From NCBI GenBank assembly GCA_964106915.2, contig OZ066925.1: a stretch of 64,000 bases of DNA; one strand, 5' to 3'. Below are positions 1 through 64,000 of the stretch, piece by piece (within the stretch, counting starts at the first letter, position 1; every line of letters begins with the position of its first letter). The translations under genes and the position numbers were made by a program. The DNA comes from Podarcis gaigeae (Eukaryota). Below the pieces are notes generated by a model that saw only the letters and a list, made by a program, of their open reading frames with translations, was not told the DNA's origin and ran no database searches.

Positions 1-555
1 CCTAATGTTCCATTAATTTTGGTTAGATGCCAATTAAGAGAAAAACAGGCCTTCCCTGCTCAGACCTACAACGAATCTTTTAAGTAATTGTATTAAGACC
101 AACGTGTTTTGAATTATTATTTTTTCTAGTTAGGTTCTTTTGGCCTTGCTGCCATCATTTTCAGGTTGGGCTGAAAAGCATTCACAAGACATTGTAACTT
201 CGGCCAAAAAAGAAGGAAGAGGGGGAAAAAGTGGTGTGTTTTGAGGTTAATGCTAAACTTCTGCAAGACATTATTTTAAGGTTTCAAAGAAAGATAGTGA
301 GTTTCAGCATGTACCTGTCAGTGCTAAATGATTGTTCATTTCCTGTGAATTGGCAATAAAGTAATAAAATACATCTGGGAAAGCCAGGGCATGCTGCTTA
401 TTTATTTTTTTTAACTATCCATGAGCTGTATCCTTGACCAGCTGTGACACATTACCATGTGAACTCTTGGAATAACTTTTAAGAAAAATTCAATCACAGA
501 AGATCTCAGCAACTGATCTGGAGGTCTGATGGAGGCAAGCAACTTGTCATAGCCA

Positions 556-730
556 GTGTGTTGTGCTGGAAAGAATAGCGGACTTGGAGTCCTGGGTTCA
601 AATTCCCCTCACCTTGTCAATGTCTCTCAGCTTAGCTTGCCTCAAAAGTCCATTGTGGGAATAAAATGGACCAAATCTGTGCAGACGATCATGGTCTCCT
701 TAGATGGAATGGTGGTGTATAAATGTGTAA
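556..730 (+). mobile_element. Degenerate MIR/CORE-like tRNA SINE
   Basis: Remnant B box (ctgggttcaaattcc) followed by core-like ctcagc...ttgtgggaataaaatgg; heavily diverged. Confidence 0.45.
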
Positions 731-1740
731 GATATCTGTGAAGACAAATAGGAACAGTGAGAATTTTAACACTATAGATAAGCATTTAACTAGTCTGAAC
801 AATTAATGCATAGAACAATCCAATTGTTTAATGCTTTTACTATATCTGCAATTAAACTTTACAACACCTTTCATGAAGGAAACACAATTATAAAAAGAAG
901 GAGGTTACAGCTATTACCTGCTTTAACAATATCAAACAATAAATATTTCACCTGGACTGAAACTTTTCTGCCACTTGCTTCAGCTGGCATCATGAGGATC
1001 AATGACCATTATCATATACCTGACACTACAAATAAGCCTTCATACATCAAAACACTGAAAAGCCAGCAGTTGACTGAGGAACCAAAAGGCTTCTTTAACA
1101 ATGCTCAATAAAAAGGATTGCCTGTTGTTGCCTTTTAAATAATGTGGCAGTTTCACCATTAGGACAATTTCCCAAACTTTTCCCATTTATTGATATACAT
1201 CACAGAAAGCCACGACTGATCATCCACCTTAAACATACTGATCTTCCTGCTAGCACAAGGGATAATGAAACCATGACCCCTGGCTTAGTGTTACGTTCAA
1301 ACTGGGAATCATGGTTTCTTTCGTGCCAGTCAAACGATGAAACCTTGTAGCCAAGGTTTGTTTTTGTCTTACAGATATTGGGTTTGTTTAAGCTTAAGGA
1401 TTATGGGTGTTTTTTCCCCCATGGAGGACTGGGGAACTAAGTCAGACCCTGACCATTCCCAGCCACACCCCAGCAACACTCTTCAGACAAGGCTATGGGA
1501 ATCTTTGAACCACTGCCCAGAGGGAAACATATCTGGCCCCTGGGAAATCATTCTTTGACACCCCCAAACACAAAGGCCCATGGCAACCAGCCCCATCCCA
1601 CACCATGGTTCACCATGATGTGGAAACATGGCTAATACCACAAATATAGAGGTGACTGATTGCTTAGAAGGGGAGCTTCCAGTACAGTCACTGCACTCCC
1701 TGACTGCCGCTCCATTTCATCGAAATCTGTTGCTTTATAC

Positions 1741-1885
1741 CTGATGTGCGATCAGACAGCAAAACAGATTTCCCCTGCCTGGTCTTTCACCAAAGTGGCA
1801 GGCAGACCTCCAGGTGTGTGAGGAGAGTGATAACTCCTGCAACTGTTGCTGTTTTACAATTGTTCACAGTTGAAAAGTTGGTGGG
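1741..1885 (-). other. Candidate non-coding exon of a minus-strand transcript
   Basis: Strong acceptor ccttttcccttcctgtctccgcag and donor CAG|gtataa; stops in all three frames. Confidence 0.35.
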
Positions 1886-2959
1886 CTGCGGAGACAGGAA
1901 GGGAAAAGGTCACAAGAGGACAGTGCCCCTTGCCAGCATCAGGTTTCAGACGAAGGATTCATAAGGGGGGAAATCAAGAACATTTGGACTTAATTATAGC
2001 TCTAATCTGGCAAATCAGGAACAGTTGTTTGCCAGAGATATTGAACGATGTAGGGACGTTTCTCCGGCTCATTGAAATATCACTTTGTAGAGTTTTCTGC
2101 TACTTAGAAGAAGATAGGAAGACATTGATACCACTCTGTTATTATGAGGCTCTCTTGAGTACGCAGCACAGCTTCTCTCAAGCAATAGCTGTCGTGTAAA
2201 AATGGGGAGAGGTGCCCTGTGACAAGGTGTGGCTTGATACAAATCCCACACATAGGCAGATCTGAGTTTCATGGAATATCTTTCCAATCCATGTGTGTGT
2301 TAAGGCATATTTTGTTTGAATGTAGAGTACCTGAGCTACCCATGTTTCCTGATGAGTTGAACTCAGCATTTTCATAATCTTGTGGAAGCAGGGCATTGTA
2401 TATATCTAATTAACTTGCATTTTGAATGCTCCTTGAGTTGTTCAAACGAATGAGGTTCTTCTGCTAGAAAACTCATGTCCAATTTAGAATCTTCTTTTGG
2501 CCAGGGTGGACAAAAGGGGTTGTAGTAAACCTCAGCAGTGTTGCCAAATGAGAACATGTGCTTTCTGATGCTCTTTGCCAATAGATCAAAAGATCCAGCA
2601 GATCTAAGCCATGCACAAGATGAAAGAAAAGGAGGTCAGCGGCTGGAGGATGCTCAGTTCACCAAACCAGGAGTGGGGGAGAGGAAGGGGTGTGCAGAGG
2701 CATTTTGGGAAAGTGAATAGGAAAAGTGGGGGAGGGGACCCACTGGGCAGGAGAAGGGCACAGTGAACAAAGAAGTACAATATAAGGAAAGACAATGTAA
2801 ATTAGAATTTTACAATTGTCAACTAGTTAAAAATAAACCCAAAATGTACCTCAAAGAACTCTGTCTGAAACAGCATGCACAAAGCCACATTCATTTACAG
2901 ACAAAGCTGTCTTATCTAGAGGAAGTATAAAATATTGCTGGGTGAATCTAGTGGCACCC

Positions 2960-3500
2960 TTTATTGTCTATATCAGGTATGGCAACAGGATATCGGAAAG
3001 GGAAATCATTCCTAAGCAAGATTTAAAGAAAATTCTTTTTCAGTTGAATCATAGGTGGTGTCTGATTCCTCATACTCTGAGTGAGATAACTCATATGACC
3101 AGTCCAAATTGCTGGAGGGTGTGTGGAGGGTTAGGTACATTTTACCATAAGTGGGGGACTTGCCCAGTGAGTGATGAGTTTTGGAAGAACATTTTTCCTG
3201 TGCTCCAATTGATTATGAGGCATTTGTTGGCACCATGGAGACAAAAATATATTTTATAAGTGTGTTGGTTTCTTTCTTCTTCTTTTTTTGGTCTTTATTA
3301 TGGCCCATATGGTGGTAGCCTGAAATTGGAAATTAATAACAGCTAGTTTGATGGAAGAATGGTATTCTCAGATTTGGCTGGTGGCTCAATTTGTCAATTG
3401 AGAGAAATTGAAGAGAAAAATACGTTTTGTGTGAAACTGTTTTATTAAATATGTTTCAGTCAAAGAACATGATTGGCTTCTTCCATCAACTTTATGGAGT
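2960..3500 (+). mobile_element. Old L1-clade LINE 3' fragment (ORF2 C-terminal Cys/His region)
   Basis: Translation HRWCLIP...NCWRVCGGLGTFYHKWGTCP...FWK parallels the YRWYMTP...CWKC...GTFFHLWWTCP...FW motif of the L1 at 41-42 kb; reading frame disrupted downstream. Confidence 0.75.
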
Positions 3501-3820
3501 GATAATATAGGCTGAGTTAATTTTTCTTCTCTAGTTGATTACTTCCATGATGGTTCCCTGATTGCTTCACTTAGTGCTTGTTTCTGTGTTATAGATTGTA
3601 TATTTTAGGAGTTTTTTGTTGTCTACTTGTTTTGCTTTTATGTTTGCAGTAACCAAATATGTGGGCGTATCTGCTCTAAGTTTTTATTGTTTCTTTACTT
3701 GTTTTTCTTTTATATGGAAAGTCATAACAAACTGTTTTTAAAAACCAAAAACAGGAAAGGAAAAGACAGGAATGAAAAAAGAGAAAGTAAATGCATACAA
3801 CAACTCTGTTTAAAAAGTTA

Positions 3821-3914
3821 GCAGAGAAATTGATTGCTGTGAGGATCGCAAAGAGGAGAAACACCATGGGACACCTGTTGCAGCAAAACTGGACACTTTC
3901 ATCTGCTCCACCTA

Positions 3915-3967
<53 letters not shown>

Positions 3968-4171
3968 CCATGCCCATCTGGATGGGTTTCCCCAGCCACT
4001 CTGGGCAGCTTCCAGCAAAAACATAAGAAGATGTCAAACATTAAACAATAAAACATGTATCTCCTGTGGCTCTTCAGCCACAGCAGCTTCTGTAATTCTC
4101 CAATGGTTTGAATTTACCCCTGAAGGCAAACTCTTCCGTTGTCTCCCAAGACAGACGGATGCCCACAACAC
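3821..4171 (+). mobile_element. RTE-clade LINE 3' end, interrupted by an L2 tail
   Basis: ctggacactttcatctgc...gttgtctcccaagacagacggatgcccacaac is homologous to the RTE copy at 50100-50462. Confidence 0.7.
3917..4055 (-). mobile_element. L2 LINE 3' UTR with long (AAT)n tail
   Basis: Reverse complement of gaagctgcccagagtggctggggaaacccatccagatgggc plus an ATT microsatellite; same terminus as the L2 at 54820-55618. Confidence 0.85.
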
Positions 4172-4533
4172 CTTAAGTACGTTCACACAAAAGGTTAATT
4201 TCTACTTAACTTTCTTCTGTTATCAGTAGCAGGGTAGACTATTTTCCTAACCAGCTTCAAATACTGCATGGTTTTATTCTGTGCCTACTGTGTAAAATGG
4301 GCAACATTTCCTTTTCCCAGATTCAGGGCAAATGTCAGGAGATATGTGCATCAAGGATTCGTACTCCTGAGGATGATTAGCAGAAAACTAATCAAAATTA
4401 GTTTTCTATGGTTTTAGCCGCATTTTGGGCCATGGGTGTATTTACAAGCTGTGGAAACCAATGTCTTAATTTCAGCAAAGGGAGGGGCAGAGGAAGGGGA
4501 CCTTGTGGGTGCCAGGGAAGGCCTCTGTGGACA

Positions 4534-4681
4534 TATAGAATCACAGAATTGTACAGTCGGAAGGGCCCACAAGGGTCATCTGGTCCACCCCCTGCAGTGC
4601 AGGAATCGTTTGCCCAAAGTGGGGCTTGAACCCACAAATCTGAGAATAAGAGTCTCATGATGTACCAACTGAGCTATCCCA
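4534..4681 (-). mobile_element. tRNA-Lys(CTT)-derived short SINE with CR1 3' tail
   Basis: Minus strand reads gatagctcagttggtacatcatgagactcttattctcagatttgtgggttcaagccccactttgggc (tRNA-Lys-like), then gattcctgcactgcagggg...attctgtgattctat (CR1 tail). Confidence 0.85.
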
Positions 4682-5199
4682 GGTGCAGGTATGTTACATT
4701 CACATATTATACTTCACAGTCTTAAAAAAATGGGTGTGAATCTGCCCCTCATAGAGTTTGTCAAGCATTACTATGGTACCAAAAAGAAACAGCTCAATGA
4801 CTGGACTTGTTGCTTTCTAAAATACTGTTATCAAGGGAAGCCATTACATTTATTTACTACTTACTCCTCAAAATCCCTTAATACTGTAGCTAACTCAGAG
4901 GCAGTACAAAGGCTATGTTTCTCTTTTTAGTGTGTGTGCTTGTGTGTTTTATAAGGAGTCCATATAGAAACTTCCCTTGATCAAAGATATTTTTTAAACA
5001 TGTGGGAACAATTCTTGCAACTGTTTTTTGTTTTGTTTTGGTGGATTTCTTTTTCTTTGCCACTGTTTTGATCCTTTGTATTTGTGGTAGCTCAATGCTT
5101 CTTTAAAAAAAAGAATGCTATAGCTAAATAGAAATGCAACAAAACACTGTCAGCCAGTCATCTGTCTCTTTCCCAAGCCACTCTTAGAATGCTGGTGGA

Positions 5200-5330
5200 C
5201 ATCAAAGAAACCTCTGATCCTCCAGAACTTGTTGGGCTCCAACTTGCGTCAGCCACCCAGCATGGCCAACGGTCATTTGCGATGGGAGCTGAGAATTCAG
5301 CAAAATCTGGATGGCTGCAGGTTCTCCCTT
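5200..5330. mobile_element. Degenerate hAT-type palindromic MITE (family of 14895 and 45227)
   Basis: cctccagaacttgttgg...gatgggagctg...aaaatctgga palindromic layout. Confidence 0.55.
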
Positions 5331-6303
5331 GCATCTTGTAATGTAGTAGTTCAGTTTGATCCCAGATGTGTTTCATGGGAAGTAATTCCTATTGAGAGAT
5401 GGGTGGCGTCCGTAGTCCCCAAATAAGGGTGTGCTCACATTTGCATCTTAAAATGCGGCAAGGTCATCCCCTTGCATTTCAGTTTGCATTTGTTCACTTC
5501 AGAAAATGGGGAGGGGTGACCCTGATCCTGCAACACACCCCTCCCAGAACTCCCATTCATGAAGCTGTCATCTGTACATGGTGCAATGGCTGTCTCAAAT
5601 GCTTACATTACGGCTTACTCCACATCCAGTTTTCTAGTTGGATTGAAGCTGGTTGGGGAGGCAGGGAACCCTCTTCAAATAGCAGCGTTGGTCAAGAAAC
5701 TGCAGGATGGATGTGGCTAATTGGAGCACAGTGGTGAAGAGTATGTGGCAATGCCAACATACCCTAAGAATGCACAGGTCTGCAGTTCTGATCTTTTTTA
5801 ATATTAAAAAATAGCAAATAGCAAAACTGAATAAGTATTCAGATTTAGACAGCATATGCTGAAGATTACTATTTTTTATCCTAGAAATAGTCCTATGATA
5901 TGCATTTTATAATTTTCTGCTGTTAGCCACGCTGAGAACAATGCTTTTGAAGAGCTTTGTATAAATATATTAAATGAATACATCTGAATAAACTTTTTAC
6001 ATTGCTGGGCAATTGAAGTTAGTCATTCCAGTCCTATTTCCTTCAGGATTTCAGCCCTGTACAACACAGTAAACCTGACTGGCATGTAATTTTATATATG
6101 CACTTCCTGAAAGCATGGGTATCTCGTGGCTTGAGGAGAGGAGATGTATTGGATCAGAGCAGTGAAAACATTTGTATAGACATGCCCAAAAAGTTTCAGA
6201 AAAGAGTGTATTGTTTCTTACATTGAATCTGCTCTTTGGGGATCCACAATGCTTTGCAGTTTGTGGAAGAGACAGAGCAGAGAGAACAAGGGGCATCCAC
6301 CCA

Positions 6304-6307
<4 letters not shown>

Positions 6308-6359
<52 letters not shown>

Positions 6360-6390
6360 TCCCTCTCTCCCTCCCTCCCCTCCCCCACCC
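6308..6390. repeat. (CT)n microsatellite and pyrimidine tract
   Basis: Seen directly. Confidence 0.95.
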
Positions 6391-8014
6391 ACGGCTCAAT
6401 GCAATGATAGAGACCCTGGCCTGCTTTGCCAAACTCCAGAGTTAGCAGCCGTCTGCACAGATGGCTGAGGTCACTAATGAGATAATCGTTCGAACACAGT
6501 GCATCTTTAACCACATACTTGAGTTAGGTTTCATAAAGCTTGCTTTGGTCAAGGCAGAAAATACTGAGGGCAAATGAACTACAGCAATACTGTATTCCTT
6601 GCTAGAAAGTATCCAGCAAGAGCTGATATGTTTGTTTATTTCACAGGCTGAGATAACACCCAGTAAACAAAGTACCTAGGTGGTGAACATAACACATCCA
6701 TAAAACAGTATGAACAACTTGGAATAAATTATGTTCATAAACAACATCATTTATTAATTTATTTGTTTAAGACGTTTTAAAATCAACGCTTCAGCTGAAA
6801 AGGAGTAGCTTACAGATCCAAAAAGAAAAAGAAAAAGCAAGGTTGTTCTTGCCATCAGGTTCCAATCTAAAAGACATGACATAAAAAGAAAAAGTGATGA
6901 GAAGGGGGAGTCAAATTCAGGCTGTAGTTCTTAAAGTTACAGTTCTCAAAATAACCAGCTGGGATGGCAGCAGTTCAGATCGCCTTATGCAATGGCTGCC
7001 ACCGGGTGACGGATGTGAGGGAGCCAAAGGCAGCTGGACTAATGGAGTGGCCTTGCTTCCCTTCTCTCTCTGTGTTCCAGTCTGATGGAATGGCTGCCCC
7101 AGTGTTCCCAGAACGTGCTTTCTTGTTGTCTGTGTCATGCTCTGGGAACAGATTTTCAAAGGGCAACAGTTGCCCTTTTCTCCAAAAAGCTTTACTTTTG
7201 AGGACTAGTCTATCCAACACACAACTCAGGTCCTGGGAATAGGAAATGCAGGAGGAGGAGATGGGCAGATGCTTTCAATTTCTTTCATTCACAATAATGA
7301 TCTCCGACAAATTCTCAAAATATTCGTATGTGACCTCATGATTCAACTGCAGCCCAGACAGCTTGAGAGATTGTAAGAAGGGCTCTGTTTTTCAGAAGAA
7401 TGCTGACTACTTATCCCCACCACCACTACCAATAAAGAGCCATTGAAAAGTCATAAGATGCAAGAACAGAACAGAAACACACAAAACAGCTAATCCCATT
7501 GGAATAATGCACTTATTATATAGTGTTGCCTTTCTGCTTTTTTGGAAAGCTCTTCAGACTGACTAGGCTGCTTCTCACTTCTGCATCTAAAACATTTGCA
7601 GCGAACAGTTTGCCATCTGTTAACTAGGAATAACCATGACCCACAAAATATTCCAGGCCAGTTTTGCTTGTGAGTGTGTCATTTATTGTTCAGGTTGGTT
7701 CTGTCCTAGCGTATCTGCAGATGCATCTGACTACAGTGCAATACTAAACTGTGTTGTGAATACATAGGGCATTTTCACAGTAATGTTAAAATGTTTTGGT
7801 TCTTTTTGCATTTTCTCAGACTGTAGATAACTAAAACATCAAACCTACACACAATTTTTAAATTGCCCACTTTTGCTTTCTGCTCTATGTTCACAACATT
7901 GTCATGTGGGCACACAAACAGCATGATCAAAGGCAGCATGGGTACAGGCCTAAGTGTGCGCTCGGTGGCTGGCACTGGTGAAACAATTTCCCTTCTATTC
8001 CAGATTTGTTCCAC

Positions 8015-8191
8015 TTGTTGATCTAGCTCAGTATTGTATATTCTGATGGACAGAGCCTCTTCAGGGTCTCAGGCAGAGGAACATCACCTGCTCCAGAAAG
8101 GATCACTTGCATCCTTTCACCAGGGATGCTCGGGGTTGACTCTGGGATATACATTCTGCACAGAGTGTGTCCTCTACAACTGAGCTATGGT
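8015..8191 (-). mobile_element. Squam3-like tRNA SINE (degenerate)
   Basis: ctctacaactgagctatgg (tRNA A box, reverse) and tctagctcagtattgt tail segment. Confidence 0.65.
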
Positions 8192-8295
8192 CAAGGTGAC
8201 TAACTAGCATCCCTTGTAAACTATATTCGAAGTTTAAATTTGTGCTTGGCTAAGATGGCTTTCCGTGCCATGGCACAAAACAGAACATGCAAAAA

Positions 8296-8427
8296 CTTCA
8301 GGGAAGTTTTTAATGTGTGACATTTTAATGTATTTTTAATCTTTGTTGGAAGCCGCCCAGAGTGGCTGGGGAGACCCAGCCAGATGGGCGGGGTACAAAT
8401 AATAAATTATATTATTATTATTATTAT
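8296..8427 (+). mobile_element. L2 LINE 3' terminus with (ATT)n tail
   Basis: ggaagccgcccagagtggctggggagacccagccagatgggcggggtacaaataataaattatt. Confidence 0.85.
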
Positions 8428-8809
8428 CTGATCATGAGCAAAATTCCCTTCTCCATCTATATCTAGATCTATGAAGAGGCTCATGGAGTCTAGCATCCTG
8501 TAGTATCTCTTCCTTGCTGTAGCTCCCCGGTACACAGTGATGCACACCCTTGTTCCCTGCAGCCATCCAGACTATGGGATGCGGGCTAGATTAAAATAGT
8601 AAGTACCCACTGGCGCATTCATAGCTGCAGAGTCGGGTGAAAAACCAGGGTAAAATTTTTATAATACTTAATTCCCACTTAATTCTTTGGGACTTGCACA
8701 GGACTGCAGCCTCACAACAGGTGTGGCTTCGTGTGTGAGGAATTAAGAGGAAAAAAGAAGAGACACCCAGTCAACAGGAGTGCGGCTTTATTTGTATGTT
8801 TATTTATTA

Positions 8810-9510
8810 CAATGACCCAGCAGGCGAGCTGAAGGAATCCCTTTTCCCGCCGAACGCTGCCTTCCACCTTCCTCCCGCTGCCGCCTTGCCCAGAGAGCCA
8901 AAGGCGAGGCGGGAGGGAGGGAAAAGGAGCGTCTTCCGCGAAGTCCTGAGAGAAACGACGCTCTCACGAGCCTGCACGCCAAAAGCCTCAGAACCGCCTG
9001 ACCTCCGTGACGTCGCCCGGCGCGTGACGCAGCCGCGCAGAGGAAGAGGAGGGGTGAGAAGGGAGGGCTCATAAGTAATCCCCCCGCGTTCTTCGCCTTT
9101 CAAAGCCGCATCTACCACAATAAGCAGCATTCGGCCGGGCGCGCACGCGCGGGAGGCTGACTCAGGACTCTTAACGGTTTTCTCCTCTCCCCCCTCCACC
9201 CCAGTTCCTTCAGCCGGACCTCAAAAGCGCGCATTGGTATCTTCTGACGCAGGACCGTGTGCGCCGCCCCGGCTCCTTCCCCCGTGTGGAGTTTCGTTGC
9301 CCTCTAGGGGAGGAGGGAGAGGATGTGGGAGAAAGAGCGCACGGGGTTTCTTGGGCGGGCACTCTCGCGCTCCTCCCCTTTTGGGAAGCTCTTTTCGGCC
9401 GCCTCAGAAATTCGCCGTGACGTGGGAAACCTTGGCCTTCCAGATGTTTGGTGGGACTGCAACTCCCGGCAGCTGCGGCCAGCATAGGAGCAATGGGGGT
9501 TGTCGTACGA
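8810..9510. promoter_or_regulatory. CpG island / probable housekeeping-type promoter
   Basis: Abrupt high GC and CpG density in an otherwise CpG-depleted window; CRE-like GTGACGTC (~9007) and GTGACGC (~9024), NRF1-like GCGCACGCGC (~9140), inverted CCAAT (~9233), TGACGTGG (~9418), ZNF143-like ACTGCAACTCCCGGC (~9456). Confidence 0.85.
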
Positions 9511-9916
9511 CAAAATCCAGAGGGGTCAGAGGCAGTGCCCAGTGCCAGGCTATTTTGAGTCCTAGGAAAGGCAGACTACTTGCAAACTCTACCCCCCCCC
9601 CCGCAAAACAGTTGCTAACTTCAATTTTCAAAAGCAGATGTAGAAAAAACCCCAACGAAAAACACAGCACTGCTAAATCTATTTTAAGTTGCAAGAAAAA
9701 GTAATGCAGCAATCTTGGGCTATCTTTCCCAAATGCAAAAGGAAACGTTTCAGCACACAAATCTGACCTTGTGAATTGTGATGTTGAGTTTTTAAGTCTC
9801 TTAAATGTTTTCCTTTTCAGGCATGCCAAAATCTCATTTTGCATGTCTTTTCCTTGACAATTTTTTTTTGTCACCAATTCCTTCAGGTCAAGTCTCTTTT
9901 GAAACATTGTGGATCA

Positions 9917-10188
9917 AGAAACAAGCAAACAAACAAAAATTGCTTCCAGTAGCACCTTAGAGACCAACTAAGTTTGTTATTGGTATGAGCTTTTGTGTGC
10001 ATACACACTTCTTCAGATACTGGTATCTGAAGAAGTGTGCATTGATACAGGTATCCGAATAAGTGTGCATGCACACGAAAGCTCATACCAATAACAAACT
10101 TACTTAGTCTCTAAAGTGCTACTGGAATGAATTTTTTTATTTTGTTTCGACTATGGCAGACCAACACGGCTACCTACCTGTAACTAGA
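9917..10188. mobile_element. Penelope-like element remnant (inverted pseudo-LTR arms)
   Basis: Arm ccagtagcaccttagagaccaactaagtttgtt...cttcagatac followed by its reverse complement; end ccaacacggctacctacctg; flanking attgtggatca (9906-9916) / attgtggagca (10189-10199) as likely TSD. Confidence 0.8.
10022..10089 (+). ncRNA. Minimal type I hammerhead ribozyme motif (PLE-associated)
   Basis: GGUAU-CUGAAGA-A-GUGUGCAU...AUGCACAC-GAAA-GC-UC-AUACC: stem I GGUAU/AUACC, core CUGAnGA and GAAA, palindromic AGCU in place of stem III; activity untested. Confidence 0.65.
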
Positions 10189-10368
10189 ATTGTGGAGCAT
10201 ATGTGGGTTTTTATAAGTTTGAACTTTGAGAAATGGCGTTCACCTCTTGTGGCTGACACTGGCATAAACTTCAGAAGCCTTTCGGCTATTGCTGTTAAGT
10301 CCACAGCACAGATCTTCAGCATCAATTCCTTTGTTTCCATTGTGCATCAACGATTTTTCCAAATTCTT

Positions 10369-10520
10369 CATAGAATTGTAGAGTTCGAAGGGGTCCCAAG
10401 GATCAGTTAGTCCAGCCCCCTACAATGCAGGAATCTCAGTTAAAGCATCCATGACAGACAGCCATTCAACCTCTGCTTAAAAGCCTCCACCATCTTCCAA
10501 GGGATACTGTTCCACTTGTA
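10369..10520 (-). mobile_element. CR1 LINE 3' end
   Basis: catagaattgtagagttcgaaggggtccc...tccagccccctacaatgcaggaatctc is the reverse of the CR1 terminal hairpin and ATTCTATG tail. Confidence 0.8.
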
Positions 10521-10743
10521 GGCTTAGGTACATCATCACACCTGCAGCCCACAAGGTAATTTTTGGTCAATTGCAATTGGCTTGCAGCTGAATTTAAATC
10601 AGCTTCCTTCGTTTGTAGCAGGTTGCTTCTCAGATTGACTTCAAAAAGGATGTACCATGTAACAAGGGATACCACAAACTGTGACCCTTCAAAGGTCAGT
10701 ACTGCGTCCCTCTAAGGTCTGAGCCCCTTTTGACTGCCTAGTT

Positions 10744-10953
10744 CATGGGTAGGCAAACTACAGGTTATTTGTGGGGCCTGCCTGGTGTTTTTACATGAAT
10801 AGAATGTGTGCTTTTATTTAAAATGCATCTCTGGGTTATTTGTGGGGCATAGGAATTCGTTCATTTCCCCCCTCAAAATATAGTCCAGCCCCCCCCAATA
10901 AGATCTGAGGGGCAGTGGACTGGCCCCCTGCTGAAAAACTTTGCTGACCCATG
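10744..10953. mobile_element. hAT non-autonomous element
   Basis: Ends catgggtaggcaaact / actttgctgacccatg; 8-bp TSD gcctagtt / gcctattt. Confidence 0.8.
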
Positions 10954-11682
10954 GCCTATTTGGTCACAGTCTCTCTCTCCCCCCCACCTTGGGTTATTCC
11001 TCTCTCCCTGTGTGTGCATCAGCAGGGCAGGTAGAAATTCAACGGTTCAGGCCCATAGTCAAAACTATGAAGGTTAAGAGACTTTAAAGTTATATGTGTG
11101 TGTCTGGGGGGGGAGGGGAGTTGTTTACTGCAAGTTGACATATAGGTGACTTGCCTACCTGCTAAATATGTCTTCCCTGATTTAAGCTTGGGGGGGGGGA
11201 ATCATTGAAGGGGGATGCTATATTCTGAAGAGAGTACTCCCACAGCATCTCCCCTTATGGCTGTTTGCTTAATGTACTGTCTTTCATTCATAGTTTCCAA
11301 CAAAATCATAATCAAATCATAAAACAGATAGGCAACAGCAGGTGCAACTATCCCCAGGATAGAGATGCTATGATGTGAACGGTGGGTGACAGAATTTCAG
11401 GCTGTCATGCAGGTGCAAAAGACATTGGAACCCTACTTGGAAAAAGTGGTAACCCTGTCCTCTCTCCAGTTTTCTAAAATTTTATCAAGTATTTGCTCTT
11501 TTAAGTCATTAATCAAACAAGTGAACACATTCTACATCAGGAAAAGTTTCTCCTACCTTCCTTAGTTTTTGTAATATTGGGAGGATATTACGTAATCACA
11601 ATATTTATCCATGCTAAGTCAAGTGTTACCATACTGCATATTAAACCATTGGCCTACGAAAAGACTTGGACATATTCATATA

Positions 11683-11914
11683 CAGTGGTACCTCGGGTTA
11701 CAGATGCTTCAGATTACAGATGCTTCAGGTTACAGACTCTGCTAACCCAAGAAATAGTACCTTGGGCTAAGAACTTTGCTTCAGGATGAGAACAGAAATA
11801 GTGCGGCGCCTGCGGGAGGCTCCATTAGCTAAAGTGGTACCTCAGGTTAAGAACAGTTTCAGGTTAAGAATGGACCTCCAGAACGAATTAAGTTCTTAAC
11901 CCGAGGTACCACTG
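11683..11914 (+). mobile_element. Tc1/mariner (pogo/Tigger-like) MITE, copy 1
   Basis: Terminal inverted repeat (TIR) cagtggtacctcgggtta / taacccgaggtaccactg; TA duplication. Confidence 0.9.
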
Positions 11915-12421
11915 TACAGTATATCCAACATTTTCGTTTTGTAATACATGTTTTGAGGATACCTAATGTATTTATTTGTGGCATTCCACCATTTCTTTAC
12001 TTTCCCTACATTTTGTAGCTATTCAATGATAGTGAACATATTTCAGAAGCACTTGTAAGATCCATTTCTTTAGTAGTATGTCTTTCTCACCCAATTTGTT
12101 TATTCCTAATTCTATGTGATTTCACTGTGTATGACAGAACCTGGAACTTCAAATTTACTTTATTTTTCATTTTACTTCCCAGATCCATTTTCTTTTTGTC
12201 TTGTAGTATTGTGACAGCCAATCTTATACATGTTTACTTGGAACTAAGTCCTGCTGATTCAATGGAGCTCACACATAAGTGAATGTTTATAAATTTGCAG
12301 ACATAGTTTTATGGAATTAGAAATGCTGCAACGTTTCTTTGTTGGCCTCTCAATATCTCAAAGTTCTTCAGTTATTTACTATGCTGTGTTCAAAAAGATG
12401 TAACAGGCGACAGGTTAAGTA

Positions 12422-12951
12422 CCATATTTTTCGCTCTATAGGACGCACTTTTTTCCCTCCAAAAATTAAGGGGAAATGTGTGTGCATCCTATGGAGCGAA
12501 TGCAGGCTCCTTGGCTTCAGCGATAGCAACGCGAAGCCTCCAAAGTGTAGAGGGAGCACTCCCTCCACGCTCTGGAGGCTTCGTGTTGCTTTCGCTGAAG
12601 CCTGGAGACCGAGAGGGGTGGGTGTGCACCGACCCTTCTTGCCCTCCAGGCTTCAGGAATAGCCGCCTGAAGCCTGCGGAGCGCAGCGCAAGTTCCCACT
12701 GCGCTCTGCAGGCTTCAGGTTCCTTTCGCTGAAGCCGGGAGAGCAAGACTCTCCTGGCTTCAGTAGAGAGGGAGAGCTGCGCAGCGCCCCTTCAGCCAAG
12801 CGGGAGGAGAAATGGAAGGGGCTCCATTTCTCCAGCTGCTTGGCTGAAGGGGCGCTGAGCAGAGAGGGAGAGAATGCTTTTTTCTTGTTCTCCCCCTCTA
12901 AAACAAGGTGCGTCCTATGGTCAGGTGCGTCCTATAGAGCGAAAAATACGG
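12422..12951. mobile_element. Tc1/mariner-superfamily non-autonomous DNA transposon
   Basis: TIR ccatatttttcgctctataggacgcac / gtgcgtcctatagagcgaaaaatacgg; TA on both sides; GC-rich interior of cttcagc/gctgaag subrepeats. Confidence 0.9.
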
Positions 12952-13884
12952 TAATAAATTTTGAAGTGAGGCAGTAGCACTGGATTACAGAAGTCTCTTC
13001 CTGTCCAAAATCGCTTCCGGACAACCTTTTTATTGAGCGTACTTTGTGAACTGTTCATGGGATGTTAGATGGCATTGCCTCGGGCAAGTGGCATTCCACA
13101 CTTTCCAGGACATTTTTATATCACTTTTATAGCAAAACCTGATATTTTGGAGAAAGGAGGGTTGTTGTGCAAGTCCTTCAACTGCACTTAAATTGCACAA
13201 CCTGGATTTTCCAGTATGTGCGTGAATCCCACCTAAATATAGTGAAAGTCTGAAAGTGCCCCAAATCTCTTGATACTGGATTAAATATATCACCAGCTTG
13301 ATATACCTTGCTTATTTTACCATATGAAACCATATGACAGGAAAACATATATGTATTATTTACCATCTTCTATAGTTGCTTTTTGGACCTCTAATGCAGT
13401 GCACGCATCTGTGGATCTTGTACCTGTAGTTATTTTATGGAGAGGGACCTGATTGCACCTGATTTGCAAGTGAAAGGTCTGGGATTTATTCCTGGTTATC
13501 TCCACTTCAAAGGCTCTTGGGCCACAGGTGATGGGAAACACTTTTTTCTGAGACCCTGGAGAGCTGCTGTCAGTCTGAAGATAATCCTTGGTTAGATGTT
13601 ATAAGGCAGATTTCTGTGTTTCTGTAAATTATAAAAATAATTGTTTTGTGCATGGAATTAGAATGGCTAACAAACATACATAGAAAATTAATCTGTCTTT
13701 ATGACTGAGAGCTGTGTGGCAACCATAAGTCAGAATGAGGTGTTCCGTGTGCCTGAGTCTAAAGACTGGCAGCGAGAAAGCAAAATAAAAGAGAGATGTT
13801 GTATTATGGTAGCATTATGATTGTTATGTGCTAGGTACTGACATAGGCTGTGACTGTGAGTCCAGTGAATTTCATTATCTTTCA

Positions 13885-13969
13885 GTGTGATAGTCCTGTC
13901 TTCTTTTGAAGTACTATTAGACTACTGAAACCACAGACTAAATAGGCAAATCGACATAATTTGACTCAA
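13885..13969 (+). other. Candidate non-coding (5' UTR or lncRNA) exon
   Basis: Acceptor tcattatctttcag, donor CAA|gtaagt; single-copy-looking context. Confidence 0.3.
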
Positions 13970-14449
13970 GTAAGTGGTTCCTTTCTTTGAGCCCAGCGGG
14001 AAGCAGAATGGTTATTTCCCCGCCATATTTATCCTTGCAAAGCTGAATCTGTTGTAAATTGGGCTGAGGAAATGAGGCAGTACTATTTATTCTGGTCTTA
14101 GAGGGCCATTAGCTAAATTTCTGCTGAATGCAGAAAAATTATGAGGGCAGTGGTGATGCTTTGGTTCCAAGGTCATTTATGGTGAAATGAAATGTGTCAC
14201 TGAACTCATCTTTTGTTTTACCTTGTTCCAAAATGATGATTCAATAAGTGCAACTTGTTGCAGCAAATATTGAAAGTAATCAAATATAAGTAGAATAAAA
14301 ATAAAATAATGTAAACAAAGGTGGGAGCTGCTCTGTAAAATACTGTTATGCACATCCCAGCTTATTTAGGTGCAATGCTCCAGAATTCAGTTTCCTTTGG
14401 AGACATATACAGTAGCATCATTTGCTTTATTTACAAATAAGTAAGGCAG

Positions 14450-14805
14450 ACGTTTACTTTCCCACTGGAGCACAGTACCTATTTATCTACTTGCACTTTC
14501 GAACTGCTTAGGTTGGCAGGAGCTGGGACCAAGCAATGGGAGCTCAACTGCTGACCTTCTGATCAGCAATCCCAAGAGGCTCAGTGGTTTAGACCACAGT
14601 GCCACCCGCGTCCTGTTTCTGTGTGCTTCTCTGGTTTTGGTGTACTGTTGTGCCAGAAGCGGCTTAGTCATGCTGGCCACATGCTCCGGAAAAACGGTCT
14701 CCGGACAAATGCTAGCTCCCTTAGCCTGTAAAGCGGGATGAGTGCCGCAACCCCAGAGTCATCTGCGACTGGACTTAACTGTCAGGGGTCTTTTGCCTTT
14801 ACCTT
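14450..14805 (+). mobile_element. Sauria SINE with inverted 5' half
   Basis: 14450-14613 is the SINE 5' half in reverse; 14615-14805 is the 3' half forward ending cctttacctt; TSD taaggcag on both sides. Confidence 0.88.
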
Positions 14806-14894
14806 TTAAGGCAGTCATATTGGAGGTTAAGGACTCCTGTTGCAGGGAATACAATTTCTAATCCTGCATGAAGTTCCCTAGGGATTCACTACTT

Positions 14895-15029
14895 CAGGCT
14901 TCCTCAACCTCGGCCTTCCAGATGTTTGAGACTACAATTCCCATCATCGCTGACCACTGGTCCTGCTAGCTAGGGATCATGGGAGTTGTAGGCCAAAAAC
15001 ATCTAGCGGGCCGAGGTTGAGGAAGCCTG
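14895..15029. mobile_element. hAT-type palindromic MITE
   Basis: TIR caggcttcctcaacctcggcc / ggccgaggttgaggaagcctg; TSD cactactt / tactacat (6/8). Confidence 0.85.
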
Positions 15030-15441
15030 TACTACATCCTCAGTTTTGGTCAACTCCAACTGAAAACATACAACTACTATATATCCAAATTAAGATTTGC
15101 TACAAACTGTTTCTTGGTCCTTCCTATTAGTTTAGGGGTGTTTCCTTCAAAAAAACTTCAAAAGGTTAGGTACTAGGTAGCCAAAATTTAATCTGTACTT
15201 CAGGTTGCATTAGACCACAAACCATGCATAAAAAACCATACCATAGAATAGTTAGGTTGTTTACAATTCAGTGCCAAGATTTGTGGTGCTCGAATATATG
15301 GTTATGATGGTACTAACAATGTGCCATAAAACTGTAAAGTTCCAGTGTTGAGCAGTACAAATTTAAGTCTGAGTGGATACCATTGTAATGTATCATGGTA
15401 TTTGACGAATGATTGTTGCAGAGACCTCAGTGACTTTTTCC

Positions 15442-16047
15442 CATAGCTGTCAACTTACAGATTTGAAAATAAGGGACCAGCAGCCTTGAAAATAAGGGAC
15501 CAGCAGCCAAAATAAGGGACCTGCAGCCTCACCTGTTCCAGGCACTCCAGCCTTCCTATCCTCCTGCAGTCTGTTCAAATTCATGCTGGTAGCTTCGAGA
15601 ACACTGTCCAACCAACTTTGTAACCAGGGGTTCAACTGAATAGAATCTGAATCACATGCACCACAAGGCCTATGCAGCCTCAACTTAAGATGGCTCCCCG
15701 GCCTGGCTTTGCACTGCAAAGTTTGCAGCAGCACGTGCAACAAAATGGCGTTCGGCATTCAAAAACCCCCTCAGCTTGCATTAACTAGCCACACACAAGG
15801 CATTCAAGCTCCACCCCCCAGTCATTCTTAGACTTCTTATTGGGTGAGCAACACAGCCAAGCAACACAGTTGGAGCCTCCCTCCTCCCTGGCCGGCAGGG
15901 AGGGAGGGAGAGGAGCTGCTTCCTTTGAAATTTAAGGGACATCATTTAAGGGACATTTAAGGGACATCCATCAATAAGGGACAGCAGCGGGACATGGTGC
16001 TGGAATAAGGGACTGTTCCTTCAAATAAGGGACACCTGACAGCTATG
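15442..16047. mobile_element. hAT-type non-autonomous element with AAGGGAC subterminal repeats, containing a Bov-B fragment
   Basis: TIR catagctgtca / tgacagctatg; flanks ctttttcc / ctttcccc; multiple (AAT/TTT)AAGGGAC repeats at both ends. Confidence 0.8.
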
Positions 16048-17683
16048 CTTTCCCCCACTTCTAACGTTCTTATGAATAGTAGATTTTCACTGATAGGGTA
16101 ATAGTGATTTAGACTGTTAGGCTTTTTGTTGCTATTGAACAATGTGAAAAGAGTTAGTGCTCATAAATGGTTTCGAATTCTGAACTTTATCCTTATAAAT
16201 AACCCCTGGATAAGTGTTTTATACTGTATATAACAAATTTCAAGGTTTGTAGCAACTGAGATACAGCTGAGGCTTGTTTTCTATGCTTTAGCAAAGCATT
16301 AAGTAATTTCCATTCCAAGAAGTGGAACAGTTTTATAGTAATCCTTTTAATATATGCACTCTGAAAAACATATCTGTGATCCTCCAATGCTGTAGCACTG
16401 AAGAATGAAATCGCCTTCTTTTTCTACTTCTTTTCTTTTTCTTATTTGTCCCCCCCCCCCAAAAAAAATTAAAATAAAATTGGAGAAAGCAGAAGTTTCT
16501 CAATAGGGGAAAAATATTTTCACTTGCTTAGTTCATGACTACAAAAGTACATGAATATTATAAGTGGTTAGTGGTAGAAGACTTTTGCAGAAATATATAC
16601 TTTTTATACATTTCTTTGTATTTGCACCAGGGAAATCTTCTGGTCCTCATGGAATAGCAAGAGTTAAGTACAACGGTCTTGAATGAAATAATTCTAGAAC
16701 TTTCTGGACAGTCGCTCGTGTCATGTGTTGTCAGGAATACTTAAGATGATATGATTCAGTGTCTTTCCACCATGCACAATCTGCTGCATTAAATAGTTGA
16801 AGCTAGCACGTTTCAGTGCATGATCTCAGTTTATCCCTCTTGTTCCAGTCACATGCTCACAAATAGCACCTGATCATACTAGGATATCAGCTTCCTGTGA
16901 AAACCATGATACATGTGCAATATATTTGGACTAGGAAAACTGAATGGGCAAGAAAAGCAATCTGAATGAATCCAAAAGTTGTATTTAAATGATACAGAAA
17001 TGTATGTCAAAAATCTTCAAATTCATTTTCTGGAAATGTGTATTCCCATGAGGATGCTGCTGGCCATAATTTGTCTTCCTTTTTCACAGCTCTTTTCCGT
17101 GTTTCATATACCCAAGTGTTAGGTTTGGTGTGATTACATTGCAAACATGTTAGGCTTGAGTACAGGCATGAGGTAGTTGTCTTCAATATTTTGAATAGAT
17201 GGAAGAATTGCTTAAAAACTGGTATTTACTAGTGACCCCACAACATTTCAATAGTATTGTTTTTGGTTTTCTTGGACCATTAACGTATTTTTAAAAATAT
17301 ATTTTCAAAAGCCCTCTTACAACATTGCCTTGTATTGGATATTATGACATTTTCTTTCTTCTTTAGTGTATAATAGAAAGAAAATCTCATAACAGCTTGC
17401 TAGATTGCCATCATTCCCAGGAGCTGAAGTGCGTAATGGGTGTAATGAAGAGCATCAACAATATAACATTCCCACCCCTCAATTGACACTTGACAATTTT
17501 GTAACCTGATTCACCTGCACTCTCTAAGCATTCAGATTTCTTTGTAATTGTCTGCAGAGCTGAAGCTTTTTATAATGTATTACTGGATCTTGGGAGATTC
17601 TTTGAAATAAATAAGAATGAAAGCACCATTAAAGTTCAAAAAGATCAGGATAAAAACAATAACCCTCTATTAAGTTCACAGTA

Positions 17684-17912
17684 CAGTGGTTCCTCGGGTT
17701 ACATACGCTTCAGGTTACATACGCTTCAGGTTACAGACTCCGCTAACCCAGAAAATAGTACCTTGGATTAAGAATTTTGCTTTAGGATGAGAACAGAAAT
17801 CGTGCGGCAGCAGCGGGAGGCCCCATTAGCTAAAGTGGTGCCACAGGTTAAGAACAGTTTCAGGTTAAGAACGGACCTCCGAAATGAATTAAGTAAACCC
17901 GAGGTACCACTG
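17684..17912 (+). mobile_element. Tc1/mariner (Tigger-like) MITE, copy 2
   Basis: Same TIR and interior as 11683; TA flanks. Confidence 0.9.
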
Positions 17913-18496
17913 TACCTGATTTTTTTGAAAGTGAATTTCCCATGCGCTGAAATTTTAAAATCAAGATATTAATGTATGTGCTGGTTTTGCACTGCATGCT
18001 TGCCATCCAAAGCTGGTAGCCACTGGTAGGGCGTACCCAGAAGTTCATTACTTTAACCTTCTGTTCTTGAATGAAGCTGCCCTTGATTTCTTAATTTTAC
18101 AACATATTTACAGAACAATGCCTCGACTCCTGGACAGGAAGCTGACTCAGAAATGTCCTGTGTCATCTGTGTTTGGCCTAGGGTGCCATGTATCCTACTT
18201 TACAGAGGGCAGTTCTTTCTTTTAAGGAGTCTTCCAGCTGAAGGGCTGCCCTGTGCAAGTCTACTTAATGAAGAACTACATTCCTGGACTCCACATGTAT
18301 ATGTGAAATCATGTAAACTGGGGAGGCACTGTTGAGAGTGGCCGGGAAACAGCTCTCCCTTGGCAGATCCCATCCATCCCACCTGCCTTCCCCATGCATG
18401 TGCACACCCTGCCTGTTTCTGGTGACTGGAAAGTTAATCTTCCGTTCATTAGTGCAATACATTTTATTTCTATTTAAATGATAGTAATTCTTTCTA

Positions 18497-18840
18497 GGGA
18501 CACGGGTGGCGCCATGGGTTAAACCACAGAGCCTAGGACTTGCCGATCAGAAGGTCGGTGGTTTGAATCCCCGTGACGGGGTGAGCTCCCGTTGCTCGGT
18601 CCCAGGTCCTGCCAACCTAGCAGTTCGAAACCACGTCAAAGTGCAAGTATATAAATAGGTACCGCTCCGGCGGGAAGATAAACGGTGTTTCTGGTTCGCC
18701 AGAAGCGGCTTAGTCATGCTGGCCACATGACCCGGAAGCTGTATGCCAGCTCCCTCGGCCAATAAAGCGAGATGAGTGCTGCAACCCCAAAGTCGGCCAC
18801 GACTGGACGTAATGGTCGGGGTCCCTTTACCTTTACCTTT
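18497..18840 (+). mobile_element. Full-length Sauria SINE
   Basis: gggacacgggtggcgc head, conserved body, ccctttacctttaccttt tail; TSD aattctttcta. Confidence 0.95.
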
Positions 18841-18865
18841 AATTCTTTCTAAATTTGCATCTATA

Positions 18866-19090
18866 CAGTGGTACTTTGGGTTAAGAACTTAATTCGTTCT
18901 GGAGGTCTGTTGTTAACCTGAAACTGTTCTTAACCTGAGGTACCACTTTAGCTAATGGGGCCTCCTGCTGCCGCTGCGCCACTGCTGCACAATTTCTGTT
19001 CTCATCCTGAAGCAAAGTTCTTAATCCAAGGAACTATTTCTGGGTTAGCGGAGTCTGTAACCTGAAGCGTATGTAACCGAGGTACCACTG
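18866..19090 (-). mobile_element. Tc1/mariner (Tigger-like) MITE, copy 3
   Basis: Reverse complement of the 11683 element; TA flanks. Confidence 0.9.
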
Positions 19091-21661
19091 TACTTAAAAA
19101 TCAAATTTTATGCAGAAGTGTGTCCTCTTTTGGGGGGATGATTGCTTGAGTTTGGCAGGGCAGGTAGTGGGTTAGATCTGTGATGCCTCTCACTCAGGAC
19201 TGAATGGAGGTGAGGCAAGAATTTGAAGCAGAAGTCCATGGCTATGTGAGCATCCCTGCTTGAATTCTTATGACCAGAATCAAGATGGGCATAGTCTGCT
19301 GTGAACAGACCCCACATCTTGATCCTGCTCACCCCTCCAGATACTTGACTTTTCCACTTCTTCCAAGGCAAAAAACAAAACAAAAAACCCCAATCTCACT
19401 TTGGGGAAAGTGTTGGGAGTTGGCAGGTGTGCCAGATCTATAAAAGTTTGCTCCCCCTCATTAGAGGCCAATGGTGTATCAATTTCCACAAGTAATCCTG
19501 AGACTTGTCCTAGGTCCCCAGTGGGGAAGACTTTGCTCTGCACATCAGTGATAGCATATGCTGCCAATTCACCTTCAGTCTTAGAGGATTGGGTGGCAGT
19601 TTCCACTCTATGGGGCTTGTTTAATGTTCCCGTCAAACACTTGAAAAGCCCTTCCAGGCTCTGAAGTGCAGACAGGCTATTTTGGAGCAGTTGGGAGGAC
19701 TGCAATCACCCAGCCCTATCCTTGATCCCTACTACCAGGAGATATTCTCAGAGATTACTATTAAATGTTTCATGGCTGCTTTCTTTGTGTTCAATGGTTG
19801 AGGGAGTGAAAGTGTCCTGGATTTCAGTGGTCTAGGATACATACTGGGCCATGTGACTTATTGAGCATTCATCCTTATATATTTCCATATAGCCTTATAC
19901 AGAAGGTAGACTATATCTGGTATTTATTGAGCATTTGTTCTGATTTGTTTGCGATGCAGATATGCAACAAATTACGTTCTCTTGCATTCATCCTGATTTG
20001 CTTGTGTGGTGTTTATACATCTTCCCATTAATTATTTGTTCATTACACTTTTCCGTGCATTTCCTTGACACTTTCTGACCTGCAAAACATCAATTAGTTC
20101 TTTTAAAAGCAGATCTGTTGTGCTGGGACGACAAAACTCTTTAATGATGTGAACTTAAAGTTCTGGTTCATGTTTGAATCACTCTCATGAAATACTGACT
20201 ATCTGGAGGCACCCACAGTCATAATCCCCCTTCCCCCCCAAGAAATGATTTCCAAGTGGCATTGCAAGACTATTTTAAACTCTTGAAAAAAGTGATCTGC
20301 TTTTCAAGCCTTCGGTGACACCCTCAATTTGAATCTAAATTGTGGTTTGAGCAGAGGGGAGTTTACGTGCTCCCCCCTTTGAATAAGAAAATGCTGTTCA
20401 TCTACAGCAGAAAGTTCCACCAGTTGACAGAGTCAGCCCAAGGCATTTTGACACCTAAGGTGAACCACAAAATATCAACCCCCCCTCCTGGGAAGAAGGA
20501 GTGAGTGCAGATTTACACCAGGAATCAATGGCCATTTCTTGGGGTGGAGGAAGACCCCAGAGGTCACCCCCAGGCATTTCCTCCCCAGGTAAGGGAGGAG
20601 ATCAGCCCCACCTCCTATTCACAAAGAAGTTGCTGTAGAGGTTGCATTGGGTAGGATGGGGGGGCTACAGAGTAGGTGGCAGATCCGCCCTCCGAGGAGC
20701 ATGCTGCAGCTTTTCCTGCCATCACTGTGGCACCAGTGGGCAATGCATTCCTTGGAGGCAGGATCTGCTGCCCCGGTGGATCTTGAGGACCGAAGCGGTC
20801 ATCTCACCTTGCCTCATGCTTGAGCTGGCCCTGCCAGCTGAACAGGAGCAAGAGGTTTGACTGTTTGTTGCTGGCACACAGAACACCCTTATGACTGATT
20901 CTTTTACAGAGTTAGGTGTGTCTAAGTCCACTGATTTTAGTTGGCATATACATACCTCAAACTCTGCATAGGATCAAGATGTTAGTTTATTTTTTCCATT
21001 TTTTCCCATACCACTTGCCCTTTTTCTTTTCTCCCCTTTTTGGGGGTAATTTAATCCTGAGGGCCAGACGTCCAAGCACAAACAAGAAAATGAACTCCAG
21101 CAATAAAACCACTACTTTGTTAAGAGACATTTTGATGATGATAATTTTTTTTTTAAAAAAAAGCTGCAGAAATGCAGCTGACCTCAATGCCATTTTACAT
21201 AGAATTTGAAATGACACATTTATTTTGCACTCTTAATTATAAAGCCCAAGACAGTAGGCTGTGTAATGTGAAAAAGTGCTGTTCTGAAAACAAAAGTCCA
21301 TCGTATTATTTGTGTGTTTATAATTCATTGTTTATTTTATTTAGGATGTAAATATAGCCTTCTCTCCAGTTGGCTGGTTAGCTCTGTACTTTGGTAGAAT
21401 GGTTCAGTGCTATGGGATGTTTTGGGGGACACTAAAGGGTTACTATTCACATTTCCTGTGTAATTCCTTCTGATCTTGCTGAGCTGTAATTATTTTCTTG
21501 AGGTTAAACATTCCCAGGCTCCTATAACCTTCTAGTCTGTTTGCAATGGCCAACTTTGTCCCAGGTGATCATGTGGGCGAACCTCCTGCTTTTAAGGAAA
21601 AGAAAATCTCTTTCCTGTGTAAGATACTTTAACTGTGCCGTCTTTTGCTTTACAATCCCAG

Positions 21662-21689
21662 AAGAAATCCCTTTAAAAACAATAATATG
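21662..21689 (+). other. Candidate 28-nt micro-exon ending in ATG
   Basis: Branch-like tttaac, acceptor tcttttgctttacaatcccag, donor ATG|gtaagg. Confidence 0.35.
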
Positions 21690-22095
21690 GTAAGGAAATT
21701 AGTCTTTTCAAGTCAGGTTTAAGAATCAAATATTCGACCGGTCCTCCGTGTGGGTTTAAAATTTGCTCAATCCTAGATAAATGGCTTTCAGTTTCACATT
21801 AAAGATGAACTTTTGCTAAACACATTTAGAAAAGAGTCTATGGTTCAAAAGGCACATTCTTGACGGCCTCACTTTTGCCAACATATCTGGCAAACCATCT
21901 AAGATTAGCGGTAGATATTATAGCAATCATGGGAATCGCTGCTAAAAAATGCAGTCTTTTGTTGAACTCCCCTCCTTGCTCTGTAACATGTAATTAATGT
22001 GTAATTAAGGAAATGCATAATGTGATTTCATCATGTCATATGTTCGCCGGCCTCATTCCACAGGTGTGCGTGGGAAGAACAGACAATGTGATATA

Positions 22096-22321
22096 CAGTG
22101 GTACCTTGGGTTAAGTACTTAATTCATTCAGGAGGTCCATTCTTAACCTGAAACTGTTCTTAACCTGAAGCACCACTTTAGCTAATGGAGCCTCCTGCTG
22201 CCGCCATGCCGCCGGAGCACAATTTCTGTTCTCATCCTGAAGCAAAGTTCTTAACCCGAGGTACTATTTCTGGGTTAGCGGAGTCTGTAACCTGAAGCGT
22301 ATGTAACCCGAGGTACCACTG
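22096..22321 (-). mobile_element. Tc1/mariner (Tigger-like) MITE, copy 4
   Basis: Same element reversed; TA flanks. Confidence 0.9.
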
Positions 22322-22551
22322 TACTGCTTCTTTACCTTAACAACACATTTTAGGAGGAGAAGGGGGAACCAACAAGCTCACCACTTCCTAGTTCTAGAAT
22401 TCAAAGTAAGGGGCTCCCTAGATTGCAAAACTGTTAGTGGAACTGAATGGAGCTGGGCTTTCATTTCCAGATCTGCGCAGGTTACAAAAACAATATAAAA
22501 AGTTACCATCAGCACCTCTGATTTGTATTTCCATATTCCTGTTCATCTGGT

Positions 22552-22680
22552 GCATCCTTTCAAAACTAGGTGGCCTCCAGATGTTTTGGATTGTAACTCC
22601 CAACATCCATGATCATTGGCCATGTTGGTTGGAAGCTGTAGTCGAAACTATCTAGAGGGCACCTGGTTGGGGAAGGCAGA
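22552..22680. mobile_element. Degenerate hAT palindromic MITE
   Basis: cctccagatgttttggattgtaactccc...gctgtagtcgaaactatctagagggc. Confidence 0.65.
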
Positions 22681-22915
22681 GCAATAGGCTTGGACTGAAA
22701 TTACTGCTTATGGGGTTGACAATCTATGGAAATGAAAAGCGAGGCCTGTCGGTTTTCCCATTAGACTTGATGTAGCTTCTGTTTTATGTAGCACTTATTG
22801 GATGGATAAGGTGCAACATACAGATTGCCTTAGTAATACTGCAATAGCACTGAAATAGTTCTTTTAGAAAGGTGTTTCTTGTGGGAACAGTTTAATCCTG
22901 AATTGCCCTTTCTAG

Positions 22916-23022
22916 GTGAAACCTGTTGCTGACAACTTGTTTGAGATATTTAAGCCAACCTGTTTGCAAACTGAGCCTCTGTCTGAAAGCACCTATGGCG
23001 AGCTCTGTAGGATGCTGTTCCG
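22916..23022 (+). other. Candidate exon, open in phase 0 (VKPVADNLFEIFKPTCLQTEPLSESTYGELCRMLF)
   Basis: Acceptor ttgccctttctag, weak donor CG|gtaaaa; peptide not recognised. Confidence 0.25.
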
Positions 23023-24399
23023 GTAAAACCGATGGCAGTCAAAAGTTACGAGATAATAGCTTACCTAAGCCATTATGTCAGTTTATGGCTGGGGTGAAAT
23101 TTGAATTGGGAGGCCAGCTGCATTAAAAATGATGAACTGTTGTACATCTTGGTGGCACATGGGAACAAACTCTGACAAATGGGGTTGGGCGTCTGTTCAT
23201 GAGAATAACCCCTTTGTGATTAACCCCCCCCCCTTAAGTATATGTGTCTGCTATGGTTGAATTATATGCTTCAGCTTTCATTCAAATTCTGGCCAGGGGA
23301 GAATTAAATATATTTAATTATTCCTATCCACAAGACATTCAAATGTATTGGTATAGGACAGCTTCCCAAATGAGCTCTTGTGTTAGAGGGCCATAAGCAG
23401 GCCTGCAACCTTTGGTCACCTTCTCACCTGGAATCTCCTCTTGAACTCAATGATGAACAATTCTTCCTGTAGTTGGAGGTTAGCTTGTTTTTTGTACGTT
23501 CTTCTCTGGTGGTCTTACTAATGAGATCCCTGCTCTTTACAGTCTGGGGACAATAATCCCTTATTTCTTTTACCTACAAACAGTGGCTGCTTTTGATGAG
23601 AAGAAAGTTTCATCTTGCACAAGACGTAGCCATCTCTAATGCCACCCTAGATTTTAGGTGCAGGAAAATAAATACACTTTAGGGGGGAAAATGGGTCCAA
23701 ACTATTAAAACCCAGACATAGGCAACATTTTGTAGAATTAATTACCTCTGGACCCAGCAATCCTAAGTGCAGCATTTTTCTGTATGCCACATCTTTATTT
23801 ACAGCCTTCACCCATTTGCCAAATTAATACACAAAGAGCACCATCCAAGCCATATAAAAACACTGTGAATAATTAAAATTGGAGAGAGAAATGCTGTGTT
23901 GAACCTAGAGGAAAGATGCTGAAGTTTTACTGCTAAATTAAAGCCCTATAAGCCGCCTGGAAGGGCAGTCACTCTGTCAGACACTCTGAGCTCATTGAAG
24001 GAAAAGTAGGATATAAGCATGATAATTTTTTATTAGTAAATTTTCTGTTAAAAAATAATGCAAGTAGCAATAACACAACAGTGTTGTCTGCCCGTATGCT
24101 GAGCACCAAGTTCAGTCTTTTAAGCTTCTGTGTCAACTGAATGTGTGCTTGTCATGAATTAATCAGGGATTTTATTTAATGTAGTGGTGAGGTACTTGTG
24201 CCCCCCTCCCTGATGTGGCTGGACTCCCAACTCCCATTGACCATACTTACTGGGGTTAGTGGGAGTTGCAGTCTGGCCACCAGGTGTTCTTTAGTTCTTA
24301 GTTCTCTGGTTCTTCTTTGAACCTCAGTCTTAGCCTTGGTATAGTGTTGTTGTTTCTGTCTCTTGCCAGATCTGAAAGGCCTTCCTTTTCTTGTCAATA

Positions 24400-24738
24400 A
24401 TGTGTTAAATCTCTCTATCATTCTCATCAAACAAGTCCTGGTGTTTCTTGGTTTGGTATCCAATAGTTTGTTCACAGGCTGCAATAATGGATGTTTTTAG
24501 CTTGGTTTGGTGTTCCTTGATGTTATCCAAAAGCAGATGGTCCATAAGAGTCATTTGGAAGCAATCCCGCTTAATAGGACCTTGAAGGGCTTGAGTGTTC
24601 ATTTTGCACCTTGGTTTCCTTCCTTGAAGCCCGTGTTGAGGTATAATCTTGAGAGCCATCATGCAACGTATTAATTGGTGATCTGTCCAGCTGTCGTTGA
24701 CATTCGTCATAGCTCTGGTAAGGAGCACATCATGGTGA
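24400..24738 (-). mobile_element. RTE-clade LINE internal fragment (end of endonuclease / linker)
   Basis: Translation TRAMT...WTDHQLIR...LKTSIIAACEQTIGYQTKKHQDLFDENDREI is typical of RTE ORFs. Confidence 0.75.
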
Positions 24739-27700
24739 TCTTCAGGCTAGTGTCCTTAAGACATATGGTTTATTTTACACATATTTACAACCTGAGTTTT
24801 GATGGAGCGAATGCAGAACATTACACCCCAATAGTGTCTCTCGCTCTTCTCATAGCTTCAGCAAGTTTGGGTCCAAAGCAGCAGCCAATTATGCCCACCC
24901 CTTGCCCCCAACTCGTTCTCTCAGTGCAGCCTCTCCCAGCCAGAGTGTATGGAGTTCTCACCCCTCTTTTCTCCTTCAAAAGGGCTCCTTTTCCCCTGCA
25001 GTGACATCATGCCCTCTGTTACGCTGGCAGCCTCCCCGTCCATGCCTGCCTTGTCTTCTGCCTGGCTGATGGCTCCCATTATCAAATAATCCAAGCCGTC
25101 TTCAAGAACCCATTCCCCAGCAAGCTACCACCAGGCTGGCCTTATGAGGAAGCCAGTTGGTGTTATTTCCATGAATAAATTTCATAAATTCATGAAATTT
25201 ATGAGTTTGCTCAAATTCTGACCCTTCACTGAATGTAACAGTATACTTGTCATGAGTTTATCAGGAAGTTTATGTAATGTATTGGTGGGGAATCCATGGC
25301 CCCCCTGGTGAGGAAACAGGGTAGGAGGTACTGTAGGCCTTGGGGTACAAGGAAGTATGACATGGGGGGAACTGTTTGAGATGGGCCGTGCCTCTCTCAG
25401 TTCTGCTCTCAAGCATCCAAGTAGGAATGCTTTTGTGTCTAGCACCCTATTCCAAATTCTCACCCCAGTTACCCTCAGATTTCAATAGGGTTTACTCTTT
25501 CTTTCAGCCATGCATTGACAAGTGAGCTGGGTCACTAGCATTCCTGTATTGACAGAAGGATGGATGGAGAGAAATATGTCACCATGCAATACTAAAACAT
25601 GATTTTACGTAGATGGGTTAAGATTGATTGTTGAAAGGGATCTCAGAAATAAAACCATATACTTTTAAGCTGGGATGTTGGAGGACAGACGTTGCAAGGC
25701 TTAGCTAAAAGAAAATTAGAGCAAGTCTTCGAAATGTCTTAGAATTGTCAGTAAAATGCTGCTGCTTAACATTAAATACTCAGCACTTGGTTTTGTTGTT
25801 GGGGAGGAGGAAGATCAAAGGCATGGCATGCTGATCATCTCTCATGTTGTTTCTGGGTGACAATTTCTTGCATTAATACCTTTTCTGTAATCCATATTCA
25901 TTTTCTTTGTGCAATCTTTATATGTAGGCTGTAGGCATTAATGATTTGTCAAACCTGGTTCAGTATATGTCCAGGCAGTCAATTAATATTTTTTTTATAC
26001 AGCCTGTGCATTACTTTTGATCAATGGTTATAGAAACATCACAAATGCCAGTACAATGGCCTGTAGGAAATCAATCACTTCTAGTAGCGTATCCATGTAG
26101 TGATAATCTATAAATGTGAAACAGAAGCCCACTGGCCCTTGAACTTCTTTGGGTAGCATAGACTAGTTACTGTCTCTCCAGCACAATCTTAACCAAGTCT
26201 ACTCAGTAGTAAGTCTTATTGAATGAGGCTTACACCCAGGTAACTGAGGTTACTATTGCAGCTTCAGGATTGCATATGAAGATAAATAGGGCTACAAGGA
26301 AAACATGTTCAGTGTCCATAATTCCTTGGAAGAAAAGCAGGATAAAAATGACACAGAGGTATATATTTTGTTTTCACAGCTTTATCCTTTTTTAAAAAAG
26401 AAACAGAACACTGGGAAACTTGGAACCATTTTGGAAATGTTGATTGCTGGATACTGCAACATATAATAATTTATTTTTCATTGGATGCATTTCTAAAAAT
26501 TCCTTTTTAAAAACCATATTTGCACTGGTATTAATGCAGGCTTCTGGAGACAGACGTTCAACTTCAATTAACCATCTGAATGTATTTCATAGCATCAACT
26601 CTCGCTCTGTGGGAACCCCTGCTGCCTTTCTATCATTAACATAAATGCAGGTGCAAATAGCATTTATGTATGTTGATAGGAAGCAGTTGGAGGCATTTCA
26701 CTGTGGGACACAACACTTTCATATTGCATGCATCTGTTCAAATAATGTATCCATGCTCAGTGACATGAGTGCAAGGATAGAAACATCTGCCCCTGAGACC
26801 ATTTGCCATACAGCAGATGCTTAGATCTTTATTTATGCAGATGGCTTGTGTGATGAGCTGGGTGATGATAAAAGCAGGAAAGTTTGACAAAGACTTCCTG
26901 TATGTTGAGCATACCAAAAAGAAAAAGGGGGGAAAGGTGTCACAAAGATTTTATTTTATTCCCTGCTACGTAACTCAAGTAGGAATGACAATCAATATAG
27001 ATTTAACAGTTCTTTTAGTGAAACAGATCTATTGTGTTTGGCTTGGCACAGGGAACTACAAACAGTTATAAGACAGTTTTGGTGTGGAATGTCAACTATA
27101 GTTTAAGAAGATATTGAAAGGATTCCTGTGAAACAAGTGTGATTGGCGTTGCCGTGGTTATTTGATTATTCACGAAAACAAACAAAGGAAAGCTTTATGC
27201 CATGTTGGACTATGGCTGCATTCAAACGTCAGGTTTATTGCATTAATTATACTGATTTTAACACTATTGCTTCTGCCCTCATTTCTAACATTTCTTTTAT
27301 ACTGCAGTACCTGTTGTGTTATGGAGCTGTGGCCTTTTTTTAGCAATATACCACCATGCCGTGCTAAATTTTAAATGTATGCCGGGATACCACCGCAAAT
27401 TTAATCACATGAGCGGAGGTGCGTGATCATGAAAAGTGCAGGAATATTACAGTGTAAAACTCGTGCAATTTTCAGAGTTAATGGGCTTGCAAATTGATTT
27501 TTTCCCTGGGAAACAGTTAACACAGAGATGAGTGCTAAACCTCTACTAGATTCCACTAGATTTCTCAAAGTGACTTTTACACTGTGTGAAAGTTGATATA
27601 AAATGTGAACATTAAGAGGAAAGGAGACATTGGAAAGATGGAATAAAGTGACGTCTGAATGCCTGTTTGCCCATCTAGCCCTGTCTTTTCTGCTCTGACT

Positions 27701-28114
27701 GCAAATGGTTCTCCAGGTTCTCTGGGATTGAACTCAGGATCATAAATGAGCCCAACATTATATCTGTTGCACCATATGAAGCCTATTCAGGCATTCACTT
27801 TCTTCGTATAAGGCAACCACATGAAGGAGAGCAGGGCGGCGGCGGCAGCAATCCCTGTCTCTTCCAGTATGCCCCATTTCCTGTCCTTACAGCCCTTTAT
27901 GAGCTGAGTAGCATTCTTCTGAAACCACCTCTACTTGGGGAGGTTCTCTGGACGATCTAGAATCCTGATTTTTCCAAGGTTCTAAATCACACAAGGAGCC
28001 TCCATGAGTATGATCAGAAGATCAAAGAACCACGTGGTTACACTGCATGCTAGGGTTGCATCCTGTGCTTGTCATATTCAGAAGAGACCCATTTAAATCA
28101 ATGGAGGTGGCTAA

Positions 28115-28515
28115 GACAACAGTCACACCATTTAAAGCACTATGATAGCACTTTAAACAGCCATGGCTTCCCCAAAGAATTCTGGGAGCTGTCATTGTTA
28201 AGAGTGCTGAAAGTTGTTAGAAGAGCCCTGTTTCCCCCACAGAGTCGTTTAACAATCACTCCCTCATCACAGGGAACTCTGGGAATTGTGGTTTTGTGAA
28301 GGCAATAGGGAACCCCCCACAGCTCCCAGGGTTGTGATAATTTAAACCAGGACTCCAAAAATATGTCTATTGATTGACTTGCCTAAGATCCAGGACAAAA
28401 CACCACATTTAGGTAATTCCTGCTGGACGTCAATTCCACCTTTGAAATCCTGGTAATGCCTGGGAAAATCCAGATGTATGGCAGCCCTCGTTTAAATGTG
28501 TAGTGTGACTGTGCC
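28115..28515. mobile_element. Non-autonomous DNA-type repeat (related copy at ~56375-56570)
   Basis: Inverted ends acagtcacaccatttaaa / tttaaatgtgtagtgtgactgt; shared interior catggcttccccaaag...tgggagctgt. Confidence 0.6.
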
Positions 28516-30252
28516 CTGACTTAGGTCCATTAATTTCATTCTGTCTATTCTGAGTATAACATCTCGATGCAACCCTTCGTCTTGAACTGGGGATACTTGA
28601 CTTGAATCATCATTATCTGTGAAGATATTTTTGCCTATAATTTGTAAGCAAAGCAAGATGCATACTCCATGACTGATTCATGAGATGTCTCCACTTGACC
28701 TTTTTATTTCTGTTCCTGCTTTTTGTATCCCTGCCTTAATAATGCTTCCCTCCCCATCCGAGACCTGGTCAGAATAATTTTCTGCAGCAGCCCAGAGGAA
28801 ATAGGGCATTAATTACAATTTTATATTGTGTATTATCCGCTCTCTTAATAGAGTTCAAGTTAATGCAATCATAATCATTCAGAAAGGGCATTTACCTTAC
28901 AAAGGACAACCTATTGTGAAAACAGCAAGAAACACCTCCCTGTACAGAGCAGCGCAATTTGAACCCATATTGTTTTACAGTTCACTTCATGAAAGGGGGG
29001 GGATAGAAAATACTTAAGTGTTCTCTGTATCATCAGAATGCAGTCCATCCATTTTTTAAAGAGCAAGAGGAACATTATAATTCCTTCTGCTAAAGAAATT
29101 TAAATTGCTGGGGGGGACAGGTGTAACAGGGTCTTCTCAGTGATGGCTCCACCTCTGTTGGATACACACCTAAAGAATTCTGCCTAAACATGAGGATCCA
29201 TACACTCCAAGAAAGTCTCTTTTTGGAAGCTTTTATTATTTTGTTCTGCTTTCTTGAGTCAGTATATTCTAATTTTATCTTAGCCTACATGCATTATGAT
29301 GAAAAGAAGGGTTATGATGGTAGTATTTACTGATGATTGTCAGCTACTTTTGGGTTTAGGGAAAATAGGGTAGAATTTATTAAACTGAAAGTAAAACTAA
29401 AAGTTCAATGGGACTTAGTCCCAGGTAAGAATGTAGAGGATTGCAGTCTAAATGATGTAATTTGCCATGAATGTTAACCAAGTTCTAGCACCCTGGATGT
29501 ATGTGCTTCAGAAAAGAAAATGCTCTGAATTTGAAGAGATCTCAGCTTGGATAAGCGTTGTTTCAAACAGCATTTTGATAAATAATAATTTATCTCTTTC
29601 TCATAAATCTCCAGATGTATCACTTGTGAAAATGACTTATGTCGAGTGCTCAAAGGAAAGAAAATGAGAGAAATTGCAGGATAGAAATGGCTTTAAAGAT
29701 GTAAAGTAGGAATCCTATTTTGAAAAGTTTTAGAGAGGATTGAGGGAAAATGTATTCATTGGGGTGGAAATGCCACACAGCATAAGCCCAGACCTATAGC
29801 TGTCATGCAGCATGTTTCCTAACAGGAGAAGATGTATACATCCCCGAAACACAATTTTTAAAGTTCACTGCCAGAGGGAACACACAAGAGTAAAACTGTG
29901 CTTGTTGTATACCACTTACAACTACAATTTCAGTTTTAAACAGTGCCATCGACAGGACCATGCAAATGGTCCTCCACAATTGTGGAGGAGGTTGTAAACC
30001 CTCCCTTCATTCAGAAATGCTGACATAGATATATTTGGGCAGGTGTATGAAGTGTTACACAGATAAACAAGTGAAGCTTCTAACGTGAAATGAGTGTATA
30101 TTGTTCCATCCCCTTGGTACGAATCTTCACTGTATGGGTTTTGATTCTCAAACAGGAGATATTCAACATCAGCGATAGATTCAAGTAGGTAGCCGTGTTG
30201 GTCTGACACAGTCAAAATAAATAAAATAAAAAATTGTCCAGTAGCACCTTAG

Positions 30253-30616
30253 GTAAGGGTAAAGGGTCACCTGACCCTTAAGTCCAGTTGCAGACGACTC
30301 GGGGGTTACGGCGCTCATCTCACTTTGCTGGCTGAGGGAGCTGGCGTTTGTGTCACAGACAGCTTCTGGGTCATGTGACCAGTATGACTAAGCCGCTTCT
30401 GGTGAACCAAAGCAGCACATGGAAACGCCATTTACCTTCCCGCCGGAGCGGTACCTATTTATCTACTTGCACTTTGACATGCTTTCGAACTGCTAGGTTG
30501 GCAGGAGCAGGGACCGAGCAACGGGAGCTCACCCTGTCATGGGGATTCGAACCGCCGACTTTCTGATCGGCAAGCCCTAGGCTCTGTGGTTTAGACCACA
30601 GCACCACCCGCATCCC
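30253..30616 (-). mobile_element. Full-length Sauria SINE flanked by a ~146-bp direct repeat
   Basis: Reverse complement of the Sauria consensus; flanks 30107-30252 and 30611-30761 are duplicates. Confidence 0.93.
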
Positions 30617-30683
30617 CTTGGTATGAATCTTCACTGTATGGGTTTCAATTCTAAAATAGGAGATATTTAACATCAGTGATAAA

Positions 30684-30910
30684 TTCAGGTAGGTAGCCAT
30701 GTTGGTTTGACACAGTCGAAATAAATAAAAAAAATCAAAAAATTGTCCAGTAGCACCTTAGAGACCAACTAAGTTTGTTCTGGGTATAAGCTTTCGTGTA
30801 CATGGTATCTGAAGAAGTATCTGAAAAAGTGTGCATGCACACGAAAGCTTATACCCAGAACAAACTTAGTTGGTCTCTAAGGTGCTACTGGACAATTTTT
30901 TGATTTATTT
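30684..30910. mobile_element. Penelope-like element remnant (inverted arms), copy 2
   Basis: aggtaggtagccatgttgg...ccagtagcaccttagagaccaactaagtttgttc and its inverse; TSD catcagcgataga (30911-30923, matching 30167-30179 and 30671-30683). Confidence 0.82.
30817..30855 (+). ncRNA. Degenerate minimal hammerhead ribozyme motif
   Basis: GUAU-CUGAAAA-A-GUGUG CAUG CACAC-GAAA-GC-UU-AUAC; core G8 is replaced by A, so probably inactive. Confidence 0.5.
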
Positions 30911-32548
30911 CATCAGCGATAGAATATCAGTTATCTAGTTGTGAATTTTAAATGCAGAATCACATTGGCTACTGGGTGTCATGGGATTTGGGGAACATCA
31001 ATATAATTCAGCACTAACATTCGTCAAGCTCAGCTGGGGTTGATCAATTATCTACTCCAGCTTCTAAAACATTAATGTTCAACATAAAATTGACTCTACT
31101 GCTGTGCCTCCAGCCTCTCAGTTCTTTTGTTAGCCTTTCCCAATTCCTTCCTAATTTTCTTTTGTCCTCCTGCTCTCCATATTTAGAGAGTAAGCTTTCT
31201 GGAGCAGAGACCTTCTTGTTCAGCTTCCATTTCTTGATGTATGTTAATGCTGCTTTATGGAAAATCATAATAATATGTAGTATTAATGTTGAGAGTTTAT
31301 ATTATAGATCCTCGATTGAGGATGCAGTCCCATACCCATTGAACACAATGGGACTTGGCTTCTGAATAGACACACCTAGGATTGCACTGTGAATCATCGT
31401 TCAGCCTAGTGAGTGAATTAGTTAGAATTAGCCTGGTTTAATATTTTAGCCAGATACGTTTTAGTGTTGAGTCTGTCCATATCTTTCATTGTTGCAGAGC
31501 TACTCCATCATGTTTCTCCTCATCCCACTTGCTTTAGAAAAGAGAGCAAGATGGCCTCTAATGTATCTGTTTTCTTTATCTTCCATATTTATTATTACAT
31601 TGCAGTAATATATCAAAGAAAGGACAAAATCAAAGCATAAATCGTATCTCTGCTGAAAAATGAGTCTCACTGCCTCGATGATTAAGTTTGTTCAGGGTTG
31701 TTAAAACTGGAAAGAGATCGCTAACATTCTGTTTTTCTTGGGTTTCATTTCTTCTTGTGAAAGTCAGGCCAAACAAGTACTTAGTTTAATTTTTCTTTTG
31801 ATTTCTTCTAATTTACTGCTTTTCTGGCACAGTGCTGCAATATATTGATTGCCAACACAGCAGATTTATTTTTTCATTTCCCTCTGGAAAGTTAATATTT
31901 TATGGAAGTGTTTCTATTGGCCTTGGGCTTGATTTATTTTTTTTCAAAAACTAATTTTGGGTATATATTTTACCTAACTATATTAGCTTGAGCAAAATCA
32001 GCGCTGCTGTGTCTCTATTACAGTGCTAACCATCTGATCTGCCCTTTTTACCAAGGCTGTTTTTAATGGTCGTTTTAAATAGTATCATTCTGCATATAAT
32101 TTAATGGTAAAGATAGCATGCAGTATCTTTTTCAGCACTTTTTGGAAGGTAGGTGGTCAGAAGTGTTCATTTATGCACACCATATGTCCACATATACATT
32201 GCATTTAAATTTAATTTGCATCACATATCCTTTCTTTTTACACAAGCAGGATTATTCTGAATATTGGTGTCCAGTATTGGACTGAAATGGGACCAATGAC
32301 CTGGTTATACCACAACAATTAGATACAACAAGGACCCTTAAAGTACTATCCAGCTAACTTGCTTGGTCAGCCCAAGAATTTAAACTTGTTCAACTGAACT
32401 TTCCCCTTCTCCTGCTCTGAAGGGTTGGAGTTAGAATAGATTTGGGGCACACAGATTTAGAAGTATATTTTACAACATGACCCCTAAGGATTTAAGATAA
32501 GAAAGAATGGTGTGTCAGTTGTCTCTGGGAATCAGCAACCGTCCTCCT

Positions 32549-33183
32549 TGTGGGATATTTAAAGGGCAGTCAAACCAACCATTCATGTTTTGCCAGATAG
32601 GCACATGAAAGGTGCAGAAGCTCACAGTTGTCCTGTAAGTTTGCTAGAGAGGACTCTTTGAGAGACACTCCCACTATGCCCTGACAGAGGGAGGGCGTAG
32701 ACAGACAGACAGACAGACAGACAGACACACACACACACACACACACACACCCTACCTGCCTGGGCATATCCTCTCTTCCATCATGGCAGCAATGTGAGAA
32801 CATTTGCTGTGTCTCAGCTGCAATGCTCAGACACCATTCCAAACGACTAAAGCATACCTTTGTAACTGAATTAGCATTTTAAGCCCACCTGAACAAAGCT
32901 GCTGTATCTGTTACTCTTCAACAAGTATTCTGAGTAAATGTTATTTTCACCTTTTACAAGTCTGTGTGATTGTTGTTGTAGGGGGAGAAAAGGGGGAAAT
33001 ACCAGGAGAATCCAGTCTGCCTTAAAGCATCCTGGATTACTTAAATGAAAGGGCTAAAACTAGCCTATCTAAACTTCCTTTTAAGCTGCAAGGGGATGCA
33101 CTCTGCTGAACTTACAAACATGAGGAAGGAAGGATAATATCTAATAAATATATCATCTCCTAGCATCTATTCACATCCTTATA
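32549..33183 (+). mobile_element. Solo LTR (family of 36643 and 49065)
   Basis: Starts tgtgggatat; shares gagtaaa, aggggaaa(t)taccaggagaatccagtctgc and aatatatc(a/c)tctcct blocks; ends acatccttata. Confidence 0.7.
32699..32749. repeat. (AGAC)n(AC)n compound microsatellite
   Basis: Seen directly. Confidence 0.95.
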
Positions 33184-33230
33184 CTATTCTCCTGTTTTTC
33201 TCCAGTTTGGTGTCCAGCATTATCAAGAAG

Positions 33231-33369
33231 CAGGGCTTTTTTCCAGCCAGAACTCACTGGAACTCAGTTCTGGCACTTCACAGTTGGGTTCTGGTACCTC
33301 TCATGTTGGCGCCATTGTCATTCTAAGAGGGTGAGTTCTGGCACCTCTTTTTCTGGAAAAATAGCAGTG
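33231..33369. mobile_element. hAT non-autonomous element
   Basis: Ends cagggctttttt / aaaaatagcagtg; 8-bp TSD tcaagaag / ttaagaag; internal gttctggcac repeats. Confidence 0.75.
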
Positions 33370-34922
33370 TTAAGAAGTATACAGGCTCTGTACATGCAGA
33401 TTTCGGGGCGGGTGCCAGGGGTCAGCATGGCTGGGCCCTTGCCAAGATCCTAAGCAGGCTCTGCGTTCCTGGAGGCCTCCAGCCCCTTTCCCCCTTCTTG
33501 ACACTGTTCACCTGGCCTTTCTGAGCAAACAAGCAGTGGTAGGAGCCGGAAGAAGGCCTAGCAACTTCCCATCTCCCTCCAGAGAGCTGTGTTTGAAGCC
33601 AAAGGGAGAGAAAGGGTGAGAAAATGAGCAGAGTCTCAGTGGTGAGGGACCCTCCTCCATCTGCCACCAACACTTCCAGGTTTTTCCTAGCTCTATATAA
33701 CTTCCTTTCATTAAATGAAACAAAATGGCATTGGGTTTGAATGACACCCTGGAACTGAGTTGCACTTGTCTCCAGGGAGTAGGCTGTGCCTGGATAAGGG
33801 AGGGCAGCTGAATATCTATAGGCAAAACACCATAAGCTGATCCGATGGGCACGCCCCATTGTCCTGGCACAGTAGCAGCATGCCCAGTGAGGAGTAGGAG
33901 TCTATGGAGATCTCTCCATGGGCACAGGATAAGGATTTGTCATATTGTTATTATTAAAAAATTTGGATCCTGCTTTTCTCTAACTGCAGCAGTTTTTAAA
34001 TGTTGCAACGATCACCAGTATTTGCCTTTTCTTTCTCTCCAACTCTGTCTCTCCATTAATTCTTTTGCAGCTTTGCTGTTTACATCAGTTTTCCCGCACG
34101 GAAAACGGTTCTTTCTCTTCCCGCCGTAAATAATCTGACTCTGGATGAGTTCCACCACCCTCTCTTGCTTGCAGAGCCTCCTCCTCCTCTTGCTGAAGAG
34201 CTGTACTTTCTTATGGCAAATTTAACAGCCTCGCTGGCAACGAGCGCTCCATTTAATTTACGTCTTGAAATCCAGGCCTCTGCTGGTTAGCTCCACCAAA
34301 GCTGCCTGTCACATCTCATTAGATACAGATTTTATCTTCCATTCACTTGGCTTTTTGGCAGATAGTGTCACGATGGGGATGAGCAGGAATTTGGGAGAAT
34401 GGCCTATATTGCCCCTAACTTAGTCCAATGCCTCAGATGCAGACCCAGCTTATGAAAGCTTAGTAATATCATTTATTGTACTTCCTTCAAAATTCCACCT
34501 ACATCTGCAGTTACTTTGGAAGGAAAACAGTCTACGTTTAGAGAACTGCATATCATCTGCTCTCAGGCTTCCCATAGGCATCTGCTTGGCCACCGTGAGA
34601 AAAGGATGCTGGAATAGATGAGCCATTGGCCTGATCCAGCAGGGCTGTTCTTATTCTAAAACTCTTCTATAGCACAGACTCGTGCTGATCACGTCTCACG
34701 TGATGTGATTAAATGTACAAGGCTTGCATGCTGACTTCCCTTTACCATTCCTGGAGTGTGAAAATGCCTGCTCTGAAAAATGGCACGAGGCTAAAATTCC
34801 ATCCTTTTGAAGCAAATGGAATGTGATCACTTGAGAAGAGTAGCAAAGGCTGTCTCTTCTCATTTTAATACCATTTTACAGCTGATTTATTCTGTTATGA
34901 TTTCCTCCCCTGCAGGCAATAG

Positions 34923-34924
<2 letters not shown>

Positions 34925-34962
<38 letters not shown>

Positions 34963-34984
34963 AGAGAGAGAGAGAGAGAGAGAG
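34925..34984. repeat. (GT)n(GA)n microsatellite
   Basis: Seen directly. Confidence 0.95.
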
Positions 34985-34992
34985 GTCACAAT

Positions 34993-35187
34993 TAGGAGCA
35001 TTGGAAAACTGCTTTATATTGAGGCAGACCATCGATCCATCTAGCTCACAGTTGTCCACACTGGCTGGCAACAGCTCTCTATACTTCCATATAGGAGACA
35101 AGCCCAGCCTTAACTAGAGATGCCAAAGATTTAATTTGGGACTGTCTCCATGCAAGCAGATGCTCGACCACTGAGCTATGGCCCTTC
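34993..35187 (-). mobile_element. Squam3-like tRNA SINE
   Basis: catgcaagcagatgctcgaccactgagctatggcccttc head (reverse) and tccatctagctc tail. Confidence 0.75.
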
Positions 35188-35629
35188 TCCAGGAAGCTAG
35201 ATACCCACACATGCATGGGAAACCTTATACCTTAAGCATTAAAATTTAAGGAGAGTTTGATGGCTTTCTACAAATTCATGGTGTGACCATGCTATGTATG
35301 ATTCTGGTTGCTGTGTCTCCAAAACCAAACCCAAACAAAAAACAGCAGAGCTGGGGAAAATGCAGGAAAAAGGCAACCAAAATGATTAGGAGCAACTCCC
35401 ACTAGGAGGAAAGGTTGCAGTTTTGAGGGCTTTTTTTAGTGTAGAAAAATAAGACCGGGGAGATGACGGAGGTAAATAAAAGTGGGTAGAGAGAACTATT
35501 TCTCTCTCTCATAATTCTAATATGTAGAGTCACCCAATGAATCTGAACAGTGGGAGATTTAGGACAAACATAACAAGCAAATACCTCACATAAACTCACA
35601 TAAGCAAATTCCATAATTTGCTTTCACCA

Positions 35630-35901
35630 GGAATGGCTGCCACTAGATGGCTTTAAAATCAGATTGGACAAATTCATGGAGGGTAAAGGCTATCAGTTGG
35701 TACTAGTCAAGCTGGGTATGCCACCTCCTGGACCATAGGCAGCTTGCCTCTGAATACCAGTCTCTGAGGGGATGGGACAGCAGGAGATTTGTTGCACTTG
35801 TGTCTTGCTTGCGGTCTTCCTGGTTTTCCACTGCAGGGGACAGGATGCTGGGCTAGATGGGCCTTTGGTCTGATCCAGCAGGCCGCCTGCTTATGATCTT
35901 A
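35630..35901 (+). mobile_element. CR1 LINE 3' end
   Basis: tagatggctttaaaa...ttggacaaattcatggag...aggatgctgggctagatgggcctttggtctgatccagcagg...cttatg; shorter relatives at ~34560-34655 and ~57845-58000. Confidence 0.8.
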
Positions 35902-36642
35902 AGGTCAACTGCAGAGATTTGCCTGCATATCTAAATAGCACACCAGGACACTGGTGCAGGTTTAGAAGCATCATGGAGAGGTGTACAAGGGGAAAGGTTA
36001 TTACAGCGATGCTGTTCTGTTAGAGAAAAGTGGCCATTTCTCTAGGTATTTTATTGTAGGTGGGCAGTTGGGGGATATGCTTTATCTTCTTCATCCTGCC
36101 CAGCAGCCTTGTACTGAAGCTGCTCCTGGCACAATGCAAGACTTCTTGCATTGTGTGATTTCTTATTGTGTCGGTCAAGAGTCTTACTCCAACCTCTCTG
36201 CCAATCTCGCATTTGAGGCTCACCATCCACACCTAGCCAAAATCACTCTGCACCGTGGATCTTGGGTACAGAGCGCTTCCACACGAGTCATGGGAATGTG
36301 TCCCACCAGGTGCCAATCTACCCAGGAATTCATCCGACATGACTTTTCTAAGCCACACTTTTGAAGTTTGGCGTGATCAAGAGATAGGAGCACAAAACTG
36401 GCTTCTTAAAAATATTGCAGTGGAAGGCCTTTGCTGCACTTGTTGCATTGCATCAGACAATGACTTGCCATAATACTGTTCAAAGAAAGCAAGAATTCTC
36501 CAATATTGGCATAAGTAACAAATCATTGTGGTGCAGAAGTAGAATACATAACCTTGGGTGAATATTTTTGACCTCAAGTCAAGTGCTGTGTCTGCAGCTT
36601 CCATGGCAGGCTAGTTCTTTCCCAATTCAGGGGTGTTTCTTT

Positions 36643-37244
36643 TGTGGGATGTAAACACAGGAGCAGTCAATGACAACATTCCTAGAGTGTACATGTTAGA
36701 ACATGGGGAGGGATGTCTGTCCAGCAAGCAGGTAAACTTCCTGGGGACGGACTTCCTCCGCATGTGACCAGAGGTGGGTGTGGCCTCACCTGTGCAGGTA
36801 AATGATAAAAGCACAGGGCAGGCAGCCATTCTCTCTCTTGCCTCTTGCCTCTCTGCCATCTTCATCTTCTCAAGGAGCAACATGCCCTCTTGGCTCTCAG
36901 CCAAGAGAGGACAGTACTATCTTCTTATAAGATAGTTTCTAAGTGTATGTAACCTTTTTTAAGCCTGCCTACCTTCTGGGATCATATTGTGAACAGAACG
37001 TGAGTAAACTCTTTTATACTTTTATAAAGACTGTGTCGTGTCTTGTATTTTAAGAGGGAACAAAGGGGAAATTACCAGAGTAATTATTATAGAGGTTCTA
37101 GCGAACCTGTGCAAGCGTTACCGTTGCGTACTTAAAGGGGAATGTCTATAAACTCTGCTGATATTTTGGGAACTTGTTAGTACAAGTTGGATAAGGATAT
37201 AATTAGTCAATATATCCTCTCCTGCACCCCAGAACATTCCCACA
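36643..37244 (+). mobile_element. Solo LTR
   Basis: TG...CA ends with inverted termini tgtggga / tcccaca; perfect 5-bp TSD tcttt; TATA-like gataaaa and AGTAAA poly(A)-signal variant. Confidence 0.85.
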
Positions 37245-39304
37245 TCTTTTTTTCCTTTTTTCCAGACTGAAGTAAATTGGGCTTGCCATAATGTGCTATT
37301 CAAATAAATCCTTTTTGTGCTTCTTAGCCAATCAGGCAACAGTTGGTGCCTGAATCCCATCCAACTACTTTTTGCTAACTGCCAGAATGTTACTTGTCGT
37401 AAGTGCAAAGCGGACATGGTTGCCAGTAAATCTGCCTTCATGCCCTTAAGTCATCTGGTCACCTGCTATATGTTCTGCCAAGCTAATCAGTGCTTGAGAG
37501 AAGATACTTTTGAATACAGACTGACTCCAGAAGTCTGTTGCTGTTAGGCATATTAAAGAAGATAAATGGCACATCTGCAAAACTCTGAGGCAGATAAACT
37601 GTAGTCTGTTTTCCCTATGCCGGCATGTATAATGAGGCAAGAATGGAAAAAAAGAATTTCAAGGTAACATTGGAGAATTTTTTTTTTTTTTGGCTTATAT
37701 GCCTATCATGATAATGCAAATGATTTCTCTTGCCTCTGCTGAGGGCGTTGAACCCAAGTTGTGTGATATGAATAATACTCCTTCCATTTCATGATCATTT
37801 TATATTTTACCTGGTCTAGCACCTAGCCTTGATGAATGGTTGAATCTTTTTTCCTATTCCCAAATAGATTAATTTCAGTAATTGAAAACCACTGCATATG
37901 GTACAGGCAGGATCCTAAGAATTGTTGTGGTGACATAAGGGGCTTGCTTTAGCCCCATGGAATATTTAAGATTTCTGATTTAGAACAGCAGATTTCCAGC
38001 TGTTGATTGAGATTAATAGAATGTAATATTATGCACATGCACTTAAGAGTAAGTCCAGTTAAACCCAATGAGACATTTCTGGGTAAACATACATGAAATT
38101 GTGCTGTGAATGTTCCTTTGTCACATACAATGGATTGCACAGTTCTTTGGATCCTGGCCTATAACTAGAAGATACCAATCGTAAAGGAACATCCCAGTTC
38201 CTTTAATGTTCAAGCCAAATGAATGCAAAAAAAAAAAAAAAAAAAAAGCATTTAAAGTTAGAGTATTCCCACCTTCCAGCTATTATTTCTTGTTCATTTC
38301 GGGTAATATAATGCTACAACAATGAAATATATAATTTATTATCTGGGAATTTGGATGGAGTTTGGACTTTTAACCATGGATCAATTGATGCTGCCATTTT
38401 TGCCTCTAACAGCAGCCAGCCAGACCCCTCTGGGAAACCATCCCCATTGATTCAACCCAAGATCTAGTAATCAAATTTATAATACCACTGAATCCGTAGA
38501 TTCCATTTTTAACTGTTGTGATTAATAGTTATTGATCAACTGACCTTCCCTGAATTTGCCTTCCATATATCTAATGGCCATTGTAACATTCTGTGGCATT
38601 ACAGTTCATAAGTTAATTATAACTGTGGTTGTCCAGAGCCTCATAACCTAGTTTGGAGATATCCTTTCTCAGCCTGATGATACAATCCAGAATAACTAGA
38701 TGCCATTTGCAAATCTGGCTGTCTCACAATTCAGTGCTTGCAGCAGATTGATGTGGTTTTGTCTTGAGATGGTTTTTAAATGTTTCTGTTTTGGTTTTAA
38801 TATTTTTCATAAGGCTACTTGCCTGGGGAACATGGAGTGGGGGGAAATAAGTAAAATTGAAACTAGTTAGGGGTCAGACAGTTTTTGGCAGTCTTGACAA
38901 CTGTTGCCAAGGCGATCAGATGATTGGGAAAGTGACAGGGCAGTTAGGCTGGAAAGTGGGGAGAGAGGGGGAAGAGAAGGAACGGTGAGCTAGTGAGGAA
39001 GACAAAAGCTGGCAAAGTACATCTAGTGAGGAGAGATGTTGATCAAGTTCTGGGAGTAACGCAGAACAAAACAGCAGGGGACAGGACAGCTGTGCGGTGC
39101 GGGGGGACCCGTCAGCCGTCAGCACCAAGGAGCGCCACAAGTTTGTTATTTCACAGGAATACCTGGCCAACATAAAGGACTTGACTGGTGTGTGTGTGTA
39201 AAGCTGCAGTGTTGGTTCAGTTTACCAGAAAGCTTCGCCTGGTGCCTTACAGATAACTTGCCCCCTCCTAGTGGTGCTGCATAAAAATTGCTGGCACATT
39301 TGCA

Positions 39305-39433
39305 AAGCTAAGCAGGGTCCGGTATGGTTTCAGTTGGATGGGGAACCATGTGTTGAGATTCTTGCATTGCAGGGGGTTGGGCTAGATGACCCTCGGGATC
39401 CCTTCCAACTCCACAATTCTATGATTCTGTGAT
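39305..39433 (+). mobile_element. 5S rRNA-derived short SINE (SINE3-type) with CR1 tail
   Basis: aagctaagcagggtccgg...tggtt...ttggatggggaacc matches the 5S internal control region, joined to gagattcttgcattgcagggggttgg...attctatgattctgtgat. Confidence 0.75.
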
Positions 39434-40149
39434 CTATGAATGGAACTGATACAGAGAAATGGAAACCATTTGTTGTTGAAACTCTTTCATGCAAGCCTTT
39501 GTTAGCTCTAACTGGAGAGTAGAGAATGCCTTTAGAATATGTCTCTATTTTACCATTTCATTTCAGCCATGGACTTTGCTTCCTGTTTTCATTCTACAAA
39601 GGCAGGATAGTGTAAATTCCTTGGCTTATGCTCCTCTGGCTTCTTATGAAAACTGGTTCTTAAGTGCATCAAATTGTTTGCATCACTGGTACCCTTATGT
39701 GGCTTGCCATTGACACTGTAATTACATCTAGGATTCCATTGTATGAATATACATGCATTATGATGCACACTTTTCTCTGTGTTTTCCTTTTAGAGCACAT
39801 TAGGCACAGATATGGATGCCCCAGTGAAATGAAAGGGATTTTCATTGTGCTCAGTGGGTTGTGCTTAGTGTATGAAAATTGAATTGTCTAAGCAGAACTT
39901 GTTTTATTGGAGGACATGCACACAGGCTGGTTTCCTTTGTGCTTAGCTCCTACCTATCACTTGCCCTCTGACATGAATGTGAATGACATCAGTGTAATTA
40001 TGCCCATGCACACACAGAGTTTTCATTCTTGACTGTTGTATGGTATAGTGGTTAGAGTGCCTCTCAGCCTAACCCACCTCATAGGGTTGTGCAGGTTAAA
40101 GGAGGAGGGGGAAGAACCACCTAGAGCTCCTTAGAGAAAAGGGTATATA

Positions 40150-40500
40150 AAGGTAAAGGTAAAGGGACCCCTGACCATTAGGTCCAGTCGTGTCCGACTC
40201 TGGGTTTGCGGTGCTCATCTCGCTTTATTGGCCCAGGGAGCCGGCGTACAGCTTCCGGGTCATGTGGCCAGCATGACTAAGCCGCTTCTGGCAAACCAGA
40301 GCAGCGCACGGAAATGCCGTTTACCTTCCCGCTGGAGCGGTACCTATTTATCTACTTGCACTTTGACATGCTTTTGAACTGCTAGGTTGGCAGGAGCAGG
40401 GACCGAGCAACGGGAGCTCACCCCGTCGCGGGGATTCGAACCGCCAACCTTCTGATTGGCAAGTCCTAGGCTCTGCAGTTTAACTCACAGCGCCACCCAC
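40150..40500 (-). mobile_element. Full-length Sauria SINE
   Basis: aaggtaaaggtaaagggacccctgacc...cagcgccaccc; adjacent (AATC)n at 40505-40537 and a MIR-like remnant at ~40040-40148. Confidence 0.95.
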
Positions 40501-40761
40501 ATGCAATCAAATCAATCAATCAATCAATCAATCAATCAGTCTTTTCTTTACAAATAGTGGAAGACAGGCAGGCAGGGGGGAAAGCCAGTGGTTGGCTAGG
40601 GCAGGTGGTCTGGATTGATTGGTGGCCCTTGCAATGAGTTACCTAGACTGAAAGAGAAATGCAGTTTTTTGTGGGGGAATAGATATTGCATCAGGCAGCG
40701 GCCTGGGGTTGATTTCCCATTGTGAACTGATTCTCAAGACTTGGGAGGATTCTTGGTTGTG

Positions 40762-40929
40762 CATCTGCTGTTCATGCAGAAAGCCTTAAGTTAAATCCCA
40801 GCATCTCCAGGTAGGACTGGGACAGACCCTTGACTGAATCTCTGGAGAGCTGCTGCCAGCCAGTGTAGACAACATGGCGCTAGATGGACCAATGGTCTGA
40901 CTTGGTAGAAGATAGCTTCTTACATTCTC
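40762..40929 (+). mobile_element. Squam3-like SINE (target of the L1 insertion)
   Basis: catgcagaa...gcatctccaggtagg...ctggagagctgctgccag...ctagatggaccaatggtctgact. Confidence 0.8.
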
Positions 40930-42074
40930 TTTTTTTTTAAAAAAAACATTTTTTTATTGCTTTTTAAAGATACAGAAATACAGAAAAAAGAATAAAGAGT
41001 GGTTATAAGAAAAAAGGATATAAATAACAAATTTCCATATTCTTTTTCCATCTAATCTATAGGGCTTCCCCACATCCTCCGAACCCTGCGTTCTCTGTCT
41101 TATAAAGCATCAGCAATTTGTTAACTTATTTCAAAACTTATTGTAACTTCCATTTTATCATGTTCCCTATTTTCAATTTTACTATAGCTCAATTCTTATA
41201 TGTTTTATATTAAACACAATAAAGTTATTTCATTATTTTACCTCTGAATTCTTGTGTCTTAATTTTCATTTCATTAACTTACATTTGCTGAAGCTAGAAT
41301 TTCCTGAAAGGTGCATTTTTTAACATTCATACAGCTTATAGTGTTTTTTCAAATAGTTCTTAAACTTTTCCCAGTCCTCCTCAGTTGTTTCTTCTCCCAC
41401 GTCTCGGATTCTGCCAGTCATTTCAGCCAGTTCCATATAGTCCATCAACTGCGATTGCCATTCCTCCAGCGTGGGTAAATCTTGTGTCTTCCAATATTTT
41501 GCAATCAGGATCCTTGCTGCTGTGGTAGCATACATGAAAAAGGTTCTGTCCTTCTTAAGCACTCTCTGGTCCACCATGCCCAGAAGGAAGGCCTCTGGTT
41601 TTTTAGGTAAGGTAAATCTCAGTACCTTTTTTAGTTCATTATGGATCATTTCCCAGAAGGCCTTCACTTTCGGGCAGGTCCACCAGAGATGAAAGAATGT
41701 CCCTTCCGCCTCTCCACATTTCCAACATTTGTTGTCAGACAGATGATATATCTTGGCTAACTTGACTGGGGTCATGTACCACCGGTATACCATTTTCATA
41801 ATATTTTCCTTCAAGGCAGTGCATGCCGTGAATTTCAAACCGGTGTTCCATAACCTTTCCCAGTCTGCAAACATAATGTTATGCCCCACATCCTGAGCCC
41901 ATTTTATCATAGCGGATTTGACTGTCTCATCCTGTGTATTCCACTTAAGCAGCAAGTTATACATTCTCGAAAGTAGCTTACTTTTTGGCTCTAACAATTC
42001 AGTCTCTAGTTTCGATTTTTCCACCTGGAATCCAACTTTTTTATCTATTTTAAATACCTCTTGAATTTGCGCAT
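40930..42074 (-). mobile_element. Young 5'-truncated L1-clade LINE
   Basis: Perfect 20-bp TSD agatagcttcttacattctc (40910-40929, 42075-42094); AATAAA and poly(A) on the minus strand; open ORF2 C-terminus. Confidence 0.93.
41320..42072 (-). pseudogene. Truncated L1 ORF2 C-terminal region (zf-RVT-like CWKC...H...C motif)
   Basis: About 250 open codons up to the truncation point, including YRWYMTP...KCWKCGEAEGTFFHLWWTCPKVKAFW; no genuine start codon. Confidence 0.85.
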
Positions 42075-42400
42075 AGATAGCTTCTTACATTCTCATGGGA
42101 AATGGGCATCCCTATACAAAGAAACAGCCACTGTGATCCCACCACAAGGTACTTTTTAGAAATGAAAAAGCTGCATCTTTAATTTGCAGCATCTCTGATT
42201 AAAATGTTCCCTCATTGATTAAAATGGACTCCCATCAATTTAATCAACTTGATCTCTAGTCAGTTAATCAGCATGTTAAAGCATGCATTAGCCCTGCTAA
42301 TAATGTTGGCAACATCTCTGAGTCATTTTGTGCAAATAACTAGTCCTGAAAAATATTTCTTATGTTTTAGCACTATACAAATATTCACAGCAGGCTGTAT

Positions 42401-42401
<1 letters not shown>

Positions 42402-42473
<72 letters not shown>
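42402..42473. repeat. (GT)n(AT)n microsatellite
   Basis: Seen directly. Confidence 0.95.
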
Positions 42474-42476
<3 letters not shown>

Positions 42477-42663
42477 CATAAAATGTTTTTGGAGTTTATT
42501 TGATTAAGCTCCATAAGCACTAAGAGCATTTCCTGCAGACTTAAAAAACAACAACCCTGAGCTCAAAGTAATGTAGTCAGAAGAACCAATTACTCTCATC
42601 TTTGTTCCTTCTGCAGCATTTAGATGTCCTGCATTTTTCGAGCATTGTTCATGTCAAGTGTTT

Positions 42664-42815
42664 CATAGAATGCTAGAAATGTGGAGTTGGGACTCTGAGG
42701 GTAATCTAGTCCAACCCCCTGCAATGCAGGAATTTCAACTAAAGCGGATGGCCACCCAACCTCTCCAAGAAAGAACAGTCCACCACTTTCTGAGGGACTC
42801 CCTTCCAATGTTGGG
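42664..42815 (-). mobile_element. CR1 LINE 3' end
   Basis: catagaat...atctagtccaaccccctgcaatgcaggaat. Confidence 0.75.
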
Positions 42816-45226
42816 CAACCATCCTTTGAAATTTGCATTTTTCTAATTTTACAATGCAGTTCTCTAATCAGGTTATGTATGCAAAAATGCATATGTTAAA
42901 GTGTGCATAAAATGCATACATTGGTGAGAATAATGTACAGAAATGGATTATATTAGGGAAAATGGATTCCACAAATATGCATATTAGACAAAATAACAAA
43001 GGTGTAAATTAGGAGAAATTCTTCCTAAAATGCTGATGAATTTCACAAGTGGAGAACTGAATTTAAGATTATAGAATTAGAATTTGAGAGAAACAAAAAT
43101 GGACAGATTTCCTTGTCTCTATTCACCAGTGGGAATGGTTTTGTCTTACTAAGGGTGGTCCAGTCCAATATCACACAGTAAACTCCGTCTGCTCACACAT
43201 TTTAACTCACAAAACTCTTGTTAGCATCAATTTTTTTGGACAGTCCATTTCAGAAGGTTGTAAGGGTTGATTGGCCAGTTCCTCAGTCACTACCCACTCG
43301 AATGGTCCGTCTACCCATTCTGTGGCCACGTATCTCACTTTCTCCACAACTCTCAGTTCGCCTCTTGGAAACAGAAGCTACACTAAAGCAGGCACCAGCC
43401 AATGTCTCATAATGAAAGGTTATTAATATTAAATGTTTCTGTTCCTGAGAGCTTTATTCTAAACAAAAAGGGACATTGAATTATTTTTCTTTCAGTGTTG
43501 GAACTGGTGGCAAAAGATATTGCTACTGCTTTACAGAATGGTGGATGCATAAGCAGCACTTCATAACAAACTTTCCTCATGCTTTCAGTAAAGATTTTTT
43601 CCCCTGTCCACAGAATGCTCCATCACTTCCTTTTAACTAGACTTCCAGGATTTGACAGCTGAAATGTTGAATGGGTACATCACAAAAACCTAGCCTTAGT
43701 CTCCTGTGTATAATTAGTAAACCTCTCCAGTGAGGATGGTCTTCTGAGCTGGCTGTGAAATATTAATTGATCATTTTGTGTGGGGGAGACAAGGGATTAT
43801 AGAAGTTAAACCATAAATTATTTGGGAAAAGTTTCATTCTCTCCGTCCCCCCCCCCCCCAATGGAGCTAATGAAACACCCAAGATTAACATGACAGGATT
43901 TCACCACCACCACTGCAGGATACAACTGATATGTCCTTGACCTTCATCAGAGCTTCCTCTGTTTGTGACCAGGATACCTGAAGGATCACTGCTTCATATA
44001 TGTGCCTGCCCATGCAGTAAGATCCTAAATTACACAGCCTTCTCTGGGTTGTCTAGCTGTCTGTCAAATACCTACTGGGCTAAGTTCAAGGTACTGCCCG
44101 CCTTTGTCAACAGTACTAAACTGAATGGGCAATGATCTGACTTGGATTAAGGCAACTGCCTCTGTTCCTGTGCTTATATTCTGTTTACTTCCATGTTTGT
44201 TTAGAAGTAAGTTCTCTCACTTATGCTGGAAATTATTTTAAGCTAAATACTTTTAGGGTCTTAGCTTTAAGCAGGTTTTATTCTGAGTGGTGGAGAATCA
44301 AACTTCATGAACTTGAAATTGTAATTTATTCTGAAAATAGAATTTGTTTTTCCGTCTCACTTAAGGAGATTATTGCTTTGTTTTGCAAAGCAGATGCTAA
44401 AATTTCATTTCTGTTAAGACTACAAAGCAACAGAATCTCTAGTTTACAGCTGACATGGGGTATCACGCATACACACAAATCTTTTAAAGGTGTCTGCTGT
44501 TCAGAATATCAAGGTTAGATTTAATACTCCGGTATCTGTTCTTTTCAGCTCTCTGCACTTCCTCTTCTGAATCTTCAATAGGCCAAATAATCACCTTCAA
44601 GTCTTAATAAACCTTCAAAAGCCTCCAAGGACTTCCATATATCTTTCCAAAAAGGATAAACAAATGCATTCAGCATGTAAATTATGTGTTGCCCAGTTTA
44701 TATTTAAGTTTTAAGCTTACAAAAAGGGCACAGTCTGTTTAAATCTAATGGAGTTGGGTTCAACTGCTCGCTTTTACTAGATTGATAATGACCTACAATA
44801 TTACATATCCAGGGAACAGGCCATCTAGTCAGCATGCAGATGGTATTGGAACCCTTGATTATTTTAATGACTGAAATCTTCAAACTTCTTTCTTTGTAAG
44901 GGATCACATTGTGGAATATTCCTTTTTCAGAACTGGATATGTTTGATCTGCAAAATCTAAGCTCCACTACAAAACATTTTCCCTGGCTCTATATGTAGAG
45001 AGAATGAGAGGGCGAGAGACTATATATCCCCACTCTTTCAACACCCCCTGGTGTGGACACAGAGAGAAACAAACCTGACTCTAATGAATATGTTGATGTG
45101 AACAGTTTGGGGAGAAACAATTGTGAAATGCACTAGGAAAACCCCAACAACCTCACTATATTCTGAGACAGAAATGTGAGCACACCTAAAGTTACTGACT
45201 GAATAGGCATTCTTATTTGCTTAACC

Positions 45227-45362
45227 CAAGCATCCCCAAACTCGGCCCTCCAGATGTTTTGGAACTACAACTCCCATCATCCCTAGCTAACAGGACTAGT
45301 GGTCAGGGATGATGGGAATCGTAGTCCCAAAACATCTGGAGGGCCGACTTTGGGGATGCCTG
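45227..45362. mobile_element. hAT-type palindromic MITE
   Basis: TIR caagcatccccaaa / tttggggatgcctg; TSD gcttaacc / gcttaccc; internal actacaactcccatc. Confidence 0.88.
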
Positions 45363-46726
45363 GCTTACCCATTCACTTAAATGGAGTCCTGCTCCTCATA
45401 CACAAGGTCATGTTTCACTTTGTGGAGAATTTCCCCCTCACTTGGAGCAAATGGGGAGACAGGTGCACAGTGGAGTGGAACCATGCATACATTTTTGTGG
45501 GACACAAATGCCCCCCAAATGTATGTATGTATGTATGTATGTATGTGCTATTCACCCCAGCTTTATGATAAATAGCTCCTAAAACATAATTGGCAGATGC
45601 AAAAATTCAAAATAAAATTTGCAAGATCCAGGAGGATGCAATCAATAAATTCAATCAGCTAAGATCTTGCAGCTGTCTGCCACAACATTTTACCAAAAGT
45701 AATGAATAGTTTACAAAAGTGGGAGGAAAATAAAAATAATCTGAATTCTGTAACAGAAAACCAGAAGCTTTTCAGCTGCTATCTATATAATGATGAAAAA
45801 CAATTCACCATAAAATAGTTAGCTTAGAACCCTAGTTTTAACATGCATAAGCAATATAACACCTGGGACCAGATATTTGACATGACAGCACAGTTCTGCA
45901 AGGTGTGTGGCTAAGGCATAAAGCAGTGTTGAAGGCTTATGAGCCCAGCGACACAGCATAAACACATCATGAAGAATTATGAGGTGAGCTATTCAGGATA
46001 CCAGCTTTTCGTGCTGGATCTTTATTGCTAGACCAGACAGGATGGGACATAATGGCTTTAGTTCTAGAACCAGTGGAGACTGATGCATCAGGTCTACTAG
46101 AGCTTAGCCCTGCTAAGGAGAATTGCAAATAAAAAGGTAGAAGTTTCCTCTGAAAACTCAAAGCCACCCTCTTTCCTGTGCACCAAACATTCATATCCTT
46201 CCATCTGAACTTAGAGAGACTCCTGAAGGCCTTTCGGTCAATCTCCTGTTCTCTGGTAAATCTGTCTGTCCGTCTGTTTGTTTGTTTGTTTGTTTGTTTG
46301 TTTTTTTGCAGAGTTCAGTCAACCTAATTGTCTGAAGCAGTCATGTGTCACCTACAGTAGCTGTCCATGGTACCCGTGTTTCCCCCTTCTCCATTTCCAG
46401 TTTAATTCTGTAGTGGCAGTTATACTGGGCGGACACATCATGGAAAAACCAGTCATGCATTTGCTGTCAAAGGTTGTGATCTCAGGGCCAAACTAGATGT
46501 GGCCTTAATTGCGTAAATGCAATTAATTTGCAGATTTTTGTTAATGCTATATGAATAGCAGCTGTCGGGAAGCCTAGAGAGGCCTCAGGACCATGGGAAA
46601 CAGAAATGCAGGCTTAACGTTCACTCCCTATCACAGTTCCAACAAAAACATCAACACACCTCTCTGGAGCTGCATCAAAGCAAGCTTCGCTTGAAATGCA
46701 AATAGCAGCTTTAGAGGGGCAATTTT

Positions 46727-47239
46727 TGTTGGGGCCATGACAGGAAAAGAGTTATTCTAAAGCAGCAATGCTGCAGCAAGCAAAGGCTCTAGCAGCTCAG
46801 TCTGCTGCTTGTGGCTGGAAAGCCAAACAGGAAGTATGTGACTGTTGCCATGAAAACGAAGGGGCAGTCCATTCTCCTTATTGAGCACAGGATGTGAGCT
46901 CAGGATGTGTCATATGACCTGTACAGGATGTACATGGGTGGAGTTTGGAGTTTCTCTCTGTTTGTTGAAGAGAGCAGACATCTTTTACTGTATGACTGCT
47001 AAAGACAGGAATAAAAGCATGTAGTTACATTTCTGTCTGTGTCTGATTCCCCTCCCTGGGGATATGCAGGGAGCAGGGAGGAGGAGAAGCAGTTGGTGTG
47101 TTTTTCTCACAGCCTGAGGAAAATCGCCGGAATGGACCTCGTGTTGTTCTTGCCGGGAGTCGCCGGAGGGAGGTCAAAGGAATTCAGCCGGTGCCTGGAC
47201 TGATAGGCACATACCTCTGACCGGGCTAGAATTCCAACA
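46727..47239 (+). mobile_element. Possible solo LTR of a second family
   Basis: tgttgg...ccaaca inverted termini, internal AATAAA (~47010), CpG-retaining 3' part; no clear TSD. Confidence 0.45.
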
Positions 47240-48233
47240 AAATTCCCCCACTTCTAAGTTTCCAAGGCTTCTCCAGCTTCTCTGTAATTACAGTTTACAT
47301 ATCAACCAATTAATTTCCTTCATGCAAATTGATATTGCATTTTGTTTGACCCTCATATAGCCTGCTGTACTTTGTTGAAGAAATAGGTTGAGTAGATGAA
47401 CATTTAACTGCTTATCAATTCAAATTAATTCAATTTAATTTGAATTTGATAATTTTTTTTTCAATTTGAACATTTAACAGCTAACACTGTGATATAATTC
47501 CACATTGCAGATTACTTCATATACAGCACGTAAGTGGCGTGAAACCTACATTATCCTTGGTGCTGTTAAGATAACAAAGGCAATCCAGGTAAATGCGTTT
47601 TCGACTGAGCGGCCTTATCTGTCCTGATTGTGCTGGGGTTTCTGCTAAGTGTGACTGTGAACGATAATTGCTATCATGTGTTACCTGAGATTACAGGGTT
47701 GCTTTCCAACTAATGACACTAGAAAAACCAGGCCGTTGTTAATATTTAATCAAACTCCTGGCTTAACAATTGGATAAATGAGGTGTGTAATTACATGATT
47801 ATAAAGAGACACATTCCAGATAAGAACTCTGCTGTTCTTAACACTGAAGGTGAAAACTGGACTAGCCGGCCTTTCTCATATCACTAAAAAAACCCATCAT
47901 GTGTTCAGGATTTCTCTTATTGCGACGATCCAAGGACCTGGATTTGCATGGTATAAATAATGCTGTTTCCTTAAAAAAAACACACAACAACTCTGGGAAA
48001 GGGTGGGTGGGGGATCAGACCAGGTGTTTTGTTGATGTAGCATGTTGTGATCCTTGTTGACTGGGGACATTTCAATATCTAGTTGGAAATGTGTTTTTCT
48101 CCAATATTCATGCTTTATGTTATCAGTGCAGTGAAAGATCATCTGTACTCCTTCGGTTTTCCAGCTGCAGATACTCAGGCTAACGAAGGACTGCATTTTC
48201 CTGCCTGTATGTTTAAATTAAACATATGCCATT

Positions 48234-48243
48234 ATAGATAGAT

Positions 48244-48287
<44 letters not shown>
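48234..48287. repeat. (GATA)n microsatellite
   Basis: Seen directly. Confidence 0.95.
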
Positions 48288-48294
<7 letters not shown>

Positions 48295-48657
48295 TTGTCA
48301 GGAACAGTGTTGGTTGATGGGTTGGGGGAAGGCAATACAGGAGGCAAAGATACTATCTATAATAACATCATCAGTTCATTCTTTAGCCATCTAGGCACTG
48401 CATTCCTTTGCAAATTTCTGGGTCCTGGAAAGATCAGGACATGGCATTGCTTAATGTTCTACCATGCGTGGAGAACATCGCATTAAAGAGAACCAACTTA
48501 GCAAGTTGAGCATCAAAATTATTGGCCCTGGGGAATCTCCGTTCAGTGGTGTGAACCTTAAATCATTTGTTTTAATAGAAGTTGAAGTACAGTCTCATAG
48601 CTCAGAAGTAAGCGGTGGCCCAATATAAGGGTAAGAAAAAGCAATCTAGTAAACAAG

Positions 48658-48822
48658 GAGGGCCAGTGGCTTAGTAGTAGAGTGCATGCTTTGGATGAAG
48701 AAGGGTCTTCCAGATTCAGTTACCAGCTTTCCCAGTGAAAGAGCCAGTGGATGGAAAGAAACTTGCCTGAGATCCAGGAAAGTTGCTTCCAGTCAGAGGA
48801 GACAACGCTAGACCAGATGGGC
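48658..48822 (+). mobile_element. Squam3-like SINE (degenerate)
   Basis: gtggcttagtagtagagtgcatgctttg head; gcctgagatcc...ccagtcag...agacaa body. Confidence 0.6.
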
Positions 48823-49064
48823 AAACAAAATTCATATATTATAAAAGCAATAAAGCAATACTGCCTTTGATTGCTAAGAAGTAACTTGGATGTTAATCAA
48901 AAAGGTTGAATGCTAATAAGCAGCAGAGGAAGTGGAACTGCCCTTTCTGCCATAGTTGAAGCCCACCAATACCCTCAGTGGGGTAAAATAATTATTGCAT
49001 ATTCATTTAAATTTGTATCCTGGCATTCTTTCGTGATGGGATTTGAGTTGGTTCCTATCCAGGT

Positions 49065-50037
49065 TGTGGGATATATAGCTAGAGCATTCATGTCCAACAT
49101 TTCCTGCTTGCTAGAATGTGGCAAGAGGAATGTGGCTCCAAACAGGGAGGACTTCCTGCCATACCTGTTGAGAGCCACCTCCCCCTGAGTGTGACCAGGT
49201 AGATGGGCGTGACCCTAGCTGACACAAGTAAAAGGGCTGGGCACATAGCTGTCTTCCTATTTTTAGATCTCTCTTTTTGGACTTCTCTGGCTGTTAACCA
49301 ATACATGGCTCATCAATAACAAAGGATGTAAGCCCATGTTGTAAGTTTGAGGCTTAGCTCAGACTTCTCTTCTCTGCACTATAATCTACAGATGAACCTG
49401 TAAGAGATGCGAGTGGCACTGTGGGTTAGACCACAGAGCCTAGGGCTTGCTGATCAGAAGGTCGGCAGTTTGAATCCCCGCGATGGGGTGAGCTCCCGTT
49501 GCTCGGTCCCTGCTTCTGCCAACCTAGCAGTTTGAAAGCACGTCAAAGTGCAAGTAGATAAATAGGTACCACTCTGGCGGGAAGGTAAACGATGTTTCCA
49601 TGTGCTGCTCTGGTTCGCCAGAAGCGGCTTAATCATGCTGACCACATGACCCAGAAGCTGTACGCCGGCTCCCTGGGCCAGTAAAGCGAGATGAGCACCG
49701 CAACCCCAGAGTTGTCCGCGACTGGACCTAATGGTCAGGGGTCCCTTTACCTTTACTTGTAACTACAACTAAAGCCTGCCTTCAGTTGCTACTGAATGTG
49801 AGTAAACTGTGTTGTTATTATTTAAAGAGGAAAATAAAGGGGAAATTACCAGGAAGAATCCAGTCTGCACAAAGGGCTTCCTGGATTGCTTATTTAACAG
49901 ACTGAAACCAGTCATCAACAGCTTCACTATTTGCTGCAAGGAATGTGCTCTGCTGTATGCTTACTAGTGTGAGTGAGGAGGGATCATATCTAATTACCGG
50001 TAATATATCCTCTCCTACCTTCCTAAACATTCCTACA
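49065..50037 (+). mobile_element. Solo LTR interrupted by a Sauria SINE
   Basis: tgtgggatat...acattcctaca; TSD caggt / caggc; homologous to 36643 and 32549. Confidence 0.8.
49404..49756 (+). mobile_element. Full-length Sauria SINE
   Basis: Consensus head, body and ccctttacctttac tail. Confidence 0.95.
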
Positions 50038-50099
50038 CAGGCACCGAGCCAGACCCAGACTCCCATAAGCTAAGCTTCAGCAAAGTTAAATTCTGAATG

Positions 50100-50462
50100 G
50101 TTAGTTGGTGTCCATCTATCTCGGGAGACAATGGAGCACACCTTTGGGGTGAGGTCAATCTGTTGGAAGGTTGCAGTGCCTGCTGTGGCTGTAGAGACCA
50201 ATGCGGGAGAGTCATGTTTTGTTGCAGCTGGGGCAGATGAAGGTGTCCAGTTGTGCTGTTGCAGATGCACCATGGTGTTTCTTCTGTCTATGCTCCTCCC
50301 AGGAGTCATTCCTCCTCTGGTCACTGCTTTGGATACATGACGTGACTGCCTGTCTCCAGACACTACGGTTGTCTGCAAGAGAATCCCACGTGGAAGAGTT
50401 GATGTTGCCAGCATTCATGTCACACCTGCAGATACCTTTGTAACATAGAGTTTGTCTGCCAA
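50100..50462 (-). mobile_element. RTE-clade LINE 3' end
   Basis: Translation YKGICRCDM...WDSLADNRSVWRQAV...FICPSCNKT*LSRIGLYSH (C-terminal zinc-finger-like end of RTE ORFs) plus short 3' UTR. Confidence 0.85.
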
Positions 50463-51850
50463 TTGGCCAGCTCCCCGTAGAGCATGTCATTGGGGAAGGT
50501 GATATAAAACACATCCATGCAAACAACAGCAACAACATCCATACAACCAGCAGATTGGGGAGCAAAATTTAGCATAGTCAACCTTTTTGCCTATGGGAGC
50601 TTTCATAAATATGACTCACCACCCTTGGCATCTGTTGAAGTGATGCATGGAGGAATTCTACTACCTCTGTAGCACTTTGTTCAGATATATGATGGAGAAC
50701 ATTCAAAAATTGCGTTCCCCACCAACAATCTGAATTGATACAATCCATTTTGCTGTTTCATTTTCATAGTTCTGGCCTTATTTGATGGTTTATTTACTTA
50801 ATCACTCTTTTTTACAATCAGTTTTTCTAAAGGGGCTGACAAGGCAGAGGAGAGGGCATTCAGTGTAAGAAGGCAGCATAAAAACAATAGAAACCCACCT
50901 GGTGATATAAGTGGGCATAGTTAGCAATAGCAATAGAAACTTTATTTACCTCAGCCGATGGATATGTGGGCTTTTGGCCTCCACCGGGACTGGGTCAATA
51001 ATCTTTCTTCTTGAGGGACTAGGCTAGAGGTCCCCAACCTTTTCGGGCCTAGGAGCACATCTAAGAAACTGTCACCACAAAATACCCATTGCTCAAAATT
51101 TTCCCATCCAAACACAGACAACAGGCAGAACACCTACATACATCCCTCCTAAAAACACAGGCCAAAGGAGAAAAAACAGGCAACAACAACAAAATGGGAG
51201 GGCAGATGGCCTTGGCAGACACCAAGCAAGTGTGGAATGTCTGAGGACACCATGGAACCCTCACTTGAGGACCCCCAAACAAGGATTTAAGCATTATTTT
51301 AGTGCTTCTCAGAGATGTGGATGTGATGGTAACATCAGACATGTGGGTTGGGCGTCCTTTGTGCATTTTATTGTCTGTTACTCCAATTTTATTTCTTTTG
51401 TTCTGAAAACAAAAAAGGAAGGAGGGGCTTGTGTCTGAATTGCACAAGTTGGATCCCTTTCCCCTATCCTTCTTTGGTAGGTATCTGTTCTGTACTTCTG
51501 CCTCACCTGACCATAGAATATTTATGGCATGAGTGCATAAAATATGCTTTTAATTTAAAAGTGCTGTTTCCCCCACTGAAGATGCAACAGTGTGTGTTCC
51601 AACAGGTCAGAGTCCACATGCTGCTTCATTAATCCCCATCCAGGGTTGCACATTATTTGTAGCAATTTAGTCAGCGGAGGTCAATTAGAACTTATGCTGT
51701 ATAGAAAACCTTGCATAATTTATACCACCCGTGAGAAACAGGCTGCTTTCTTGTGGAAAAATGCACAAATGTGGAAGATGCAAAGCTTCCTGCAGTGTTT
51801 CAGGCTGAAGTTGAATCCTTGCTAAGCAAAGGTGCTTCTAGGAAGTGTCT

Positions 51851-51963
51851 AGGAAGTGTCTGCGGACAGCGCTGGCTCCCGGCCTCTAGAGTGAGATGAG
51901 CGCACAACCCTAGAGTCTGTCAAGACGGGCCCATACGGGCAGGGGTACCTTTACCTTTACCTT
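51851..51963 (+). mobile_element. 5'-truncated Sauria-type SINE (different subfamily)
   Basis: gagatgagcgcacaaccctagagtc...caggggtacctttacctttacctt. Confidence 0.75.
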
Positions 51964-52072
51964 GGGCTCTAGGTAGGGCCACCCTTGAAGTTTGGAGATT
52001 TCAGCTGGTGGAAAATGGAGTTGCTTTTGCTCGATCTGACAGCGAGAGACCCTATATCACCAGTATACAAAG

Positions 52073-52248
52073 ACGCCCTCCCATCAGATGTCAAAGCGAT
52101 AAACAACTACCTGAAATTCAGAAGACATCTTAAGGCAGTCCTGTTCAGGGAAGTTTTTAATGTGTGGTATTTTAGTGTATTTTTGGTTTCTATGGAAGCC
52201 GTCCAGAGTGGCTGGGGAAACCCAGCCAGATGGGCGGGGTACAAATAA

Positions 52249-52292
<44 letters not shown>

Positions 52293-52293
52293 C
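52073..52293 (+). mobile_element. L2 LINE 3' end with (ATT)n tail
   Basis: gccctcccatcagatgtcaaag...cagagtggctggggaaacccagccagatgggcgggg; an older L2 remnant follows at ~52340-52740. Confidence 0.88.
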
Positions 52294-54584
52294 ATCTGTA
52301 TCAACTCTGAGCCTGAGTCATGGTTTTGATTCTGACTTATGAAGCCCTGAACATCTTAAGGCCCCATTACCTGAAGGAGTGCCTCTCCCCATACCATTTT
52401 GCCTGTGATGTGAGACCTTCCGAGGCTTCATCACTGAGTGAAATGCAGGGGCCTGTGACCCACTGAAAGGCCTTTTCAGCAATAGCACCCCTATTATGGA
52501 ATTCACTCCCTCCCCACCAGAGGTCCAGGTGCATACTTTTGGGCACTAGCTAAATACTTGTCTTTTTCAGCAGGGTTTTGAATGCTGAGCTCTGGCCTGT
52601 ATCGTAATATGTGCCCAAATAGATGGAGCTTATTTACTGTGTTGAATTGCTTGATTTTGTTTTGTTTTTGTTTTTACTTATTTTTCATTGCTGTAAACTG
52701 CCCTTGGGCCTTTTGACAAAGGGGGCAGGATATAAGTTTAAAAAAACACACAAAAGAAAAATATAGCACAAAGATGACCAAAAAAACCAACAACGATAAA
52801 ATAATTTGATTTAGTCCAAAGGAACAGTAAAGGATTTACAGCATGCTAGAACATTGAGAGAGACAGATTAAAATCCCTTTTTACTCTCCAAGCCTGCTGG
52901 GTGGTCTATCGCTCAGCCTAACCTTCCCCTTACAGGTGGGGCCAGGCAGGGATCTCAAAGCACTTTGGAATGTACTTTAGAAATTATTCATAATAATTTT
53001 AAAATGCATCCTAGCCATCCATGCTTATTATGCTCTTTGCTTGCCATGTTCATTATAAATACAGGTGATTAGAGTGTCTGCTGAGGATAAATAAGTTGTC
53101 AGTTTTGCTTAAAGAAAAATAGGTGCTTTCCTGGAGATGTCCTGGCTGAGGTTTGAAATATGAAATTGACCTGAGTGATGAACACAAATGAACTTAGGTG
53201 CCCCTCACTCACTAAACCAGGGGTGGGGAACCTCTGGCTCAGGGCTCACATGCGACCCCCAGGCCTTTCTGTTTGCCCCTTAGGTCTTCCTCCTGGCTTT
53301 TGACACTTGAGATGTATGTTTTTAGGGCATGATTGTAAGTTGTTTTATACTGTTTCTTGTACTGTGTTCTAGTTGTTGGGGCTTTAGGATGAAGGATGTA
53401 ATAAATTCTTCCTCCAGTTGCTCATGTGGTGGCCATTGCTGGACTAGACCATTCACTAAGATGGTTGGGCAATTGCTCCTTCAGACATTGCATTTTGAAT
53501 GCATTCCCATTAAATGTTTAATACGTGCATTCAACTAACACATGTTTCCAGTCACAAAAGGTGTGTGGTCCAGAAAGCTATGATTGGCTATGGCTTCCTG
53601 TTTTGTGTAGGAGCATGTAATGTATGCAACGCCCCTAAGTGGTTTAGGATTGCAATCTTCTAATCTCCCTCTCTGTGTTCCTTCCCAAGTGCAGACCTGT
53701 GCTTGCCTCACTTGGCAGCACAGAGGCAAATGTTTGCCAGACATCTGTTGCACATTCAACTGCAGTCGGATTTCTAATCTACAAGTTAGTTCTTCCAGGT
53801 CCCTTTTGTCATAAATTATATACCTCATCCCCTCTTCAATTTAGTAAGTCCTCAAAGAAGGATCACATCTGAATAAACTTCACTTCAAAGCTAATGATTT
53901 AGCCCTGCTTATTAAAATGTAGATCTGTTAAGAGGTTGTTCCTAATCAGGTGGAGTAATGAAGGAGTCTTTTATAGGCTTGATGGCATTGAAGTCTGGAT
54001 TTTTGCAATGTTCCATTTTCTGGTCAACAAAAATGACAGGCAATTAAAGCCAAAGAACTTGTATGCCTGAAGAGTGAGCGAAAATGAGAGATGAACCGGT
54101 GTCTGGCCAGAGATTAAAATGAAAAGCAGGACTTTATTTAACTATAAACTGACAGGTGAAACAGCCCAGGAGGAAGCGCTAGGAGTGATTTGGGGACACA
54201 GTTCTTGAATTGCAAATTTTAATTTCCCTCCGTGCTAGAATGGGAATGGGAGTTACGCAATCGTCCCTTAATATCCCTCCCAGCTGTGGAGAACAATCAC
54301 ATCTGGCAGAGAACATCGCAGTGGAATTATATTACGGCTGCACGGTTACTAAATGCTAAACTGCAAATATATGTTCAACTAACTTAACTGGAGAAGAGGA
54401 ATAGATCTAATGTGTCATGTGGAAATGAACTAGCTGGAGAGGAGAATGAGGGAGGAAAAGAGTCAATTACTGAGATAAAAGAGAGAGAAGTTTTACAATT
54501 TTCTTGCCTTAAGAGCCTCAACTTACTTGAAGCGAACAGAGTTAAAGTTAATATCCATGGATTGCTGCTGCATCATTAGATATG

Positions 54585-54720
54585 GGGAAGGACTGTAGCT
54601 CAATGTTGGAGCGCTTGCTTTGCATGCAGAAGGCACAAACTTCAATCACCCTTGCCTCTGCACAGGGCTCGTCAAAGACTCCTTGTCTGAAACCTTGGAG
54701 AGCCAGTTGATAAGTGATAC
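54585..54720 (+). mobile_element. Squam3-like SINE (5' part)
   Basis: gggaaggactgtagctcaatgttggagcgcttgctttgcatgcagaagg...aaagactccttgtctgaaaccttggagagcc. Confidence 0.75.
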
Positions 54721-54819
54721 TGTTTCCAACGGTAGTCAACCAAAGCCTCTGCTAAACCAGTAAGCCAGGAGTGAAGATAGCAGCACTCTCCCATTATTTA
54801 TACCCCACATTTAATATTT

Positions 54820-55618
54820 ATTGAGGTTGAATCCTGACAAGACAGAAGTACTGTTTTGGGGGGATAGGGGGTGGGCTGGTGTGGAGGACTCCCTGGTCCT
54901 GAATGGGGTAACTGTGCCCCTGAAGGACCAGGTGCGCAGCCTGGGAGTCATTTTGGACTCACACCTGTCCATGGAGGCGCAGGTCAATTCTGTGTCCAGG
55001 GCAGCTGTCTACCAGCTCCATGTGGTACGCAGGCTGAGACCCTACCTGCCTGTGGATTGTCTTGCCAGAGTGGTGCATGCTCTGGCTATCTCCCGCTTGG
55101 ACTACTGCAATGAGCTCTACATGGGGCTTCCTTTGAAGGTGATCCAGAAACCACAACTATGGCAGCTGTGTGGCAGCTAGACTGGTGACTAGGAGTGGCC
55201 GCTGAGACCGCATAACACTGGTCTTGAAAGACCTACATTGGCTCCCAGTACATTTCTGAGCACAATTCAAAGTGTTGGTGCTGACCTTTAAAGCCCTAAA
55301 TGGCCTCTGCCCAGTATACCTGAAGGGCCTTCTGGCGGTTCCCTCACTGCGAGAAGTGAGGTTACAGGGAACCAGGCAGAGGGCCTTCTCAGCAGTGGTG
55401 CCCGCCTTGTGGAAGGCCCTCCCATCAGATGTCAAAGAATTAAACAACTAGCTCATGTTCAGAAGACATCTGAAGGCAGCCCTGTTTAGGGAAGTTTTTA
55501 ATGACTGATGTTTTAGTGTATTTTTTATATTTTGTTGGAAGCTGCCCAGAGTGGCTGGGAAAACCCAGCCAGATGGGTGGAGTATAAATAATAAATTATC
55601 ATCATCATCATCATTATT
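54820..55618 (+). mobile_element. L2 LINE 3' fragment (RT C-terminus and 3' UTR)
   Basis: LRLNPDKTEVL...VRSLGVILDS...RRLRPYL...SRLDYCN is the canonical L2 ORF2 end; frameshifted afterwards. Confidence 0.92.
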
Positions 55619-58007
55619 TATAAATATACTGCTCTTGAGCATGGGGTTTCATTAAGCTATCATGGCTCACTAGTGTGGAGAGACAAAGTCTCCATGACTG
55701 GCTGTCATCCAGTTTAACAGCCATCTCAGCCAGTGACTTTCACAGCTTGTGGCAGCAAATTTCATGTTAGTAACCTGGGAAGTTCTGGAGGTCCATGGCT
55801 CCCCCCCCCCCCAAGAATACATACTATGTGTTTGGAACAAAGCATTACAGTCAGTAAATGGTTGTGGCATACTGCCCTGGTTTCTTCTCATTTTGAGAGC
55901 GAGACCTAGTGTGAGTCAGTTGACAGTAGTGAGTAATAGGCCACAGCTGGGAGATTTCAAGACAGTTGTGCTAGCCAGTTTGAAGGTAACCATTTTTAAA
56001 GCTGGAAAATAAGACTCTTGGGGAGCACGCCAAGAGAAGGCTGGTCATGTGAGCTTGGCGAGGCCCTGGGAACACTCACGAGGAACCAGAAGTTGGACAA
56101 AACTTTCCTCAGTCGGTCTTCTAGGGATGGATGTTAAGAAATAGGTTGATGAATTGTCTTGAAATGACTGAAGTGATCGTTCTAGCTGTGACTTCAGCTT
56201 AACAAAAACTCTGCTACCTTCAAACTCTTCCTTAAAATAATAATAATATACTAATGATTATTTGAAAAGTGTCAAAAGAAGGCCACATACAGGATGCATT
56301 AAACAACAACAGCTTTAATACAAAATGGTTTATGGAGAGAACACCATGCAGCAGATTGCTGCTTGCAAAAGAGCCCACATCTGCACTATATATTTAAAGC
56401 AGTATTATATCATGGCTTCCCCCAAAGGATCATGGGAGCTGTAGTTTCTAAAGGGTGCTGAGAGTTATTAGGATACCTTTATTCTCCTCACAGAGCTACA
56501 ATTTCTAGAGTGGTTTAAGAATCAACCCCTCTTTCCAGGTGATTGGAGAAGAAAGTGTTTGTGGTTTTGTTTAAAAAAGCTCAACAATTTTGGGGTGCCC
56601 TGGTTTTTACTTTTCTATACATCTCCATTTCCAGTGCCTCCCAAATCTATTTTCAAATGCACAAACTGCAGGGTTACACAGAATCAATATACAATTTTTA
56701 TTTTTGGAATGAAGCCACTCTCTCAAGAAGTACATCTCAGGGACAAGCAATATGCAGAGATGAAGACTGTGTGTGCACTATGTAGAAAATGCAAGTGGCC
56801 AAACTCCATTGGTTCTGGAATAAAATATGTAAAGCGGGTCTGTTACTACTCACTTCCTTGGCACAGACAAAGTTTGTGTACAGAAAGTGAAGAAAGAGGA
56901 AAAGGTGTACAGTGGCAAGGGACTCATCGGTGTTAAATTCCATTGCCAGTTATGTGATTCAAAAAAGACTGTAAGCAACATATGGACAGTTACATAAAAT
57001 GCAAAGCCTACTGAGAAAAGAGAGGCTGCAGTTCTGACAATGGCCTTTTCTAAACTGCATATTCTGAAACAAAGCTGCTATTTCATGGTATTTCAGACTG
57101 AGGAGTTAATCGTGCCAGAGTTCAGGCAGCCAGAAATCTGTCAGACTCAATCCCAGTGCAACCCAACATTCTTTCCAATCCCCTTACTTTGTATTGTTCC
57201 GGAATTTTCCAGCAAAGCACAAGTCAACTAGCTGGGTCTTAAAACGGAGCAGTTCATCTTAACTGCAGCTGACATTTGCATTCTGAAGAGGAATCCTGCT
57301 TTCACGCTCTGTTATCCTCCATTTGGTTGAAAGGGCCTGCACTGTGCTCTTCCAAAATAAATTCTAAAAGTTACCGAATCAAGTGCAATAAATGTAAAAT
57401 GAACATATGGAAACACTTAAGGTATATTGACATGAGGAGAAAAGCGTTGAGTCGTTTCTCTGGGTTCAGCTTCAGATGGCCGCGTGGTGAGAGGAGGATA
57501 CGTTTTTATCAGCTTTAGACTGGTGGTCCCCTTTAGAATTGTGAACTGTTGTAACATTTCTTATCAATCCAGAAAACATTTCCTTCTGACTTGGGGGTGG
57601 GTGGGGGTGGGGCTTGGTGGGATGGTAGGAAAATCACTTCTGATTCCTTTAAAAACAGTAACAGTGGAACAATCTCATTTTGACAGAACCTTGTCATTCA
57701 GCAATTTCACTCTGAAAGCAGTTATCTGAGATACCTCAGGTCAGGCATGAGTAACTGGTGGCTAGACAGATCCTGGAGCTCCAATAGGTCTTTTATTGAT
57801 CGCCAACCCAGCGGAGGTGTGGATAAAAAGAATATTAGGGCACTGCTCTGAAATTGCTGGAAACTATGGGCGGTGTGTGTGCTCTTGTGCTTGGGTCCTT
57901 CTCGTGGGTTTCCCACAGGCATCTGGGTGACCAATGTGAATACAGGATGCTGGACTATATGGGTCACTGGCCTGATCCAGCAGGCTCTTCTTGTGTTCTT
58001 ATTTAAA

Positions 58008-58129
58008 GCAGGGCTGGTGACCCTCTGACCCTCCAGAGGTTTTTGGACTACATCACTGACCATACTCACTGGGGCTGATGGGAGTTGAAGTTCAACAACA
58101 CCTGCAAAACTGCAGGCTCACCAGCCCTA
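58008..58129. mobile_element. Degenerate hAT palindromic MITE
   Basis: agggctggtga / tcaccagccct inverted ends; ccctccaga...ggactac...gatgggagttg interior. Confidence 0.65.
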
Positions 58130-59821
58130 ATTTAAAAGTAAAATGCTATTCTATTCATATTGTTTCAGCGCTTTACTGGCTGAGGATCCTGCAAGCATCT
58201 TAAGTTTGGAATCGTTTTATTTCACGCATCTTCTATATCTCAGCAATTTCAAACTTCCTGCTTTCTTTTAGTACAAAATTGTGAGAAGTGCTTTAAGAAA
58301 CCCACTACGTTCTCCTTTTCCCCCCAGAGGAAATACTTTGGGGAGACTAATGTTGCTTATTGGATTGTTTTACATTATAGCTCCAGTACAGACATACCTC
58401 CATGCATCTTAAAAATGAATTTTGATGTGCTTAGACCTTTGTTACAACAACAACCCCCAGAAAAGGTCGCGGGTAATTAAGTTCCAGTCTGCAAATTCAA
58501 CCTCTAGGTGGGACCAGATCAGTTTGTATCCGAATCCACAAATGTTGGATTCCACTAGCATCCATAGTCTGGGGTTTATAGAATTATAGAGTTGGAAGGT
58601 CCAGCACTAAACTGCAATATTTTGATCACTGGAGCTCCGAAACACAACACCTAATTGGAACGCATGACTATCTGTGTGACAGCTGTTTCATAGTGGGGTT
58701 CAGAAGGGGCTCCTGGCTGTTGTATCTTATGATCCTTATCCCAATGGTTTTTCTACTTCAAAACAGTGTAGGAGGGAAACGGAAACCTGGTGGGAAAGAG
58801 AGCAGGTTGAGCTATGCTGAAAGCTCAGTAAAAACCCTTGTTTGAAGCGATTAATTTGGTGACCTCTGGCCATAAGGCAGACCTCCAATTTGCAAAGCAG
58901 AGGACTGAATGAAGGGGTGGGGGAAGGATGGAAGCAATCTATTCATGAGAGAATGGTTGAATAGAAAACGTTTTGCTCTTGTCTCTCCACCCATACTGCT
59001 TGCTTGTAGAATAAACAGGATTATTACTTACATTGGTAGTTGAGATCAAGCATTTGCTTCTGGTCCGATAAAAATAGACATAGGCCTTAGCACTGTCCCA
59101 TCTCCACCCCTCCTCGGCTGCTACTTTATCTATTAGAAAGGTACTTGACAAAGCATTGTAAAGATAATACTGAAATCAGACAGTGGCATTTCCTTATGGG
59201 TACTGGTCTCAGAAGTTGTAATATGCTTGTGATGTGAAATAGATAGGAGGCTGCTCAGGGGTTGCAGCATCCTCTGCTTGAATTGCCCTATAAAAATCTC
59301 TTTGCAAATGATAATCTACCATCTATAGTTATAAGCCTTTAAGCCGCTTATTCTGTTTTTGTGGGTTGGTGTTGTTTTCTTTAGCCTAAATATGCAACCA
59401 ACTGGCAACAAATTCGCACCAAGGAGTCGCGTAATAAAATCTCAAATTAACTCCACAGGAATAAATCTTAAAAGGCCGCAGAGGATCCTGACATTTGTTT
59501 CAGATAGTAAAACCATAAAGCTTGTTTGCTTGCAAACCAACGGTCTTGTTTTCAGCAAAGCCTTTGGCGTGGCGTCTTTAAACTGGCAACATAAAAAATG
59601 GCTTCAAAACTATGTTTGGCTATTGATGAAAATGATGAGAGTGACATTTTCACATTTTGCTTTCCATTTTTGCATTATTATAGTTCATAACTATATGTAT
59701 TTATATATGGCATTTCTGTGCCACCCCATAACATAAAGTTCTCTGGCTGGCTTACAATATATATATATTTTTAAAAAAAGAAAGAAATGCAAACTAAAGC
59801 ATAAAACCAATTAAGAAAAAA

Positions 59822-60137
59822 GGGACGCGGGTGGCGCTGTGGGTTAGGTGGTTTGAATCCCCGCGACGGGGTGATCTCCCATTGCTCAGTACCTGCTCCT
59901 GCCAACCTAGCAGTTCGAAAGCACGTCAAAGTGCAAGTAGATAAATAGGTACCGCTCTGGGAAGAAGGTAAATGACATTTCTGTGTGCTGGTCTGGTTCG
60001 CCAGAAGCGGCTTAGTCATGCTGGCCACATGACCCAGAAGCTGTACGCCGGCTCCCTTGGCCAATAAAGCAAGATAAGCGCTGCAACCCCAAAGTCGGCC
60101 ACGACTGGACTTATTGGTCAGGGGTCCCTTTACCTTT
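59822..60137 (+). mobile_element. Sauria SINE with ~30-bp internal deletion in the tRNA region
   Basis: gggacgcgggtggcgctgtgggtt joined directly to aggtggtttgaatcc; tail ccctttaccttt; TSD aattaagaaaaa / aattaaggaaaa. Confidence 0.93.
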
Positions 60138-61864
60138 AATTAAGGAAAAGGGGGGTGACATGAATGCAACAAGTGGCCCAGATTTCCTAAGTTGTTCACA
60201 AACCTGGGTGAACACTGAAGTCTTCACTTGGCATTGCAAAGCCTACACGGATTCCCTCACTTCGTAACTTAGGTGCCACTACTGAAAAGGTGAGGGGATC
60301 CAGAGCAGGATCTCGAAAGGAGCTCTTAAAGTTGGAGTAATGGGGGGAGTCAGTCTTTCAGGTAGTCTGGCCAAAGCTATTCAAGGCTTTAAGGTTTAAA
60401 ATCAGTCCTTTAACCCAGAAATGGACTGGAGTCACTTGATGACCTGTTGATTGAGTATGCATACTGATTGGTTTGCACAAGGTTTGTAAGGAGGTTTTAT
60501 AATGCTGGGTAGCTGCTTCTTGCTTGTGTTGGACGGAGGACAGAGAGAGATGTGTGAGCAAATTTGTTGCTCCACATACTTCCTTTTTCTGACACCACCC
60601 AGTACTGCCGTGTGGTTCCTGCAGAAGGCGGAGAAAGATTCCCCACCCCTGTTATAAATACATAAGATGCACAAACCAAGGGGTAAGGAGCAGCAATAGA
60701 TATTGTCATTTTATCAACTTTATAAAAGTAAATCATAATTGGTGAGACATGCCAGTAAATGTACCATTCAGATCTCATACTTGGCAAAGAGGGCATTGGA
60801 TTTAATGTGTCTTGTTCCCAGTTAAGGGAGCATACCACTGTAACCTTAATATTTTGTCATTTTGTAAACATTAGGAGAGAAATAAGATTTGAACTCATAT
60901 CGATATAAACATGTCTACCTTGGGTTATTGATCGTAAAACTTCCTCTTCTAGTTAATCTGAAATTAGTGTGGGATAAACATATAGCTTTATAAATGGGAG
61001 GACTGTTTTTATAGGCTTACATTTATATAGTGGAGCTGAAATTCACCTGGACACAGTCCAGCTAGAGCCAAACCCTTTTTCACGCTCCGTTGAATTCAGC
61101 AGGAGGCATTTAGTGCATGCTTAATTTTCCATTAAAATCAAAAAGATTTACTGTGCAACTTTACCCAGAAGTAAGCCCATTTAATGTGCTTGCTCTCAGG
61201 TAAATGTGCCTAGGCTTGCAGCTGTTAAGTGTGCTTAGCTTTGCTGGGTCATGCTTATTATTAATTTTTTAAAAACCCAGTGCATGATTTGTGAAAGTAG
61301 CAAATGGAGACTAAAGAGATGGAGCCCTGGTGTCACATGACACACCACCATCCACATATGGCAAGTGCAGATTAAAGCTGAGACAGACAGCTACAAGTGG
61401 GAATTAAGTGCAGTGCTAACACAGACTCTGTAACAGGTTCTTAGCAGCAGGAAAGACTTATGTCAAACCTCTAATGTACAAGGATGTTAATGGAAACAAA
61501 ACACTGTAACAATGTTGATTTATTGGGTCAGGCACATCAAGACTTTAATAAGCGAATCTTTGACACAATCCCGTATAATGGCTATCTGGGCCTTTTCCAA
61601 TGTATCATGTCACTCTGGTTTGGCCTGCTTTCACAGTTATTGTGGCTGCGATCCAATGCTTGATGCTTGGTTTTCAAAACAAAGATGTGGGGTGTATATG
61701 TGTGCGTGCGTGCGCCTGCTAGTGTTCATTTCTTCATGTTGAACTCGGTGATCTGGTGGACTGGCTGCTGAATTTTCAATTCAAGTTTCCCAGCAATGTG
61801 TGGGGCTTTAGCAGAGTTGTCTTCCCAAATACTCCTGTGGGAAAGCAGTGCTTTGAAAGGATTC

Positions 61865-61878
61865 AGTAGTAGTAGTAA

Positions 61879-61919
<41 letters not shown>

Positions 61920-61958
61920 ATTGTGCCCCACCCATCTGACTGGGTTGCCCCAGCCACT
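61865..61958 (-). mobile_element. L2 3' terminus with (TAC)n tail
   Basis: ccccacccatctgactgggttgccccagccact preceded by (AGT)n. Confidence 0.75.
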
Positions 61959-62119
61959 ACTTTGTAAATACATGCATACAAGTCATAAACGAAAAGTAAA
62001 AAGCTGTTGCCTCCATAGGTGATGTTCTTACATAAACCAAAAACCCTTTAAAAGCCTATTGTTTGATATTGTGGTGGAAGGGACATATTGGTGATCACCA
62101 GGCCCCTCATAAATAACAG

Positions 62120-62440
62120 CATAGTTTTCTAGTATCCTATTTAATGAAATTGATTTTTTTTTAGCTTTCTTGGAAGTGAAGTCCTCAATCAAATCACTGT
62201 AATCCAAACCTCTCCCAATTTTATGTTCATCTGAAATCAGTGCTAATCCTACTAAGCGTTCTTGCAACAAAGAAGAGGACAGGGTTTTTGTTTTGTTTGT
62301 TTGTTTATCAGGTTCAGCTTTGAAAATGACCTCTCACCGGACGGTACAGTGGGAATAATGTCATGTACAACACAGTTACAGGTACAGTGGGAATAATGTC
62401 ATGTACTACACATAAATTGGGGGTAAATATCTTGAATTTT
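62120..62440 (-). pseudogene. Fossil hAT transposase C-terminal dimerisation domain (Tip100/Zaphod, ZMYM1-like)
   Basis: Minus-strand pieces TVPVTV...SGERSFSKLNLI...LQERLVGLALIS...LDYSDLIEDFTSKKAKK; disrupted by a ~38-bp tandem duplication and an A-rich tract. Confidence 0.8.
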
Positions 62441-62667
62441 ACACATGAATAAACTGAAGGGCTGGCAAAGCTCTGCATTGATTATATAAGCTAAACAAAA
62501 AACAAAAAAAGATTGATCTCACTTTCTTTTGTTGCAGTTTCATTTTTATGACACCCCTCGCCCCCGTTCCTTGTAGAGCTAAATTTCTCTAAAAATTGCT
62601 CTTAAAAAAAGAACTGCAACAAGGGTAAAAGTATCATAATACATTCATTATTATCAGTCTGCAAGTG

Positions 62668-63384
62668 AAGCAGTGAATGTGCTGGACCATTGTCTTGCCT
62701 TGGTAATGGATGGGATGAGAGCCAACAAACTGAAGCTCAATCCAGATACGACTGAGGCACTGTTAGTTGGCAGTTCCCTAGACTGGATGGATGAGAGGTT
62801 GCCTGCTCTTGATGGTGTTATGCTCCCTCTGAAGAAGCAGGTACATAGCTTGGGGGCACTTCTGCATCCTTGCTGTCACTTGAGGCTCATGTGACCTCAG
62901 TGGCATGGAATGCCTTCCATCTGCTTTGGCTGGTGGCCCAGTTGTGCCCCCATCTGGACAGGGATAGTCTAATGTCTGTCTTCTATGGTTTGGTAACTTC
63001 AGGGCTAGATTACTGCAACATGGGGCTGCCTATGAAGACAGTTCAGAAAATACAGCTGGTACAGAATTTGGTGGCCAGGTTGCTCACCAGACCAAGACGG
63101 TTTGAACATATTACACCAATCCTAGCCTGACTGCACTGGCTGCCAGTTAGCTTCTGGTTTTGACCTATAAAGCCTTAAATGGCTCAGGATTGCAATACCT
63201 CAAGGTCCACCTCTCTCCATATGAACCTTAGACCCTGAGATCATCATCTGAGGCCCTTCTTCACATGCCTATATGAGAGTTCTGGAGGGCAGCAACACGA
63301 GAATGGGCCTTTTCTGCTGTGACTCCCTGCCTGTGGAATGCTCTCCCCAGGGAGGTTTGACTGGTGCCTTCATTATACATCTTT
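62668..63384 (+). mobile_element. Older L2 LINE fragment
   Basis: MRANKLKLNPDTTEAL...SLG...GLDYCN...IQLVQNLVARLLT...HITPIL with frameshifts. Confidence 0.9.
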
Positions 63385-64000
63385 AGATCATGGCCACTGG
63401 GCCCATCACCTCCTGGCAAATAGAAGGGGAAGAAATGGAGGCAGTGAGAGATTTTACTTCTTGTGGTCCATGATCACTGCAGATGATGACAGCAGTCACA
63501 AAATTAAAAGATGCCTGCTTCTTGAGAGAAAAGCAATGACAAACCTAGACAGTATCTTAAAAAGCAGAGACATCACCTTGCCAACAAAGGTTCGTATAGT
63601 TAAAGCTATGGTTTTCCCAGTAGTGATGTATGGAAGTGAGAGCTGCACCATAAAGAAGGCTGATTGCGAAGAATTGATGCTTTTGAATTATGGTGCTGGA
63701 GGAGACTCTTGAGAGTCCCATGGACTGCAAGAAGATCAAACCTATCCATTCTTAAGGAAATCAGCCCTGAGTGGTCACTGAAAGGACAGATCCTGAAGCT
63801 GAGGCTCCAACACTTTGGCCACCTCATGAGAAGAGAAGACTCCCTGGAAAAGACCCTGATGTTGGGAAAGATTGAGGGCACAAGAAGAAGGGGGCGACAG
63901 AGGATGAGATGGTTGGACAGTGTTCTCAAAGCTACCAACATGAGTTTGACCAAACTGCAGGAGGCAATGGAAGACAGGGGTGCCTGGTGTGCTCTGGTCC
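63385..64000 (+). mobile_element. Bov-B (RTE-BovB) LINE 3' region, runs off the window
   Basis: IKRCLLLERKAMTNLDSILKSRDITLPTKVRIVKAMVFPVVMYGSES and gactccctggaaaagaccctgatgttgggaaagattgaggg are hallmark Bov-B sequences. Confidence 0.95.

Follow-up and report, generated by a model that had tools for sequence, protein, structure and literature searches.

Does a hammerhead motif that is complete only across a tandem duplication, and that lies close to a probable promoter, represent a self-cleaving RNA or a relic of the transposon that brought it? We have examined this question for a motif found at positions 10021-10090 (plus strand) of a 64,000-nucleotide stretch of Podarcis gaigeae DNA (contig OZ066925.1, assembly GCA_964106915.2), referred to here as the window. 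An earlier examination of the letters alone (the sequence-only reading) had described a Penelope-like insertion with a duplicated ribozyme 5' half, in which the intact upstream core might give a potentially active self-cleaving RNA in the first intron of a plus-strand transcript. Our analysis makes it very probable that this is a short head-to-head Penelope-like insertion in which a duplication at the junction of the arms has resulted in a complete hammerhead motif; this motif is likely inactive, as the antisense arm is predicted to trap it.

A Penelope-like insertion within a decayed hAT transposon

The whole insertion covers 9917-10188 (272 bp) and consists of two head-to-head arms with no ORF. 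It is bordered by an 11-bp target-site duplication on the plus strand, the left copy (9906-9916) having one mismatch to the right copy (10189-10199). The short inverted arm (9917-10020, minus strand) has no tail and carries a hammerhead remnant at 9982-10020, while the long arm (10051-10188, plus strand) has an additional tail (10149-10188, about 40 nt) that the short one lacks. Compared over 100 nt, the inverted arms (9928-10027 versus 10044-10143) are 86% complementary, with a palindromic junction, and both start at the 5' edge of helix I of the hammerhead. The end of the element was confirmed behind 10189 by 75-78 contigs with loose ends per DNA run, in three related organisms.

The summed contig depth over the arms was about 28,000 to 97,000 times that of the unique flank in all three DNA runs, a ratio that is not a copy number and from which we take no more than an excess of four to five orders of magnitude. 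The insertion is thus a member of a very high-copy family, of which the window itself holds two complete copies and a partial one. On structural grounds these four features (inverted arms, target-site duplication, one-sided tail and high copy) identify it as Penelope-like, the origin that had already been proposed from the letters. A non-LTR retrozyme was considered and ruled out, with arms that are head-to-head and a tandem part that amounts to a 28-nt partial duplicate only. Being one copy of a very abundant repeat, the insertion matters little as such.

The DNA that received it is also of transposon origin. A remnant of a hAT transposase spans 9890-10346 on the minus strand and is split by the insertion. 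Its right part, corresponding to the C-terminal dimerisation region (10191-10289, minus strand), was confirmed by a phmmer match to protein P0002 (E 2.4e-4, 48% over 33 aa), which carries Dimer_Tnp_hAT with an E of 2.5e-31. In the left flank the hAT frame continued by eye for 8 residues; BLASTP of this piece against P0002 returned no alignment, and a direct Pfam search of the hAT pieces matched none of the three. The element therefore inserted into a dead DNA transposon. Further downstream, the segments 11681-11916 and 12415-12958 have terminal inverted repeats of 20-25 bp and 34 bp and are probably miniature DNA transposons. Several internal GC-rich hairpins are found in the element at 12415-12958.

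A hammerhead motif assembled across a duplication

At the junction of the two arms there is a 28-nt tandem duplication, in which 10016-10043 is repeated at 10044-10071 (both plus strand) with differences at 4 of the 28 sites (10021, 10028, 10032 and 10043 in the upstream duplicate). What had been described as a duplicated ribozyme 5' half is a real duplication, but the 28-nt unit also takes in the palindromic pivot of the insertion. The upstream duplicate has an intact CUGAAGA (CTGAAGA in the DNA) at 10027-10033, directly followed by an extra A at 10034, and in the downstream duplicate the core is mutated to CCGAAUA (CCGAATA in the DNA, 10055-10061). With the upstream duplicate, helix II is formed by GTGTGCAT (10035-10042) and ATGCACAC (10069-10076), paired in 8 of 8 Watson-Crick positions around a 26-nt loop. 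The 3' half of the motif follows as GAAA (10077-10080), GC (10081-10082), UC (10083-10084) and ATACC (10085-10089), and helix I can be extended from 5 to 6 bp (10021-10026 with 10085-10090). In this way the invariant core CUGANGA, GAAA and UH is present together with helices I (5-6 bp) and II (8 bp), giving a reassembled minimal type I hammerhead motif with a putative cut after C10084. The position of helix III is occupied by a lone A15.1-U16.1 pair closed by a 2-nt loop, which we count as no helix III.

When rechecked, both cores, the 8-bp stem II, GAAA-GC-UC and ATACC were all found where the sequence-only reading had placed them. The isolated 68-mer 10022-10089 also folds as the hammerhead that had been drawn (MFE -19.2 kcal/mol, z -2.5), in line with the proposal that the duplication allows the core to be reassembled. 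When both strands of the window were scanned with a descriptor of minimal type I, the class to which the motif had been assigned, this motif was the single match, and there was no match in 20 of 20 shuffles. This result indicates that the motif is not chance sequence and was inherited from the transposon. The covariance models were less favourable, with no Rfam hammerhead family among the 37 matches at E<=10 in 8000-13000 or among the 5 matches at E<=10 in 10012-10100. Rfam microRNA matches were below the gathering scores and reflect the long hairpin, so they were set aside. A pattern scan of metagenomes produced four loci, which are 20-21-nt matches with unrelated flanks, and one of viral contigs produced none.

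The hammerhead remnant of the minus strand (9982-10020) has an intact CUGAAGA, but its GAAA has become AAAA by a change at position 9994 (G12A). A similar rescue is impossible on that strand because its only GAAA position reads AAAA.

Family copies and the origin of the duplication

The second complete copy of the window, at 30682-30910, has the same organization, with head-to-head arms around a palindromic junction, an arm start exactly at helix I as in 9917-10188, and an 11-bp target-site duplication. At its junction, 12 nt of the ribozyme start are duplicated. Its upstream core is intact and the downstream one reads CTGAAAA, in a spacing that fails the descriptor. Compared with 9917-10188 the tail is located on the opposite arm, which is cut short within helix II. 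Both complete copies of the window thus have the first 12-20 nt of the ribozyme duplicated where their arms meet. In the same area, a segment of about 150 bp that takes in the tail end of this second copy occurs twice, at 30104-30252 and 30610-30760. The repeats flank an insert of about 355 bp (30253-30609), which we take to be SINE-like, in an arrangement that resembles an unusually long insertion-associated duplication.

The contigs also gave access to the family as a whole. A total of 378 distinct joints were detected over 2.3 kb, and among the 15 listed, 11 have one side at 10016-10023. These joints stem from other copies, and their partners vary in position and in inserted letters; therefore the junction has been made differently each time. 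One arm nearly always ends at the edge of helix I and not at the cleavage site (11 of the 15 joints listed), which hints that the template RNA starts there.

We propose that the 28-nt duplication dates from the joining of both copied strands at the pivot, during integration or shortly after it. The divergence between the arms (7/76) and that between the duplicates (4/28) do not differ (Fisher p 0.48), as would fit a duplication and an insertion of the same age; the timing is weakly constrained by 28 sites. The duplication could also have been produced much later, independently of integration, by slippage or a template switch that the palindrome provoked when the DNA was replicated, and the repeat unit, which spans the pivot and takes 5 nt of the inverted arm, does look like a tandem copy of an existing junction. 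However, divergence is no lower between the duplicates than between the arms, a separate 12-nt duplication is present at the equivalent position of the second copy, and the family shows a variety of junctions. We consider such a later origin rather unlikely; it departs from the preferred explanation in this step only and is compatible with the main claim, as the motif would still be inactive.

Should junction duplications prove common genome-wide, they could be counted as a footprint of strand joining in Penelope integration, a step that the accounts cited here still treat as unsolved (PMC8557442, PMC11167929). We did not find this footprint named in the literature searched, which is weak evidence of its absence from print.

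Transcription from the CpG island

A CpG island located at 8751-9525 (GC 0.63 and CpG o/e 0.88 in 9001-9500) is a probable promoter, with a probable plus direction, and lies about 0.5 kb from the motif, as the first examination had pointed out. This island is single-copy and kept in three related organisms. Downstream of it the plus strand has a G+T skew of +0.027 (95% interval 0.017-0.036, 43 of 54 blocks positive, transposons unmasked), and upstream the value is +0.011 with an interval spanning zero. There are no plus-strand poly(A) signals in 9300-11300 and six minus-strand ones in 6900-8900. A donor-like site is present at 9053. The skew, the poly(A) asymmetry and this site favour a plus-strand gene starting at the CpG island. 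A presumed-RNA run gave one depth-3 contig (9182-9337), without strand or splice joint, which speaks neither for nor against transcription. Of the proposed plus-strand transcript, the unit starting at the island thus receives indirect support; the potential ribozyme activity attributed to it was not supported. With a plus-strand orientation, the antisense arm is transcribed before the hammerhead.

All 550 stop-to-stop ORFs of at least 48 aa were compared with Pfam (E 1 to 0.002); none reached the curated threshold, and no exon or gene was recognized among them. A SAND match at 13359-13598 (E 0.0026) was below the cut-off and we do not believe it. An open frame of 141 aa on the minus strand (19283-19705) is coding-like by eye; it had no Pfam match, and an Atlas search returned unnamed matches under 0.9 only, none convincing. 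Another one of 254 aa (41323-42084, minus strand) had no Pfam match at E<=0.002, and looks like the C terminus of a LINE ORF2.

Folding of the motif with its natural flanks

The probability that helices I and II form depends strongly on how much of the upstream sequence is included. It was 0.65 for 10022-10089, 0.37 when the RNA began at 10012, 0.0007 from 10010, 4e-9 from 10004 and approximately 6e-28 in the whole element, i.e., 12 nt of natural upstream sequence lower it from 0.65 to 0.0007. Imposing the hammerhead fold on the whole element costs 38.7 kcal/mol (39.7 with the core held unpaired). Folding with and without the upstream sequence, which the sequence-only reading had recommended as a check, shows the hammerhead favoured only without the upstream arm. 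Its caveat that the long inverted repeat could sequester the motif proved well founded, since the long hairpin dominates in the folding model, an outcome which that reading had itself named as a refutation. The potentially active RNA envisaged in a host transcript fares badly, with a predicted cost of some 39 kcal/mol in the presence of the upstream arm and with helix III absent.

The model also predicts in which order the two halves of the motif would be blocked. The upstream duplicate would pair with the inverted arm in a 16-bp hairpin (10004-10039, plus strand, predicted -22.9 kcal/mol) that buries CUGAAGA once transcribed, and with transcription from the left the unpaired probability of this core is at most 0.04 in all six prefixes ending at 10033-10062. 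In longer prefixes and in the final long hairpin CUGAAGA is partly in a loop (unpaired 0.68), and the block affects the 3' half, as the long duplex of about 90 bp takes in the 3' strand of helix II, GAAA and the cleavage site. An RNA coming from the CpG island would hence contain the antisense arm first, which would capture CUGAAGA by pairing while the 3' half is still to be made, and the predicted product would be an intronic double-stranded hairpin and not a ribozyme. These are equilibrium models that ignore RNA-binding proteins, helicases and editing, and with them the hammerhead fold is predicted to be inaccessible in a transcript with its natural upstream arm.

Cleavage competence

The published data suggest that minimal Penelope hammerheads would need a partner or a protein even if unhindered. 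Single minimal hammerheads are reported to give no detectable cleavage, and dimers and trimers to cleave weakly (PMC4209133, where opposite-strand pairs of these motifs are already reported). The hammerhead of a green anole element is described as giving no cut without protein, with no RNA-seq reads ending at the cut (PMC11167929). Amphibian motifs with a weak helix III are said to cut better as dimers (PMC7229834), and 8 of 9 Xenopus dimer constructs are reported without cleavage (bioRxiv 10.64898/2026.07.22.740005).

In the case described here, activity could be conceived if an RNA made from an internal promoter of the element started at 10012-10022. Such an RNA would be free of the antisense arm and could fold and cleave slowly with the help of either a partner RNA, with the AGCU palindrome as helix III, or the protein of the element. 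RNAs with these starts do form helices I and II in short constructs with a probability of 0.37-0.67. In longer 3' contexts, with starts at 10016-10022, the values were 0.66 up to 10188, 0.50 for 10022-10600 and 0.02 for 10016-10400. The edge of helix I is where arms of the family end, which a template RNA with its start at that point would explain, and Drosophila Penelope is reported to have an internal promoter (PMC2377424). The weak cleavage by dimers and trimers mentioned above also agrees with this idea. However, a search for a tandem partner that could supply helix III found no second intact motif in the 64-kb window (one descriptor match), and thus no intact plus-strand partner. An AGCU helix between two molecules contributes no more than -2.5 kcal/mol, the MFE structure predicted for the dimer has other pairs, and nothing distinguishes the duplicated copy from the many unduplicated ones. 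With the Xenopus dimers pointing in the same direction, we regard such a conditional activity as improbable. On the folding predictions, the motif at 10021-10090 is probably a remnant without activity rather than a functioning RNA switch.

Persistence and decay of the insertion

Contigs pass from the unique flank into the left arm in DNA runs X14 and X16 (35 and 39 nt inside), and in X15 they stop short. None of the listed contigs crosses the center of the insertion, as contigs break inside the repeat. The insertion is common to at least two of the three related organisms, with flanks that differ by roughly 1-2%, and therefore has persisted. We define as a rescue pattern the one found here, i.e., an upstream core intact, a downstream core hit and a 3' core intact. 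Given the duplication, a simple decay model with 3-10% change per site produces this pattern with a chance of 12-16%, and therefore selection is not needed to explain it. Against chance decay one may set the perfect upstream core next to a downstream core with two changes. The arm bearing GAAA-UC has accumulated 5 private changes in 76 nt, which speaks against exaptation. Within our preferred explanation, neutral decay would have put two changes into the downstream core and one into the GAAA of the minus strand, the upstream duplicate escaping by chance.

We find it highly improbable that the duplication rebuilt a working hammerhead and that RNA escaping the antisense arm (by a start at the pivot or by protein unwinding) cleaves itself in the first intron, after C10084, with an effect on the host transcript. 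If true, this would be a natural example of a duplication mending a ribozyme whose activity is controlled by an antisense arm. Least credible of all is an exaptation in which the intronic ribozyme would regulate the host gene and selection would have kept the duplication for rescuing the core: an intact upstream core located 0.5 kb beyond a CpG island that shows plus-strand asymmetry, an insertion common to relatives and the existence of domesticated intronic hammerheads (PMC6155905) would suit it, but the energy against the fold in a host transcript, the absence of helix III and of an Rfam hammerhead match, a rescue pattern within the reach of chance, the private changes of the GAAA-UC arm and the location of the motif in nested transposon debris all speak against it. 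The lesson of this case is that a descriptor-perfect hammerhead needs folding with its flanks before being called active.

Comparison with known systems

The insertion unit of endonuclease-positive Penelope-like elements, as described by Arkhipova et al. (PMC3846280) and Craig et al. (PMC8557442), is similar to 9917-10188 in its inverted truncated arm and junction palindrome. The 30-40-bp tail at one end and the pLTR hammerhead of the published unit are matched as well, and its target-site duplication is of the 8-10-bp class versus 11 bp here. The insertion studied here differs in having only two arms and no ORF, and in the 28-nt tandem duplication over the pivot. With respect to the minimal type I hammerheads of metazoan Penelope elements described by Cervera and de la Pena (PMC4209133), the difference is that helix II is closed across the duplication, so that the 26-nt loop holds a dead second core, and that its own antisense arm overlaps the motif.

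Among reptiles, the Poseidon element PAc of the green anole (PMC11167929), compared here by its description, is alike as a Penelope-like element with a pLTR hammerhead and insertion ends about 30-40 nt apart. The cut in PAc is placed 26 nt after the start codon, whereas in 9917-10188 an ATG in loop II lies 16 nt before the putative cut, in a frame with a stop. Finally, the intronic hammerheads that amniotes have in RECK and other genes (PMC6155905) share with this case the type I motif, which lies here in a putative intron. They are described as highly conserved across amniotes, whereas the motif of 9917-10188 is minimal, belongs to a high-copy repeat and has a competing antisense arm.
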